A DNA stretch of 64,000 nt from Candidatus Poribacteria bacterium (GCA_965198235.1 OZ240248.1:3616001-3680000); one strand, 5' to 3'. Shown: positions 1-64,000, counted from the stretch's first letter. The notes: generated from the letters alone by a model not told the origin. A program made the numbers and translations.

Positions 1-196
1 AAAACACCCTTTGGCTTCATTAATGGAAGTTGTTGAGGCACTCATTGAAAAATATGAGTCGGACCAAGAATCAACGGAGCGTGAAGCCTGGTATCGTCTC
101 TCTATGCCAACCCTTGCCCGCGCGTACGGAGAGGATGAACCTGAGTACACAGCGGATATGTTAAAATGGATGAATCCAGATTATGAGGGAAAGTGA
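1..196 (+). CDS. Putative antitoxin (5' end probably outside window), partner of downstream PemK/MazF toxin
   Basis: Frame is open to the window edge (KHPLASLMEVV...). Small acidic protein overlapping the start of the toxin gene. Confidence 0.55.
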   Translation, partial: KHPLASLMEVVEALIEKYESDQESTEREAWYRLSMPTLARAYGEDEPEYTADMLKWMNPDYEGK

Positions 197-533
197 TGTC
201 ATTCTTGTTCCGTTGTCGCAAGCTGACGAAGAATTAAAGTATAGGCCTGCAATTGTTTTACGAGAAATGCCAATGCCTTACCGAGACCTCTTTGTTTGCG
301 GTGTTAGTACAAATTTGAACCAGTACGTTCAAGGCTTTGATGATATTATCTCGCCTGTTGATGCTGATTTCACACGAAGCGGTTTGCATTCAGAATCTCT
401 GATTCGGCTCAGTTTTTTGGGTGTAGTCCCGCGTCGGCTGGTGCGTGGCATACTCGGTAGCATTTCAGATGAACGGCATAAGCGTTTGTTGCAGAAGTTA
501 ATTGATTACCTAACAAGCAATGACCTGATTTAA
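183..533 (+). CDS. PemK/MazF-family type II toxin (endoribonuclease)
   Basis: 116 aa; N-terminal DVILVPL...KYRPAIVL motif and G-L-x-x-E-S-L-I-R typical of PemK/MazF. Confidence 0.8.
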   Translation: MRESDVILVPLSQADEELKYRPAIVLREMPMPYRDLFVCGVSTNLNQYVQGFDDIISPVDADFTRSGLHSESLIRLSFLGVVPRRLVRGILGSISDERHKRLLQKLIDYLTSNDLI

Positions 534-632
534 CATATCGCCCCTATAGGGATAGAACCTTGGATGTCGCCCCTCTGGGGCTTTGTTTTTTGGATATGTG
601 TTTCTACATAGATGCCGCCCTTACAGGGCTCA
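533..632. repeat. Cluster of REP-like hairpins (CATATCGCCCC...GGG type)
   Basis: Three GC hairpins preceded by ACATATCG/GATGTCG/AGATGCCG; same family as clusters at about 13630, 21310, 29095 and 52706. Confidence 0.6.
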
Positions 633-686
633 AGGGTTAGGAAGGATGCGTTTCTATTCTCGGAGGTGCAAACGGAAAACCACACA

Positions 687-1544
687 ATGCGCAATACCAA
701 ACTCGAACCCCGCACAAAAATCCTGATGATGCTCATCAGCGGAGGCCTTGTCATTCTGCTGGACAGCCCGACGGCACTGCTCGTCTGTTTTGTTGGGAGC
801 CTCGCGTTGGTCGCACTCTCCGTCCCGACGTGGCGGCAGATCGGGTTGCTCTGCGCTTTCCTCTTCTTTACGACGTGGGGTTTGATTTACAGCCAAGCGA
901 TCTTCTATAACGAATTTCCGCGCACCGTGCTGTTCACACTCGTGCCTGCGGAGCTACCGCTGATTGGGAAGATGACGGGCGGTATCCGTGTCTATCGAGA
1001 AGGGCTGTTCCACGGAATCGTCCAATCCCTCCGTTTCAATACGACACTCGTCATTGGGTGCTTTATCATCTGGACGACGCAACCGCGTGATCTGCTCCTC
1101 GCATTGACGCAATTGCGTGTGCCAGCGACCCTCGCTTTTATGGTGACGACGGCGTTGCATTTCATCCCTGTGATTGCGAATGAGGCGGCGACTGTGTTCC
1201 GTTCGCAGAGGTTAAGGGGCTTCCGTTATCTCCGTCTGAATCTTTTAGCAACCTGCCGTGGCGTTCTCAACAGTTTCCGTCCTATCTTGGCGGGGAACAT
1301 CCGGCACGCGACACACCTCGGCGAATCCGTTGAAAGCCGCGGGTTCTCGCCAGAAATGGCGGCGCGACGCACTTCGCTGCGGGCTTTGAAGATGGGTGCT
1401 TGGGATTTCAGCCTGCTCGCGGTGTTATCTGTCTGTTTGATCGGTGTCGTTGGGTTGAAGCTACTCTATTTCTGCTATGCGAACGGCATCTATTACGCGT
1501 CGTGGTTGAGGCATGCGTATACTTTCACCCGTGAGGTGTTGTAG
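687..1544 (+). CDS. Energy-coupling factor transporter transmembrane component T (EcfT/CbiQ family)
   Basis: KLEPRTK N-terminus, several TM helices, conserved QRLRG and ESRGF motifs. Start moved to ATG 687. Confidence 0.85.
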   Translation: MRNTKLEPRTKILMMLISGGLVILLDSPTALLVCFVGSLALVALSVPTWRQIGLLCAFLFFTTWGLIYSQAIFYNEFPRTVLFTLVPAELPLIGKMTGGIRVYREGLFHGIVQSLRFNTTLVIGCFIIWTTQPRDLLLALTQLRVPATLAFMVTTALHFIPVIANEAATVFRSQRLRGFRYLRLNLLATCRGVLNSFRPILAGNIRHATHLGESVESRGFSPEMAARRTSLRALKMGAWDFSLLAVLSVCLIGVVGLKLLYFCYANGIYYASWLRHAYTFTREVL

Positions 1545-1546
1545 CG

Positions 1547-2068
1547 TTAGCGTCCGACTTCCCACGCCAGATGTTGCAATTCCGGTCCAATCAACTTTTC
1601 CCATGCTAATTGCACTGCCGCAGTCGAACCGGGTGTAGAGATCACCACTTTTCCGCGATAGACACCCGCTGTCGCTCGTGAGAGCATCGCCGCGGCACCG
1701 ACCTGATCGTAGCTGAACATCCGAAAGAGTTCGCCGAATCCCGGTAAGGTCTTTTCCAATGTACGATCGAGAATGTCAAAAGTGGTGTCACGTGGGGCGA
1801 TGCCGGTGCCACCATTGAAGAGGATAACCTGTGCATCGCTTTCCGCCATTTTATCTAATACTGCGGCGACTTGGTCGGGTTCATCTTTTATGATTTGATA
1901 TGCAGCGACGCTGTTTCCCTCTGCCGCGAGTTGTTCGCGTAGAAATGCGGCGTTTTTATCTGTTTCAGGGGTGCGCGTGTCACTCACGGTGACAATCGCG
2001 ACGGCGACGGGTCCCTGTTCGGTTGCCATTTCTCGGTGTTGTTGTGTACTTGTAGAAGTTGTTGACAT
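1547..2068 (-). CDS. moaB: Molybdenum cofactor biosynthesis protein B (MoaB/Mog family)
   Basis: [33 protein letters not shown] and PGS motifs. Confidence 0.92.
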
Positions 2069-2104
2069 TATGTTGTCGTCTCCTCTTGATGGTTAACTTT
2101 TCGG

Positions 2105-2362
2105 TCAGTTTTGGTCCCGTGATATTGGGACATCCGGTAAGGAAAACTTTAGCGTAGCATTCGGTCTCTTATCGATGTAACTGTGAGGAGCCACATCGCC
2201 TGACACCGCGGGATCGATAAGTTCAATATAATAGTCTGTTATTTTGGGACTGCCGAGGTGAATCCACGCCTCTATTCCCGCGATAAAGCGGTCAACAAGT
2301 TGCGGATTGCCGTAGGCATCCACACGGTTCTCTGGTTTAGGCTCGCGTATGGACAGAGGAAC
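2105..2362 (-). pseudogene. Orphan 3' gene fragment, possibly the C-terminus of an L-isoaspartate O-methyltransferase-like protein
   Basis: Short reading frame without a credible start or RBS; begins at a heptamer repeat tract. Family guess is from weak resemblance only. Confidence 0.3.
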
Positions 2363-2365
2363 ACA

Positions 2366-2392
2366 TAACTGACAACTGAGGACTGATAACTA
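2366..2392. repeat. Heptamer tandem repeat (TAACTGA/CAACTGA/GGACTGA)
   Basis: Seen directly; related tracts near 15500, 35228, 35400 and 50920. Confidence 0.6.
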
Positions 2393-2393
2393 A

Positions 2394-4604
2394 TTACTGG
2401 TTCGGGTAGGTTCTATTGAGATGTTTCGGCATTGTGAAGAAGCGTCCGCCCGTCTGTGCTGCGAGGGTTTTCTGAAAATCTGTGGGACCCGGATGTCCGA
2501 TAACATAAGCACGGATGCCTAACGACTGACACAGCCTGAGTGCGCGTTCGGGCGGATATTTTCCAGTCGTCGGTTCGTCTGTCAGAATGAGCAGGAATCG
2601 GCTTGCATACGGACTGAATTTAACTTTCGGCACCCCTTCCACAATTGCATCGATGAGGTGTTCGTCTCCGCCAAATGGGTCTTCCATGTAGCTTTCCAAC
2701 ATGGATTCGTTGAGCGGCATTTGCGTTACGACGGCGCCGTTAATGATTTTGATGGTATCCTTCGCCTCCGCGAAACGGATGAGCCCAATCCGATATTTAA
2801 TTGGCAGGATGTCTAACCTACCGATAAGCGTGCTTAAACCGAGCATAATCGCTTCGGATTTGCCTCCCATACTCCGACTGTAATCGAGCATCACCACAAT
2901 GTCCACGACAGGTTCAAATCCCCTCACTGCGGTGTCAGGAGATGCACTGGGTGCTGCCCCGTCGTAGATGTTCAATCGGTTCTTTTCATTTCGGATAGTA
3001 TACATGCGACGACGGGTTGGGTCGTTTATGAGCCATCTGTTGCCGCGCTTTTGCGTCATTGCCGTGAGATTGTTAGAGAGATTCCAGCTTTCAGGGTAGA
3101 TACCAGCGAAAACGTTCAGTTTATTACCCTGTTTACGGATGGTGTAGATACGACCATTTGTATAATCGGTGATCACCCACAAATCCCCCTTCTGTTTCTC
3201 CCAGACCATGGAACTCCCAAACAGGTTGTCGGCACCGGCTATAGAGACACCGTTTTTCCTGAATTCGCGTTGCAATTTTTTGATTGGGACATCGCCATCT
3301 TCAAGTAGCACCTCGAATTGAGACTCCATACTGAATAGCAATCGCCCCCCGTTTCGGCGAATATCCTTGACAATGTCCCGAAATACCTGCATAAATGCTT
3401 CATTGGCGACACGATCACTTGGAAGCGTGCTTGCCTTACCGAAACCTCCCGGAATGGGCTGCCAGAGTCCATCTGTCATTTCTGCTAACTCTTGTTGAAA
3501 CGGTTCTGGAACTCCGAGGACGTTGACATGGATATCCTGAAGCTGATATTCTTTGATAACCTTTTCCCGCATCGTTGTATAAGCACCGTCCCTTTTAAAA
3601 GCGGTCGTTGCGGGTTCGTCGGTTACGAGGATGATGTATTGGTCGGCATCAGCGTGGAAGTCGATACGGTAGGGTGTATCCATGAGTGCGTCGAGCGCAT
3701 GCTCATCTCCGCTGAGTGTGGCTTTTTGCATCCGTCTGCGCAGCATGGCGACATCGGGTAACAGCGTGCGGATCTCCAGTCTTTGACCTTCGTGCCTGAC
3801 ACTGAATTCCGACATGCCGAGGTGATACTCCAAATTGACGAGATCAAACGCATCGACCATAGCAAACAGGTTTGCGGCGATTTCTTGTATATTATCACGC
3901 ATGCTCGCGCTCGTGTCGAGTACAAAGACGACGTTCACCTTGTCCAACTCCCGTGTTCCGATGATGTGATCGGCGATACGTTTGAGTGCTTTAGCGAACG
4001 GGTTGTTCTCTCCATTGCCGGTTCCTTCGCCTTTGTCGTCTCCATCACCGTCCCCGATAATTCCAATTTCAGAGGCACCCGTGGATTCGAGTCTATGAAA
4101 TCCGCCACCGCCGTCGCCTTTGACGCGTTGCCGCAAGCTATCTACACCTGCGCCTGCGGTGGTCTGAAATGGACTTGCAACCTCTTCTGCGATCGGTGTT
4201 TCTCGGCTATTGATCCGTTTTGCGTCCGTGGTCACATCGGGGAGTGTCGTTTCAAGGTCAGACACGGATCTCGTTGCGCTGTGTAGGAGTGCCTCCTCCG
4301 ATTGTCGCATGGTTTCATCAATTAAATTTGCGGAAGCCATGAGGTCGAGATGCCGTTGGTTTGTTTCAGTAGACGGATCTGTGTGCTGTGGCGTTCGTAG
4401 TTTTTTGGGTGGCGGTGGTTTGAGGGTGCGCCGTTGTTCCCGAAAGGCTTCTGGCTTGATGAGTTCCACCGCCAGCGCGTCTTCACCCCTGTTCTGCCTT
4501 TGGGTATAGAACGAGAACATAAAGGTGATGGCGAGACAGAGATGTAAGATGCTTGAAAAAAGCAGTGCGCGCATGGAACGGTGTCGCCTGTAGGAACGGT
4601 TCAT
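2394..4604 (-). CDS. Membrane-anchored protein with two von Willebrand factor A domains
   Basis: N-terminal TM helix and proline stretch; two MIDAS motifs (FVLDTSASM, VMLDYSRSM), each followed by LxTDE. Confidence 0.85.
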   Translation of the reverse strand: MNRSYRRHRSMRALLFSSILHLCLAITFMFSFYTQRQNRGEDALAVELIKPEAFREQRRTLKPPPPKKLRTPQHTDPSTETNQRHLDLMASANLIDETMRQSEEALLHSATRSVSDLETTLPDVTTDAKRINSRETPIAEEVASPFQTTAGAGVDSLRQRVKGDGGGGFHRLESTGASEIGIIGDGDGDDKGEGTGNGENNPFAKALKRIADHIIGTRELDKVNVVFVLDTSASMRDNIQEIAANLFAMVDAFDLVNLEYHLGMSEFSVRHEGQRLEIRTLLPDVAMLRRRMQKATLSGDEHALDALMDTPYRIDFHADADQYIILVTDEPATTAFKRDGAYTTMREKVIKEYQLQDIHVNVLGVPEPFQQELAEMTDGLWQPIPGGFGKASTLPSDRVANEAFMQVFRDIVKDIRRNGGRLLFSMESQFEVLLEDGDVPIKKLQREFRKNGVSIAGADNLFGSSMVWEKQKGDLWVITDYTNGRIYTIRKQGNKLNVFAGIYPESWNLSNNLTAMTQKRGNRWLINDPTRRRMYTIRNEKNRLNIYDGAAPSASPDTAVRGFEPVVDIVVMLDYSRSMGGKSEAIMLGLSTLIGRLDILPIKYRIGLIRFAEAKDTIKIINGAVVTQMPLNESMLESYMEDPFGGDEHLIDAIVEGVPKVKFSPYASRFLLILTDEPTTGKYPPERALRLCQSLGIRAYVIGHPGPTDFQKTLAAQTGGRFFTMPKHLNRTYPNQ

Positions 4605-4656
4605 GATGTTTTCTCCATTTTGATATAGGTCTGTTTATCCCTCAATCCGATTAGTT

Positions 4657-5679
4657 TTATCGGGTATTCTGTTTAATTTTCACATCTCCCCATGTCGTGG
4701 TTAGCAATTTGGGTTGTGGTGAAACGGGCAACGCATACGCAGGATCAAACCAATCCCCGCCAGAATTCGCTTGAAAAACGTGGGCAATGTGGGTCAATTG
4801 GGTCCGAACGCCACTATTCACGTCAATTTTGAAGATTTGCAGAAAACCGTTAACTTCTTGTGTATAAAGGACGTGTTCTCCATTTGGCGATAGCGCAGGA
4901 CTTTCTGCCATAGGACCCGCTTCATTGACAAGCTGCCGGAGACCCGTGCCATCACTGTTTACAATGAAGATAGTCTGCTTATCGTCCCACCCCGGAGGGA
5001 ACGGATCACCCCGCACCCACCCCGGTGGTAATGGAGGGACCTTATACCCAGAAAAGGCGATTTTGGCACCCTCAGCAGACCAAAACGGATCGAGTTGCCA
5101 AGCCGCGGCTTTCCTTGATAAGGGGCGTTTTTGTTTTCCTGTGCGGACGTTGATAATCGTAAGTCGGGCCAATATAGAGCAGGCGATTTCAGTCCCATCA
5201 GGCGACCACGCTGGATTATGAGCATCCATAATGAGTTCCTCCTCTTTTTCTTCTCCAAGCGTAGCGATGTAGATAGGGTACTCGTCAACGTCCCAGCGTA
5301 AGTGCATGTAAGCAATCTGTTTGCCATCGGGTGACCACGCTGGTCTTCCTCTAAGAACTTCCTTCTTAAAAACGCGTCGGACCTTGGTGCCATCAGGATC
5401 CATAAGGTACAGGTCTCGAACGCCATCGCGATCGGAGATGAAAAGGATTTGCTCGCCGGTTGGAGACCAGACAGCGCTCAGATCATTTGCGGGGTGCTGT
5501 GTTAGTCTCACCTGTTCAGAGCCGTCCGGATTCATCATGTAGACTTCGCGATTGCCGTCCCGTGCGGAGGTAAACAGGATTTTAGGGGTTGTCGGTGCTT
5601 TTGCGCAAAGCGGAGAAACGCTTACATTGAGCACTAACAGGATAGATATGGCAAAAACTAACAACCGTATCGTTTTCAT
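4657..5679 (-). CDS. Secreted TolB-like (PD40) beta-propeller protein with C-terminal TTTWG motif
   Basis: Signal peptide, repeated PAWSPDG motifs, C-terminal PVSPQPKLLTTTWGDVK. Confidence 0.85.
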   Translation of the reverse strand: MKTIRLLVFAISILLVLNVSVSPLCAKAPTTPKILFTSARDGNREVYMMNPDGSEQVRLTQHPANDLSAVWSPTGEQILFISDRDGVRDLYLMDPDGTKVRRVFKKEVLRGRPAWSPDGKQIAYMHLRWDVDEYPIYIATLGEEKEEELIMDAHNPAWSPDGTEIACSILARLTIINVRTGKQKRPLSRKAAAWQLDPFWSAEGAKIAFSGYKVPPLPPGWVRGDPFPPGWDDKQTIFIVNSDGTGLRQLVNEAGPMAESPALSPNGEHVLYTQEVNGFLQIFKIDVNSGVRTQLTHIAHVFQANSGGDWFDPAYALPVSPQPKLLTTTWGDVKIKQNTR

Positions 5680-5797
5680 AAAGCGTAACCCAAGAAATCA
5701 AAATGAGTTTCTGTAGTATATGTAGAGAGAGGGATAATCGGTGTTTTCCGGAATTCAGGTTATTATATCATGTAAAACGGAGTTGATCAAATTAAAG

Positions 5798-5826
5798 TTG
5801 ACAAAATTGATGCATTCTGCTAAAAT
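5798..5826 (+). promoter_or_regulatory. Sigma70-type promoter P1
   Basis: TTGACA-17 nt-TAAAAT with TG extension. Confidence 0.65.
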
Positions 5827-5857
5827 TATAGAAATTCGGTTGTTTTGCACTTTTTTC

Positions 5858-5887
5858 TTGCAATTCATATTTGAAAAGTGCTATAAT
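5858..5887 (+). promoter_or_regulatory. Sigma70-type promoter P2
   Basis: TTGCAA-18 nt-TATAAT with extended -10 TGn. Confidence 0.55.
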
Positions 5888-5908
5888 TTATTTTGTGTAT
5901 TCTATCAA

Positions 5909-6047
5909 CTTCCCGGGGTGACGTATACTACCTCGCGGAAGATCGAAGGAAGAATCGCACCGCTGACGGAAACCGACATCGGTTTACCGGTGAGATGTCA
6001 GCATTAAAAAGCGTGATTTGCACGCAGTACTGCTATCACCAATAGTA
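5909..6047 (+). ncRNA. Candidate structured 5' leader RNA, no known class recognised
   Basis: Consecutive hairpins: CTTCC-CGGGGTG/TACCTCG-GGAAG, GCTGAC/GTCAGC enclosing AAACCGA/TCGGTTT, GCGTG/CACGC, TGCTAT/ATAGTA. Confidence 0.3.
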
Positions 6048-6140
6048 AAATCTGATGAGGTGATGGGATTTTGGGAAGCGCGCTTCTTGCTCAAAAAACT
6101 CTGAACCTTAGTGTATATTGAAAAAGGAGATTTCATAGCT

Positions 6141-6863
6141 ATGAAAAAATTCACAATCTTTATCACACTTGTCTGCGCTGTCATGATTTCGCCGATGGCA
6201 TTCGCGCAAAATTGGCAGCCGGCAGGTGATAATTGGATTGGAAAATGGTGGGGACTCGACCTCGTCACGAGTACGGGTGGTTTTAACACATCCGCAACAA
6301 TTGACTACCTCGCGGAAGGCAGCGGCGGTTTGATTTCAAACGCCTCCGTCTCCACGCCCGACGGTGCTGGAAAGACAGCGAATGCCATCGTGAACCTCCC
6401 AGATAACGGTGGCTCACTCGCTTGGTCGATTGTCGACATCAATACCGAAGACCAGCTGAATATGTCCACAAGCCACGGTATCCCTGATGGACGAGACATC
6501 ACATGGCACGGTCTCATCGTCGTTATTTCACCGGATGCCCGGACGACCGTGATGCATCCCGCACACGATGATTACGCCCAAATCTGGATCAACGGCGAAC
6601 AGGTCTATGACAATTCCAGGTGGACAGGAGGCGTTCGCGCAGTCCATACACCGACAGAGATTCAATTCAAGAAGGGTGAGAATTTCTTGCACTTTAAATG
6701 TGGTGAATCGGGCGGCGCGGATTATGTTAACCTCCGCTTTGAGCCTACCGACACCGATCTTCTCATCGCACCCACAAAGGATAATCTCTTCTTGGATGTG
6801 CTTACGCCAGTCGAGCCGAAAGGCAAGTTGGCGACGCAATGGGCAGATCTCAAGCGTCAGTAA
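6141..6863 (+). CDS. Secreted protein, possible PA14/galactose-binding-like jelly-roll domain, with C-terminal KLATQW motif
   Basis: RBS AAGGAG, signal peptide ending AFA, HDDYAQIWING motif, C-terminal PVEPKGKLATQWADLK. Confidence 0.75.
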   Translation: MKKFTIFITLVCAVMISPMAFAQNWQPAGDNWIGKWWGLDLVTSTGGFNTSATIDYLAEGSGGLISNASVSTPDGAGKTANAIVNLPDNGGSLAWSIVDINTEDQLNMSTSHGIPDGRDITWHGLIVVISPDARTTVMHPAHDDYAQIWINGEQVYDNSRWTGGVRAVHTPTEIQFKKGENFLHFKCGESGGADYVNLRFEPTDTDLLIAPTKDNLFLDVLTPVEPKGKLATQWADLKRQ

Positions 6864-6878
6864 TTTCTATTGTTAGCG

Positions 6879-6913
6879 AAAAACCCGTGTCCGAGTTAGG
6901 ATGCGGGTTTTTT
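6879..6913. terminator. Bidirectional intrinsic terminator
   Basis: AAAAACCCGTGTCC-loop-GGATGCGGGTTTTT between convergent genes. Confidence 0.8.
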
Positions 6914-6939
6914 GTTGTCTACTTTTATTTATTATCGTT

Positions 6940-8589
6940 TTACTCTTCTGACTCTACAATCGTCAAAATCTGGTTGATAGAGATGTCTCGCGATTCTTGT
7001 AGGGTCCCGCTTTGCCAGGCGATGCTCACTTTCTCAACACCCTGATTTTCTCCCAAGCCGAACAACAATCGCGTATCGCTTCCTGATGCGTAGCTTGAAC
7101 CGCTCTTGACTTCCCTTATCTGCGTCATATCTCCTGTCGTGACCGTGACCTTCGCGCCGATCCCGTCACGGTTGCTTTGCGTTCCGACCAGTTTAATGCT
7201 CAGATAGTTTCTCCGGTTCCCGCCATCGTTCCGAAGCAGGACTGCACGCTGATTGGAATTCATGATAACAATATCGGAATCGCCGTCGTTGTCGTAGTCG
7301 GCAGTCGCGGCGGCTCTGCCAACAAGGGGTTCCGAGAAATATGTTCCGGCGGATGCGGAGACATCGGTGTAGGTGCCGTCGCCGTTATTTTCAAAGATCT
7401 GGTCGCGTTGGGCATAGGTTTCATTGCCCCCCAAGATTTCAACGACATCTTGGGGGTGTCCGTTTGCACAGAACATGTCGAGGTGTCCATCGTTATCGTA
7501 ATCCAGAAAAAGCGGACTAAAACCGACAAACGGGAGTGTCGGTTGCTCCAATCCACTGTCCGCGGTGGCATCGGCAAAGAAGAGTCCTTCCTCATTTTTA
7601 TAGAGTGTTGCCTTCTCCGAATTTGCAACGATCAGATCGAACCATCCATCGCCGTTGTAGTCTGCGCAATCTATCCCCATGGAACCTTCAGCGACACCTC
7701 TATCGTCGTAACCCACGCCGATGAAGATGCTTTCATCCGTAAAGGTGCCATCACCGTTGTTATGATAGAGGAAATTTCTATTGGTATCGTTGGCGACGTA
7801 AATATCGGGCAACCCGTCTTGATCGTAGTCCCAAGCGACGGCTGCCATACCCCGTCCCTCGACGGGATTTGTCACGCCTGCTGTCTCGGCAATGTTCGTG
7901 AAGGTGCCGTCGCCGTTGTTTCGGTAGAGTACATCGGGCGTTCCCTTGTAGCTACGCGGATGCCCGTAGCCGACAATACCTTTGTAGGTCGATACCGGCA
8001 TTGACAACGCATACACCAGATAGTTGACGACGAAGATGTCCAAGTCGCCATCCACATCGAAATCGAAATAGACCGCGGCGATACCCCAAAGTGTATTATC
8101 AATACCAGCGGATTCTGTGATGTCGGTAAAGGTACCGTCTCCATCGTTTCGGTAGAGTTTATCCTGCCCAAAGTTGGCGACATAGAGGTCGAGATCGCCG
8201 TCGTTGTCGATATCCGCCGCAGATGCCGCCATCCCGTATCCTGTATCCCCTGTTCCTGAGATTTCGGTGACATCCGTGAAGGTGCCATCGCCTTCGTTTC
8301 GGTAGAGGACGTTACCGAGTGGTTGCTGGTTCTCTTGAGGAACGCTACCACTGTTAACGAAATAGAGGTCGGGATCGCCATCGGTGTCGTAATCGAAGAA
8401 GACTGTGCCGGAACCCATGGTCTCGATGATATACTTGTGTTCGGTTGCACCGCTGCTATGTTTGAAGTGGATACCTGCTTCTTCGGTGACATCCACGAAG
8501 ATAGGGGATTGCGAAGCGGCGTTGCCTACGGTTAGCAGAAGGAATAGGAGTGCCTGTAAAAACGATTTCGGATTCGGATTCTTTAGCAT
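6940..8589 (-). CDS. CRTAC1-family FG-GAP repeat protein with C-terminal ASPIC/UnbV domain
   Basis: Many DYDxDGDxD repeats; C-terminal SNRDGIGAKV...GSSYASG...LLFGLG. Start placed at ATG 8589 before the signal peptide. Confidence 0.88.
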   Translation of the reverse strand: MLKNPNPKSFLQALLFLLLTVGNAASQSPIFVDVTEEAGIHFKHSSGATEHKYIIETMGSGTVFFDYDTDGDPDLYFVNSGSVPQENQQPLGNVLYRNEGDGTFTDVTEISGTGDTGYGMAASAADIDNDGDLDLYVANFGQDKLYRNDGDGTFTDITESAGIDNTLWGIAAVYFDFDVDGDLDIFVVNYLVYALSMPVSTYKGIVGYGHPRSYKGTPDVLYRNNGDGTFTNIAETAGVTNPVEGRGMAAVAWDYDQDGLPDIYVANDTNRNFLYHNNGDGTFTDESIFIGVGYDDRGVAEGSMGIDCADYNGDGWFDLIVANSEKATLYKNEEGLFFADATADSGLEQPTLPFVGFSPLFLDYDNDGHLDMFCANGHPQDVVEILGGNETYAQRDQIFENNGDGTYTDVSASAGTYFSEPLVGRAAATADYDNDGDSDIVIMNSNQRAVLLRNDGGNRRNYLSIKLVGTQSNRDGIGAKVTVTTGDMTQIREVKSGSSYASGSDTRLLFGLGENQGVEKVSIAWQSGTLQESRDISINQILTIVESEE

Positions 8590-8690
8590 TGTGTCACTGG
8601 GCGAGGTTTCATGAAATTCCTGTTTGTAGTAGGGAGACCATTCATTGCCCGTCAATTACCGAATTATTTTTTATCTTTATCTAATCTCGC

Positions 8691-9584
8691 TTACTTTGAG
8701 GTTTTTTCGGCGGTTTTTGCCAATCGGAAACCGACAAAGGAGGTTTTTAGGTTAGGATAGAGATAAAACCGAAATGTGGTGCTGCATCGGGCGATCGTAT
8801 CGATCCAGGAGCCTCCGCGGATGACGCGCCAACTGCCGACTGCCGGTCCCATCGGATTCTGCTTCGGACGTTTCGTGGCGGTTTGTGAGGTATTCCAATA
8901 GTAGACATCGCTGTACCAGTCGGCTGTCCATTCCCAGACGTTGCCTGCCATATCCATTACGCCGTAGTAGCTTTTGCCTTTCGGGAAGCTGCCGATAGGC
9001 GCGAGGCGGTTCTTATAACCATCGTCGTTCGCAACAGTATTCGCGTAGGGTTCGAGTGCGTTGCCCCAGGGCCATGTTCTATTGGTATAACCCCGCGCGG
9101 CTTTCTCCCATTCCGCCTCTGTTGGGAGTCGCATGCCTTTCCAAGTTGCGTAAGCGTTTGCATCGTGCCACGACACACCGACGACGGGATGATTCGGGAA
9201 CTGTTTTGCGCGTGCGGGCCAATCGCCGATTTGTGGGAGATGCGAGAAGTTTTCTGGGGTGTGTTGGGGCATTTGTCCTGAAGGATCGGCTTTTAATTGC
9301 TGTTTCCAAAATTCATAGTACTCGGCGTTGGTTACCTCATATTTACTGATGTAATAGGCATTGAGATAGACTTTATGCATCGGTTTTTCATCGGCGGCGC
9401 GGGTATCGCTTCCCATTGTAAAGGTGCCTGCAGAGATTAGTATGAGATTCTCTGTGTCCTGCGCGGATGCCCCGAAACTCATACCAACGCTGAGGAGCAG
9501 GAGCAACAGACCTTGTGCTGTAATGCCGATAGATAGGGGCGTGGTTACCTCGCCCCTACTTCTGTTTGGACGAAAGGTATTCAT
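8691..9584 (-). CDS. Formylglycine-generating enzyme (SUMF1/FGE-sulfatase) domain protein
   Basis: FTMGS, EVTNAEY, RLPTEAEWEKAARG, DMAGNVWEW, RGGSW and GFRLA motifs. Start placed at ATG 9584. Confidence 0.9.
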   Translation of the reverse strand: MNTFRPNRSRGEVTTPLSIGITAQGLLLLLLSVGMSFGASAQDTENLILISAGTFTMGSDTRAADEKPMHKVYLNAYYISKYEVTNAEYYEFWKQQLKADPSGQMPQHTPENFSHLPQIGDWPARAKQFPNHPVVGVSWHDANAYATWKGMRLPTEAEWEKAARGYTNRTWPWGNALEPYANTVANDDGYKNRLAPIGSFPKGKSYYGVMDMAGNVWEWTADWYSDVYYWNTSQTATKRPKQNPMGPAVGSWRVIRGGSWIDTIARCSTTFRFYLYPNLKTSFVGFRLAKTAEKTSK

Positions 9585-10779
9585 AGAGGCGATAATGCTC
9601 CTGCGCGAGTTTTTGGTTGCCCATGCCCTGATAGAGTCTTGAAAGGTTGAGGTGGTAGTAAGGCTCCTCGCTGTCGAGTTCGACCGCTTTTCGGAACGCA
9701 CTAATTGCTTTTTGCGAGTCGCCTTGCATCGCATACGCACTGCCGAGGGTGTTATGGAGAATCGCTTGGTTCGGCATCAGTTGGACGGCTTTTCTGGCGG
9801 CTTCTGCGGCATGTTTAGGATAATTGAGGTTCATGAAGGATCGGCTCAGTCCATGGTAAAAGTGGGCGTTAGTGGGTGCGAGTTCAATGCATTTCTGAAA
9901 GATTGGAATTGCCTTGGCAAAGTTTCTTTGATTCATGAGGAGTGTGGCTAACTCCGTCCATGCCTCAAGGTTATTCGGTTCCGCTCGCGTGAGACGGGTG
10001 AGGCGTTCGTATTCAGCGAATTCCTTTTGAAGTTGCTGATAGATTTGCATTTCCGTTCTGCTTTTCTCCCGGTCGCCTGATCGAAAATACGCTGTGCCGA
10101 GCCCGTGGTGTGGCTCAGCATAACCTGTTGGACCATACGCGAGTGCCTGTTTGAAGTGCTCTATCGCTTCGGGATATGCTTTTAAATTCAGGTATGCCAT
10201 GCCGAGTTCGTAGTAGAGACCTGCGGAGTGTGGTGTCAGTGTGAGTGCCTTTGTCAAGATCGGAACGGCTTCTGCGTACCGACGGAGTTTTACGAGTGCT
10301 TTACCGAGCATTTCATACCCGCGTGCGTGTTTGGGTGAAAGTTCTATAACCCGTTGGAGTGTTTCTACTGCGTCTGTCCACTGATCAAATCTGAAATAGG
10401 CAACACCGAGTGAGTAGAGTGCTTCGATGTTGTCAGGCATCAGTGCTAAGGAGCGTTGGCAGCTTTCGGCGGCTTTGTTCCAGAACTCCTCTTGGGCGTG
10501 TGCCATGCCGAGATAGTGCAGCACTTCGTAGTGATCGGGTTCAATCGCGAGCGCGGCTTCAAATTCGGAGATAGCTTTGAGATTGTCGCCTTGAAACATG
10601 AGAATAAAGGCTTGCTCTACATGCTGGACGTATGTGCTGTGGTCGCCGGATGTCTCGCCAGTGATTCCAGATAATGGCAAACAGAGCCAGAGGATAATTA
10701 AAATTGTCAATTTTTTAATTATACCTTGCGGTTCGTTGAGGTGGGTGTTTTTGCTTGGGCGTTTCTTCAGTGATTTCAT
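9556..10779 (-). CDS. Tetratricopeptide repeat protein, exported
   Basis: Multiple TPR repeats (LGxAY...A..AL...P) after an N-terminal hydrophobic segment. Confidence 0.88.
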   Translation of the reverse strand: MKSLKKRPSKNTHLNEPQGIIKKLTILIILWLCLPLSGITGETSGDHSTYVQHVEQAFILMFQGDNLKAISEFEAALAIEPDHYEVLHYLGMAHAQEEFWNKAAESCQRSLALMPDNIEALYSLGVAYFRFDQWTDAVETLQRVIELSPKHARGYEMLGKALVKLRRYAEAVPILTKALTLTPHSAGLYYELGMAYLNLKAYPEAIEHFKQALAYGPTGYAEPHHGLGTAYFRSGDREKSRTEMQIYQQLQKEFAEYERLTRLTRAEPNNLEAWTELATLLMNQRNFAKAIPIFQKCIELAPTNAHFYHGLSRSFMNLNYPKHAAEAARKAVQLMPNQAILHNTLGSAYAMQGDSQKAISAFRKAVELDSEEPYYHLNLSRLYQGMGNQKLAQEHYRLYEYLSSKQK

Positions 10780-11092
10780 GTTCTATTCCGTATATCCGCC
10801 TGCGCCGTTGTTGCAGGCTACAATTTGGGTTTGGGTGTTCGTTCTTATCCAGAAATCCGCTCGTAATGAAATTAGGTTTCCTTAAATGCATAATTTGTCT
10901 TTGCTTTACATTTGGAGAGCGACCCAAGGAGCAATAAATTAAAAACTTCTCTTGGATTAAATTCTAACCGTAGTGCTGAAAAAAGTCAAGTTTTCCATAG
11001 AGAAAAAGACGCGTTGGTGCTATACTGTGCAGAAATTGCCTATAGCATAGTTTATATGCCTACATTCAGAAGATGGGGGAATAGAGACAAGG

Positions 11093-12181
11093 ATGCGACA
11101 GGTTACAATCTATCGCGAGCCGGGCCGCTACGGAGGCTGGCCAGCGAATTACGGTATTTGGGCATGGGACAACGAGATCGTTGTCGGCTTTACGGTTGGG
11201 TATCATAAGTCGGATGCGGGGTTCCATCGCCGCGACCGGGATAAACCGTTTGTGGGGATGCAGGCACGAAGTTTTGATGGCGGTGAGACATGGAGCGTCT
11301 CGGAAACGCCGTGTCGTTTGCCAGCAAGGGGTACACTGTCTGCAGATGAACACGTGGAAGAACGGCATAGGCTGACAGCGGACGTTTTCTTCGAGACACC
11401 GCAGCGTGCCGATTTTTCGCACCCGGATTTTGCGATGATGTGCAGTAGATCCGGATTGAGAGCAGGGGCGTACTCATGGTTTTACACTTCTTTTGACCGG
11501 TGTCAGAGTTGGGAGGGTCCATTTCGGCTTCCGATGTTTGACTACACTGGTATCGCGGCTCGGACAGATTATCTTGTCTCAAGTCCAGACGGGTGCTTGC
11601 TCTTCCTCACCGCATCGAAAGCGGATGGTGAGGAAGGTTTGATATTCTGTGCGCAGACAACCGATGGGGGTGAGTCTTTTTCGTTGCTGTCTCAGATTGG
11701 ACCGGAGCCGAAAGGATTCGCTATTATGCCGGCGAGTGTTCGGTTATCTGATTCAAAAATTTTAGTGGCGGTTCGGTGCCGCGCCGATAGCGATTACGCA
11801 AATCCAGACTGGCAAAAATGGGAGAACTGGATTGATCTTTACGTCTCAGATGATAACGGACAGACGTGGAATTACATGAATCGACCTGTGGAGAATACGG
11901 GACGCGGAGGCAACCCACCAACGCTAACCCACCTTCACGACGGACGACTGTGCCTTATTTATGGATACCGGGATGCACCGTTTCGGATATGTGCGAAGTT
12001 GAGCAGTGATGCCGGCGAGACGTGGGGTGAGGAGATCGTCTTGCGCGATAATGGCGGAGATCACGATGTCGGGTATCCCCGCACAATTCAACGTCCTGAC
12101 GGAACCGTGGTAACCGCTTACTATTTCGATGAGGAGCCGGATGGTGAGAGATTCATTGAAGCGACATTGTGGGAGCCTTAG
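11093..12181 (+). CDS. Sialidase-like BNR/Asp-box repeat protein
   Basis: Repeated SxDxGxTW Asp boxes; DVGYP near the C-terminus. Confidence 0.85.
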   Translation: MRQVTIYREPGRYGGWPANYGIWAWDNEIVVGFTVGYHKSDAGFHRRDRDKPFVGMQARSFDGGETWSVSETPCRLPARGTLSADEHVEERHRLTADVFFETPQRADFSHPDFAMMCSRSGLRAGAYSWFYTSFDRCQSWEGPFRLPMFDYTGIAARTDYLVSSPDGCLLFLTASKADGEEGLIFCAQTTDGGESFSLLSQIGPEPKGFAIMPASVRLSDSKILVAVRCRADSDYANPDWQKWENWIDLYVSDDNGQTWNYMNRPVENTGRGGNPPTLTHLHDGRLCLIYGYRDAPFRICAKLSSDAGETWGEEIVLRDNGGDHDVGYPRTIQRPDGTVVTAYYFDEEPDGERFIEATLWEP

Positions 12182-12209
12182 TCGATGGTTACCAGTTGCC
12201 AAAGTGCAA

Positions 12210-13586
12210 TCACTCTGTCTCTGAACGTAGGTTAAAGCAGATAAGGCGATCTTTGCCGCGAACATAGAGATAACCATCTACCATCACGGGTGCCGCCCAA
12301 GCGGGGTGCTTAATCAGTTGGTTACCGTTCTCATCTATGGGAACAGCTTGGGAGATCGCCTCTAATTTTTCGGGTGTGCATTTAAGGAGCATCAAACGTC
12401 CATATTCGCCGAGGTAAATAAAATAGTCGTTCACCCATAGCAGCGAGGCGCGCTCGTCAACGCGTTGTGCCCACTTGATTTTGCCGGTCTTGAGTTCCAC
12501 ACACCGAAGCTCTGCACCATTGGAGTGTCTCCCACTACAAGCGTAGAGATAGCCCTCATGATGGATCGCGGTGTTCCAGTGCAACTCCATCGCCTTATTA
12601 CGACGGGATGCCCGATCTTTCCAAACGACTCGGTAGCCGCCGGGGCGGACCTTGACAACTGAACTACCGATCCCGTAGGATTCACTGACGAAAACCAAGT
12701 CGTCAGCGACGACGGGAGATGAGGCGTTGACAGACTCAATTTTAGGATGCCGCCACGGGTAGTGGAAGTCTATTTTACCGGTTGCGGGTTCAAAGCCGAC
12801 AAGCCCCCCGCGGAGGAATGCGAACCCCCACCGCCGTTCCTCAATCGTGGTGAAGATAGGGCTTGCGTAACTCGCAAGTTCATCGGCAATTTGGTAGACG
12901 ATTTCACCGGTGTATTTGTTGAAGGCGACAATGCCGCTGTTGTTTGGTTTTGGTCTGCCGTTTGCGCCCCAAATGTCTTTTGGGCTTCCGGGGGGTGAAC
13001 CGCCAATCTGAACGATAAGGAGTTCGCCCTCAACAGCAGGTGCCGAAGCGATACCGAAAAAGTTTTGGACAACGTGAAATTGCGCAGTCGAGTCAACCTT
13101 CCATAAGCCTTTACCATCCGACACACGGACACAGTGTAGTATCCCTTCTGACCCGAAGATATACACGCGATCTTCATCGACGATAGGGCAGCACCGCGGT
13201 CCGTTGTTGTAGCCGTACAAATCTTCGTAGTCTGTGGGGTATTCAAATCGCCAGAGTTCAGTACCGGTGTCGCTTTCCATACAGGTGAGGCGCGCCATGT
13301 TACCATGACGCGCGAAGATGAACAATCGTCCGTCTGCGATGGTGGGTGCCCCGTAGCTGGTGCCGATCTTCTTGTGCCAAATGACAGGGGGACCCGTGTT
13401 TCTCCACGGCGCGATGTCTATCTTCTCTTGCGATTTGCTGTTTCGTGCTGGACCGAGAAAATCGTTCCAATCTGCCAATGCGATTAGCGGGAGGTTTAGT
13501 ATTATTAGTAAGAGAAGGCATACGAATTGGTGGAGTCTTGAAATAACGTTTTCGGATGCTTTTTTCACGGTGTTGTTAAGGCGCAT
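12210..13586 (-). CDS. PQQ-like beta-propeller repeat protein (BamB-like), exported
   Basis: DWxxFLGP after signal peptide, repeated TGxxxW blades, WAAPV...LYVR C-terminus. Confidence 0.85.
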   Translation of the reverse strand: MRLNNTVKKASENVISRLHQFVCLLLLIILNLPLIALADWNDFLGPARNSKSQEKIDIAPWRNTGPPVIWHKKIGTSYGAPTIADGRLFIFARHGNMARLTCMESDTGTELWRFEYPTDYEDLYGYNNGPRCCPIVDEDRVYIFGSEGILHCVRVSDGKGLWKVDSTAQFHVVQNFFGIASAPAVEGELLIVQIGGSPPGSPKDIWGANGRPKPNNSGIVAFNKYTGEIVYQIADELASYASPIFTTIEERRWGFAFLRGGLVGFEPATGKIDFHYPWRHPKIESVNASSPVVADDLVFVSESYGIGSSVVKVRPGGYRVVWKDRASRRNKAMELHWNTAIHHEGYLYACSGRHSNGAELRCVELKTGKIKWAQRVDERASLLWVNDYFIYLGEYGRLMLLKCTPEKLEAISQAVPIDENGNQLIKHPAWAAPVMVDGYLYVRGKDRLICFNLRSETE

Positions 13587-13630
13587 AGAAATATTGTTTT
13601 CTTCAAATGGGTATGTTCACAATATGTTTT

Positions 13631-13968
13631 CCGCTCCAGCGGAGCGGTATGTTTATAGAAGGGTTTCAAGGTTCTCCTTCCGCTCCAGCGGAGCGGTATG
13701 TGAAGCATGGTGGTGCTATAGCATATCATGTTTCGGGAGTATCCTCATCAACAGAATCAAAAACATACTTTTCATTATAGATTACATCAAAACGCTTCAA
13801 TAATTCAAGGTATTCCTCTCTGAATGTTTTACGCGAATGGTGCTTCTCTTGATTTTGGATGATGGTTGTTAGATTTCTCTGATTTGACTTGATAGTCACA
13901 TACCGCTCCTCTGGAGCGGATGATTGCGTGTTCGTGTGTGCTATAGACATATCGCTCCTCTGGAGCGA
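13631..13968. repeat. REP cluster: four CGCTCC(AGC/TCT)GGAGCG hairpins, two each side of a transposase remnant
   Basis: Two direct copies at about 13631 and 13680, two inverted at about 13900 and 13941, with TATGT(T/C)TATAG-type tails. Confidence 0.8.
13726..13875 (-). pseudogene. C-terminal remnant of IS200/IS605-type or REP-associated tyrosine transposase (TnpA/RAYT)
   Basis: IQNQEKHHSRKTFREEYLELLKRFDVIYNEKYVFD matches the C-terminus of this family; HUH motif and catalytic Tyr absent. Confidence 0.7.
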
Positions 13969-13990
13969 AGACTATGATTGTTCTTATAAT

Positions 13991-14117
13991 CAAGGCTTAC
14001 GCACAGAGGGGATAACGGGTTTCCTTACTACCAACAGATAGACCTTGCAAAGACACTTTTTTTAAGAAGATACACGGTTTGTAGTAGCGCAATTCATTGC
14101 GCATTGCGTAAGTCCTA
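13991..14117. mobile_element. MITE family A (YAGGACTTACGCA...TGCGTAAGTCCTR)
   Basis: 13-bp terminal inverted repeat (left slightly degenerate) and exact 5-bp flanking duplication ATAAT. Confidence 0.75.
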
Positions 14118-14121
14118 ATAA

Positions 14122-14224
14122 TATAGTAAAGTCGAAAAATAAGTTTACACTTCCCGCTCCCCGGTAGGCGAGGTTTCCTAACCTCGCCGAAGCAAGTGTG
14201 TAAGTAACTATGAAATCTACTATA
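14122..14224. mobile_element. Small element with TATAGTA...TACTATA ends carrying a GTAGGCGAGG REP hairpin
   Basis: Imperfect terminal inverted repeats extending to TTACAC/GTGTAA; internal GGCGAGGTT-TCCT-AACCTCGCC hairpin. Confidence 0.55.
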
Positions 14225-14296
14225 TTATCCATTTAGAGGGTAACTTAGAACTGGTGTTGAAAAACATACCAATCCGCTGAAGCGGTAATTGCGATA

Positions 14297-14344
14297 AAAA
14301 CCTGACACGTCCCCGTCAAAATTGACCATGGACGTGTCAGGTTC
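14297..14344 (-). terminator. Intrinsic terminator downstream of mannonate dehydratase gene
   Basis: 12-bp stem CCTGACACGTCC/GGACGTGTCAGG followed by a T run on the minus strand. Confidence 0.6.
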
Positions 14345-14433
14345 AGGACGCTGGCTCCAAAGTTGCATGCTATCTCAATGAACTCTCTATTGGTATCCTC
14401 TGTTCTTGGTGTCTTCCATTGAAGGGACAAACA

Positions 14434-15477
14434 TCAATCTTCTGACGCAGCGACCTCCTCATTTGCCCGCTTCACGAGTGCGTTCATGTAGGCGATCGTG
14501 TACGCTGTGCCGACGCGATGGTCATCCGCCATGCTCGGAATATGGTCAGGGATCAGCACGCCGTTGAAGTTGACTTCACGGAGGGCTTTTGCGACTTGAT
14601 ACATATCCTGATAGCCGTTGTCAACGAAGGTTTCAACGAAATGCGGGAGCGGCTGATCGACGTTGCGGAAATGGACTTTGAAGATTTTGTTCCGTTCGCC
14701 GAAGTAGCGAATAGATTCAATGGCATCTTTGCCCATTAGCTCACCGCCTTCCAGCCAACAACCCACGCAGAAACACATACCGACATTCGGGCTATCGGCG
14801 ATTTCAAGGGCGCGTTTGTAGCCTTCAAAGCTGCTGAAGATGCACCTCGGGATTCCGGCGAGATGCACCGCGGGTGGGTCGTCGGGATGGATACCGATCA
14901 TCACGCCTGCTTCCTCAGCGACGGGTGCGGCTTGCTTGATGAAGTAGGCGTAGTTATCCCAGAGTTCATCTTCACTGAATTCGCGTCCGTGAGAGAACGG
15001 CATCGGATACAGTTTGCCTCCCCAATGTCCCTCCTGTGCTGCGTCAAGGTTGAACCCTCTCGCACTTGCGCCACCGCGGGTCGTCTCACGTTCGGTACTC
15101 CAGATACCGTTGCCCATGTGCGCGTAAGTCGTATATGGAATCCCGGCTCTACCGAGGTCGCGGATGTACTGCTTATACTGTTCGACCTTCGCGTCGCGGT
15201 TCTCCAAGTTCAGCACAATCCCGTCTTGATTGTGGACATCGCTGTTGCCAAACCCGTAGATTTTGAGTCCTGCGTTCTCGAAGATCTCGCGACGACTCAT
15301 GAAATAGTCGTAATTTGCATTTTCGCCGTTTGTCCAGAGGACGACATATTCGACATCCATCTGCTTAGCAAACTGCAAATCTGCCTCACTCGGTTCCGGC
15401 GACATCTGTGCCGTAACTTTCATGCCGGGTGCAATGTTTTGTAATGGCCCTGTAGATTTTGAAAAGTGGTTTGCCAT
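14434..15477 (-). CDS. Mannonate dehydratase family protein (UxuA-like)
   Basis: ELWDN...PVAEEAGV.IGIHPDDPP, HFRNV and PDHIP motifs. Confidence 0.82.
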   Translation of the reverse strand: MANHFSKSTGPLQNIAPGMKVTAQMSPEPSEADLQFAKQMDVEYVVLWTNGENANYDYFMSRREIFENAGLKIYGFGNSDVHNQDGIVLNLENRDAKVEQYKQYIRDLGRAGIPYTTYAHMGNGIWSTERETTRGGASARGFNLDAAQEGHWGGKLYPMPFSHGREFSEDELWDNYAYFIKQAAPVAEEAGVMIGIHPDDPPAVHLAGIPRCIFSSFEGYKRALEIADSPNVGMCFCVGCWLEGGELMGKDAIESIRYFGERNKIFKVHFRNVDQPLPHFVETFVDNGYQDMYQVAKALREVNFNGVLIPDHIPSMADDHRVGTAYTIAYMNALVKRANEEVAASED

Positions 15478-15643
15478 TTTCTGCCTCCATTTTTTGTAGC
15501 AATCAGCAATCAGCAGTCAGCGGTCAGTCAAGATCTCTTTGTAGCAGACAGAACGTTCGCAACCGCCACAACGAGTAACCGACAGCCGACTACTGAGAGT
15601 CGACGGCTATTTACCTTGCCAATGATGAGAACATATATACTAA

Positions 15644-17041
15644 CTATTCTTCGTCTCCTGCCTCTGCTTTGAGTCGATACAACTCCGCTGTCAATTCGGT
15701 CACGATGTCGGCATACGCCGGGTCGTCGTAGACGCTGCACATTTCATTCGGATCCTTTTCAAGGTCGAAGAGTTCCCATTCGGGTTCTTTCGGTTCATCA
15801 ACCGAACCCGTCGTGCCGAGTGCCTCGCCGTAGTAATAGATGAGTTTATAGCGATGCGTTCGTATCCCGTAGTGCGCGGGGACGTAGTGGTGTGTGAGGT
15901 GCATCCAGTAGCGGTAGTACATTGACGTTCGCCAATCGTCAGGTGTTTCGCCATTGAGAAGTGTCCGTAGGCTCGTTCCCTGCATGTCGTCTGGGGTGGG
16001 GAGTCCTGCATAATCGAGCCAAGTCTCTGCGAAGTCGATATTCAGTGCCATTGCGTCGGATGAACTACCGGGTTGAATCTCGCGCGGGTAGCGGACAAGG
16101 AACGGCATCCTCAAGGATTCTTCGTACATGAACCGTTTGTCATACCAACCGTGGTCGCCTAAGAAGAAGCCTTGATCGGAGGTATAGATGATGAGTGTAT
16201 CGTCTGCGATGCCTTCTTCATTGAGATAGTCAAGCATCCGTCCAACGTTGTCATCGATTGAGGCGACGCAGCGGAGATACTCCTTAATATACCGTTGATA
16301 CTGCCAGTTTGCCAACGCCTTCTCCGAGAATCCTTCAGGGGGTGGACCGAGTGTATCAATCTTGAGATCTCTTTCGCTCATGTGCCCGAAGACACGCATC
16401 TTCGCATCCTTTGCGGCGTTTGAGCGGTTCGCGTAATCATCGAAGAAGTTGTCCGGCATTGGCACATCTTCGCCCTCGTACATGTGTGCGTGCTTCTCAT
16501 CGGAATCCCATGGTCGGTGTGGTGCCTTGTGGTGACACATCAGGAAGAAAGGTCTCTCTTTGTCCCGATTCTGCAACCATTCCAATGAGAAATCGGTGAT
16601 GATGTCAGTGGCATAGCCTTTATGGGTTTTCTCGCCATCGGGGTCGAGCATCACTGGATCGTGATAGAGTCCTTGTCCGGGTAAAACGTTCCAATAGTCG
16701 AAACCGGTCGGGTCTGCGTTCCCTCCGTGGCCGAGATGCCATTTGCCTACCATTGCCGTCTGATAGCCGTCCGCTTGGAGCATCTTCGCGACGTTCGGTT
16801 TTCTTCCGTCAAGGGGGTCTGATAGTGTCTTGACCCCGTTGAGATGGCTATGTTTTCCCGTCAAAATGTTCGCCCGACTCGGTGTGCATATAGAGTTGAC
16901 GCAGAAACAGTTTTGGAGAATCATGCCGCCATCTGCGATACGGTCGAGGTTTGGTGTTTGGTTAATTCGACTGCCGTAGCTGCTGATAGCGTGTGAAGCG
17001 TGGTCGTCGGACATGATGAATAGGATATTAGGTCTGCTCAA
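15644..17041 (-). CDS. Sulfatase (Cys-type, formylglycine-dependent)
   Basis: PNILFIMSDDH, CTPSRA signature, GKWHLG, SDQG...DKR. TTG start with AAGGAGG RBS. Confidence 0.95.
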   Translation of the reverse strand: MSRPNILFIMSDDHASHAISSYGSRINQTPNLDRIADGGMILQNCFCVNSICTPSRANILTGKHSHLNGVKTLSDPLDGRKPNVAKMLQADGYQTAMVGKWHLGHGGNADPTGFDYWNVLPGQGLYHDPVMLDPDGEKTHKGYATDIITDFSLEWLQNRDKERPFFLMCHHKAPHRPWDSDEKHAHMYEGEDVPMPDNFFDDYANRSNAAKDAKMRVFGHMSERDLKIDTLGPPPEGFSEKALANWQYQRYIKEYLRCVASIDDNVGRMLDYLNEEGIADDTLIIYTSDQGFFLGDHGWYDKRFMYEESLRMPFLVRYPREIQPGSSSDAMALNIDFAETWLDYAGLPTPDDMQGTSLRTLLNGETPDDWRTSMYYRYWMHLTHHYVPAHYGIRTHRYKLIYYYGEALGTTGSVDEPKEPEWELFDLEKDPNEMCSVYDDPAYADIVTELTAELYRLKAEAGDEE

Positions 17042-17128
17042 TTTTTCCTCCTTAAGATTAAAAAATAAAAAACACAGGATACGAGTCTAATGTGTCTTGT
17101 AACGGATGCATCTCTAAATATGAAACTG

Positions 17129-17848
17129 TCAATCAGCGATTAACGATGGTGGTGGTTCGTCAAGAGTGTATCCATACATTTCTGCTTCAGTTTGCCGTTG
17201 ATACCATTTTTTCCACACTTCTTGCTCTTTGGTGGCGCCTTTTACCATACCTTTTGCTTCTTGGTAACTGGAGATCAAAGCAAGTATAATAGGTAGTATG
17301 GCGAATTCAGGGAGCAATCGCACCAAATTTCGTAATGCTGCAACAATACCAAAGTAGTACTCTGTATAGTAAGTCGTAATGTATAATAAAACCAAAGCAA
17401 CGAGCCAGAACGTAAAGTGGGCGATAAAAGACATTGGGTTGTAAATCATGAAGCGTAGTGTTTTTTGGACTCTCCTGAAATAAGAATCAACGGGTATGAC
17501 GTTTTCCGGTGGCAGTTCCTTGTAAGCCTCATCCAGTGCTTCTGATCTTTGTTGTAGCGTATACCACCTCGTCCACTTTTCTTTCTCTTTAGCAATCCCT
17601 TTTAGGTTGCCTCGCGCTTCTCGGTAACTGATGATGAAAGCAATAATAGCAATCCAAGGAAGGAGTCGTCCAAAGGCACCTACTAACTCATACAATTCCA
17701 AAATATCATCGGGCTTTTCTTCTGGTGGAACCGTCATGGCGAGTAGCACGAAAAATAAGAGCGTAGACGCGAAAATCCAGCATACCATGCGAACTATGAG
17801 GGGAATCGGGTTCCGACTCATAAATAATAACGTTTTTTGGATTTTCAT
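17129..17848 (-). CDS. Hypothetical membrane protein with internal duplication
   Basis: Two similar halves (QKTL.FM..NP...2 TM...SY.EA.G..KG..KE...W..WY); ends DEPPP. Confidence 0.7.
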   Translation of the reverse strand: MKIQKTLLFMSRNPIPLIVRMVCWIFASTLLFFVLLAMTVPPEEKPDDILELYELVGAFGRLLPWIAIIAFIISYREARGNLKGIAKEKEKWTRWYTLQQRSEALDEAYKELPPENVIPVDSYFRRVQKTLRFMIYNPMSFIAHFTFWLVALVLLYITTYYTEYYFGIVAALRNLVRLLPEFAILPIILALISSYQEAKGMVKGATKEQEVWKKWYQRQTEAEMYGYTLDEPPPSLIAD

Positions 17849-18087
17849 GGCATGTGCCTCTCACGTGGGAGATGTTTTCCACGCGATATCCTATCTTGAC
17901 GCTATAGGATATTTGTGCTTTCTCCCTTTCGGGTTTATGCGGTGGCTTTCTTGACATCCTCAACTGGACGTGCGATGAATCGCACTACTACAAACCTTTG
18001 GAAAATTTGACGCTAAGGTTGAGTTACGTCTTGTGCTTTAAGTTCACCAAAAGCGAGCCACAGGTCACTCCACTGAGGGCAAAATTC

Positions 18088-19115
18088 CTATTTCGCCTTA
18101 ATTTCTTCCCATGCGCGGTTGTAGTGTCTCGTGAAATCCCCCTGATCTTTCAGCCACTCAAGGGATTCCAAAACCTCTGCCGGCGGATAGATGAATTTGT
18201 GGTCCCGCAGGTGTTCCGGTAAATATTCTTTCGCTGTCGGCACGCAGGTTCCGTATTTCGTGAAAGCCGTAATTTGGGCATTGACTTCGGGACGAAGCAG
18301 GTAGTTGATAAACTGCTCAGCGAGTGCCTTATGCGGTGCGGATTTCGGAATGCAGACCGCGTCGATAAACTGGCTGGATCCTTCTTTGGGGATCACGTAC
18401 CGGATCGTCGGACGGGTCTCGGTTGCTCGGAACGCATCGCCACTCCAGCAGTGTGCCATGACGACATCACCCGCGATGAGAAGTTCTTCCGCCTCGCTTT
18501 TATACTGTTTCACGAGTGGTTTCTGTGCAATGAGTTTTTCTTTCGCCGCTTTAATCTCCTGCGGATCGGTTGTGTTAAGGCTGTATCCGAGCAGTTTAAG
18601 CGCAGCACCGATCGTTTCGCGTTGGTCGTCTAACATGCTGAATTGGTTTTTGTATTGCGCGTCCCAAAGCACTGTCCAACTGTCGGGGGCTGGCGTAACG
18701 ACGGACGAGTCATAGGCGATACCTGCAGTGCCAAATGTATAGGGGATAGAGTATCGGTTTTCGGCATCGAAGTATTTGCCGAGAAACAGCGGGCTGATGT
18801 TCTGAAAGTTGCCGATATTGTCGCGATTCAATTCGGCTAACAGATTTTGTTTGATTAAGATTGATACCATGTAGTCGGACGGCATGATGATGTCGTAACC
18901 TGTCGCACCTGCTAACAACTTCGCGAGGAGATCCTCGTTGCTGGCATAGGTATCGATGAGGACATTCACCCCGTATTCCTTCTCAAATCCTTCGCGGATG
19001 TCGTCGCTGACGTAACCTGCCCAGGTAAAGACGTTGAGTTGTTTCTTCTGTCCATCGCTGTCACCGCAAAAAGCGTGAGGAGTATCAGTACTAAAAAGAT
19101 GTATCTGTTACGCAT
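18088..19115 (-). pseudogene. Spermidine/putrescine ABC transporter substrate-binding lipoprotein (PotD/PotF-like), frameshifted in the signal peptide
   Basis: LNVFTWAGY, GYDIIMPSDY and PKEG motifs. RBS and ATG at 19115 are out of frame with the mature part (CGDSDG...) at an A5 run, 19068-19072. May be a sequencing error. Confidence 0.75.
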
Positions 19116-19156
19116 ATTTTTCTCCTTTGGTATCTGTTCAATGATTGTTGCTTACA

Positions 19157-19250
19157 CAGGACTTACGCAACATCCATTGCTGGCGAGGTTTTAAACCTCG
19201 CCAGCGGCGCGTCATACGGAGGTGCTCATAGAAAAATTGTGTAAGTCCTA
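19157..19250. mobile_element. MITE family A copy
   Basis: CAGGACTTACGCA...TGTGTAAGTCCTA with exact TTACA duplication; internal GCTGGCGAGG-TTTTAA-ACCTCGCCAGC hairpin. Confidence 0.85.
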
Positions 19251-19263
19251 TTACAGTTAACCC

Positions 19264-19500
19264 GTAGGTTGGGTTGAGCGGAGGATGGAAAAATCAAGTG
19301 CATTTCCCTAAGAACCTCCAGATTTTCAAAAACCCTGAACACTCCGAAATTCGAGCGAAACCCAACGCTTTATCACAAGGGCACCTATTCGCTGGGATGT
19401 TGGGTTTCACTATATCGTTCTTCTCGACACGAACCTCTATAGGCAAACACAAGCGTCTTTGGATTGGTAGGGTTTCGATTTTCCCGTTCAACCCAACCTA
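19264..19500. repeat. REPIN/BIME-like element with GTAGGTTGGGTTGA ends
   Basis: Inverted ends GTAGGTTGGGTTGA/TCAACCCAACCTA with internal GAAACCCAAC/GTTGGGTTTC pair; second copy near 52400. Confidence 0.75.
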
Positions 19501-19634
19501 AACCCTTCGCCGAACCTACATCTACAGTGTCTCGTTAGTTGTAAAATCTACTATAATCAGTCGAGCGGGTGTTTTGAAGATAATGCTTTGCCTTTCTTCA
19601 AATATGTACACACGCCCGCATCTACACACGCTTC

Positions 19635-21134
19635 CTAATCGAGGGCACTGGCAACCAAAACGAGGTCTTGAATGTTGACGATACCGTCGCCGTTGATATC
19701 CGCTGTAGAGCTGCCACGCACACTCAACTGAGAGGCAACCGACACCAAATCCAAGATGTTGACGATGCCGTCGGCGTTGACATCCGATGACTGATGCACA
19801 TGGATACCCGGATGCGCCAACAGACGCTTGACGATGGCGGCATGTCCGTGCTTTTCCGCTACCTGCAGTGCCGTCTGCCCCTTACTGTCTCTTATATTCA
19901 CGTCAATTGCTTTGTGCGTCAAAAGCAATTGCACAACCCCCAAATGTCCGTGTTCGGCGGCACGGTGCAACGGGGCGCGCTTTTCCGCATCAACAGGATT
20001 TACATCGATGCCCTCATGAGCCAGTAACTTTTCTACGCCGAATTCATAGCCTCCAGCTGCAGCCAAATGCAGTGCCGTGTGCCCATCCCTGCCCGCGGCG
20101 TTTACAATGTTTTTGTGATAATACAACAAGTTTAGAAATACTGTTTTATACTCATGGATAACGGTATAGTCGAGGGTGGTGTAGTCATGGCTATCCCGAA
20201 CATTGATGTCTAAATTAGGATCTTGCTGGAAAACTCTCATCGCAAGCCTTTTGTTTCCCTGTTTGAGTTCAAATATAAGGGGGATATCGGAACACAGCCC
20301 CTCGGGTTCTCTTGGAACGTGTAGTCGGGGAAATAACAATCCTCGAGTGGCTGGTTTTCATGGTAGTATTTGTAGAGCCAGACGATTCCGTTGGCATCAT
20401 CTTGACTGATATACTTCAGGTCGTCCCAATCATCCTTAGGGATTATTCCTAATTCAATACTTTCAACAAAAAGACTTGCCATGATGGAAGCGGGTTGAGT
20501 GCCGGCTGTTTTGTCCAAACCACCGGTGCTATCGTATATGCCTTTTTTATTTCCTCTGACATAGGTGTCCGCCAAACCGAAAGTATGTCCCATCTCGTGC
20601 ATGAGATGGTGCATAAAGTGAGGAGTTACCTCTGTATCACTTGTGCGGATAAAGAGTTCAGGAGGGTTGGTCAGTCGTGCTTGCGACGTCTCCGACACCA
20701 CAGTAATGTTTCACTCTCAGATCCGGCAATGTCGAGTCGTAGCTGACTTGGTTGAACCGAAAGTCATTGACGATCGGTTTCTCCGTCTGTAGATCCCGAA
20801 GCGGCTGGAGCCATACCCGTAAAGCTTTTGTAATCGCCTTTTCCATGTCTTCATCGGTTATCTTTTTTTCCTTTCCGATGCAGTCGTCAGCATATCTGTA
20901 GGTGATATGCCAATATTCATCGTGCACCTTTGTGATTAAAAGTTCGTATTCTCCTCCCCAAACATGATCGTAAGTGGCAAAGCCGAGCACTGGCGTGGTG
21001 GTGCTGAGTAGCACGCAGACCGTCAGCGCAAAAAAGGTGTAGGCACGCGCTGTTCTGCAGTGCGGGTTTTTTTGTCTGTGCCGACACTTGTAAGATGGAC
21101 TCGCAAGCCGAGCCGCAATGTTGGCTGTATGCAT
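19635..21134 (-). pseudogene. Secreted Zn-metalloprotease + ankyrin repeats + dockerin-like C-terminus, split over three frames
   Basis: ORFs 20658-21134, 20237-20701 and 19635-20339 align in order with paralogs at 48927 and 52898 (WLQP, HEMGHTFGL.DTY, DDANGIVWLYK, PLIFE.K.G). Ankyrin TALHLAA repeats; DVNADGIVNILDL-type motif twice. Frameshifts near 20690 and 20280. Confidence 0.8.
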
Positions 21135-21249
21135 AGCACTATATCTCCGCTAACAGGACACAGGCGATTGACACGCTCGCACGGCGCACCAACCCGGACA
21201 TGTCTACTTATTTGTAGAATTCACCATAAATAGCCCATCTGCTCAATAC

Positions 21250-21531
21250 GGGTGTGTAAAGTTTTTGTCAAAGCATTGATTTTTTTGTTTTGTTAGGCGT
21301 GTTTGCATGGCACTCCGCTGGAGTGCGGTCCCTTGAGGCATGCTTTTCTATTCTCACTGCGAAGCAATGTTGCTCCGCTGGAGCAAAGAGATTTCTTGAT
21401 CGGGAAGGGGGCTCACGCCAGAGGCGTGATATGTCTATAGAAAACGGTATATTTGATCCTCCGCACTCCAGCGGAGTGCTATGTCTGAGAGTGTCCACAT
21501 AGGGGAGAGCTGCCAAAATATTTACACACCC
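21250..21531. mobile_element. MITE family B (IS256-like ends) carrying a four-hairpin REP cluster
   Basis: 21-bp imperfect terminal inverted repeat starting GGGTGTGTAAA and exact 9-bp duplication GCTCAATAC (21241-21249, 21532-21540). Confidence 0.8.
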
Positions 21532-21592
21532 GCTCAATACCAAGATGTTGACAATGTCTGTTATCTATGCTAATCTATGTGCATAGGAGTAC

Positions 21593-21958
21593 TTATTCAT
21601 TGGATTCTTCAGTTGGGAGTCCTTCGGTTTTCCAACCGCGGAAGCCACCCGTCAGTACTGAGACGTTTTCGTAGCCCATGTTTTTTAAGGTCTGTGCGGA
21701 GAGTGTCGCACGGGTACCACCGCCGCAGTATGTAACGATATGTGTATCTGCGTCAGGGGCGATCTCATCAATATCGAGTTCAAGGTAGCCGCGTGGTAGA
21801 GAAACTGCCTCCGGTAAATGTTCTTTATCATAGTCGGGTTCGTCTCGGACATCTAAGAGGATGATCGGCTCGGTAGCCTCGGTGAGTTCGGCGGGTGAGA
21901 TGTGTCCGACATTCGCTTTTGCTTCTGCAACGAGTTGTTCAAGGGTTTTTAGTGGCAT
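21593..21958 (-). CDS. Rhodanese-like sulfurtransferase
   Basis: LLDVRD, HLPEA, YCGGGTR active-site loop, LTGGFRGW. Confidence 0.9.
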   Translation of the reverse strand: MPLKTLEQLVAEAKANVGHISPAELTEATEPIILLDVRDEPDYDKEHLPEAVSLPRGYLELDIDEIAPDADTHIVTYCGGGTRATLSAQTLKNMGYENVSVLTGGFRGWKTEGLPTEESNE

Positions 21959-22271
21959 CGTTTTCCTCCATAAGGGTTGAAGACTGCTGATTGAATTTGT
22001 TTTTTAACTATTGGCTGTCTGGGCGAATTTTGAACGATGTTCAAAATTCGGTTTCTGTCACACCTGTACCTGTGGTGTACATAGGGTTTTTGAAATATAG
22101 CATAAGGTAAGTCGATCTGTCAACTCTTTTTTGGTTTTTTAAACTTACCTTGCGGAGTAATAAGCGTGGTTTTGTGAGTGAAGTGCCTTCCTCTGGAGTC
22201 GCCTGCGCCGTTGTTGCAGGCTTGCGGTTTTGCTTTATGGTAAAACCTACAAAGTTTAGAAAGGAGAAGAT

Positions 22272-22715
22272 ATGGAATTGCTTAAAAAGTCTGTTCAGTC
22301 TGTGCTTGAAAAGGAACGGATTGGGAGTCCAGTGTTCCTGCGGTGTGTCCTCCACGTGGCGGGTGATGCAGCGAATCTGCTATCACCGGTGGCAGAGATA
22401 GCGGCACTCGCGAATGGATGGATGTCCTCACCGCCTGAGCGGGTCTATGCCCAAGGAGAGGCAGATGGAACACAGGTTACGGTAATGGTCCACTACGTCG
22501 GGGGACAGATGGCACTCTTGAGTGTCAATCGGGTCGATGTAGAGACAGCGATTGACATCATGTTGGTCGGCAATCAAGGCGTTATCTATCATGAAACACC
22601 CGTGGGTAGGCACTACCTGAACGCGACATCGCCGGAATTGGGTGACAGGGGTGAATTGACAGAGGCTATCGCGCAATCGCTTAGGAGCGGTCAACCTATT
22701 ATGTTGGAGGATTAA
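22272..22715 (+). CDS. Hypothetical protein resembling the C-terminal domain of Gfo/Idh/MocA oxidoreductases
   Basis: RBS AAGGAG; RIGSPVF...PERVYAQG...LVGNQG...AIAQSLRSGQPI pattern; no Rossmann motif. Confidence 0.6.
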   Translation: MELLKKSVQSVLEKERIGSPVFLRCVLHVAGDAANLLSPVAEIAALANGWMSSPPERVYAQGEADGTQVTVMVHYVGGQMALLSVNRVDVETAIDIMLVGNQGVIYHETPVGRHYLNATSPELGDRGELTEAIAQSLRSGQPIMLED

Positions 22716-22717
22716 AC

Positions 22718-23866
22718 ATGCAACAGGATGGAAAATATGGGGTTCTCCTACTCGGTGGGAATCGCACGCATCAAGAGAATTACGCATTGAGTTTTGCTCA
22801 GGATGCACGCTGTCGGTTGGTCGCGTTCGCTGATGAACCCGATGCACCACCAGAGCGGATTACGTTGGCGCGTTCGCTTGCTGAATCTTTGGATTTGCCG
22901 TTCATTCCTGACCTCGACGCGGCGTTGGCACGCGAGGATGTGCATATTGTGAGTCTCTGTACAGACGTAGAACGGCGCGGGCGTATAGGCGCGAAATGTG
23001 CTGAGGCGGGAAAGCATGTCTATCTTGATAAGCCGATGGCATTCACCCCGGAGGGTGCCGAAAAGATCGTTGCGGCGGTTGCGAAGAGTGGCGTACGGAG
23101 CCAGATGTTCAGCAACATTCACAGTGCGTGGGCACGCACTGTACAGCAGGCGTTGACAAGTGGAAGCATCGGCGAACTTCGGGCAGTTCATTGTGATGTC
23201 CTGTTCTCCAAAGGACATCCCGGTAGCGCGCCTGTCGGAGAAAAAAGAATAGAAAAATCCGCACGCGAACGCTACAGTTTCGTCGAAGCGAAACCTGAAA
23301 TGTTCGATGTCGGTGTCTATGCGGTGTCTATGGTGAATTGGTTGACGCAGAAACGGGTACAGCGTGTGTTCGGTGGAACGGCGAACTATTTCTTTAAGGA
23401 ACACCTCGGCTGTGATGTTGAAGACTTCGGTGCTTTAGTCCTGACGTTGGAGGATGGAATTACGGCAACGATTGTTGGTGGACGTTACGGTTGGCAGAGT
23501 CACGCGCAAGGTGGTGTGCGGAAGGTGCATCTCATCGGCACAGAGGCATCTTTGACCTTTGATGCGTCGGCGAACCGCTTGGAAGTTTTTGCGGCTGAAC
23601 CGGCGTTTGAACCGCCTTCACCTCATCCGCTTGATCCGATGGGGATGTGGAGTAGCACGCAAGCGGGGATTGGGATGCCACCCAAGCAGCAATGGATAGA
23701 CGTTGGTAGCGATGACGATGGACCGCGTGAATTCGGTGCGTTTGTGGATTGTATTGAAAACGGTGTAGAGAGTGAAATGAACGCCGAATTTGCGGCGCAT
23801 TCCGTGGAAATTATCTGTGCCGGGTATCGTTCTGCGGCGACTGGAGAGGTTATTGATCTCAACTGA
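22718..23866 (+). CDS. Gfo/Idh/MocA family oxidoreductase
   Basis: AGKHVYLDKPMA motif, GSIGEL, YRSAATGEVI C-terminus. Confidence 0.9.
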   Translation: MQQDGKYGVLLLGGNRTHQENYALSFAQDARCRLVAFADEPDAPPERITLARSLAESLDLPFIPDLDAALAREDVHIVSLCTDVERRGRIGAKCAEAGKHVYLDKPMAFTPEGAEKIVAAVAKSGVRSQMFSNIHSAWARTVQQALTSGSIGELRAVHCDVLFSKGHPGSAPVGEKRIEKSARERYSFVEAKPEMFDVGVYAVSMVNWLTQKRVQRVFGGTANYFFKEHLGCDVEDFGALVLTLEDGITATIVGGRYGWQSHAQGGVRKVHLIGTEASLTFDASANRLEVFAAEPAFEPPSPHPLDPMGMWSSTQAGIGMPPKQQWIDVGSDDDGPREFGAFVDCIENGVESEMNAEFAAHSVEIICAGYRSAATGEVIDLN

Positions 23867-23927
23867 CAGGAAAACCAGCGGGTTACGCGCTTGACTGAAT
23901 GTCCATTACCTATAAGCGCGGTTAGAA

Positions 23928-23995
23928 AGTTCGTAGTAGGGCGATTCATCGTCCATTGCGAAGCACAAACGCGCGATGGGTGTGCTACTACGAAC
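23928..23995. repeat. REP doublet GTTCGTAGTAG...CTACTACGAAC
   Basis: Inverted ends; related copies at about 8625, 14080, 17970 and 63461. Confidence 0.7.
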
Positions 23996-24000
23996 CTCGA

Positions 24001-24621
24001 TTAACTTAATTTCGTCTTGGATGCCGCGCTGGCAGCTTTGAATACAGCGTCAACCGCCCCAAACAGATCCGGCACATCATCTACGCTAAAACTCCTCTTG
24101 TTGTGGACGAATGCATCACCAACAAGGTACCCAAATTCCCACCATTTTCCATCGCTTACAATGCCGTACACAGCGATCTCTGCGGTATCGTTGATTTTTT
24201 GGGCCGCCACCAACTCCGCCAAGCATTGTCCCCATCCTTGATCAAAATCGTTCTTTTTCGCCTCAACCAGTATTATTAACGGTTTTCCGACGGTGCGCAG
24301 GCCAAATTCGGATCTTGTTGCGACAAAGTAATCAGGTGTTCCATTCAGAGTTTCATCATAGACGATAGATTTCTTTACCCAAAGCGCGTAGTTATCGGCG
24401 TACTCTTTGTAGACTTCCCTTAAAATCGGATAAATCACAGTTTCGCACCGTGAGCCTTCAGAAGCATAAACATCAATATGTTGCATGCTGAACTCAAGTT
24501 CTTGCAGAAATTGTTCTGAAGGTCTTAAAGTTTCTTCGTTTCCAAGAAAGTTATCTACCGCGTAGGTAATCTTGAATTTTTCCTGTACCTCAGGTACTGT
24601 TTTGAAATCACTAAATGCCAT
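24001..24621 (-). CDS. Restriction endonuclease-like PD-(D/E)XK fold protein (HsdR_N-like)
   Basis: GTPDY...VEAKK...GQC.AE...YGIVSDG..WEF pattern. Confidence 0.7.
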   Translation of the reverse strand: MAFSDFKTVPEVQEKFKITYAVDNFLGNEETLRPSEQFLQELEFSMQHIDVYASEGSRCETVIYPILREVYKEYADNYALWVKKSIVYDETLNGTPDYFVATRSEFGLRTVGKPLIILVEAKKNDFDQGWGQCLAELVAAQKINDTAEIAVYGIVSDGKWWEFGYLVGDAFVHNKRSFSVDDVPDLFGAVDAVFKAASAASKTKLS

Positions 24622-24651
24622 CTTGTCACCTCATACTTAAATGTAAAACTT

Positions 24652-24756
24652 CAGGACTTACGCAAATTGAGTAGAGAAAGGATATGTTTTACTGAACGAC
24701 ATCTGCTTGTTATACGTCTTCTTATAGACAAAATGGGTAGCAACGCGTAATTGTTC
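24652..24756. mobile_element. Degenerate MITE family A copy
   Basis: Intact left end CAGGACTTACGCAAATTGA; right end decayed (CGCGTAATTGTT); no target duplication visible. Confidence 0.5.
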
Positions 24757-24759
24757 TTC

Positions 24760-26619
24760 CTATCTCGTAACGCCCATGGCTTCAAGCTGTGCAATCTGTT
24801 TCATCCACGATTCTCGAATTTCAGGGGAGTAGTCACCGGGAAGTAGGGATTTACGGGTGCAGTTGACGAGGGCTTGCAAGGTTTGATAGTGTCGAATCGG
24901 ACCGATGTTGGGTAGGATTCGGTCTTCTGTGACTGCGATGATTTCATCGAGTGTCAATTTACCTTTCTTGATGAGACTGGCGGCTTCCAAGTCGGAACGT
25001 AGCGATGCGAAACTCGCCGCGGAATAGTCTTCTGTCAGTTTCACAAGTCGTTTGATTGAATCTTCAGGGAGGGGACCGGGAAAGGCTTTGGCAAGAGTCC
25101 AGCGGAGGAACGCCTCGCGATCCTGTCCCTTCGGGTCAAGCACTGGGATCACCATATCCCCGACTCTGCCTTCTCGCCGCAGGTCGGGTGAGAGGTGATA
25201 GATACGGGCAGTCATTAGGAGCCAGGTGATGTTGCCACGGAGTTGCGGGTCCGACATCATCGCCTGTATCTTTCCCGTCAAACGCCGTTCTGTGCTGTGT
25301 GCGTCTGTCCCGACATTGCCGAATTGGGTATCCGCTTCATCAACGAAGATGAGCACCTTCACAAGAGCCATCAGCAACCGTCGGAGTCGTTCAAAGATGA
25401 CATCTGTCTGTCCGAACCACATGCTCCGAATGTTCTTGAGGACGAGCACAGGGATGTCGAGTTCACCGGCGAGTCCCTCGAAAATGAAGGTTTTTCCGCT
25501 ACCAATGGGACCGCAGACGCTCATGCCGGATATCGCATCGGGACCGGTTGAGGTGATACGCGGAATCAATTGAGTCTTCAGAAAATCCACTAATTTCTGG
25601 TTGCCAACGATGTCCTTCAGGTTGTGCTCAGGCTTTTTAAACTCTACGACATCATCGCCTAACTGCCCTTGGATGAATTCGGACACTTTATTGATGACAT
25701 CCTCGGGTTGCAATTTCTCACCAGAGTAACGCGCAGAAAGAAGCATCTGTCGTAGTGCTTGGATGGATAAGCCGGCTGTGAGGATCGCGAGTTGGGCTTG
25801 TGTGCCCCAAAGGTTTAGTGGTTTTTCCACCAGTTTCGGTGTGTTGTTAAACCATGAGATGAAATGCTGGCGTTCTTCCATCCCCGGCGCAGGTATTTCG
25901 ACACCGATTACCTGGGGCAGTCTTGTAATCCGAGAGTTGACGAGGCTCGCTGATTCTGCGATAAAGATGACGGTATCGTTCCCGTCCATGAAGCTGGAAT
26001 CCGAGATCCAATCTTGAACGATGCTGACCCGGTGCCTGTCGGGTAGCGACAAACTCCGAATTTCGCCTTCCGGTAGCAACATGTCCGTTGCTTCAATCAG
26101 GATTATCAATTTTTCCGATAGTAGTTTTTCACCCTGCGTGTTCGTGCTTCGGGAGAGTAGGCAGAACTGCCGTAGGAGTTCAAGTGCCAACGTCGGACTA
26201 CCGATTGCATCGTTCATGTACTGCGTAAAAGAGGCATCTGCAGGTTCATCGGCTTCGGTAGGTGTAGTGCGTTCAACGGCTGCCTGTATTGGACGGGGGA
26301 CACCGACGCTGGCATTTATGTCGAGGTTTGCCTCAGTTGAGCCGCGCCATAGATTGAACGCACGCTTAACTTTTTCGCGTTCAGCCTCTTTTGCAAATCG
26401 GATGGGTCCATTGAGTTCATAAACTATTAAGATGAACCCTGGAATGTCCCAATTGCGAGTCAAGAAGGGGACGAGTGGAATATAATCCGTGTCATCTCCG
26501 TCGCGGACGAAGAAGAGATCGTGGATATTTCCAGATAGGACGAGGCTACGAGACGTTCCCGAATTGATGAGCATTCCGGCTTCTTTCGGGAATGTATAGG
26601 TTGGACTTTTAACAGCTAT
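24760..26619 (-). CDS. AAA+ ATPase, classic clade, with degenerate N-terminal AAA-like module
   Basis: Walker A GPIGSGKT, pore loop SMWFGQ, Walker B IFVDEAD, SRH PDLRREGR. First ATG at 26574; an in-frame ATA at 26619 follows the RBS-like GAAGGGGG. Confidence 0.85.
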   Translation of the reverse strand: MAVKSPTYTFPKEAGMLINSGTSRSLVLSGNIHDLFFVRDGDDTDYIPLVPFLTRNWDIPGFILIVYELNGPIRFAKEAEREKVKRAFNLWRGSTEANLDINASVGVPRPIQAAVERTTPTEADEPADASFTQYMNDAIGSPTLALELLRQFCLLSRSTNTQGEKLLSEKLIILIEATDMLLPEGEIRSLSLPDRHRVSIVQDWISDSSFMDGNDTVIFIAESASLVNSRITRLPQVIGVEIPAPGMEERQHFISWFNNTPKLVEKPLNLWGTQAQLAILTAGLSIQALRQMLLSARYSGEKLQPEDVINKVSEFIQGQLGDDVVEFKKPEHNLKDIVGNQKLVDFLKTQLIPRITSTGPDAISGMSVCGPIGSGKTFIFEGLAGELDIPVLVLKNIRSMWFGQTDVIFERLRRLLMALVKVLIFVDEADTQFGNVGTDAHSTERRLTGKIQAMMSDPQLRGNITWLLMTARIYHLSPDLRREGRVGDMVIPVLDPKGQDREAFLRWTLAKAFPGPLPEDSIKRLVKLTEDYSAASFASLRSDLEAASLIKKGKLTLDEIIAVTEDRILPNIGPIRHYQTLQALVNCTRKSLLPGDYSPEIRESWMKQIAQLEAMGVTR

Positions 26620-26685
26620 GGCTCGTCGCCCCCTTCTGTTTGAGATGACACATCTGCGAGTGAGATGCTGCGTTTTTGTCGCGCG

Positions 26686-27522
26686 TTATACCGGCAATTC
26701 GGAGTCGGAATCTGTGGACTGCTTGGTAGTTTCCGTTTCTGTCTTTGCGTCAGTTTCCTGTGCCCCGAAAATTAAGGAATCAAATTCGTCATTGGTAGTA
26801 GAGGAACGCGCTGCAGTGAGGAATTCTTCTTCTTCGCTTTTTGAATCCGTGCCAGCCAATTCCTGTGCGACTTTTGAACGCCCTTTCGCTTTCTCACGTA
26901 TTTCGCGCATCCGACTCAATTCGGCAGAGGTGCCATCCATGCTGATACCGGAGAGCATATCAGCGATATCCTCTTGTTCTCGTGCAGTAATCAGATCCGC
27001 AACTGCCTCGGATTGTTCGGACTTAATCTTATCTAAGTCTCGATGTAGACTGGTAATCTGAAGTTTGTGGGACTCAATATCCGCTTGCGCCCCTTCAATC
27101 TCGTTTTCGAGTTCCGTAATGCGACCGGTTTTCTCCTGCAAGTTGGAATTGAAGTCTTGATAGGCAGTGACGCATCGCGTATATTCGGCATGCTGCTTGA
27201 TTTCTTCCGGTGCCATCCCCTCGCCTTGTAACCCGGCAGCGGTCTGTTGTGCCTTAGCAATCGCCCCTGCTTTTAGCTCTTCCAACCGCTCTACTTCGTC
27301 AGTAAGGCTTTTGACCCCAGACTTTTTCTGTTCAACGAGTGCGATAAGTTGCCCGATCGCTTGCTTATAGCGTTGAATATTCCCCTTTTTGTCGTGGATG
27401 ATGTCTTCGTAAGCCCCTCTGACGGCTTCGGGGTTTTCCATCATTCTATCCGCGGATTCGTGTGCCTTTCCTGTCAGTGTATACCAGATAGCCTTGAAAA
27501 ATCGTGTGAATCCATTTGCCAT
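26686..27522 (-). CDS. PspA/IM30/Vipp1-family (ESCRT-III-like) coiled-coil protein
   Basis: N-terminal amphipathic helix (FTRFFKAIW), ENPE at the start of the long hairpin, all-helical heptad pattern, acidic tail; RBS CAGGAG. Confidence 0.75.
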   Translation of the reverse strand: MANGFTRFFKAIWYTLTGKAHESADRMMENPEAVRGAYEDIIHDKKGNIQRYKQAIGQLIALVEQKKSGVKSLTDEVERLEELKAGAIAKAQQTAAGLQGEGMAPEEIKQHAEYTRCVTAYQDFNSNLQEKTGRITELENEIEGAQADIESHKLQITSLHRDLDKIKSEQSEAVADLITAREQEDIADMLSGISMDGTSAELSRMREIREKAKGRSKVAQELAGTDSKSEEEEFLTAARSSTTNDEFDSLIFGAQETDAKTETETTKQSTDSDSELPV

Positions 27523-27638
27523 TGTTGTTTCTCCTGTTGAGCGTGCGCATTAAAAGCGCAGTCTTCCTGTATTGATTTGCGAGTTATGTCTGTGCCTTCT
27601 GACGACTTTACACCGCGTCCAGACACCCATATTACGAT

Positions 27639-27667
27639 ATTTTAACATATTTTCTCTAAAACCGCAA
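27639..27667 (-). promoter_or_regulatory. Sigma70-type promoter for the pspA-like/AAA operon
   Basis: TTGCGG-17 nt-TAAAAT with TG extension on the minus strand. Confidence 0.5.
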
Positions 27668-28157
27668 GAAAATTTTATAGGTCAAAGGATCGTTTATGGT
27701 GGATTTTAGAATGAATAGGACGCTACAGGTGAATAGTCACGTCCTTAATCCTACTTATCAGGCGGAATTTGCTGTTTTGCTAATGGTACATATATTGACA
27801 CAAACGACGGCAGGTCCTGAACTGGAGTTTGATATTTTCCTCTGCCTGAATGGGCGCGAGGTTCGTTTTGTGATAGAGTCGGTGTGAGGTGACCTGCTCG
27901 CTTTTATTTGAGATTTCACCTGTTTTTGTGTTACACTTTTAATAGTTTGGCGGATAGGTATATTACCTCGGCGTACACCAGCGTCGAGTCCTATCCAATG
28001 TGAATCTTGATAAGATTCCAATTGAGAATATTGAAAAACTTTTTCGCTATGGACTGTAAGGGGGGAAGAATAGGTATCGAACCTTCTCGACTATAAATGG
28101 AACAGATACTGAACAGTTTTCCTTGGTATTGAATGCTGAAGGAGGGGACAAACTCTA

Positions 28158-28616
28158 ATGCAACACCATCTCGCTATTCTATTACCCGTCTGGATAGAAT
28201 TAATTCTTGACGGGAGTAAAACAATCGGAAGCTGGTTCACCAAAATTCGATGCGCCCCCTACGGCAAGGTCAATAAAGGGGACATCATCTATATGAAAGA
28301 GACTGGCGGACTCGTCAAAGGCATGTTTACGGTTTCTGAAGTGGAGACCTTTGATACCATAACATCGGTCGAGGTGTTTGATATTTATGCACATTGTGGT
28401 CAGCAGATATTTGGCATGGATCATTTTTCTGAGGAATGGGACGAGTTTTATAAATCGGGATCGCTAGCCGAGGCATTGAAGAATTGGGATCAGTCAAATT
28501 ATGCCACACTCATCCATATCGCAAACCCAATTGCTTTCGCCAAACCGTTTCCGTTCCCGAAACGGGACCAAAGGTCATGGGTGCTTTTGGATGAACCCCT
28601 GATGCAAACGCTTTAA
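28158..28616 (+). CDS. ASCH domain-containing protein
   Basis: HLAIL....ELILDGSKT.....PYGKV..GD.IY.K ASCH-like signature; RBS AAGGAGG. Confidence 0.75.
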   Translation: MQHHLAILLPVWIELILDGSKTIGSWFTKIRCAPYGKVNKGDIIYMKETGGLVKGMFTVSEVETFDTITSVEVFDIYAHCGQQIFGMDHFSEEWDEFYKSGSLAEALKNWDQSNYATLIHIANPIAFAKPFPFPKRDQRSWVLLDEPLMQTL

Positions 28617-28923
28617 AACACAGAGCGTCTACGAAAGCCGAAGATTCGTGAGCGTTCTATTTTAATGCTTTGTGAGGTTTGTAACTCCATAAGAAGCAAC
28701 GTACGTAACGTGAGTTTGAAAAAAGTTTAGTCGTTAGAGGATCATAGGTAAATCCGTGCTGCCGTGAAGTGCATCAAACTTCCGCGGACCGGCACATTTG
28801 AAAGACTAACTTAAAACTATTGATTGCGATTTTCTACGCAATGGGAGATGAGCGTTTTATGGAAATTTATTTTGGTGAATACGATAAATACAGTATTGAG
28901 GGAAAAATCATTGATATAAATGA

Positions 28924-29267
28924 TACTAAAGTTTGGACAATTTGTGTCGGTTAGCCATTGCGTTTTTCAGTATCTTCGTATTTTTCTACGAGTTTGGTGT
29001 TTCGACGTAACGTGGAAAAAAACCTATTTACGTTCGACTCGCGTTAGTATAAACATAGCAAGCCGAAGAAAGTGCGTTTGCATGTGTATCCTTTTTCTAT
29101 AGACATATCACCCCTACGGGGTGGGGCTTCCCATATTCAGTGGGTCTCGCCAATACAGATGTTGCTTCTCTTTGCTCCAGCGGAGCAATATGTCTATAGT
29201 CCAGAAGTGTCGCAAGCCCCGCACTCCAGCGGAGTGCTATGTCTGAAAAATTGTCCAAAGCTTAGTA
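28924..29267. mobile_element. MITE family C carrying a REP cluster
   Basis: 20-bp inverted repeat TACTAA(AG/GC)TTTGGACAATTT and exact 5-bp duplication AATGA; internal CTCCAGCGGAG-type hairpins at 29095-29245. Confidence 0.75.
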
Positions 29268-29312
29268 AATGATAGGAGTAGCACACTTACTATTTCCGTT
29301 ACTTCCCCTTTT

Positions 29313-30026
29313 GTGAATGAGGTCAAGTTTTATTGTAATTCAGATCATTATGATATGCTTCATCCTCCAAAATTTACTTACAGTTGGATAAGTTGGGTCC
29401 GAGATAGCGCACATCCAGTTGTGTCGGAAGCTGCTGCTTACTATAATACCAACGACAAATGTTTTTACAAAAAAGAATCGGGCAGCGAATCAGAATGGGA
29501 ACGCGCGGATTTCAAGGACATTTATGAAGATAATCCCAATCTTCTTACAAAAAATACGAATGTGCTGCAGGAAAAATATCAATCATTCCTATACAAGTAC
29601 AAGTCAATCCTACATAAAGAACAGTTATGCCGCTTTTCCGCTTATGTTATTAAGAGAACCGATACGAAGTTCCACTCTGTGCGTGGTCAAGAAGTTGAAA
29701 GACATCCTAATGACTACGACTATACTTGGATATATGATCCCGATTCTTTTTATGGAGAAAAATGGGATGCAGAATCTATTGATGGTTTAGTCAAAGAAAT
29801 ACTTCCTTCAAGAGAGTGCCTTGAGGAGTTGATTAAACGTCATGATGCTGCCGATGACGAATTGAACAGAAGAAAGTGGAAAGAGAGATGGGAACGAGTA
29901 AAATCGATTCCAAAGCATGTTGAGGATTTTATAGGGGAGTATCCACGATCGTTGTGGTTAATAATAACCTTGGGAACGTTTATCTTAGGAATAGTATCTT
30001 TCATAGCATCCCTTTTAAAAGATTAA
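29313..30026 (+). CDS. Hypothetical AT-rich protein with single C-terminal TM helix
   Basis: 237-aa ORF with hydrophobic C-terminus; no recognised motif; start uncertain. Confidence 0.55.
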   Translation: MNEVKFYCNSDHYDMLHPPKFTYSWISWVRDSAHPVVSEAAAYYNTNDKCFYKKESGSESEWERADFKDIYEDNPNLLTKNTNVLQEKYQSFLYKYKSILHKEQLCRFSAYVIKRTDTKFHSVRGQEVERHPNDYDYTWIYDPDSFYGEKWDAESIDGLVKEILPSRECLEELIKRHDAADDELNRRKWKERWERVKSIPKHVEDFIGEYPRSLWLIITLGTFILGIVSFIASLLKD

Positions 30027-30446
30027 ATTTCTTGTGAGTTTTTAATCCCCAAACGACTTATTGCGTTATTTATTACCACCCTAATTTTCAGGTAAAATAG
30101 CGCATTTTTTTCGCGTTTTTTTATTGACAAAAAATCAGGGAAAAAATGCTATAATAATAGAGAGAAAGTGGGGCGGGAAGCCACCCGCCCTACCAGAAAT
30201 AATCAACCGAGCTATCATACTGGAATCTTGTATAGGTGTTTTCATTTTAACGCCTTTCCTTTAGAAACGTCAAGCGAGGTCCCCCAACCTATGATGCTTG
30301 ACATTTTGTGAAAATCTCTCCACTGTTGACTATCCCGAATAACGCTAAAATCAGCACAAGACGATTCAGTTGAATAGTCCTGTTAGAGCAGTGTTACGTC
30401 CAAGGGAACCTTTTTTGAAGAGAGCGAAGTGCCTTTGCAACTAAGT

Positions 30447-30548
30447 TAGGACTTACGCAAATTGAACAGAAAAGGGCATATTTCGTTGTATTTAACCCCC
30501 TAAATCCCCCTTATCAGGGGGACTTTAAGAGAGAATACGTAAGTCCTA
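30447..30548. mobile_element. MITE family A copy (102 bp)
   Basis: TAGGACTTACGCA...TACGTAAGTCCTA, exact TAAGT duplication; near-identical inverted copy at 57131-57232. Confidence 0.9.
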
Positions 30549-30635
30549 TAAGTGTGAAAAATGGTTGCCAGTAAGGCGATGTGCCGTTTTCCTGAAAATC
30601 AGAACTGAATGCACTACATGACGGTGGAATTCCGC

Positions 30636-30664
30636 TTGACACAGAGGAGATATCTCAGTAAAAT
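30636..30664 (+). promoter_or_regulatory. Sigma70-type promoter
   Basis: TTGACA-17 nt-TAAAAT about 30 nt upstream of the CDS at 30697. Confidence 0.6.
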
Positions 30665-30696
30665 AGACACTAAACACGACTGTCAATTTTTAAGAG

Positions 30697-33111
30697 ATGC
30701 TCATAAAATTTACGATTCACAGGACATTTTCATATTGGTTGTGGTTCATCACATTCGGTGTATTGGCACTGGTGCTTGCCAATGTCCCGTTGTTTAACAT
30801 TCTTGCTTTTGAGTTTTGCGCCGTAATGGCACTTAGTATCTCTTTCGCAGGTGCGCACGTAACACTGACAGTGTTGCGGCAGATGAAACGACATCCCGAT
30901 GCTCTTACTGGTACGCCGGGACAGGTCGCCATGCGGTGTTTTTGGGAGGCACTGATATTTAACGCGGGTTTATGGGGACTACCGCTCGGTATCATTCTGC
31001 TGAATGCGTTTCGCGTTGAAAACTGTAACTTCGGTGAGGGGTTCCTCTTTTTTATTATTTTGTCCGTAATTAGTTGCGTGTACGCGACGGCAGCGGGCGT
31101 GTTTTTCGGGTTCTGGATTAAAAAACGGTGGTTGGCATATCTTGCATATCTTGGTCATCTTTTGGTTTCTTGTATACCGGTGATTATCAATCTAATATTT
31201 CATCCGCCGGTGTTTGCGTATCATGCGACATTCGGGTATTTCCCAGGACCGATTTACGATTTCGTCATTCCGATAACAAATACACTGCTGATCGCACGGG
31301 CGGAAACACTATTGTGGGCACTGCTGTTTTTGGGACTTACTGTTAGCATTTGTGAAGTGAGCAGAGGGACAGGGTTGATGCCGCAGTTGAGGTGGCGTAA
31401 ACTTTTCAATTCGCCGGCAAGACGTGTATGGTTATATCTGTTAGTCATCGGTTTACTCGGTTTCCAGTTGTATACAGGGGCATTGGGAATCCGACCGACG
31501 CGCGACGATATTGCACGCGAACTCGGAGGCTTGCGTGAAACGGCACATTTTGAAATCTTCTATGCCCGTGAATTGGAAGCGGAGATTGAACGGATCGCTG
31601 AAGATTGCGAATTTCAGTACGCCCAGTTGTCTGATTATCTCGATCCTGAAGGCACGATGCAATCTCGGAAGGTCCGCGCGTATATCTATGCGTCTCCTGA
31701 ACAGAAAAAGAGATTGATTGGCGCGCGCGGCACATCTGTCGAAGACCCGTTCGGACACGGGTTTCACATTCATGCGCAGGGCTTTCCACATCCCGTCCTG
31801 AAACATGAGTTGGCACATGTCTTTACTGTGCCGTGGTCCCCGTTGAAGGTGAGTCTGAAGATAGGACTTCACGAAGGGATTGCGGTTGCCGCAGATTGGG
31901 ATGAAGGCAAGCTTACAGGACATCAGTGGGCGAAAGCGATGCGTCAGATGGAGGTTGCGCCTCCCTTGTCAGGAGTCATGGGGATTGGATTTTGGGGACA
32001 TGCTGGTTCGCAGAGTTATCTGTTGGCAGGCTCCTTCGTCCGGTTTCTTGTTGATACCTACGGTATAGAAAAATTTAAGGGTGTTTTTCCGACCGGCAAT
32101 TTTGTGCAACACTACTCGAAGGATCTGCTTGCTTTGGAAGCCGAATGGATTAAATTTTTGGAAACCGTTCCATTGCGAGACGAGGATGTCGTCTACGCGA
32201 CATACCGTTTAAAGCGAGGAAGTGTTTTTGAACAGGTCTGTGCCCATGAAATGGCAGCATTACGAGATACCGCTTGGCAGGCATATTACCGCAAAGATTT
32301 TGCCACCGCTATGGAGACTTTTGAGACAATACTATCAGATGAACCGGACAATTTGAGCACACTGTGGGGTTTGATGTACACTGCATATCGAATGGAGGAT
32401 TATGATAAAGCATTATCGTTAGCGACCGATATTACCAACAAGGAAGACACGCGATTCAGCCCAGAAGCAATGCTATTGAAGGGTGACATTTATTGGCTGA
32501 AAGGTGAATATGAACACGCGATAAATGCATACGCAGCGGTCAAAACGGAGTATGAAACAATTAATCGAAGGCGAATCAAGCGGATTGCAGCACTCTCTTA
32601 TCCGGATGTAGTTCCAGTGGGGTGGGATACCCAGTTGAACGGGACAGTACGAGAAAATAGGTCTCTACGAGAATTACTCCGTGTGGTGTTAGTCGAGCCC
32701 AAAAATTCTGGGGAAAAGATGGCATATCTATCGATGTGTATGCAAACAGAACCTGATATGTGGTTGGCGTATCTCTTAGCGGGCGAATTGCTTCATGGAG
32801 AAGACGCGTGGCAAAGTAGTAATCAGTACCTGCGCCGGGCGGTAGCACGCTTGCAAGAGAAGGCACAGGCATCGGATAAGGGTTTCCCCGAGACACCATC
32901 GTTAGTGCAATTGACACCGCAACAACACCAAAATCTTGCGTTAGAGACATGGAGGACGATGGGCATCAATGCCTATCATCAGAGAGATTATGAGACTGCC
33001 CAAAATGCGTTCCGGTCAATAGCGGAGAACACAGCACTTCCGATGGGAGTCGTGCTTTCATCACGTGACTGGATGCAACGGTGTCAATGGGCACAAAGCC
33101 ACACACCTTGA
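30697..33111 (+). CDS. Multi-TM membrane protein with gluzincin-type (peptidase MA-like) domain and TPR region
   Basis: About seven TM helices, HELAH followed by LHEGIA, TPR-like C-terminus. Confidence 0.8.
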   Translation: MLIKFTIHRTFSYWLWFITFGVLALVLANVPLFNILAFEFCAVMALSISFAGAHVTLTVLRQMKRHPDALTGTPGQVAMRCFWEALIFNAGLWGLPLGIILLNAFRVENCNFGEGFLFFIILSVISCVYATAAGVFFGFWIKKRWLAYLAYLGHLLVSCIPVIINLIFHPPVFAYHATFGYFPGPIYDFVIPITNTLLIARAETLLWALLFLGLTVSICEVSRGTGLMPQLRWRKLFNSPARRVWLYLLVIGLLGFQLYTGALGIRPTRDDIARELGGLRETAHFEIFYARELEAEIERIAEDCEFQYAQLSDYLDPEGTMQSRKVRAYIYASPEQKKRLIGARGTSVEDPFGHGFHIHAQGFPHPVLKHELAHVFTVPWSPLKVSLKIGLHEGIAVAADWDEGKLTGHQWAKAMRQMEVAPPLSGVMGIGFWGHAGSQSYLLAGSFVRFLVDTYGIEKFKGVFPTGNFVQHYSKDLLALEAEWIKFLETVPLRDEDVVYATYRLKRGSVFEQVCAHEMAALRDTAWQAYYRKDFATAMETFETILSDEPDNLSTLWGLMYTAYRMEDYDKALSLATDITNKEDTRFSPEAMLLKGDIYWLKGEYEHAINAYAAVKTEYETINRRRIKRIAALSYPDVVPVGWDTQLNGTVRENRSLRELLRVVLVEPKNSGEKMAYLSMCMQTEPDMWLAYLLAGELLHGEDAWQSSNQYLRRAVARLQEKAQASDKGFPETPSLVQLTPQQHQNLALETWRTMGINAYHQRDYETAQNAFRSIAENTALPMGVVLSSRDWMQRCQWAQSHTP

Positions 33112-33301
33112 ACTTTGTTAACGTTTCTGTCTGCGTTATTGCGATACTTATTGATGAAAAACCGTGTTGACGGACGGATTAACTTCGTAATATAATATAA
33201 GTATGGCTTAGGCTATCGTACTGTTGCTGAAGCAATCCAATATCGATTTGAGTGAGTCTGCTGGTAAGCGGCTTTATTCTGTAAACTTATAAGGACTGAC
33301 T

Positions 33302-35221
33302 ATGAAACTTTTTGTGCCGGGAAGAATTTGCCTGTTCGGAGAACACAGCGATTGGGCAGGTGGACACCGGCGAAGTAACGCAGAGCTCGAAAGGGGCTAT
33401 ACGTTAATAACAAGCACAAACCAAGGTGTATACGCCGAGGTTAAACCGCATCCGAACCGTCTGATTTTGAAGACGACCCTCAGCGATGGGACACGCCACG
33501 GTCCCTATAGTTTGCCTATGGAGCGAAGTGCGCTTCTCGCCGAAGCTGAAAAAGGCGAATTTTTTAGTTATGCTGCCGGGGTCGCCTATGAAATTTTAAC
33601 GAACTACCGGGTGCAAGGATTAGAAATAGACAACTATCTCACTGATTTGCCTGTCAAAAAGGGGTTATCTTCGAGTGCCGCTATCAGTGTTCTCGTCGCG
33701 CGCGCCTTCAACCGTACCTATGATCTTAAATTGACAACGCGCGGAGAAATGGAGTACGCCTACCGGGGTGAGACGACAACGCCTTCACGTTGTGGACGAA
33801 TGGACCAAGGGTGTGCATACCAACGTCCTATCCTCATGACGTTCGATGGCGACCATATTGATGTCCGAGAATTCAGTGTGCCTCACGACATGTACCTTGT
33901 AATTGTTGATCTCGGTGCCAGTAAAGATACACGTCTTATATTGAGCCAATTAAATCACTGTTATCCATTTGCGGAGAACGAATTAGAAAAGAACGTGCAA
34001 CACTATCTCGGTCCGTTGAGTGCAGAGGTTACGCAACAAGCGTATCAGGCACTCCGCGATGGCGATGCAGAGGCAGTCGGTAAACTTATGACGCGAGCGC
34101 AAACAGAGTTCGACAATCATTTGATACCTGCATGTCCATCACAATTGACGGCACCTATTCTCCACGAAGTCCTGAATTATGAACCGATTCAACCGTATAT
34201 CTGGGGCGGTAAAGGTGTGGGTTCGCAAGGCGACGGTTCCGCGCAATTCATTGTAAAAGATGAGGAAAGCCAACAGCGGGTCATCGAGATTATCGAACGG
34301 GATTTGCAGATGTCGTGCCTGAAACTGGTTATTGAGGCGGGTAGGCATGTCCGCAAAGCAGTTATTCCTGCCGCTGGCTTCGGCACGCGACTATTTCCAG
34401 CGTCAAAGGCGATGAAGAAGGAACTCTTTCCTGTGATTGACAAGTCTGGACGCGCCAAACCAGCAATTATGGCAATCGTTGAGGAAGCGATCAACGCTGG
34501 CATTGAAGACGTCTGCCTTATCGTGCAGCCCGGAGATACGGAGCTTTTTGAGTCATTTTTCAAAACACCGCCGCGGATTGAACACTATAACAAACTCAGC
34601 AAGGAGAACAAGGCGTATTGCGACGCTCTGCTGGAATTAGGAAGTCGAGTGACATTCGTCACACAAGACGTTCAAGAGGGTTTCGGACATGCTGTCTATT
34701 GTGCGAGAGAATGGGTTGGGAACGAGCCGTTTCTGCTTATGCTCGGTGACCATCTCTACGGTTCAGATGAGGAGAAATGTTGTGCACGACAGGTCGTAGA
34801 GGCTTATGAGCAGGTAGGTCATAGTGTCGTCGGACTGAAAGTTACACCGATTGAGCAGTTATCGAACTTCGGTTGTGTTACCGGTACGTGGAGAGAGGAG
34901 AACTCCCTGCTTTCACTGACGGAGATTTATGAAAAGCCGGATCCTGAGTATGCAATGGAACATTTGCACGTAGATGGGATGGATATAGACCAGTTCTTGA
35001 CGGTGTTCGGCATCTATGTGCTTCAACCTCAGATTTTCGAGTTTCTGGAACGAAATATCACCCATAATCTCCGGGAGCGCGGCGAATTCCAACTTACGTC
35101 CTGTTTAGACGAATTACGGAAGGCAGATGGATTTTCAGGGTATGTTGTCAAAGGGAGACGGTTTGACATCGGTCTTCCTGAGGAGTATCGGCAAACGGTT
35201 ATTGAGTTCATGGGGGCTTAG
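33302..35221 (+). CDS. Fused GHMP sugar kinase / sugar-1-phosphate nucleotidyltransferase (GalK-like + GalU-like)
   Basis: PGRICLFGEHSD and PVKKGLSSSA (GHMP); KAVIPAAGFGTRLFP, GFGHAV, EKP and FDIG (GalU-like). Confidence 0.88.
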   Translation: MKLFVPGRICLFGEHSDWAGGHRRSNAELERGYTLITSTNQGVYAEVKPHPNRLILKTTLSDGTRHGPYSLPMERSALLAEAEKGEFFSYAAGVAYEILTNYRVQGLEIDNYLTDLPVKKGLSSSAAISVLVARAFNRTYDLKLTTRGEMEYAYRGETTTPSRCGRMDQGCAYQRPILMTFDGDHIDVREFSVPHDMYLVIVDLGASKDTRLILSQLNHCYPFAENELEKNVQHYLGPLSAEVTQQAYQALRDGDAEAVGKLMTRAQTEFDNHLIPACPSQLTAPILHEVLNYEPIQPYIWGGKGVGSQGDGSAQFIVKDEESQQRVIEIIERDLQMSCLKLVIEAGRHVRKAVIPAAGFGTRLFPASKAMKKELFPVIDKSGRAKPAIMAIVEEAINAGIEDVCLIVQPGDTELFESFFKTPPRIEHYNKLSKENKAYCDALLELGSRVTFVTQDVQEGFGHAVYCAREWVGNEPFLLMLGDHLYGSDEEKCCARQVVEAYEQVGHSVVGLKVTPIEQLSNFGCVTGTWREENSLLSLTEIYEKPDPEYAMEHLHVDGMDIDQFLTVFGIYVLQPQIFEFLERNITHNLRERGEFQLTSCLDELRKADGFSGYVVKGRRFDIGLPEEYRQTVIEFMGA

Positions 35222-35227
35222 GGAATG

Positions 35228-35416
35228 GTTGTCAGTTTGCCTGCTACGCAGACTTTCAGTTTTCAGTTGTTGGAAAGTTTTAAAGTGCCTAAAGTGTTCT
35301 AAAGTTTTAAAGTACCTAAAGTTGAGGAGAAACCTCTTTCAACTTCCCAACTTTCGCACACTTGCAAACTTCCTGACCATTGACGGAACCTTCTTGTAAC
35401 TGAGAACTGACAACTA
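35228..35416. repeat. Element with GTTGTCAGTT/AACTGACAAC ends and internal AAAGT/ACTT short repeats
   Basis: Nested inverted arrangement between two convergent genes. Confidence 0.55.
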
Positions 35417-38400
35417 TTAAGGAATTTTGACAGCAACGATTGTCATATCGTCGTATTGTTCTGCTTCGCCGACGAAGCTATGGACATCCTCAACGATGCT
35501 TTGAATTACTTCCGTTGCCGTGAAATTATCAGGAATTTTTGAAACGGAATCCTTTAAACGTTCCGTTCCATACATCTCTTCGTCTATATCGAGTGCCTCA
35601 ATCAGACCATCCGTATGAAAAATTAGGATATCACCCTCATTTAAATCGAAGGTGACGGACTCATACTGTACCTTTTTCATACTGCCAAGTGGGAGGTCAC
35701 TGCTTTCAATTTCAATGATCTCGGCACCTCGCTTGAGCACAGGATAGGGTTGTCCCCCATTGGCATAGTCAATCCGTTTTTTGCCTTCGTCAAGGACGGC
35801 AAGGTTGAGCGCGATGAAACTCGGTCCGTACATGCGTGGGGCTAACCCTGAATTGAGATCGGTGAGAATGACGTCCGCCTCCGATTTGAAACGCGAGACT
35901 TCGTATAACATCCCGTTCGTCAGCACGGCATTCATTGCGCCTCGTAACCCTTTTCCGGCAGCGTCTGCCACCGCGATGGCGGTCTGTCCATTCGCTACAG
36001 TGAGATAATCGTAGAAGTCGCCGCCGACCTGCGTTGCGGGTACCGACATCCCTGCGACATCAAACCCTTTCGTATCAGGTGCTTCGGTTGGCAGAAGTCC
36101 CATCTGAATATTCTGCGCTTCGCTCAACTCAGCACGGATACGCTGCATCTCCGCTTCTTCCCTTTGACGTACCTCGTTACGCAGTTGTAGGGTATGTCGT
36201 CGGTTTGCAACCAGACGCCCAATCAGAGTGAGGACGACGGTCATAAAGATGAGTGTCGGGAGATATGTCCGCCAACGCGTCCAGAGGGGTGGCGAAATAC
36301 TGAAATCCACTACTGCCGGGGTCTGCGTGTAGGGCCAGTCTTTACGAAATGCCTTGACGAGGAAACTGTAATTACCCGCTTTGAGTCCTGTATATCGGAT
36401 ACGCAGAATCCCGTTTTGGTTTTGAAGTTCTTGGACAATGCCACTGTCACGCATAGGTTGTTGCATTGTTGATCTGGATGCAGCGGAAGGTGTCCACTCG
36501 TCGGATGGAGCCCCAGAACCTGTTGCCAGAAGAGAGAATTCCTCTGCCGAAACATTCATCCATGCAGGGGTGTCCAGCCCGATTAATTTAAATCGATAAG
36601 AGAGCCCTTCTCGGAGTGGACTGATACCTTGGATATTTAAGATCTTGGTTCCGCGCGAGGGTAGCGTTAAACTGGATGAAAGGTCGGTGTAAGTTTTATC
36701 AGATTCAAGGGCGGTCAGTCGACATTCTGGCAGTCCGCCACGCGTTGGTGTATATTGCGTGACACCTCCTTCGGTTGTAAACCAAATGTCTTTATTAGAA
36801 GATTCATGAATTTTCGAGATGTTGTTATGGGCGAGGCCGTCTTTTGTTGTGAGGTTATAAAAGGTTTCACCGTCATATCGGACAGTGCCACCGCCCCATG
36901 TGGCGAACCATATATTTCCGCGGCTATCCTCCATCACATCTTTCACGTTGTCAACGAGAAATCCATCCTCTTTTGTTGTATAGATCCTGGCTTTTTTCCC
37001 ATCATAGCGAACCGCCCCGCGAGATGTTGCTAACCAGAGGACTCCCTCTTGAGTGGTTAGAGAGTCTTGTAGTTCAGCAAGCTCAATGTCCTCAAGAGAA
37101 ATGAGTGATGTGCCGTGATATGTCTTGAGAGCATCTGAGAAGAGGAAAGTTATTCGGTTATTTTGCTGCATAGGATTTTTCCAAACAGCAATGGGGACAG
37201 AACTCGACTCCCCGTCGAGCAGAAGCAGTCTACCGAGTTCAGTGTCGCTCCAAAGTATCAATTTTCCAGTTGCCGCGTTAAAGAACCATTTGCTTCCTGA
37301 TGCGGTTTTTAACAGCATTGTCGCTTTAAGTGGAAGGGTTTCAGGTTTACTAAGGCGAGTTATAGACGTTGTAGCGTTAATTTCTTTCGGATAGCGCAGG
37401 ACCCTTCCGTTATTGAAGTGCACCCATAATCTGTCGTTTGGATCTCTGTACAAGTCGGTAATAGCGGCTGTGCCGAACTCTATTGGGGTTATTGAAGTAG
37501 GGGTAATGTTCGGACCGATTTCTTGAAAGAGAATCCTCTGAAAGCCGGTGTCTGTAAGCCATAATAACCCTGTTGCGTCCGCTTTGAAGAAGTGTCCTCC
37601 GAAAGCCATCCAAGTATGTTCTCCTTCGCGAATGAGGACATTAGTACTGGTATCTGAGCGTTCCCCGCCAGGACCGATTATTGTTTGGATGGGAATAGAA
37701 ACTTGACTGAATTTTCCATTTGCGTACCGAAAGAACGTATATCGTAATCGCGTGGAGTTACCGCTTACCCCTGGTTCGTCAATAAACCAGACGTGCCCAC
37801 CAACTTCAAATATTTTTTCGATTTCAGTTCGAAGTAACCGAACGCGCTCCGTGCTTCTGGAGTCAGTTTGGAGGTCGGGCGATGGATCATTTTGAACTGA
37901 ACTTACTCTGAAAATATGTGTGGTAAGTTCTTCCGATTCTGCATCATAACGTGCAACACCTCCTGGCACACTAAACCAGAGGTAACCTCGACTGTCCTCA
38001 AATATCATCCGTACCCTATTCGTGCCGAGTCCAGCGTGTGTACTAATAGCGGGTGTGGGGTCAAATGCTGTTACTCCATTGTCGTGTCCAAACCACAATT
38101 TACCGTCTATGGCTTCAAAAATCGTATGAATCCCCTCAACTCCAAGTCCACTATTGATACTATCTGGCATTGGGGTGAGGTCGGTGGCGTACTGATGCGC
38201 TCCACTTTCGTTGGTAAACCATAGATTTCCCCATGCATCCTCAAGTTCGAGAAACCCTGATAGGTTTCCGTGCCGAGAGCCGTCCCACCATCTTGTAGTC
38301 CGTCCATCGCTGAACCAGATTCGATCTTTCGTATCATTCCGAATTGATGCCAGCCTCTGAATTGATGCAGGCCTACTTCCCATGGATCCGCTGTATCCCC

Positions 38401-39292
38401 AAGCTAAAGGGAGGATTTGCTCAAATGCTTTCCCATCAAAACGTAAGAGAAGATTATAGCCACCGAACCAAAGGTCTCCAGAGGTGTCTTCACCTATTGT
38501 TTCAATTGCACTCACAGCGTTAAGGTTCGACAGGTCATAACGTGTGAATCCAACGTTTGGATGAATCCGCGGTGTTCCATCGTCCATTTTGTCACTTGTG
38601 TCATCACTATCCTCGATTTTTAAGGGGTCCTGTGCCCAACGATTTTCTCGAAAACTGAGTATGACACCGTGCTGCTGTTCTTCTCCATCGCTTCCGCCGA
38701 TCCAAATCGTTCCGTCTTCACTTTCAAAGATAACATTTATTGTCAAATCCGTTGAGCGGAGCATATCTTCACTTATAATTTCGTTTGGGTGTGCTTGTGG
38801 CAGGCGTTGGACTCCTGGGGGGATGTACTTCGTTAGTTGCTGGTTTTCACCGACCCATATATCGCCATGCTCGTCAACGATCAACGAATTACCTGTGCCG
38901 ATAAGATTAATCGAAGAACCATCAAACCAGCTTACCCGCCCTGAGTTTTCTGAACGAAAGTGCGTAAGAAACCAGATATGTCCCCATTTATCTTCAACGA
39001 TTTGTCGGGTCTGTCCGAGTAGAGCGCCTGGTCCTACGTTGGATGTGGGCGCGTTCTCAGAAGTGTCGAGAGATCCAATGTAGGATTCAAAACTGTTCCC
39101 ATCAAATCGACTCACTCCGCTCCGATCAGAACCAAACCACAGGGCACCCCGACTGTCCTGAAAAATGACAGGGACAACGGGACCTATCAATCCATCAGCA
39201 ACGGTGTAGGTATGGATCTGCTCAGACTCCGTCTCAACACAAACAAGGAGCGTAAAAAAGACTATACTGAAGATTAAAATGGAGTTTTTCAT
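35417..39292 (-). CDS. Periplasmic beta-propeller (Reg_prop) + Y_Y_Y sensor fused to SpoIIE/PP2C phosphatase
   Basis: Signal peptide, repeated EDSRGxxWF blades, Y_Y_Y-like segment, TM helix, VGGDFYD, ADAAGKG, HTDGL and DDMTI motifs. Confidence 0.9.
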   Translation of the reverse strand: MKNSILIFSIVFFTLLVCVETESEQIHTYTVADGLIGPVVPVIFQDSRGALWFGSDRSGVSRFDGNSFESYIGSLDTSENAPTSNVGPGALLGQTRQIVEDKWGHIWFLTHFRSENSGRVSWFDGSSINLIGTGNSLIVDEHGDIWVGENQQLTKYIPPGVQRLPQAHPNEIISEDMLRSTDLTINVIFESEDGTIWIGGSDGEEQQHGVILSFRENRWAQDPLKIEDSDDTSDKMDDGTPRIHPNVGFTRYDLSNLNAVSAIETIGEDTSGDLWFGGYNLLLRFDGKAFEQILPLAWGYSGSMGSRPASIQRLASIRNDTKDRIWFSDGRTTRWWDGSRHGNLSGFLELEDAWGNLWFTNESGAHQYATDLTPMPDSINSGLGVEGIHTIFEAIDGKLWFGHDNGVTAFDPTPAISTHAGLGTNRVRMIFEDSRGYLWFSVPGGVARYDAESEELTTHIFRVSSVQNDPSPDLQTDSRSTERVRLLRTEIEKIFEVGGHVWFIDEPGVSGNSTRLRYTFFRYANGKFSQVSIPIQTIIGPGGERSDTSTNVLIREGEHTWMAFGGHFFKADATGLLWLTDTGFQRILFQEIGPNITPTSITPIEFGTAAITDLYRDPNDRLWVHFNNGRVLRYPKEINATTSITRLSKPETLPLKATMLLKTASGSKWFFNAATGKLILWSDTELGRLLLLDGESSSVPIAVWKNPMQQNNRITFLFSDALKTYHGTSLISLEDIELAELQDSLTTQEGVLWLATSRGAVRYDGKKARIYTTKEDGFLVDNVKDVMEDSRGNIWFATWGGGTVRYDGETFYNLTTKDGLAHNNISKIHESSNKDIWFTTEGGVTQYTPTRGGLPECRLTALESDKTYTDLSSSLTLPSRGTKILNIQGISPLREGLSYRFKLIGLDTPAWMNVSAEEFSLLATGSGAPSDEWTPSAASRSTMQQPMRDSGIVQELQNQNGILRIRYTGLKAGNYSFLVKAFRKDWPYTQTPAVVDFSISPPLWTRWRTYLPTLIFMTVVLTLIGRLVANRRHTLQLRNEVRQREEAEMQRIRAELSEAQNIQMGLLPTEAPDTKGFDVAGMSVPATQVGGDFYDYLTVANGQTAIAVADAAGKGLRGAMNAVLTNGMLYEVSRFKSEADVILTDLNSGLAPRMYGPSFIALNLAVLDEGKKRIDYANGGQPYPVLKRGAEIIEIESSDLPLGSMKKVQYESVTFDLNEGDILIFHTDGLIEALDIDEEMYGTERLKDSVSKIPDNFTATEVIQSIVEDVHSFVGEAEQYDDMTIVAVKIP

Positions 39293-39360
39293 TTTTTAAT
39301 TTATGGGCTTCTGGTCTGCTGCGTCCGTTGTCCTTGCAGGTTTTTGGTTAATTCTGGACT
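39293..39360. repeat. TTAA-ended intergenic element (family D), partial
   Basis: TTAATTTATGGGCTTCTGG end and GGTTTTTGGTTAATT core shared with 40666-40760. Confidence 0.55.
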
Positions 39361-39495
39361 GGGTTTGGGAACGCGTGCGGCCTTGCAGAATGAAGAGTGA
39401 TGCAAGCCTGCATTCTCACTGCGAAGCAGGCGCAGGCGGTTCTTCAGCGAAGACCGGTATGCATCCAATCACTGGATTTAACGCTTTGCGAATTA

Positions 39496-40665
39496 TTAGA
39501 AAACGCGAATACGCGAAATTGCTTCCGCAATCACTGCGTCTGGATACGTAAGCGATATTCTAAAGTAGCCTTCGCTCCACTGCCCATATCCGAGACCTGG
39601 TGTTACCACAACCCCTGCTTCCTCAAGTAGGGCTGTCGCAAAGGCACGGCTTGAACCGTCGAAACGCGGAGGGACAGGTGCCCAAACATACATTGTCGCT
39701 TTCGGTTTATCAATTGCCCATCCGCTGTCTGTAAGAGCATCCACCACCATATCTCGGCGTTTTTGATAAACTGCATTTATTGCGGGTGTAATCTCGTCTG
39801 CTATTGAGAGTGCCTTTGCACCGGCGAATTGAAGTGAGCGGAGTGAACCGTTATCGATATTGTCTTTCACCACTTTGACTGCGCCAACAGCAGTTGGGTT
39901 GCCAACGACAAATCCCAATCGCCACCCTGTCATATTGAACGCTTTGCTTAATGAAAAAAACTCAACGGCTACTTCAGCGGCACCTTCTACTTGCAATATG
40001 CTTGGTGAGCGATAACCGTCGTAGGTGTTCTCGCTATAGGCGTTGTCGTGCGCTATAAGGATGTTATTTTGTCTACCGAACTCCACGGCACGCTCGAAAA
40101 AATCGAGGTCGGCAGTGGCTGTTGTCGGATTGTTTGGATAGTTGATCCAGAGGACTTTGGCAAGTCGTTTCACTTCATCAGGAATAGCGTCAAAGTCGAC
40201 ATAGAAATCGTTTTCTCGCAGAAGCGGGGCATAGTAAGTCGTCGCACTGGCAAAGACGTGTCCGATGTTGTAGGTAGGATAACCCGGACTCGCCGCTATA
40301 CCAATATCACCGGGATTGAGAATGCCGAGTGCCATTTTGACAATTGCGTCTTTACTACCGAGCGTTGTCACTACCTGATCATCGGATAACGTAATTCCGT
40401 AACGGTGTTGGTAAAAGTCGAGCACTGCCTGTGGGAAGTCGTCAACAGGGTTATCGCACCCGTAACGATGCCGGTCCGAGTCTTCAGGGTTTTGAATCGC
40501 GCTGCACAAAGTTCCGACGACTGGATCAGGGGTCGGAATATCCGGGTCACCGATGCCGAGGCTAATCACGTCGATGCCTCGTGCTTGTGCCGCCTGCATT
40601 TTTTGGCGCAAATCTACAAAAAGATAGGGTGGAAGTTTCTGTAACCGTTCTGCGATTGTAATCAT
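39496..40665 (-). CDS. dapL: Class I/II PLP aminotransferase, LL-diaminopimelate aminotransferase-like
   Basis: LPPYLF, LGIGDPD, NYPNNPT, HDNAYSE, SLSKAFNMTGWR; dapB lies in the same gene run. Confidence 0.75.
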   Translation of the reverse strand: MITIAERLQKLPPYLFVDLRQKMQAAQARGIDVISLGIGDPDIPTPDPVVGTLCSAIQNPEDSDRHRYGCDNPVDDFPQAVLDFYQHRYGITLSDDQVVTTLGSKDAIVKMALGILNPGDIGIAASPGYPTYNIGHVFASATTYYAPLLRENDFYVDFDAIPDEVKRLAKVLWINYPNNPTTATADLDFFERAVEFGRQNNILIAHDNAYSENTYDGYRSPSILQVEGAAEVAVEFFSLSKAFNMTGWRLGFVVGNPTAVGAVKVVKDNIDNGSLRSLQFAGAKALSIADEITPAINAVYQKRRDMVVDALTDSGWAIDKPKATMYVWAPVPPRFDGSSRAFATALLEEAGVVVTPGLGYGQWSEGYFRISLTYPDAVIAEAISRIRVF

Positions 40666-40760
40666 ATTTTTAATTATGGGCTCCTGGGCATCACTCCTTG
40701 CGCAAGCCTATAAAGGCTTGCGGGACAATGTTTCGTGATGGTTTTTGGTTAATTTGAACA
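40666..40760. repeat. TTAA-ended intergenic element (family D)
   Basis: TTAATTATGGGCTCCTGGGC end, CGCAAGCC/GGCTTGCG hairpin, GGTTTTTGGTTAATT core. Confidence 0.6.
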
Positions 40761-40841
40761 GAATTAGGACCACGGCGACAAAGGCCGGACGATAACATCT
40801 TAGGGAAGGTCGCGAGTTGGAGCTCGCTCCTCCACTGTTAA

Positions 40842-41585
40842 CTATTTAAGATGAAGAATTGACTGCTGGGTTTCGCTGAGGCTTTCCATAACATTTGGGC
40901 TGAAGTGCAAACCCTGACCCCCCCAATCTGGCATATAGCCGATGCTGTAGCAGTAATAGAGCGTCCGACGTGGTTTACCGGAAACATTGATAACAGACCC
41001 GTGTGTGAGTGCCTCCGTAAAAATAATAGCGTCCCCTGCTTTCGCTGGTATCGGTGTCAGCACAGGATTTTCATCGGGGTGGCCTCCCCAAGGCTTTGGG
41101 AAATTGCTCTTATGTGCCCCCGGTATGACAGCGAAACATCCGTCCTCCGCATCGCAATCCAGCATCGGAAAGACCGCTTTTGTTAAAGTTGATACCATCT
41201 CTCCGTTTTTGCAATGATATTGGCATTTCGGGATAATCGGTGTTCCGTGCATGTGCAACCCCGTATAGCCACCACCCCACCGGTAAATTGTGTAGGTATG
41301 ATTGAGCCGATACGGACCGCCGGTTACGCCTTGAATTACGTCCAGGACCTCCGGGATGTCGATCAGCCCATTGAGCACACTGTCCGCCTCCAAAATATTG
41401 GAGATGTAGAGTTCTTTCTCCGTTCGCTGGGTACCGAGGCACAGTGGTGATGGGTAGTCGTCCGGTGGCATATTCTCGTACTGATCTAACACAGCGTTAC
41501 ACGCGTCAACCACTGTTTCTGGAATAACACCCTTCAGGGCGATGAAGCCTTGCAGATCAAATAGATATTTTTGTTCGTCTGTCAT
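40842..41585 (-). CDS. Phytanoyl-CoA dioxygenase (PhyH) family protein
   Basis: KYLFDLQGF start, IPGAHKS, KAGDAIIFTEALTHG...RR motifs. Confidence 0.85.
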   Translation of the reverse strand: MTDEQKYLFDLQGFIALKGVIPETVVDACNAVLDQYENMPPDDYPSPLCLGTQRTEKELYISNILEADSVLNGLIDIPEVLDVIQGVTGGPYRLNHTYTIYRWGGGYTGLHMHGTPIIPKCQYHCKNGEMVSTLTKAVFPMLDCDAEDGCFAVIPGAHKSNFPKPWGGHPDENPVLTPIPAKAGDAIIFTEALTHGSVINVSGKPRRTLYYCYSIGYMPDWGGQGLHFSPNVMESLSETQQSILHLK

Positions 41586-41805
41586 TTTTTTAACTCTCTT
41601 TAAGTTATTAGAATCTGGTCACCGTTCCACTTCGTTTCACGGTGGTTTTCGGTTAATTCCAACCGCCTCTGGGTTATAAAAGACTTCGGTGAATCCAATC
41701 TCAGTCTGGACTGTATCAGAAACCTGCCCGAAACATTGTCTCGCAGGTTTCCTCTATAGGAAACTTGCGCAAGGAAGGCAGTCCAGAGGCACATAGTTTA
41801 AAAAA
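41586..41805. repeat. TTAA-ended intergenic element (family D)
   Basis: Shares GGTGGTTTTCG, AACCGCCTCTGGGTTA, ATCAGAAACCTGCCCGAAAC and CCAGAGGC blocks with 44688-44905. Confidence 0.75.
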
Positions 41806-41809
41806 CTGT

Positions 41810-43867
41810 TTACGGAATAGTTTCATATCTGAGAATCGTTCCGTTTTGGCCAACCACCCATCCGCTATTTCTACTGCTTATGTGGATAGCCTTCAGATCC
41901 GTTTTGGTATCTGTGTGCTGAGGTCTCCAATTTTGCCCGCTGTCCTTTGTATGGAGAACGAGCCCCTCTTTTCCAACAATCCAGCCTTCTGTTTCTGATA
42001 TAAAAAATACATCGTCAAGGAAATTGCGGGTATAACTCTCTTGACGTTGCCATGTTTTCCCGCCATTCTCGGTATGTAGGATTAACCCATCCATACCCAA
42101 ACTGCGTAAATCTAATCCAACGACCCATCCTATCTCTGGCGTGACGAAGGTGACAGCGTCTAAGTAAAAAGATGGATACCGCTGACTGAGAGACGATAAC
42201 TTCCAATTGGCACCGCCGTCAACTGTAGAGAGCATCGTTCCGTTCAGACCGACTGTCCAACCGCGCTGTTTGGAGGTGAAATGAACATCAAAGAGGTTCC
42301 AAGGCGTTCCACTCTTTTGCTGTTGCCATGTTTTCCCACTATTATCTGTGTGAATGATTTCACCACCGCTTCCGACACACCATCCATTTTTTTCGTCTGC
42401 AAAGAAAACACTGAGTAGGTCCTGCTGTGTCCCTGAAACTTGACGTTGCCATACGCTTCCACCGTTTGTGGTATGCAGAACGACACCGGCTTCTGCAACC
42501 GCCCATCCTATTTGTGGGGACACGAAATGGGTCGCGCCAAAACACTCAGTCGTGCGGCTATCTTGCGCGCTCCATACGATCCCTCCATCCTCGGTTCGTA
42601 GAATCGCGCCCCGGTCACCGACAACATATCCTTCATCCGGTGAGATAGCACATACACCCACCAGAAGATGACTCGGACTTGATTGTGATTCCCATGTTAC
42701 ACCCCCATTGCGGGTGTGCAGAATTGTGCCGTTTTCACCGACTGCCCAACCGATTTGTTCTGAGACGAAGTCAACACCCAGCAGGACAGCGTCTGCGCTG
42801 TTGTGAAAGCGGGGACCGCCGCGTTGATGTTTCCATTTTTCTTTTCCACCAGACGAGGTGTGGAGAATCACGCCTAAGTCGCCGACGACCCAGCCATTTT
42901 GGGCATCTACAAAGTCAATATCGTAAAGGGTAAAGGTATGCAACGGCTCATTGCCGAGATAATCGGGTTGACCGTAGGTGCTTTTATGGCGTTCGTTGGT
43001 TCCGTGAGTAACGAATTCCCATGTGTTCCCACCATCGGTTGTTACGAAGACACGCCGCCGGTCACCTACAACCCAACCCGTCTGTTTGTCTATGAAATGG
43101 AGGTTGAACAGGGCGGCTTCCGTCGCGAATTGTACGTCCCAAGTTTCTCCGCCATCGGTTGTACGATAGATGTAGCCAGCGTTTCCCGAATTTGTTTCGG
43201 AGGTCACGCGATCACGATCATCGTGATGGCGTGCCTCCGCAGATGTCGGTGTGTTATAGGTAACGATCCATCCCTGATTTGCGTCTACAAAATGGATCCC
43301 TTTCAATGACTTGCCGTCGAACACCTTTCCATCAATCTTTGTGAACGTCTGTCCGCTGTCGGTCGTTTTTAGCACTGTGCCCCAGTCACCAACAATCCAG
43401 CCTGTACCTTCGCGTATAAAAAGGTCATGCAGATTATTTTCCGTGCCGGTTCCAATGTGCTGCCATGTCTGTCCGCCATCTGTCGTCCGGATCAGAACGC
43501 CGCCTTCACCTATACACCAGCCTTCTAACGCCGAACGAAAATACACATTTCGCAGAGGTTTGTTGAAAACGCTACTGCTCTGTCTGTGCCATGTGTGTCC
43601 ACCGTTGTTTGTGTGGATGATAAGGCTTTCCGCACCCTCGCCGGGGTCGGCTCCAGGCGTTATGTCTACAGGGTTACCAACTGCCCAACCCTGTTTTTCA
43701 GAAATGAAATGGACATCGTATAGGTGTGAAGTCCAATCGCCTTCCATGACGGTTTTCCATCTATATCGGGTCTGTTCCTTAGACGTTATATCTTCACATC
43801 CGATTATAAATAATGCAGTGATGAGAACAACAGACACGGAGAGAGCACGCGAATAACGTTGCAGCAT
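41810..43867 (-). CDS. YCF48-like BNR beta-propeller lipoprotein
   Basis: Lipobox LFIIGC; many GW.VG..G.IL.T.DGG.TW repeats. Start placed at ATG 43867. Confidence 0.88.
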   Translation of the reverse strand: MLQRYSRALSVSVVLITALFIIGCEDITSKEQTRYRWKTVMEGDWTSHLYDVHFISEKQGWAVGNPVDITPGADPGEGAESLIIHTNNGGHTWHRQSSSVFNKPLRNVYFRSALEGWCIGEGGVLIRTTDGGQTWQHIGTGTENNLHDLFIREGTGWIVGDWGTVLKTTDSGQTFTKIDGKVFDGKSLKGIHFVDANQGWIVTYNTPTSAEARHHDDRDRVTSETNSGNAGYIYRTTDGGETWDVQFATEAALFNLHFIDKQTGWVVGDRRRVFVTTDGGNTWEFVTHGTNERHKSTYGQPDYLGNEPLHTFTLYDIDFVDAQNGWVVGDLGVILHTSSGGKEKWKHQRGGPRFHNSADAVLLGVDFVSEQIGWAVGENGTILHTRNGGVTWESQSSPSHLLVGVCAISPDEGYVVGDRGAILRTEDGGIVWSAQDSRTTECFGATHFVSPQIGWAVAEAGVVLHTTNGGSVWQRQVSGTQQDLLSVFFADEKNGWCVGSGGEIIHTDNSGKTWQQQKSGTPWNLFDVHFTSKQRGWTVGLNGTMLSTVDGGANWKLSSLSQRYPSFYLDAVTFVTPEIGWVVGLDLRSLGMDGLILHTENGGKTWQRQESYTRNFLDDVFFISETEGWIVGKEGLVLHTKDSGQNWRPQHTDTKTDLKAIHISSRNSGWVVGQNGTILRYETIP

Positions 43868-43871
43868 CCAA

Positions 43872-44687
43872 TTAGTCGTGCTTTTGGGAATGAAACAGGA
43901 CTTCGCTGACATCGTGTAATCCTTTAGGAGCGTCGATTACCCATTTCGCTGCGCGGATTGCACCTTTGGCGAAAGCCTCTGGGCTATGCGCTCGATGAAC
44001 CACACTTAATTGCTCACCTTCGGTTGCGAACAGCACCGTGTGATCGCCTGCAATGTCACCGCCTCGGACTGCATGGATGCCGATCTGTTTCTTGGGTCTC
44101 GCGCCAACGATGCCGTGTCTGCCGTAAACACCCACCTCATCTAAATCGCGCCCTAATGCCGTAGCAACCGTCTCCGCTAAGCGGAGTGCGGTACCGCTCG
44201 GCGAATCTGCTTTGTGATTGTGATGCGCCTCTATTACTTCAATATCGTAGTCGTCCCCGAGGGCTTTGGCAATTAATTCCAAGGCTTGGATCATCACATT
44301 GACACCGAGGCTCATGTTCGGTGCCATTACGCAACGGATCTGTGATGCGAGTTCCCTGACAGTCGCAAGTTCATCAGGTTCAAACCCTGTTGTCGCGATT
44401 ACCATCGCTTTGTCGGCATTGACGACTTCTCGGAGGTGTTGCAAGGTTGCCTCAGGTTTCGAGAATTCGATGACGACATCTGCGCTTTCAAGCACATCCT
44501 CAAGGTTGCCTGTGACGGCTACCCCTATTTCTCCGATACCGGCGACAACACCCGCATCACTCCCGATCTGTGGATGTTCAGCGAATTCAATCGCTCCGAC
44601 AATTTCCATATCGGCTTGTTCGGAAACGCCTCGGATAATGAGCCGTCCCATACGGCCACATGCCCCATTAATAATTACACGAATCAT
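43872..44687 (-). CDS. dapB: 4-hydroxy-tetrahydrodipicolinate reductase
   Basis: GACGRMG, APNMSLGV, EAHHNHKADSPSGTAL, RGGDIAGDH motifs. Confidence 0.97.
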   Translation of the reverse strand: MIRVIINGACGRMGRLIIRGVSEQADMEIVGAIEFAEHPQIGSDAGVVAGIGEIGVAVTGNLEDVLESADVVIEFSKPEATLQHLREVVNADKAMVIATTGFEPDELATVRELASQIRCVMAPNMSLGVNVMIQALELIAKALGDDYDIEVIEAHHNHKADSPSGTALRLAETVATALGRDLDEVGVYGRHGIVGARPKKQIGIHAVRGGDIAGDHTVLFATEGEQLSVVHRAHSPEAFAKGAIRAAKWVIDAPKGLHDVSEVLFHSQKHD

Positions 44688-44905
44688 TTTTTAAACTATT
44701 AACCTCCGAGCACCGCTCCACTACGTTTCGCGGTGGTTTTCGACGAAATCTAACCGCCTCTGGGTTACGAGCGGTAGTAGGGAATTTCTCAGGTTTTAGG
44801 TTCTTCTACCCTCTTAAAAGACCCTACATCTCCCAAGTCGCGTCAAAACTTATCAGAAACCTGCCCGAAACGTAGTGGAGGGCAGCCCAGAGGCCCATAA
44901 TTAAA
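44688..44905. repeat. TTAA-ended intergenic element (family D)
   Basis: TTAA at both ends; the right TTAA overlaps the stop codon of the cytochrome gene; homologous to 41586-41805. Confidence 0.75.
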
Positions 44906-45821
44906 GAAGTGTGAACAGATACGCCAAAAGGTCGTCCATCTGCTTGACTGAGAGAATATCTGCGAAGTTTTCAGGCATAACACCTGCTTGTGGGACGCTG
45001 GTACTCCGCAAATCCTTTTTAAAGTAAGTTGTCCACAACTTCCCGGAATCGTCGAGTATCTGCACTGTTTCAGTGTCTTCTCTGTCTCTGTGATCGTATT
45101 GATAACGTTTCTTACCCGTGATTTCCTTTCCATCCTTAGTGAAGATGGTAATCATCTCATATTCAGGCGCGATATAGGCGCGCGGATTAAGGATGGACTC
45201 GACAATGAATTGAGGCGCGCGCGTGCGAGCAACATAAGTCGTATCGGGACCTATTTCGCTGCCGGTACCGGTGGCACCTCTCCCGTGAACTGTGTGACAC
45301 TTACCGCACGCGTAACCTTCCGAGAAAAAAATGGCTTCTCCTGCTTTGGCATCGCCTTTCATGTAAGGGCTCCAGTCCTGAGTAGGCTTTATTTCCTCCA
45401 AAGAGACCCCTGCCGCTTTTGCTTGTTCCGAGCGAACGTAGCCGACAATCATGTTGATCGCCTCATCAGAAAGTTTGCCGCCAAACTTTTGCATCTGGGT
45501 CCCTGGAAGTCCGTTGAATACGGTCTGGAAAATGCCGTCATCTGTCCATCCGTAGAGCCATTGCGGTTTAAAGAGATCGGGTGCTTTGCCACCACGTGTC
45601 TGTTGGGCGTGACAACCCCAACACATCAAACGGAAGTAGAACGCGCCATCAATAACGTCTTCTTCATAATTAATGTCTCTCGGTGCTGCGGGGGCAATAT
45701 CCACCTCTAAGTCCTGGGCATTTACGAGCGAAAAAAAGAAGAGGCTTACACCCAGAAAGAGGAGGAAAATGCGCCACGTTATTCGGACGGTAGAAGTTGT
45801 AACGCGGGTAGAATACATCAT
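44901..45821 (-). CDS. Di-heme c-type cytochrome
   Basis: Two CxxCH motifs (CWGCH, CGKCH), GPD...ESILNP...MP heme-binding domain, signal peptide. Confidence 0.88.
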   Translation of the reverse strand: MMYSTRVTTSTVRITWRIFLLFLGVSLFFFSLVNAQDLEVDIAPAAPRDINYEEDVIDGAFYFRLMCWGCHAQQTRGGKAPDLFKPQWLYGWTDDGIFQTVFNGLPGTQMQKFGGKLSDEAINMIVGYVRSEQAKAAGVSLEEIKPTQDWSPYMKGDAKAGEAIFFSEGYACGKCHTVHGRGATGTGSEIGPDTTYVARTRAPQFIVESILNPRAYIAPEYEMITIFTKDGKEITGKKRYQYDHRDREDTETVQILDDSGKLWTTYFKKDLRSTSVPQAGVMPENFADILSVKQMDDLLAYLFTLL

Positions 45822-46693
45822 TTCTGTTCATCCTCCTGAAACGGAGCGAAGTAAGGCAAATGATACTTCTCACAGAGTTCTTTAAGTTTTTCCTCACTCC
45901 ATTTCTGTTCGATAATTGTGTTAACGACATCTTGAAGTTCGCGTGTTTCTCGTGTTGGTGTATCTTTGCTAAAAGCGATAGCGACATTCCAACGGAGACG
46001 AGCTTCAGGAACGAATCCTTCGACAATCTCTAATTCAGGGTAAGCAGTGTCTGTCTGTTCTGCTTGCTGAATTCGGGAACCTTTTTCGATCAGCCACCCA
46101 ATATTTGACCAGACATATCCGTAAGCGATTTGTCCGTTCTGGAGGGCATCCAGGACAGCGATTTGTGAGCGATAAACGCGACGGTTATATCCCATCTGTC
46201 GCAGGACATCGCTTGCGATAGAACCCGCTTCTGTCCCAATCGTTTCTAACTTAAGGTCTTCCAGTGTTTTAGGTGATTCTGAGTTGCTTTTCCGCTTTAC
46301 CAATACATAGCCGGTGCCGTAAAAGGGTTTAGAGAAGTCAACGCGTTTCCCTAATTGGATTGATTCACTCATGGCGCGCTCCTCAATCGGAACCCCGATC
46401 ACACAGTCGCAATGTCCGCGTATCATGTCAGCAAGTAGACTATCACGGAGGGTGTTAAGCCAGTGGAGTTCTAACTTAACACCGAGTTCCTTTGCCAGTA
46501 GATGTGCTATCTCAACGTATAATCCGGGAAGTTCCGGGTCTGCATTGGAGTAAGGCAGATTTCGGACATCCATACAGACCGTTAAGACACCCTTTGCCCG
46601 AATTTCTTCCAAGGCACTATCAGCGTTTGCGTTGTGTAGCATCAAAATGGGCAATATGAGAAGCGCGATTCCAAAAGTGATATAGTGTTTCAA
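45818..46693 (-). CDS. Quinoprotein dehydrogenase-associated substrate-binding protein (MxaJ/XoxJ-like)
   Basis: LTVCMD..NLPYS, G.CD...G, SKPFY..GYV motifs; adjacent to a PQQ dehydrogenase; TTG start with AAGGAG. Confidence 0.8.
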   Translation of the reverse strand: MKHYITFGIALLILPILMLHNANADSALEEIRAKGVLTVCMDVRNLPYSNADPELPGLYVEIAHLLAKELGVKLELHWLNTLRDSLLADMIRGHCDCVIGVPIEERAMSESIQLGKRVDFSKPFYGTGYVLVKRKSNSESPKTLEDLKLETIGTEAGSIASDVLRQMGYNRRVYRSQIAVLDALQNGQIAYGYVWSNIGWLIEKGSRIQQAEQTDTAYPELEIVEGFVPEARLRWNVAIAFSKDTPTRETRELQDVVNTIIEQKWSEEKLKELCEKYHLPYFAPFQEDEQK

Positions 46694-46724
46694 GGTTGCT
46701 ATCTCCTTGTGTTAATAACGAACA

Positions 46725-48449
46725 TTATTCAAAGAGCGCGAACACAAAGAGGGTTCCGCCTTGGCGAGCATTAACTTCAGCATATTTCACAGCACCTGAC
46801 GCTATTGCAACGTATTGGACCCCATCGAGTTGATAGGTAATCGGGGGCGCGAGAACACCGGAGCCGGTCTGGAAATCCCAAAGTACTTCCCCGGTTTCTG
46901 CCGATAGTGCCATAAATCTTCCCTCTAAATCACCAGCAAAAACGAGACCTCCTGCTGTTGTGAGGCATCCGCCCCATTGTGGGAAGTTCGTTTTGTGTCG
47001 CCATTTAACCTCGCCTGTAGAGATATCGATTGCGCTGATATGTCCCCACATCATCATGTCGCCGGCTTCGTCTTTCTCTGCTGTCATACCGCTTCCCACG
47101 TAGGGCAATCCTTTTATGTAGAAAACGCGTCCTTGATGATAGGAGCCACAGAGTTCCAGCGAAGGGACATAGAGGTAATTTGTGAGCGGATTATAGGCTG
47201 AGGGGGGCCAGTTTTTTCCGCCTTCAACGCCGGGACAGACGCGAATCGTGCCTTCTTCTGAAGTAGATACTCCGGGTAAGACGGTAGGACGACCGTTTTC
47301 ATCGAGTCCCGCGGACCAGTTCGTTTCGCAGTAAGTGCTCGCATATAGAAATTTTCCGTTGGTTCTATCAAGCACATAAAAATAGCCGTTGCGATTCGCT
47401 TGCATCAGTGCTTTGACCGGTGCTCCGTCAATTTCCATATCAATCAATACCGGTTCACTCACGCCGTCCCAATCCCACAGATCGTGGGGTGTCGCTTGAA
47501 AGTACCATTTGAGTTTTCCTGTATCGGCATCCAACGCAACGATACAGTCGGTATAGAGGTTGTCGCCTCTCCGGACAGCACCGTTCCAGTCTGGTGCGGG
47601 ATTGCCCGTTCCCCAGTAGACGAGATTCAATTCCGGGTCGTACGAACCTGTGACCCAGGCGGATCCGCCCCCTGTCATCCATGAATCGCCTTCCCATGTA
47701 TCACCACCGGGTTCGTCTTTTGAAGGGACGGTGTAAAATCTCCATGCCTGTTCACCGGTTTCAGCGTAATACGCATCAATGTAGCCTCGGATGCCGTATT
47801 CCGCGCCTGATATACCGACAATCACTTTATCTTTGACGACTAAAGGAGCGACAGTAAGGGATTCAGCGTTAGTGGGATCGCCGACAATTCTGTCCCATAG
47901 GACCCTGCCGGTTTTGGCATCCAAGGCGAGGAGATGTGCGTCAAGCGTTACCCAAAAGATTGTATCGCCTAAGATGGCAGCTCCGCGGTTCACCATGCCG
48001 CAGCAAATAGCTAAACCGTCGGGGAGTTCATAATCGTACCGCCATATTTCCTTACCCGTTCTTGCGTCCACAGCATAGATAGTACTATAAGGGGTCGTGA
48101 TGAACATTACACCATTGACGACAAGTGGGGTGCATTCAAACTTATCATAAGGGGTTCCAATTTGAAACGCCCATTTCGGGACGAGTTTTTTGACGTTTTC
48201 AGTGTTAACCTTTGTGAGTTGACTGTATCGCCAACTTTTGTAATCCCGTCCATACATCAGCCAGCTCTCAGGGTCGTCTTGCGATGAGAGTAACATCTCG
48301 TTCGTAACGGGTTGGATATCCGTTCCGGTGCCGGCTGTGATGGTGCTTGGCATCGCAGCAAGTGCTAAACTTACGACGAAAATAACGAAACTTATTCGCT
48401 TTATCTGTAAACAGTAACTTGCCATTTCAGAAAAGATGTGCCTGTTCAT
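46725..48449 (-). CDS. PQQ-dependent alcohol dehydrogenase (methanol/ethanol family), lanthanide-type motif
   Basis: WLMYGRDY...RYS, vicinal CC, GAEYG, WGTGNP, HDLWDWDG, GGKNW motifs. Confidence 0.9.
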   Translation of the reverse strand: MNRHIFSEMASYCLQIKRISFVIFVVSLALAAMPSTITAGTGTDIQPVTNEMLLSSQDDPESWLMYGRDYKSWRYSQLTKVNTENVKKLVPKWAFQIGTPYDKFECTPLVVNGVMFITTPYSTIYAVDARTGKEIWRYDYELPDGLAICCGMVNRGAAILGDTIFWVTLDAHLLALDAKTGRVLWDRIVGDPTNAESLTVAPLVVKDKVIVGISGAEYGIRGYIDAYYAETGEQAWRFYTVPSKDEPGGDTWEGDSWMTGGGSAWVTGSYDPELNLVYWGTGNPAPDWNGAVRRGDNLYTDCIVALDADTGKLKWYFQATPHDLWDWDGVSEPVLIDMEIDGAPVKALMQANRNGYFYVLDRTNGKFLYASTYCETNWSAGLDENGRPTVLPGVSTSEEGTIRVCPGVEGGKNWPPSAYNPLTNYLYVPSLELCGSYHQGRVFYIKGLPYVGSGMTAEKDEAGDMMMWGHISAIDISTGEVKWRHKTNFPQWGGCLTTAGGLVFAGDLEGRFMALSAETGEVLWDFQTGSGVLAPPITYQLDGVQYVAIASGAVKYAEVNARQGGTLFVFALFE

Positions 48450-48479
48450 ATTCCTCCTCCTTGTTCTGATGAAATTCCA

Positions 48480-48601
48480 TGGGACTTACGCATGTTGCTC
48501 TTTTGTAGCATAAACTGTTAGTTTGTGCCTAAGACGGTCTGTGTTTTTTCGAGCATCCCTACCTAACAGAGCGTGCTACCGTCAAAATTGCGTAAGTCCT
48601 A
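48480..48601. mobile_element. MITE family A copy
   Basis: TGGGACTTACGCA...TGCGTAAGTCCTA with exact TTCCA duplication; cargo GTAGCATAAACTGTTAGTTTG also found outside a MITE near 62050. Confidence 0.85.
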
Positions 48602-48795
48602 TTCCAATTGCTTACCGCTTTAGAAACCGTGTTATAGAGAAAACGCGAGGTATTATCCTATAGTGCAAATTCCATGCTTCAAGCATTAGTTTACCAAAAA
48701 TCGGATTTAATGTAAAGTCTGAAAATTCGAGTGAGTGTGTAAGTATTTTGTCAAAGAGGAGGAGTGTGGGGTAATTTGAGTGGATGTTATTTTTT

Positions 48796-48893
48796 GTCTG
48801 AATCGCGGATTGTCGCGGATTACACGGATGACGCGGATTTTATATTAGCCGTATTGTGCTTATCTTCTTGTAGGAGCGAGCTGTGCTCGCGAC
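48796..48893. repeat. GTCTGAATC + (CGGAT) 9-mer repeat, followed by GTAGGAGCGAGC REP hairpin
   Basis: Related copies at 50961, 54887, 55243-55286 and 62138-62162. Confidence 0.65.
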
Positions 48894-48926
48894 TTCCATA
48901 CCCTTCAACTTTGACGTGACACAGCA

Positions 48927-50894
48927 CTACTCTTTCATTTTCAGGGCTGCCCATGTCGTCGTCAACCTATTCTTCGGATTCACCGGCTTCGCGTCGACGA
49001 GTCGGACCAATGCTTCGGAGATGACATCGGCAAGCGGGAGACCATCTCCCAAAATCTCTTTAACATCCTGCGATCGATAGAAACCGAGGATCGTTCCGTT
49101 CTCCTCATCAAATAGAACAGAACCTTCCGAGACGCTGTTCGCAGGTCCACACGTGTGCTGCCAGAGATCCAATGCTCCCAATCCTGCATGCGGCACAGAG
49201 ACACACCCTCGCACTCGAAGCGGAAGATTCAACGCCTCACCCTGATCTGCTCCTTTCAACATAATATCTAATCCAAACTTATACGTCAACAACTCCACAT
49301 CTATTTCCCTCAGGTTTGAATACGATGACAACTCCAGGGGTGCATACCCCGAAAAGTCCATGTCTCTGATTGCCAAAAGCACGCTACCCGTCTCACCATT
49401 CCCACTCGCAAAGGCAGCGACCTCCCTAACCTTGACATCCTCGGCAACCAACCCCTCATAACCCACCAGAGAGGTGTCATCTCGGTCAAGATACTTCCCT
49501 ATGCTATTTTCCTCGCGTTGCTGTGCGATGAACAGCGCATCCCCACCCAGCACGGTTCCGAGATACCCAACATGGAAAAGCATCGGTTGGTTGGGACGCG
49601 GCACGAGCAGATAAAACACAGAACGATAATTCGCAATCGAGGTCGCGTCTATCTCCCGCCACGCAGCTTCGTTTTGCGCCTGCTCCAAAAGCAACGCTAC
49701 GATATCCTTGTGCTTCTGCGTCTCTGCCTCCTTCAACGGTGTGTTGCCACCCGCACCCCTGATATTCACATCAACCGATTTGTGCTTGACAAGCCGTTCC
49801 GCTGCACCGTAAGACCCACGCGTCGCCGCCCAAAACAATGCCGTGCTACCCGCAGCATCTCTCACATTCACATCTATGTCCCTATGAGACAGAAGTTTAT
49901 CCACCAACTTTGGATACCCTTTCATCGCCGCATAGTGCAGTGCTGTTGCTCCACTGCTGTCTCTGGCATTAACATCCGTCTTCTCGTCCTCATCAATTAC
50001 TGTAGTGGCAAGCCATTCGTTTCCATGTTTGATTTCAAAGATAAGCGGAGACTTCGGACGACACCCATCGGGCGATGTCTCTAACTCATAATCAGGGAAG
50101 ATACAATCCTCTAATGGGAGATTTTCGTGATAGAATTTGTAGAGCCAGACGATACCGTTGGCATCGTCCTCAGTTACCCGTGTGGGGACAGGGTGTATAA
50201 CGCCGAGACCCGACATAACCGAAGCGGGTTGATGACCGATAGTTCTATCCAGTCCTCCCCTACTGACTCTTAATTCTTCCGCCTCTCGCCTCAGTATGAT
50301 ATACGTGTCCAGCAAACCGAAGGCGTGACCGAGCTCGTGCAGAATATGAAAAGCAAATTTTGGAGTTACGTCTGTGCCTTGGCGTATATTAAGTGCTGGG
50401 GGGATCGCCATATCCACCCCTACCAACGCACCTGATCGCTCAAAATGGCAGTAGAAAGTGATCACTAGATCATTTAACCTGTTTTCAGCCTTGTTTTTGG
50501 GATCCAAGTTCCGCACAAAGCGAAAGTCAGAGACGACGGGCTTGCCGGTATTCAAGTCCCGGACGGGTTGTAGCCATGCGTTCAAGGCTTGGGTGATGAC
50601 TGCCTCTATCGCCTCACCGTTGTTTCTCGCCTCCGGTGGACAGACACCCCCTTCACCCCATTCAGGACCGACGTATGCATAGCCAATCACCCACTGATCC
50701 TTATGCACCCTGCGGATGAGGTTGTTGAGCTTTCGCTTGAGATGCTCCGGGATTCTATGGTCACCCGCGATAAAGCCGTCCGCTGTGGGGGCACTGCTGA
50801 ACAACACGCCTATCGCCACCGCAAGTGTCAGGAGAATCTGCGCGCCCTGTAGGCGGGATTTGTAATCCCGATGCTTCTTTTTCATGAGTAGCAT
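48927..50894 (-). CDS. Secreted Zn-metalloprotease + ankyrin repeats + degenerate trypsin-like domain + TTTW motif
   Basis: Signal peptide, HELGHAFGL, TALHYAA/TALFWAA ankyrins, HTCGP...GSVLFD..G.ILG, PVNPKNRLTTTWAALK. Confidence 0.8.
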   Translation of the reverse strand: MLLMKKKHRDYKSRLQGAQILLTLAVAIGVLFSSAPTADGFIAGDHRIPEHLKRKLNNLIRRVHKDQWVIGYAYVGPEWGEGGVCPPEARNNGEAIEAVITQALNAWLQPVRDLNTGKPVVSDFRFVRNLDPKNKAENRLNDLVITFYCHFERSGALVGVDMAIPPALNIRQGTDVTPKFAFHILHELGHAFGLLDTYIILRREAEELRVSRGGLDRTIGHQPASVMSGLGVIHPVPTRVTEDDANGIVWLYKFYHENLPLEDCIFPDYELETSPDGCRPKSPLIFEIKHGNEWLATTVIDEDEKTDVNARDSSGATALHYAAMKGYPKLVDKLLSHRDIDVNVRDAAGSTALFWAATRGSYGAAERLVKHKSVDVNIRGAGGNTPLKEAETQKHKDIVALLLEQAQNEAAWREIDATSIANYRSVFYLLVPRPNQPMLFHVGYLGTVLGGDALFIAQQREENSIGKYLDRDDTSLVGYEGLVAEDVKVREVAAFASGNGETGSVLLAIRDMDFSGYAPLELSSYSNLREIDVELLTYKFGLDIMLKGADQGEALNLPLRVRGCVSVPHAGLGALDLWQHTCGPANSVSEGSVLFDEENGTILGFYRSQDVKEILGDGLPLADVISEALVRLVDAKPVNPKNRLTTTWAALKMKE

Positions 50895-50990
50895 ACTCTC
50901 TTTTGTCTCCTGTGTGCTATCGGTTATCGGTTATCGGTTATTAGTTGTCAGTTGTTAATCGTCTGAATCGCGGATGACGCGGATTTTAAG

Positions 50991-51181
50991 AGGGAGTCGG
51001 GATTCGGAGATCGCTCCTACAGCGGAGAGGAACGTCCCTCCGACTGAGGACGGGGGCAGTTCACGCGTTAAGGGAGTCGGGATTCGGAGATCGCTCCTAC
51101 AGCGGAGAGGAACGTCCCTCCGACTGAGGACGGGGGCAGTTCACGCGTTGAGAGAGTCGGGATTCGGAGATCCCTCCTACA
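50991..51181. repeat. 80-bp tandem repeat (about 2.4 units) containing a GTAG-type REP
   Basis: Units start at 50991, 51071 and 51151; each has GTCGGGATTCGGAGATC(G/C)CTCCTAC. Confidence 0.9.
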
Positions 51182-51204
51182 AGGAGATAACCGTCGGCTT
51201 CCGT

Positions 51205-51471
51205 TTACAAGTCGATTTCATCAAGGCTCTCTGCGGTCAGTGCCCTCTCAAACAGCGAATCAAGCCGAGAACGGCTCCGGATGGCGGTAATCCTTGTAGC
51301 AACTGATTCTGGAACCGTCTGAAATCGGATCTGTAGCAGTTTGAGGAGCACCTCGCGTTTGGCGCGGGTTTCTCCTTGCTCAATGCCTTGTTCTATACCT
51401 TGTTCAATGCCTTGTTTTATACCTTGTTCAATCCCTCGCTCTATGAGAACCTCAGCCATAGACTGTGCCAT
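51205..51471 (-). CDS. Putative internally initiated small Rpn protein (RpnS-type antitoxin), 88 aa
   Basis: GGAGGT 7 nt upstream of the in-frame ATG of MAQSMAEVL. Confidence 0.6.
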   Translation of the reverse strand: MAQSMAEVLIERGIEQGIKQGIEQGIEQGIEQGETRAKREVLLKLLQIRFQTVPESVATRITAIRSRSRLDSLFERALTAESLDEIDL

Positions 51472-52284
51472 TGTTTCTACCTCCATTCCTTGAGTATACC
51501 GGTCAACAAGCGTTATCAACTCTTCGTGTTCCTCTACTGGACGCCGATGCAAAATCAGCAAAAGTAAATAGACGATCGCCCGCCGCCGCTGCGCTTGCTC
51601 CGTATCAAGCGTATTCAGGTGCGACAGTGCCGAAAGCAACGCATCACTTATCGATGCCTTGTCCGCATCCTCCTTTTGAACAACCGTGAGCAACCACCCC
51701 AGTGGATGATCGCTTTCCGTCAACCTCGCCGCTGCTGTCTCCTTGACGCTGAGAAATAGCGTCTCAAACCTCGGAACAAACCGAGTCAGCACCTCCGGGA
51801 TATCCATGATCGCCGTCAACGTTAGCGGGGTCTGCCACCGTTGCGCACCCGTGTAAAACACAATCGGCAGGATCGGACGCAACCGCCACTGACTTTTCGG
51901 AAGGTTCGCAGACTCCCACTCCCGACGTTGTGAATCCCATATCTGCATCATGTAAAACAGCACCCGAAACCCCATCGACACATCAACCGTGGATTGGTGT
52001 TCAATCAGGATATAGATGAGGAGTTCATCGGTTTCTGAGTCGCTCTGAAACGGCACACTAAAGAGGATGTCCGATTCTTGCTCTCGGAGCGTATCAGAGA
52101 TAAAACTTCTATTCAGGTGTGTGAGTCGGCTAAAGTCAAGCAGTGCCACGAGGTCGCTGGCGACGATCTCTACCAAGCCCCGGACGTTCTCTTTGTCTTG
52201 GAGCAGCCACCGGGCACTCCGGTCGGGGAAGTGTTCAATTGAGGTCTCGAAAAAGTCCCGTATTTCTGTTTCCTTTGTTTCCAT
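51205..52284 (-). CDS. Rpn/YhgA-like PD-(D/E)XK nuclease
   Basis: LDFS.L....SFI...LRE.ESDILF, YILIEHQS, PIVFYTG, GIEQG repeats; RBS AGGAGG before ATG 52284. Confidence 0.9.
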   Translation of the reverse strand: METKETEIRDFFETSIEHFPDRSARWLLQDKENVRGLVEIVASDLVALLDFSRLTHLNRSFISDTLREQESDILFSVPFQSDSETDELLIYILIEHQSTVDVSMGFRVLFYMMQIWDSQRREWESANLPKSQWRLRPILPIVFYTGAQRWQTPLTLTAIMDIPEVLTRFVPRFETLFLSVKETAAARLTESDHPLGWLLTVVQKEDADKASISDALLSALSHLNTLDTEQAQRRRAIVYLLLLILHRRPVEEHEELITLVDRYTQGMEVETMAQSMAEVLIERGIEQGIKQGIEQGIEQGIEQGETRAKREVLLKLLQIRFQTVPESVATRITAIRSRSRLDSLFERALTAESLDEIDL

Positions 52285-52399
52285 ACTCCCTCCTGTCGTG
52301 CGATGTCTATATAGCATAGCACAATTCAGCTGCGAAAGCCAACCCAAAAGCGTTGGGATAATGTGTCGTGTCCATTGCCTAAATCAGGATTTGTAGCGC

Positions 52400-52643
52400 G
52401 TAGGTTGGGTTGAACGGACATCTGCCATACGCTACCCACTCAAAGAAAACTGACGTTTGGCTCATACATCCGCGGTTTCAAAGATACCGAGTGAAACCCA
52501 ACGCTTTTCGCGTGGGGTTTCGCCGGGGGTGATGGTATAAAGTTGGGTTTCGCTACAGTTTTGATTTTGGATGGGGTATAGGGTATTGGGATGGGTTTGG
52601 TGTGTCATCATCGTCTTTCTCGGTTTCGCTCAACCCAACCTAC
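52400..52643. repeat. REPIN/BIME-like element with GTAGGTTGGGTTGA ends
   Basis: Same four-motif architecture as 19264-19500. Confidence 0.75.
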
Positions 52644-52705
52644 GTAACTGCATCGCGGATTCTCATGGAGGACATGGATGCCGTAGATTTCACGGATTTG
52701 TCTTT

Positions 52706-52887
52706 AGCACCGTAGGTGCGGTATCTGTGTAGAACCGCGTGTCATATAAAAGCCAAGCCCCAGCGGGGCGGCATGTGTGTAGAAGTGCATCCACCACACA
52801 AACCATAGCCCCAGCGGGGCGGCATCTGTATAGAAAAACAACAGAAATAAAAAAACAAACCCCAGAGGGGTGACAGGTGTGTAGAAA
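52706..52887. repeat. Four tandem REP hairpins with (G/A)TAG tails
   Basis: GCCCCAGCGGGGCGGCAT.TGT.TAGAA-type units in the same orientation. Confidence 0.75.
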
Positions 52888-52897
52888 CAAGGGACCC

Positions 52898-54835
52898 TCA
52901 CTCCATCCGTTTGATTTCTGCCCATGTCGTCGTCAACCTATTTTTCGGATTCACCGGCTTCGCGTCGACGAGGTGTATCAATCCTTCGGAGACGCTGTTC
53001 GCAAGCGGCAACCCATCCCCAAGAATCCCCTCAATCGCCTGTTCAGTAGAGAAGCCGATGAGCGTGCCTCTCTCTTTATCAAATAACAATGACCCCGAAG
53101 CGATGCTGTTCGGAGGTCCACAGGTGTGCTGCCATAAACCTTTGGCACCCAACCCGACATGCGGCACTGAGACGCACGAACGCACCCGAAGCGGAAGATT
53201 TAACGCGTTATCTTTGTCTCTCCCCTTCAACTGGATCCCCGATCCAAACTTGTAAGTCAACACCTCGACATCCGTTTCTGTGAGAATGGGGTCTGTTGAT
53301 ACCAGTAACGGTTCATAAGCTGAGAGATCTACGTCTCTGATTGATAGAAGCACATTGCCTGTTTCACCGTCCGCACCGGGAAACGATGCGACCTTCCGAG
53401 TCTTGATATCCTCGGCAACGACACCCGCATGACTCACGAGTGTGAAGTCTCCTTTGCTGAGATAACTTTCTATGGAAGCGTCTTCCCGTTTCTGTGTAAT
53501 GAACAACGCATCTCCCCCGAGGACTGTTCCCAGATACCCCGCATGGAAAATCAATGGACGCGGATCGTGGAGTAGGTAAAATACAGAACGGTGGTGTGCC
53601 GGGGCGGTCTTGTCAACGGATATCCAGTCGGTTTCCTGCTGTTCCTGTTCTAAAAGCAACGCCATGATGCGATCGTTTTCTTGCGTTGCGGCTGCCTTCA
53701 GGGGTGTCGTGCCGGCTGTGTTTCTGATATTCACATCAATCTTCCTGTGCTTGAGAAGTCGCTCTGTCACACCGTAAGACCCGCGCTTTGCTGCCCAAAA
53801 CAATGCTGTGCTTCCCTCGGCATTCCTCGCATTCACATCAAGGTCCGAATGAGAGAGAAGTTTCCCCAGTAACCGTGAATATCCTTGCGCCAACGCATGG
53901 TGGAGTGCCGTCGAACCCGTCTCGTCCTTGGCGTTGACATCCGTAGTGCTGTCTTCTTCTATGACTTTGATCGCAAAGCGCTCATCAGGGCCATGTTTGA
54001 TTTCAAAGAGAAGTGGAGACTTCGGACGACACCCGTCAGGCGATCTCTCTAACTCATAGTCAGGAAAGATACAGTCTTCAAGTGGCAGATTTTCGTGATA
54101 GAACTTATAGAGCCAAACGATACCGTTCTTATCGTCCTGACCGATGCGTCTGGGACCCGGACGCGAGATGTGCATATCCGACATCACCGAAGAGGGTTGA
54201 TGACCGATGGTTGCAAGCAAGCCACCCCTGCTCACTTGGTACTCTTCTCCGGGTATCTTCCGCCGATACGTGTCCAGCAAGCCGAAGGAGTGTCCGAGTT
54301 CATGTAGGATAGCATTCGCGAAGCGGTCGTCCACATCCGTGCCTTGGTGCATGTGGATCTCGGGTAGGTGTGCCTCATCTGCCGCCGTCAATGCGCTTGA
54401 TTGACCGAAATCGCAGAAGAAACCGATTAGCAGGTCGCACTGCTTGACCGCAGCCTTGTCTCTAACATCAAGGTTTGAGACATAGCGAAAGTCATCGACG
54501 ACGGGTTTGCCGGTGTTCAAGTCCTTGACGGGCTGTAGCCATGCGTGGAGTGCTGCGGTGATGGCTGCCTCGATCGCTTCTCCGTTGTTGCGTGCCTCTG
54601 GAGGGCAGACCCCGGCAGGTTCACCCCATTCAGGATCGGCGTATGCATAGCCAATCACCCACTGATCCTTATGCACCCGACGGATGAGGTTGTTGAATTT
54701 TCTCCTCATATGCTCTGGAAGTTGAGACTGATGGTCAAACGCCATAAATCCGTCCGCTGTGGGGGGTATATTGAACAGCAGGCTCCCCACCACCGCAAGC
54801 GTCAGGCAGAGAGGGATTGTTTTTAGTGGGTGCAT
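52898..54835 (-). CDS. Secreted Zn-metalloprotease + ankyrin repeats + trypsin-like domain + TTTW motif (paralog)
   Basis: Collinear with 48927-50894; HELGHSFGL, ankyrins, HTCGPPNSIASGSLLFD, PVNPKNRLTTTWAEIK. Confidence 0.8.
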   Translation of the reverse strand: MHPLKTIPLCLTLAVVGSLLFNIPPTADGFMAFDHQSQLPEHMRRKFNNLIRRVHKDQWVIGYAYADPEWGEPAGVCPPEARNNGEAIEAAITAALHAWLQPVKDLNTGKPVVDDFRYVSNLDVRDKAAVKQCDLLIGFFCDFGQSSALTAADEAHLPEIHMHQGTDVDDRFANAILHELGHSFGLLDTYRRKIPGEEYQVSRGGLLATIGHQPSSVMSDMHISRPGPRRIGQDDKNGIVWLYKFYHENLPLEDCIFPDYELERSPDGCRPKSPLLFEIKHGPDERFAIKVIEEDSTTDVNAKDETGSTALHHALAQGYSRLLGKLLSHSDLDVNARNAEGSTALFWAAKRGSYGVTERLLKHRKIDVNIRNTAGTTPLKAAATQENDRIMALLLEQEQQETDWISVDKTAPAHHRSVFYLLHDPRPLIFHAGYLGTVLGGDALFITQKREDASIESYLSKGDFTLVSHAGVVAEDIKTRKVASFPGADGETGNVLLSIRDVDLSAYEPLLVSTDPILTETDVEVLTYKFGSGIQLKGRDKDNALNLPLRVRSCVSVPHVGLGAKGLWQHTCGPPNSIASGSLLFDKERGTLIGFSTEQAIEGILGDGLPLANSVSEGLIHLVDAKPVNPKNRLTTTWAEIKRME

Positions 54836-55404
54836 GTCGTTTCTCCCATCTTAAGGGGTGTCGGGTGTCGGTGTTGGGTGCGCATTGTCTGAATCAGGAT
54901 TTTCAGGATTAAAGGATTTGCAGGATGATAGCCGTCAACGGTCAAATAATAACAGATTTCAGTGAAAAGTCAAGAGCGATCGAGATTCGGACAGGAGCCA
55001 TTTAGTTTTACGTATTTACTTTATATATGCGGATGTTTTTCCGCTGTAGGAGCGAGCTGTGCTCGCGATATTTCCTAAAGACGTTAACTTATGTAAACTA
55101 AAACCATGATTGGAACCGAAAACGAAATGGCTCTGAGATTCGGAAGAGTTATTCACTTCTCGCGAAGCGTTCTTGTGGGAGAGAACTTTGTAAACCCGAT
55201 GTATGTTCCCGCTCCACCCAACACCTAATAGATACCAAAAACAATCCGCGCAATCCGCGTCATCCGCGACAATCCGTGATTCAGACGACTCGATGCCGCT
55301 GTCCAAAGGAACGAAACGTCGCTACCATAAATGCCTCTGATTCTCGGCACTGTGCAGGTAAGCACGGTTGAAAGCGGCACAAGCGTTGGGTATTTTATAA
55401 TGTG

Positions 55405-56304
55405 TTAATTGTGCCCCAACCTTGCTTGTTCACCGGCATGATAGGAACTTCGCACTAATGGACCCGACTCTACATGTCGAAATCCCATTTCGATGCCTGC
55501 TTCTTTGATCTCTTCAAATTCTTCAGGGGTATAATAGCGTTGAATCGGCAAATGGCGTGGGGAAGGGGAGAGGTATTGACCCACGGTGAGAATATCACAT
55601 TCGGTATTGCGGATGTCTTCCATTGTCTCTAAGAGTTCCGTCACGGTTTCACCTAAGCCGACCATGAGTCCGGATTTTGTGAGCATCTGTGCGTCCAGTT
55701 GTTTGCTGGTTCGGAGAAGGTTCAGCGTTTGTTGGTAATTCGCATAGGGGCGGACGCGGCGGTAGAGACGTGGAACTGTTTCCGTGTTATGATTGAGCAC
55801 TTCGGGGCGTGCTTGTACGAGGGCAGCGAGTGCGTCCCAATTTCCTTCGAGGTCGGGGATGAGGACTTCCACTGTGCATCCGGGACGGTTTTTCCGTGCT
55901 TCGGCGATACATTCGGCAAAAACACTCGCGCCGCCGTCAGCAAGGTCGTCCCGGTTGACGGAGGTGATAACGACGTGTTCGAGTTTTAAGTAACCGACGG
56001 CTTCACCGAGTCTGCGCGGTTCATCGACATCGACGATGCCTCCGGGCGCGCCTTTTTTCACAGCGCAGAACATGCATCGACGGGTACAGACATCGCCGAG
56101 TATCATGAAGGTAGCGGTACGGCTGTTCCAGCATTCACCGATATTGGGACATCGCGCCTCTTCGCAGACCGTGTGAAGCTGCAGATTCCGCATTAATTGC
56201 TTGAGTTCAGCGTAGTTACCACCGCTCGGCATCCGAGCTTTAATCCATGTCGGATGTCGTCTTTGTGATGTTCTTTGCTGGACTAATGGAAGCGTCTTTA
56301 GCAT
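55405..56304 (-). CDS. lipA: Lipoyl synthase
   Basis: CEEARCPNIGEC and CTRRCMFC clusters, VRSSY C-terminal motif. Confidence 0.97.
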   Translation of the reverse strand: MLKTLPLVQQRTSQRRHPTWIKARMPSGGNYAELKQLMRNLQLHTVCEEARCPNIGECWNSRTATFMILGDVCTRRCMFCAVKKGAPGGIVDVDEPRRLGEAVGYLKLEHVVITSVNRDDLADGGASVFAECIAEARKNRPGCTVEVLIPDLEGNWDALAALVQARPEVLNHNTETVPRLYRRVRPYANYQQTLNLLRTSKQLDAQMLTKSGLMVGLGETVTELLETMEDIRNTECDILTVGQYLSPSPRHLPIQRYYTPEEFEEIKEAGIEMGFRHVESGPLVRSSYHAGEQARLGHN

Positions 56305-56410
56305 TTTTTAGTTTACTTAGTAGTTTCGGGCTTGGAAACCTCAAAAAAGCCACTGACTTAATTAGCCAATGGCTTTCTTATAGATTAATTGCTATAGATT
56401 TACCATAGTA

Positions 56411-56827
56411 CTATGCTGCTTTAGAGCCGGAATGCTGATTGACCTTGCCATTCTTTTCAGCATTCCGTGCTTCCAGTACTTCTTCCAACGTTTTGCCTTC
56501 TTTTTGAGCTTGCTCTAATTTCTTATACAATTTATCTTCGGCTTTAGCTTCGCCTTCAGCAAGGATTCTGTTTTTAAAGAGTTTTGCATACCCTAACATA
56601 ATAGCCTCCAATATATGTGATAGTATGAAAAACCAGCCAACTATTAACGTCATTAAAACTGCCATTCGTGCTAATGTCGTTTCTCCTAAATCTTTCCAAG
56701 CCCAACCGAAGCAGAATTCTGCTATAGTATTGGCAATGATTAGTCCTGAAAAAACTACAACAAACACGAAAAACCACTTACGAGGAATTCTTACCAGTGA
56801 TACATATTCATTTCCGTTTTCATTCAT
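56411..56827 (-). CDS. Hypothetical two-TM membrane protein with charged tail
   Basis: 138-aa AT-rich ORF with its own promoter. Confidence 0.65.
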   Translation of the reverse strand: MNENGNEYVSLVRIPRKWFFVFVVVFSGLIIANTIAEFCFGWAWKDLGETTLARMAVLMTLIVGWFFILSHILEAIMLGYAKLFKNRILAEGEAKAEDKLYKKLEQAQKEGKTLEEVLEARNAEKNGKVNQHSGSKAA

Positions 56828-56886
56828 AGCAAAAAGCCTTGTTCAAGCAAAGCATCCCAGTAAGAATGGATTTACCCCTTTTAAGT

Positions 56887-56915
56887 AGTATAGCCTTTTT
56901 ACACTTATTTGTCAA
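56887..56915 (-). promoter_or_regulatory. Sigma70-type promoter
   Basis: TTGACA-17 nt-TATACT on the minus strand. Confidence 0.6.
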
Positions 56916-57003
56916 GTTAACAAGTTTTTTGATGTCTAAAGCGTGTAACCACTTATCGTGTTGGTTAAGGCACGACAGCGCGTGCCTACTACTTCTAAGC
57001 CAA

Positions 57004-57097
57004 TGGCGGGAGAGGGTGGGAGTCGAACCCACCTATCCACTTGCATGGACAAGCCGGTTTTGAAGACCGGTAGGGCCACCGGACCCTATCCTCCCCC
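57004..57097 (-). tRNA. selC: tRNA-Sec (anticodon UCA)
   Basis: 8-bp acceptor stem, 6-bp D stem with 4-nt loop, CTTCAAA anticodon loop, long variable arm, GTGGG-TTCGACT-CCCAC T arm, GCCA end; downstream of selB. Confidence 0.95.
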
Positions 57098-57130
57098 ATA
57101 ATTGGTAGTGCTGTGCACATACAAACCCAA

Positions 57131-57232
57131 TAGGACTTACGCATTCTCTCTTAAAGTCCCCCTGATAAGGGGGATTTAGGGGGTTAAATACAACGAAATA
57201 TGCCCTTTTCTGTTCAATTTGCGTAAGTCCTG
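57131..57232. mobile_element. MITE family A copy (102 bp) between selB and selC
   Basis: TAGGACTTACGCA...TGCGTAAGTCCTG, exact CCCAA duplication; inverted near-identical to 30447-30548. Confidence 0.9.
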
Positions 57233-57242
57233 CCCAATATGT

Positions 57243-59183
57243 TTATGTTTCCAAGTGCCGCGGATGCAACCTTCGGACGTTGCCATCTCGGATCGTGAGG
57301 TTCTGACTGTCACAATATTCCAAGAACGGCACCGCATATTTTCGTGAGGTTTGTGCTGTTTCTCGGAATTCGGCAACGGTTATTGTATCATTTTTACGGA
57401 GGTAAGTCGCTAATAATTCTTGTATCTCTTCAAAAACGGTTTTGTGAATAAAGAAATTATCCGCTATTTTGATAAATTGCCCCAGGTTCAAGAGCGCATA
57501 AAACGTGGATTCAAGCAACTGCGGCGTATATTCTGGGAATAACGCGTTGAGTTCGTTGAGAGTGGGCGTATTGATGCCTGCTTCCAAGAATAGTTTTTCA
57601 AGTCTTTCTTTCGCAGTTTCTTCCTCTTGGGAAAACTGGATTTCGTGAGATGCCAACCGGAGCAGATTTCCTTCTTTGGCGAGCTGACCATCGGCAGTGA
57701 GTCGATTTTCGAGTTTCTCAAAACCGATTTCGTCCAATTTGAGTTCTCGGCGCAGTTGCGAAGCATTTTGACCGGCAAGGAGGGGTTCTGCCGAATGGAA
57801 CGCTGTCAACGTTTCTATGATTTTCTCTTTGATGTTTGCCGTCCGTGCTGCATCAGAAACGAGAGGCGACCTACCCGATTTATCCCAGCGTACAATTTTT
57901 CCGTCTGCTTCCAGGCTGTTCAAGATGGCATTCACGTTGGTCTGTGACTGCGGTAGATAGTAATGCAGGAAGGACTCTGGCACGCAAAGGGTTTCGCTGT
58001 TTTCTAATACAGTGTTCACGATCTGTGCATCATCGGCTTCTTCCCATTGTGCTAAAGTGGCGATGGTCTCTGGGGTGAACCGCTTATGCTTGGGGGCAAA
58101 TGGGTTAATAACTTCACCACCGCCTACTGTATATTGCGCTGAAAAATCGCGTAGAATAATTCTGTCGCCTCTGAACGTTAGAATTGGTTGTTCTAAGCGA
58201 AGTTGAACCTGTACGGTATCCCCCGGTAGAATCGCTTCGTCAACGAGTAGAATGAGTCTGCAAAATATTTCGCGGGTGCCGAGATACGCGCGGAGACGGG
58301 TCCAATGTTCAAGTATCCTTGGAAATGAAGACAGCACTTGCATCGACACGTCAATATTGTCGGTCACTTGTGAAAATTCAATTGGACAGAGTACATCGCC
58401 ACGTTGGAGGTCCTGTGCAGAGATGCCGGAAAGGTTCAATGCTGTCCTCTGCCCGGCTTGTGCTACGGATGCCGTTTCATTGTGCACCTGTATCCCTCGG
58501 ACCCGCACAGCATGACCCTGCGGAAGAATCACCATCCGCTGTTCTCGATGAATCGATCCACCGATGAGAGTGCCTGTCACAACAACGCCAAACCCTTGGA
58601 CAGTGAAAACCCTGTCAACATATAGCCGCGGAATACCATCATTTTCCTCGGTTTCCGTCGCGAGTGTTACCTGCTTGACGATGGTTTCCTTCAGCGTTTC
58701 AATACCTGCACCGGTTATCGAGGAAACACTAACAGTTGGGATGCCTTCAAGGTTTGTGCCGATGAGCATCTCCTGCGTCATTTCAGCCGCTTCCGACAAT
58801 TCATCAGCGGTTGCTAAGTCGGATTTTGTCATGACGAGGATACCGTTTGAGATTCCGAGCAGATCCAAGATTGCCAGATGTTCGAGGGTCTGTTCCTGAA
58901 CACCTTCCTTCGCATCGACGACAAAGAGGACTATATCCATGCCGTAAGCACCGGAGAGCATGCTTCGGATGAATTTCTCATGACCTGGAACGTCAACGAT
59001 ACCTGCACGCGAGTTATCTGGGAGGTCGAAGTAGGCGAAGCCTAACTCAATAGACAGACCGCGTTCTTGCTCCTCCTTAAGCCGATCTGTCTCCATGCCG
59101 GTAAGTACGCCCACGAGAGCGGTTTTCCCGTGGTCTACGTGCCCTGCTGTTCCGATGATGAGGTGTCGTCTATCTTGATGCAT
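57243..59183 (-). CDS. selB: Selenocysteine-specific translation elongation factor
   Basis: GTAGHVDHGKT, DRLKEE..RGLSIELGF, DVPGHEKF, C-terminal TSRKYAVPFLEY winged helix. Start placed at ATG 59183. Confidence 0.96.
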   Translation of the reverse strand: MHQDRRHLIIGTAGHVDHGKTALVGVLTGMETDRLKEEQERGLSIELGFAYFDLPDNSRAGIVDVPGHEKFIRSMLSGAYGMDIVLFVVDAKEGVQEQTLEHLAILDLLGISNGILVMTKSDLATADELSEAAEMTQEMLIGTNLEGIPTVSVSSITGAGIETLKETIVKQVTLATETEENDGIPRLYVDRVFTVQGFGVVVTGTLIGGSIHREQRMVILPQGHAVRVRGIQVHNETASVAQAGQRTALNLSGISAQDLQRGDVLCPIEFSQVTDNIDVSMQVLSSFPRILEHWTRLRAYLGTREIFCRLILLVDEAILPGDTVQVQLRLEQPILTFRGDRIILRDFSAQYTVGGGEVINPFAPKHKRFTPETIATLAQWEEADDAQIVNTVLENSETLCVPESFLHYYLPQSQTNVNAILNSLEADGKIVRWDKSGRSPLVSDAARTANIKEKIIETLTAFHSAEPLLAGQNASQLRRELKLDEIGFEKLENRLTADGQLAKEGNLLRLASHEIQFSQEEETAKERLEKLFLEAGINTPTLNELNALFPEYTPQLLESTFYALLNLGQFIKIADNFFIHKTVFEEIQELLATYLRKNDTITVAEFRETAQTSRKYAVPFLEYCDSQNLTIRDGNVRRLHPRHLET

Positions 59184-59328
59184 CAGTGTAGAAAATTGAG
59201 TAGTGGCTTTGAGATATGGTGTAATTACCAAATCATTTCGACTGAAAAGCGGACGAAATCAACACAATTGTTGTCTATCTCGCACAGGATTTTTTAAGGT
59301 TGTCGCCGAGCGATTGAATCGTGTGTTT

Positions 59329-60099
59329 TTAAGGATGGGCATGGATGAGTTTACCGATTCGATTGAAGCGAACGTTTCCTACCATCTTCCACACTTTCCA
59401 TAACTTCGCCGGACGAGCATCAAATGACCAGTACACCATAAATGCTTGTCCTTTGATGTCGTTTACATCCACAGGTCCCCACGAACGGCTATCACTACTC
59501 TGATCGCGATTATCGCCCATCGCGAACACCATGCCTTTGGGAACAGTGAAGGGTTCACCTTCAGGGAACTTACGCTTGAATTGGCTTGTCGTTAAGGCAA
59601 AATCAGAAAAAGCATCGCTCTCTGGCAGATACTCTGGTTGACGGAACGGCGGAAAATCACCTCTTCTGAAATGGCTAAAGGTCATGTGTTTCGTGTAATG
59701 GCCATCATCGACCGCTTCGCCATTTACATAAAGTGTGTCGCCGCTCGTTTCGATTGTATCCCCTTCAACGGCTACGATACGTTTGATGAAATTTCGTTCC
59801 CGATCGTGCGGTGGGATGAAAACGAAAACGTCGCCGCGGGTAGGTTTATGGAAATCAAAAACCTTGATGTCCGTGCCGGGGATTTTAATGCCGTAGATAA
59901 ATTTGCATACCAAAATCCGATCTCCGATGAGTAGCGTGTCTTCCATTGAACCGGAGGGGATTTTGAATGCCTCAACAACAAAAGGACGTATGAATCCGAA
60001 GACGAGAATGAGTGCTACAACAATGACTTGGGTATATTCCCATATGATCGTCTTCCGAAATTTTTGCCATTTGGATAAGTGAATATTGTTGTTATTCAT
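59329..60099 (-). CDS. lepB: Signal peptidase I
   Basis: IPSGSM, FIKR, MGDNRDQSSDSRSWG motifs; follows lepA. Confidence 0.96.
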   Translation of the reverse strand: MNNNNIHLSKWQKFRKTIIWEYTQVIVVALILVFGFIRPFVVEAFKIPSGSMEDTLLIGDRILVCKFIYGIKIPGTDIKVFDFHKPTRGDVFVFIPPHDRERNFIKRIVAVEGDTIETSGDTLYVNGEAVDDGHYTKHMTFSHFRRGDFPPFRQPEYLPESDAFSDFALTTSQFKRKFPEGEPFTVPKGMVFAMGDNRDQSSDSRSWGPVDVNDIKGQAFMVYWSFDARPAKLWKVWKMVGNVRFNRIGKLIHAHP

Positions 60100-60163
60100 A
60101 GTATTGTGATGCCGTCATCGGTGAAAAGACGTTCTCCTTCCTCATTCTGTCTGTTCATTGATT

Positions 60164-61969
60164 TTACTCATCGGTCGCAAGCATTGCGGTAAACGCTTCT
60201 TGCGGGACATCGACGTTGCCGATCTGCTTGAGCCGTTTTTTGCCTTCTTTCTGTCTCTCCAGCAATTTCCGTTTTCGCGTCACATCACCGCCGTAGCATT
60301 TCGCAGTAACGTTTTTTCGGAGGGCTCGCACGCTTTCGCGTGCCACAATCTTGTTGCCGATTGCGGCTTGAACTGGGATCTCAAACATTTGACGTGGAAT
60401 TAATTCTTTTAACTTAGACACTAATGCCTTGCCACGCATTTCTGCATTGTCTTGCGGTAAAATCGTTGAGAGCGCATCTACGGGGTTGCCGTTCAGCAGT
60501 ACATCTAATTTGACGAGTTTTTCAGTTTTGTATTCTCCGATGTCATATTCTAACGAACCGTAACCGCGTGTCAATGATTTAAGTTTCGGATAGAAGTCTA
60601 TTAGCATTTCGCTGAGGGGGAGTTCGTAAAGCAGTTGCACGCGACTTGCGTCCAATTGGTTCATCCGCTTATATATACCCCGCCGCTTCTGACAAAGTTC
60701 CATCGCATTTCCAATATAGTCGCGCGGAACAATAATGTCAATATTGACGGACGGTTCTTCAATTCGTTCGATGTTATTTGGTTCTGGGAGATGTGCTGGA
60801 TTGTCGACCGGCATGTACCCACCGGTTTTCAGGTAGACTCTGTACATCACGCTCGGTGCAGTTCGTATAAGCGCGAGCCCGAATTCCCGTTCGAGGCGTT
60901 CATGGATAATCTCCATGTGAAGCAAGCCGAGAAAACCGCACCGAAACCCGAAGCCGAGGGCAACGGATGTTTCGGGTTCAAAATTGAAGGAAGAATCGTT
61001 GAGGCGTAGTTTATTGAGTGCTTCGCGCAGGGCATGAAACTGATTTGTGTCCGCTGGATAGAGACCGCTGAATACAAGCGGTTTCATCACTCGATAACCC
61101 GGAAGTGGTGTTGCTGTCGGTTTCGTATGGTGTGTAATTGTATCTCCAACTTTCGCTTTGTCGATCTCTCGGATGCCTGCGATAAGGTAGCCAACAGTGC
61201 CAGTACGGAGTTCAGAGGTCGGTTGCATTTCTGGTGTGAAGATGCCTACCTCCTCAACCTCATAAGCGCGTTTCGTCTCCATGAGTTGAATCTTTTCCCC
61301 TGGCTTCACACTCCCGTCGAAGATTCGTGTGTACATGATGACACCGCGATAGTTATTATAGATGGAGTCAAGCACGAGTGCCTTTAAAGAGGCTTCAGGC
61401 TCGCCAACAGGTGCGGGGATTCGGTTGATAATTGCTTCTAATATTGAGGGGATACCGATGCCCATTTTCGCGCTAACGAGGAGTGCATCGTCAGCAGGAA
61501 TACCGATGACTTCTTCTATCTGCCGTCTGGCTTCATCGGGTTGTGCGGTAGGTAAATCAATTTTATTGATAATAGGAATAATCTCAAGGTCACTGTCAAT
61601 CGCCAGATAAGCGTTTGCTAAGGTTTGTGCTTCGACCCCTTGCGCGGCATCAACGATGAGAATGGCACCTTCACACGCAGCGAGGCTACGAGAGACCTCG
61701 TACGTGAAATCGACATGTCCGGGTGTATCAATCAGGTTGAGTTCGTAGCGATTTCCATCGTCGGCAGGGTAGTGTAGTTTGACAGCCGTCGCTTTAATGG
61801 TAATCCCGCGTTCACGCTCTAAATCCATTAAATCAAGCACCTGTTCGCGCATATCACGCTCGGTGAGCGTGTTCGTATGCTCGAGGAGCCGATCGCTCAG
61901 TGTGCTTTTCCCGTGGTCGATGTGTCCTAAAATGCAGAAATTCCGTATGTTCTCAAGATTCGTTGGCAT
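60164..61969 (-). CDS. lepA: Elongation factor 4
   Basis: IRNFC...[33 protein letters not shown] motifs. Confidence 0.98.
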
Positions 61970-62202
61970 GGTATAGATAGTATATCACAGCTTCTGTCGG
62001 ATTGTCCACAGAATTTCATAAGGTGTCAAAGGCATTAAGTTCTCCGTTTTGTAGCATAAACTGTTAGTTTGGATTCCCATAGCAGCGTCTCAGACATCTT
62101 ACGATGAGAGAGACACCCCGGATGACAACAGTTCTTCAATCCGCGTCATCCGTGATTCAGACGATTTGAAAATTGAATGCCTCTAATAAGGTATAAGTCC
62201 GG

Positions 62203-62733
62203 CTATGCGTCGAGTGCTTGTAGGAACGCTTCAAAAGTGGGAGTGAGTGCCGCGGTCTGTAGCAATTGTGTCAACCGATCGAGATCAAGGATAGCTTCGA
62301 GTGCGTGTTGGACAGGATGCGGGTCGCGCTGCGGGAATCGCGCCGTGAGGACGGCGAGAATGTTAGCGATAGAAGTCTCGCGCGCACCTTGTTCGATGCC
62401 TTGTTCGATGCCTTGTTCGACACCGCGTTCAAAGCCACGTTGCATCACCACTTCGTAAAAAGGAGACTCTTGCATGATTTCCTCCGATATAAATGCCTGA
62501 AACACTTCAGGGTTATCTCGACTCTCGTCGGTTTGTGCCTCTATGTGGAGGATGGCTTCCTCGTTGGGGAGGCGGACTTTAAAGGTCATATCGCTGTGAT
62601 GGACTTTGATTGTGGGTTGCTCGGTGGTGAGTTTCTCCTGAACTTCAACGTCTGAGGTTTTGAGAGCTAAGGCTGCGAATGCATCGGGAAACCGATCCAT
62701 CAGGTGCTTCACAATCTCGTCATAATGTGACAT
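62203..62733 (-). pseudogene. Rpn-like protein with central in-frame deletion; intact internal small ORF 62203-62475
   Basis: N-terminal ILHIEAQT joins almost directly to MQESPFY...GIEQG tail; GGAGG precedes ATG 62475. Confidence 0.6.
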
Positions 62734-62797
62734 GTAAATATTGTACCCCTATTTTGGGCAAAGGTCAACCCTTTCTTTTTCCTCAGGCATCAGGGGG

Positions 62798-63406
62798 TTA
62801 TAAATGCTTGACTTTAATGTTTCTGCACCAGATTTTTCCGCCGTGGTCTTGGATGCCGATATGTCCACTCCGGGGGAAATCTTTGAGTGCAATGCCGAAT
62901 TTGTTTCTACTTCCATCCGGATTTTGGTGTGGCGTGTCCCACTCGTCCAAATCTGCGCGGACAATTTCTTCGCCGTTGAGTGTCACAGCAATGATGCTTC
63001 CATCGCATGTGATGCTCATCTGATTCCATTCACCGGCGGGTTTACAAGTGTTCCGTGTCGGTCCCAGGGCATCGTAGAGTGCACCGCAGTCGTGGCTATC
63101 CGCAGGCTCCTTGCCGTGTGTATCTAAAATCTGTATTTCAAGACCACTCTGAACAGCGTCATCCAGGTCTGCCCATCGGACAAAAATTCCGCTGTTAACT
63201 TTCGGCTCGGTTTTGAAGTCAAGTGCGAGTGTGAAGTTATCGTAATGTTGTTCGGTATAGAGATATTTTCCGCCCTGAACGGTGCAGAGAATACTGCCAT
63301 CATCAATGACCCAACCTTCGGCACTTCCAGTGGCACCCCAACCGGTGAGGGTCTCGCCGTCAAACAGGGATATCCATCCTTCAGCTTTCTCTTTTTCTGT
63401 TAACAT
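62798..63406 (-). CDS. DUF1080 (3-keto-disaccharide hydrolase-like) domain protein
   Basis: GWISLFDG.TL.GW, NSGIF, EIQILD, GEWN, GHIGIQDHG motifs; RBS AAGGAG before ATG 63406. Confidence 0.9.
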   Translation of the reverse strand: MLTEKEKAEGWISLFDGETLTGWGATGSAEGWVIDDGSILCTVQGGKYLYTEQHYDNFTLALDFKTEPKVNSGIFVRWADLDDAVQSGLEIQILDTHGKEPADSHDCGALYDALGPTRNTCKPAGEWNQMSITCDGSIIAVTLNGEEIVRADLDEWDTPHQNPDGSRNKFGIALKDFPRSGHIGIQDHGGKIWCRNIKVKHL

Positions 63407-63460
63407 ATCTGCTCCTTTTATAGATGCGTAGTGTTTCATCCATTTTGAATTTTAGGGTTA

Positions 63461-63531
63461 GTTCGTAGTAGTGCGATTTATCGCACTGCTTCGCAGTGAG
63501 AAAACGGGCAATGAATTGCCCTACTACGAAC
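63461..63531. repeat. REP doublet GTTCGTAGTAG...CTACTACGAAC
   Basis: Two hairpins in inverted orientation; same family as 23928. Confidence 0.75.
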
Positions 63532-63613
63532 GGGATTACCCTCACTTTGACCGGATAGGGTAGTAGGTACTATCTCCGAATACATGGCGCGTGGAGATGA
63601 TGAATCCTGTTAC

Positions 63614-64000
63614 CTAACGCAAACTCTCTAAAAATAGTCTTCCGACATCGACATTATATTCAAAATCTGTAGCCGACCAAGGGCTATTGTAGCCAATGAT
63701 TGGCACATAACTTTCGTGCCGCGACCCGTGTGAACGCACCGCGGTTGGTTCTACTGCAACTTCCAACTCACCGAAAACAGTCGTTTTGTCTGCTAATACA
63801 AAGATGTCCCCGATCCGTTCACGATGGAGTCGAAATGTACACGCCGCATCTTCCGCAGAATATGCCTCTTCAATACCGGGCGTATTCAGAAGTACCTGGA
63901 TCGCTTGCGGTATATCAGCGAGATCCTTGAGGAACACATAAGCGGCACCGCCTAAATTGCCGTGATGCGCGACGTACCTATCCTTAATAATCGGGATAGC
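63614..64000 (-). CDS. Alkaline phosphatase superfamily protein, phosphonoacetate hydrolase-like (3' part only)
   Basis: RIGDIFVLAD...RSHGS..E..VP...N.D C-terminal pattern; gene runs off the window end. Confidence 0.6.
   Translation of the reverse strand, partial: AIPIIKDRYVAHHGNLGGAAYVFLKDLADIPQAIQVLLNTPGIEEAYSAEDAACTFRLHRERIGDIFVLADKTTVFGELEVAVEPTAVRSHGSRHESYVPIIGYNSPWSATDFEYNVDVGRLFLESLR

Follow-up and report, generated by a model that had tools for sequence, protein, structure and literature searches.

Two co-directional genes lie on the minus strand of the window, by which we mean the whole stretch of 64,000 nucleotides analyzed here, from Candidatus Poribacteria bacterium, a sponge symbiont; the host of the genes is uncultured. 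The upstream open reading frame (positions 26686-27522) encodes a PspA-like protein of 278 residues and the downstream one (24760-26574) an ATPase of 604 residues, its ATG at 26574 being 111 nt away. The initial annotation had described a co-oriented 278-aa coiled-coil protein and a AAA+ ATPase, and both reading frames were recovered. An alignment of eight poribacterial loci revealed a conserved Shine-Dalgarno-like AAGGGGG at 26629-26635. Translation of the ATPase probably starts 45 nt upstream of the ATG, at a conserved ATA codon (26617-26619), which would extend the gene to 24760-26619 and the protein to 619 residues, with an intergenic spacer at 26620-26685. The PspA-like gene starts with AGGAGA and ATG. 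The weak conserved ATA of the ATPase next to this arrangement would fit a low enzyme-to-polymer ratio.

The consensus scan gave no terminator-like site on the minus strand between the two genes, and contigs from RNA libraries span the spacer and both genes in four of four runs, all from one study. Both observations support reading the pair as an operon. The fold of the spacer RNA was no better than that of shuffled sequences (z-score 0.59), so no attenuator is claimed. The promoter reported in the initial annotation was not recovered: upstream of the PspA-like gene the consensus scan gave no promoter-like site on the minus strand, and its yield over both strands, four sites against 4.5 expected, was at chance level. 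By eye, a possible promoter with a weak −35 element TTGCGG and a TG-extended TAAAAT, absent from that scan, can be placed at 27632-27670 on the minus strand. All four RNA runs were without cover at 27641-28642, and contigs of a single study cannot define the transcript start. Runs X5-X19 gave small shares (0.07-0.09), which are not evidence of habitat. The two genes apparently form an operon, and the module is conserved, co-inherited and, as far as these contigs show, apparently expressed.

Judged by profile comparison, the coiled-coil protein is a divergent member of the PspA/IM30 family (ESCRT-III superfamily), a paralogue belonging to an ATPase-linked subfamily. The Pfam profile PF04012 matched residues 9-239 over profile positions 3-201 of 220 with an E-value of 3.9e-7 and 30.3 bits, below the cut-off of 33.9; it matched 13 of 24 family members at E<=0.01, the best at 7.6e-9. 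In hhalign a profile of the 24 PspA-like sequences aligned with 13 canonical poribacterial PspAs at 93.1% (E 3.3e-7, 217 columns), while a different coiled-coil protein encoded in the operons, taken as negative control, gave 1.8% and 0.1%. The best matches among PDB profiles were Vipp1/PspA (E 0.009). These comparisons uphold the PspA/Vipp1 assignment that had been made at the outset. In the AF2 model helices cover residues 4-14, 31-100, 112-195, 198-222 and 227-242, and the hairpin has a pLDDT above 90. Foldseek returned Vipp1 6zvr as the top match of this model (E 1.1e-3, 247 columns), together with several other Vipp1 entries. In an unbiased VIA search PspA, Vipp1, Snf7 and CHMP scored Z 9.8-10.8 and unrelated coiled coils up to 12.3. 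The model fold alone was dropped as an argument for membership because this search ties ESCRT-III/PspA with unrelated coiled coils.

The N-terminal amphipathic segment (helix α0, residues 2-18; 27469-27519) is conserved across 24 relatives and modeled as helix 4-14 with low pLDDT; by analogy with the PspA/Vipp1 literature it is a putative membrane anchor. This helix and an insertion at the hairpin tip had both been noticed earlier. The tip (residues 97-114; 27181-27234) holds residues extra to canonical PspA, as seen from the break in the model at 101-111 and from the hhalign alignment, where the canonical profile is gapped over about 17+5 columns. The ELAGTD motif (26845-26862), common to helix α5 of Vipp1/PspA, aligns to ELAGAD of Vipp1, and its E221 and G224 are invariant.

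The last 54 residues contain 15 Asp/Glu against 4 Lys/Arg and include DEFDSLIF (residues 245-252; 26767-26790), in agreement with the acidic tail first described. F247, D248 and L250 are conserved, and a motif of this type occurs in 76/76 poribacterial and 33/34 metagenome full-length relatives. The program hhalign pairs it with the C-terminal motif of canonical PspAs. Since EFDxLI thus occurs in canonical PspAs too, the ATPase-linked form is set apart by the terminal (L/I)-P-x alone. This extreme C-terminus, here ELPV (26689-26700), sits on a variable acidic linker. All 76 poribacterial and 28 of the 34 metagenome relatives have LP at the end, followed by 0-2 residues; in another four of the 34, IPE is followed by one final residue. 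P277 is nearly invariant. The 13 canonical PspAs aligned lack this extra tail with its conserved terminus. We regard (L/I)-P-x as a candidate recognition tag for the ATPase. A complex prediction of the ATPase with residues 225-278 of the PspA-like protein, run without controls, gave ipSAE values of 0.07 and 0.00 and weighs neither way on binding.

The second gene encodes what its motifs and AF2 model (pLDDT 88.4, pTM 0.83) identify as a classic-clade AAA+ ATPase of type II tandem architecture, with a dead first module and a p97-D2-like second module that is predicted to be active. Walker A/B, aromatic pore loop 1, arginine fingers and two AAA folds are all present, and PF00004 matched with an E-value of 4.9e-14. 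From residue 1 to about 575 the model aligns to D1-D2 of p97, VAT, Rix7, NVL, Drg1 and Pex1/6, with Z about 20-21.5 over 445-472 residues (Foldseek, VIA-align) at 14-19% identity. The first module (D1, about residues 1-330; 25585-26574) aligns from model residue 1 with the start of D1. At the P-loop position it has SGNIHDLF (26512-26535), in which G15, D19 and F21 are conserved and GK[T/S] is missing, and further on a conserved DWxSDxxF (25990-26013); the dead N-terminal module suspected earlier is therefore borne out. The second module (D2) with a conserved C-terminal extension occupies 24763-25557. It carries Walker A GPIGSGKT (residues 355-362; 25489-25512), pore loop SMWFG (384-388; 25411-25425), Walker B within VLIFVDEAD (407-415; 25330-25356), the arginine-finger region DLRREGRVG (464-472; 25159-25185) and the conserved C-terminal YQTLQALVNCTRKSLLP (24838-24888). 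Walker A/B, the pore loop and the arginines, described as intact from the start, show little or no variation among 29 relatives with identities as low as 25%. The ATPase has no separate domain for substrate recognition, of either the MIT or the VAT-N type. Pfam gave AAA and a weak AAA_22 only, and the N-terminus of the model aligns to D1 and not to a helical MIT bundle, as the reported lack of a MIT domain would have it.

To describe the linkage in Poribacteria we used the best 80 of 573 matches to an ATPase alignment, all 80 from this phylum. Of these loci, 76 have a co-directional PspA-like gene upstream, in 54 of them within 400 nt; one locus with 5 kb of flank (L054) has none. Among 61 related genomes the ATPase was found in 48 and the PspA-like protein in the same 48, with both genes on one contig and strand in 47. 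The 13 genomes with neither gene are 92-99% complete and belong to groups f2 and g6, in which canonical PspA was present in the sampled genomes (6/6 and 2/2). The two genes were therefore acquired or lost together, with no dependence on ordinary PspA. The linkage, whose conservation the initial annotation had proposed as a check, is kept far beyond Poribacteria. In metagenome loci with an ATPase of 37-45% identity and at least 4.9 kb upstream a PspA-like gene occurs in 32 of 39; after removal of redundancy, it occurs in 20 of 26 distant loci with enough flank (7 adjacent, 12 with ABC genes in between, 1 other) and is absent from 6. Both genes are documented in Poribacteria, and the ATPase relatives alone are named in Candidatus Uhrbacteria and Myxococcota; Verrucomicrobiota and Planctomycetota appear as Atlas leads only. 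Distant members of the ATPase superfamily occur on five Paenibacillaceae plasmids (24-27% identity) and as a paralogue in the present genome. Neither the two plasmid neighborhoods inspected nor that of the paralogue contained an annotated PspA or PspA neighbor, respectively, and the plasmid relatives are too distant to inform on the ATPase-linked subfamily.

We propose, with a probability of roughly one half, that the operon encodes a specialized PspA polymer protein and a dedicated tandem-AAA unfoldase that disassembles or recycles the polymer. The PspA-like protein would polymerize on the inner face of the cytoplasmic membrane. The ATPase, as a hexameric tandem-AAA unfoldase with a dead D1 and an active p97-D2-like D2, would spend ATP to extract, disassemble or recycle polymer subunits. 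It would probably engage the flexible acidic tail ending in (L/I)-P-x and draw it past the aromatic SMWFG pore loops. That the PspA-like protein polymerizes and binds membrane, that the ATPase forms hexamers, and that it recognizes the tail and disassembles the polymer are all predictions. Support for them comes from gene order, co-occurrence and motifs; against them count the 6 distant loci and the locus L054 that lack a PspA-like gene, the superfamily members with no PspA neighbor, the ABC genes of the longer operons, the missing substrate-recognition domain and the presence of EFDxLI in canonical PspAs. The available parts of Ravi et al. 2024 (mSystems, PMC11237479) contain the same proposal, made independently, which supports this reading.

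The longer operons raise the question of substrate. In 12 of the 26 distant loci the pair is separated by genes for a substrate-binding protein, a permease and an ABC ATPase and follows a gene for a transmembrane coiled-coil protein; weak NMT1-like matches were found for 2 of 7 binding proteins scanned. With three ABC genes between the pair in many lineages, the ATPase could act for the transporter or for other membrane proteins, and the claim that the pair is a self-contained machine becomes doubtful. One might then expect a single membrane-maintenance pathway in which the ATPase acts on other proteins, for instance to extract or assemble membrane proteins such as the linked transporter, and the PspA-like protein is a stabilizer, scaffold or adaptor. 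The structural relatives p97/Cdc48, Pex1/6, Drg1 and Rix7, which extract varied clients, are compatible with such a role, as are the superfamily members without PspA neighbors. However, the poribacterial pair stands alone, with no transporter genes, its two genes co-occur perfectly in the 61 genomes, and the conserved terminus peculiar to the linked PspA subfamily calls for a protein that reads it. We therefore consider this alternative unlikely, although it is the most serious one, and retain disassembly of the polymer as the preferred reading.

A regulatory relationship was weighed as well. According to the available parts of a review (PMC7619361), PspA binds and inhibits the AAA+ activator PspF, a precedent for a PspA-like protein that acts as inhibitor or membrane-stress sensor and frees the ATPase under stress to act elsewhere. 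The tight linkage and co-inheritance of the pair would suit this arrangement, and in both cases a PspA-family protein is genetically coupled to a AAA+ protein. PspF, however, is a sigma-54 enhancer-binding transcription factor of another AAA+ clade, whereas the present ATPase is of the classic clade, has no PF00158, sigma-54 interaction or DNA-binding domain, and carries unfoldase-type aromatic pore loops; the conserved terminus of the disordered tail looks more like a substrate or recruitment tag. Control of the ATPase by its partner thus appears improbable next to polymer disassembly. The genome, 96.3% complete, yielded no PspC and, for PspB, a single sub-threshold match far from the pair; its eight sigma-54 activator (PF00158) genes and two Toastrack/DUF4097 matches all lie outside the 64-kb window. 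This agrees with the earlier remark that pspB, pspC, pspF and lia genes are not nearby.

Directly downstream of the pair is a PD-DExK nuclease gene (E 2e-44), and the junction on that side differs between strains. These features, together with phage-rich Atlas clusters among distant look-alikes of both proteins, which are leads only, could indicate a mobile or anti-phage defense island in which the pair acts on the membrane to inflict or contain damage when infection occurs. The nuclease, however, is found at only 1 of the 80 best poribacterial loci (of 573), which shows that it is not part of the unit, whereas a GFO/IDH/MocA oxidoreductase gene is syntenic with the pair in 65 of the same 80. 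PADLOC returned only weak, generic coiled-coil or AAA matches for the pair, the pair is inherited along host families, and its GC content of 0.48 is unremarkable against 0.41-0.52. A defense function is accordingly very improbable, and we return to the PspA polymer as the proposed substrate of the ATPase.

In the available parts of the same review (PMC7619361) a Vps4-like ATPase 'appears absent in bacteria', and regulation of PspA polymers is said to require other means. A conserved, co-inherited and apparently expressed module makes the question of how PspA/Vipp1 polymers come apart directly testable, since two proteins, both predicted to be soluble, and a short defined tail motif suffice. 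More tentatively, we suggest that bacteria of several phyla may own an ATP-driven ESCRT-III disassembly machine of Vps4-independent origin, in which a tandem-AAA protein without N-domain would read the free (L/I)-P-x terminus of a specialized PspA and pull subunits from its membrane polymer. Such a machine would give PspA polymers a dynamic turnover that, in the current view, is missing from bacteria, and in the longer operons the remodeling would be coupled to an ABC transporter. As the poribacterial host is uncultured, relatives from culturable phyla are the practical system.

The idea of an ESCRT-III/Vps4 counterpart, whose novelty the initial annotation had wanted checked, is not new, and the poribacterial pair joins a kind already predicted computationally. 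In the available parts of Ravi et al. 2024 (PMC11237479, section 18), PspA co-occurs with a protein with two AAA+ copies, the N-terminal one inactive, ABC-transporter operons are included, and ATP-dependent remodeling is proposed. The present pair is likewise a PspA-clade gene beside a two-AAA+ protein with an inactive first copy; family identity with the published examples (the AEY64321.1 neighborhood and the OGG56892.1 operon) is suggested by their description in those parts alone. The binding protein described there has PBPB and OmpA domains, in contrast to the weak NMT1-like matches seen here. A 'Snf7 homologue' with a transmembrane segment is also described; our transmembrane coiled-coil protein, negative in hhalign against PspA profiles, could not be confirmed as its equivalent. 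Our analysis extends the accessible description to Poribacteria and to a minimal form of two genes, and adds the specific (L/I)-P-x terminus, the lack of an ATPase N-domain, the exact co-presence and co-absence in 61 genomes and the probable weak ATA start, by which stoichiometry may be set. Our literature search found no experimental work on any member of the PspA plus two-AAA+ pair.

The nearest Atlas cluster is labeled 'ycf46 family' and five listed relatives carry the COG label 'SpoVK/Ycf46/Vps4 family AAA+-type ATPase' (JGI); the likeness to Ycf46 is one of automatic labels. Ycf46 of Synechococcus is a stress-induced, KaiC-interacting ATPase of unknown mechanism in the available parts of PMC13683863, and no literature naming both ycf46 and Vipp1 was found. 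An archaeal MIT-less Vps4 relative, with an upstream gene of weak PspA similarity, is described in the available parts of Makarova et al. 2024 (PMC10936438); unlike the present ATPase it has a VAT-N-like domain and falls in the Vps4 tree.

The resemblance to ESCRT-III/Vps4 (CdvB/CdvC) that had been claimed for the pair holds in part. The PspA family, the classic-clade AAA+ assignment and the linkage stand: an ESCRT-III-superfamily gene lies directly upstream of a classic-clade AAA+ gene with aromatic pore loops, and the flexible C-terminal tail bears a conserved motif in the place that MIM motifs take in ESCRT-III. Superposed on Vps4, D2 reaches Z 20-21, and D2 alone gave Z 20-22 at an rmsd of about 3 Å with FIGNL1, Vps4, spastin, Rpt and FtsH. 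Membership of the Vps4 family does not stand, and the ATPase cannot be counted among the Vps4 orthologues. A MIT domain is missing, there are two AAA modules where Vps4 has one, its partner is of the PspA and not the Snf7 clade, and the tail motif is presumably unlike MIM1/MIM2. We take none of its Pfam matches to be a Vps4-specific family. Sequence comparison places it nearer to VAT/p97/Cdc48 (E 4e-17 to 1e-15) than to spastin (1e-9), and among NCBIfam models cell_div_CdvC gave 27.2 bits (E 1.7e-6; cut-off 650 bits) and CDC48 TIGR01243 35.6 bits (cut-off 802). With p97/Cdc48/VAT, Pex1-Pex6, Rix7/NVL and Drg1/AFG2 it shares the type II D1-D2 arrangement, a weak or inactive D1 and, as in p97 D2, the MWFG pore loop. 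It differs from these unfoldases in lacking an N-terminal substrate or adaptor domain, including the double-psi-barrel N domain of the Cdc48/p97/VAT subfamily, in the lost P-loop lysine of D1 and in a family-specific conserved C-terminal extension. The pair may thus work like ESCRT-III/Vps4 while having been built independently, from a Cdc48/VAT-like type II AAA scaffold.

The PspA-like ORF (positions 26686-27522, minus strand, 278 aa) and the AAA+ ATPase ORF (24760-26574, minus strand, 604 aa from the annotated ATG) have the same orientation and are separated by 111 nt. Both co-oriented ORFs of the initial annotation were thus recovered, but its promoter and its start codon for the ATPase were not: no promoter-like site passed our scan, and in an alignment of 29 relatives the conserved N-terminus of the ATPase family was found in frame upstream of the annotated ATG. 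Allowing table-11 starts lengthened the ATPase ORF. Alignment of eight poribacterial loci revealed a conserved AAGGGGG and ATA start (26617-26635, minus strand); the ATA codon, at 26617-26619 and 9 nt after the AAGGGGG, is present in seven of the eight loci and replaced by ATG in the other. It precedes the annotated ATG by 45 nt, and the 15 added residues match the conserved N-terminus of the family. Judged from this alignment, the ATPase probably has 619 aa and begins at a weak ATA codon. The spacer between the two genes contained no terminator-like site and no significant fold. Contigs of four sponge metatranscriptome libraries from one study covered both genes and each library bridged the spacer, although libraries of this kind can contain DNA.

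The assignment of the coiled-coil protein to the PspA/Vipp1 family was borne out by profile comparisons. Residues 9-239 match PF04012 with an E-value of 3.9e-7 and a score of 30.3 bits, under the Pfam cut-off of 33.9 bits. Among 24 aligned relatives from related loci, with identities down to 28%, 13 matched PF04012 at E<=0.01, and any other Pfam family recurred in at most five. Comparison of this alignment with 13 canonical PspAs of the same bacterial order using hhalign gave a probability of 93.1% (E 3.3e-7, 217 columns), and a control coiled-coil protein from the same operons gave 1.8% and 0.1% against PspA profiles. The best PDB sequences for the profile were Vipp1/PspA chains, with a marginal E-value of 0.009 and a co-linear match that included the ELAG(T/A)D motif. 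The AF2 model (pLDDT 75 overall, >90 in the hairpin) starts with a short helix, followed by two long ones of 70 and 84 residues, separated by a break at residues 101-111, and then by three shorter ones. The top Foldseek matches of this model were Vipp1 (6zvr, E 1.1e-3, 247 columns). An unbiased structural search scored PspA, Vipp1, Snf7 and CHMP level with unrelated coiled coils, so membership of the PspA family rests on the sequence profiles and not on the fold. By these profiles the protein is a divergent PspA. Two canonical PspA genes occur elsewhere in the genome, which makes the ATPase-linked copy a specialised paralogue.

The tail motif DEFDSLIF (residues 245-252) is kept in 76 of 76 poribacterial and 33 of 34 metagenome full-length relatives of the PspA-like protein. 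It is not particular to the ATPase-linked form, since hhalign placed it on the motif at the C-terminus of canonical PspAs and it is therefore a feature of the family. Past this motif the ATPase-linked subfamily carries a further ~25 variable acidic residues ending in (L/I)-P-x. The C-terminal end is LP plus 0-2 residues in all 76 poribacterial and in 28 of the 34 metagenome proteins, and four more of the latter end in IPE-x. In the sequences compared, the extension with this end is specific to the ATPase-linked subfamily.

The ATPase is a tandem AAA protein that lacks an N-domain; it has no MIT domain, as first noted, nor any other domain at the N-terminus. PF00004 matches residues 353-472. 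The closest solved proteins by sequence are VAT, p97 and Cdc48 (E 4e-17 to 1e-15), with spastin next (E 1e-9), and among NCBIfam models CDC48 outscored CdvC, both being far below their cut-offs. The ATPase model from AF2 has high confidence (pLDDT 88.4, pTM 0.83) and from residue 1 to ~575 overlays the D1-D2 modules of Drg1/AFG2, NVL, Rix7, Pex1/6, p97 and VAT (Foldseek, VIA-align), with Z-scores of 20-21.5 across 445-472 residues. The N-terminal half, earlier described as a dead AAA module, indeed corresponds to D1 of type II AAAs, with SGNIHDLF occupying the P-loop position. The second module, D2, taken by itself fits FIGNL1, Vps4, spastin, Rpt and FtsH just as closely. It retains the Walker A, Walker B, MWFG pore loop and arginines reported for it, all with little or no variation among 29 relatives with identities down to 25%. 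A C-terminal extension at residues 563-579 is also conserved.

The pairing is conserved within Poribacteria, where the initial annotation had proposed to look for it. Of the best 80 of 573 matching loci, all 80 poribacterial and with ATPases of 72-94% identity, 76 have the PspA-like gene on the same strand and upstream of the ATPase, <400 nt away in 54 and 0.43-2.8 kb away in 22. Of the four remaining loci, three have <2.5 kb of flanking sequence, and L054 instead has a giant leucine-rich-repeat protein upstream of the ATPase (L054:9-4187, plus strand, 1392 aa), the PspA-like gene being absent within 5 kb. Some poribacterial loci contain extra PspA-like copies. At locus L075 two shorter tandem paralogues (401-1150 and 1208-1810, plus strand) precede the full-length copy. 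In the larger gaps inspected, at this locus and at L093, a gene of ~605-624 aa, matching nothing in Pfam or PADLOC, lies between the PspA-like and ATPase genes (L075:3101-4918 and L093:3078-4952, plus strand); it may be a third component and is absent from the lineage of the window.

The two genes are also inherited together. The ATPase is present in 48 of 61 genomes of the same order, and the PspA-like protein in exactly the same 48. Both genes are on one contig and strand in 47 of these, <300 nt apart in 36 and 0.36-5.6 kb apart in 11. The 13 genomes with neither gene are 92-99% complete and make up one whole family (nine) and one genus of another family (four), and so stand for few independent events. 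Sampled genomes of these groups have canonical PspA (6/6 in family f2, 2/2 in genus g6). In family f4 (genera g7 and g8), four sampled genomes hold the pair, yet none of them yielded a canonical PF04012 match at E<=1e-10.

More distant ATPases, 37-45% identical, were collected by a metagenome scan (80 loci, 55 clusters at 90% identity). Upstream sequence reached 4.9 kb or more at 39 loci, 32 of which have a PspA-like gene, or 20 of 26 when redundancy was removed. These 26 comprise seven adjacent pairs, twelve six-gene operons, one other arrangement and six loci lacking the gene. The operon order is a TM and coiled-coil protein, the PspA-like protein, a binding protein (NMT1-like in two of seven scanned), a BPD_transp_1 permease, an ABC_tran ATPase and the AAA+ protein. 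At 20 further loci ABC genes precede the ATPase and the sequence stops short of the PspA position. It is conceivable, if rather unlikely, that the pair acts in a shared pathway in which the ATPase has other clients, for example the linked transporter or membrane proteins.

Directly before the PspA-like gene, 21 operon-type loci encode homologues of a ~260-300 aa protein (L140:387-1217, plus strand) that is hydrophobic in its N-terminal segment and otherwise coiled coil; it had no Pfam match and no PspA relationship detectable by hhalign. Named ATPase relatives include Candidatus Uhrbacteria and Myxococcota, and Verrucomicrobiota and Planctomycetota are Atlas leads for both proteins. No PspA was found beside still more distant superfamily relatives on Paenibacillaceae plasmids in two neighbourhoods inspected, nor near a 635-aa superfamily paralogue in the same genome (L167:5797-7704; G000:C1, ~4956796-4958703), which is flanked by two Laminin_G_3 genes. 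In some metagenome lineages that lack a PspA-like neighbor, a DUF3293 protein is encoded upstream of the ATPase relative (L138:3857-4684, L151:768-1670 and L159:3478-4380, plus strand).

That the two proteins form a regulatory pair resembling PspA-PspF we regard as improbable. In the genome (5.17 Mb, 96.3% complete) a search for PspC was negative and PspB gave one sub-threshold match, elsewhere, and none of the sigma-54 activators and Toastrack genes falls within the window; the reported lack of pspB, pspC, pspF and lia genes nearby was confirmed. The neighbours of the pair encode a GFO/IDH/MocA oxidoreductase, a rhodanese, a TPR membrane protein and, just downstream of the ATPase, a PD-DExK nuclease (24001-24621, minus strand; PADLOC PD_DExK, E 2e-44). 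A defence or mobile island might be read from this nuclease, and seems very improbable; PADLOC returned nothing specific for the pair. The nuclease is found at one of the 80 poribacterial loci, and in all four runs the RNA-library contigs part from the window sequence at 24652/24682, indicating that the unit ends with the ATPase. The junction at 24652-24682 looks like a strain-variable insertion point. The distance from the ATPase to the single-domain rhodanese gene (21593-21958, minus strand; PF00581, E 2.9e-21) is 2.8 kb. The E. coli pspE gene also encodes a rhodanese, and the proximity here is probably a coincidence. The eukaryote-like repeats of an ankyrin-repeat and dockerin protein (19635-20339, minus strand) fit a sponge symbiont.

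In the mechanism that we favour, with a probability of about 0.5, the PspA-like protein would use its N-terminal helix to polymerise on the membrane, and a hexamer of the ATPase would engage the free terminus of the PspA-like tail and extract or recycle subunits. The analysis established the architecture, motifs, linkage and joint inheritance of the pair and the tail particular to the subfamily; that the polymer forms and that the ATPase recognises and disassembles it is inferred. That PspA-AAA linkages had been noted before proved correct: passages of Ravi et al. 2024 (PMC11237479) describe the association of PspA with a two-AAA+ protein and the ABC-transporter operons, and propose ATP-dependent remodelling likened to Snf7/Vps4. 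In the relevant parts of other sources, a 2025 review (PMC7619361) states that bacteria appear to lack a Vps4-like ATPase, Makarova et al. 2024 (PMC10936438) restrict systems of vps4 and ESCRT-III to the archaeal and eukaryotic domains and report an archaeal variant that has no MIT and is accompanied by a PspA-like gene, the discussion in Junglas et al. 2024 is limited to PspF and chaperones, and Popp et al. 2022 give no account of a PspA-linked tandem-AAA ATPase. Full-text literature searches turned up no experimental work on a PspA-linked tandem AAA and no paper containing 'Poribacteria' with 'PspA' or 'ycf46' with 'Vipp1'. Since the association has already been predicted in print, the pair, in its poribacterial, minimal two-gene form, is a new member of a kind that is not itself new. 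The proposed ESCRT-III/Vps4-like module is supported in part: the pair would work like ESCRT-III/Vps4, whereas its ATPase is not a member of the Vps4 family.
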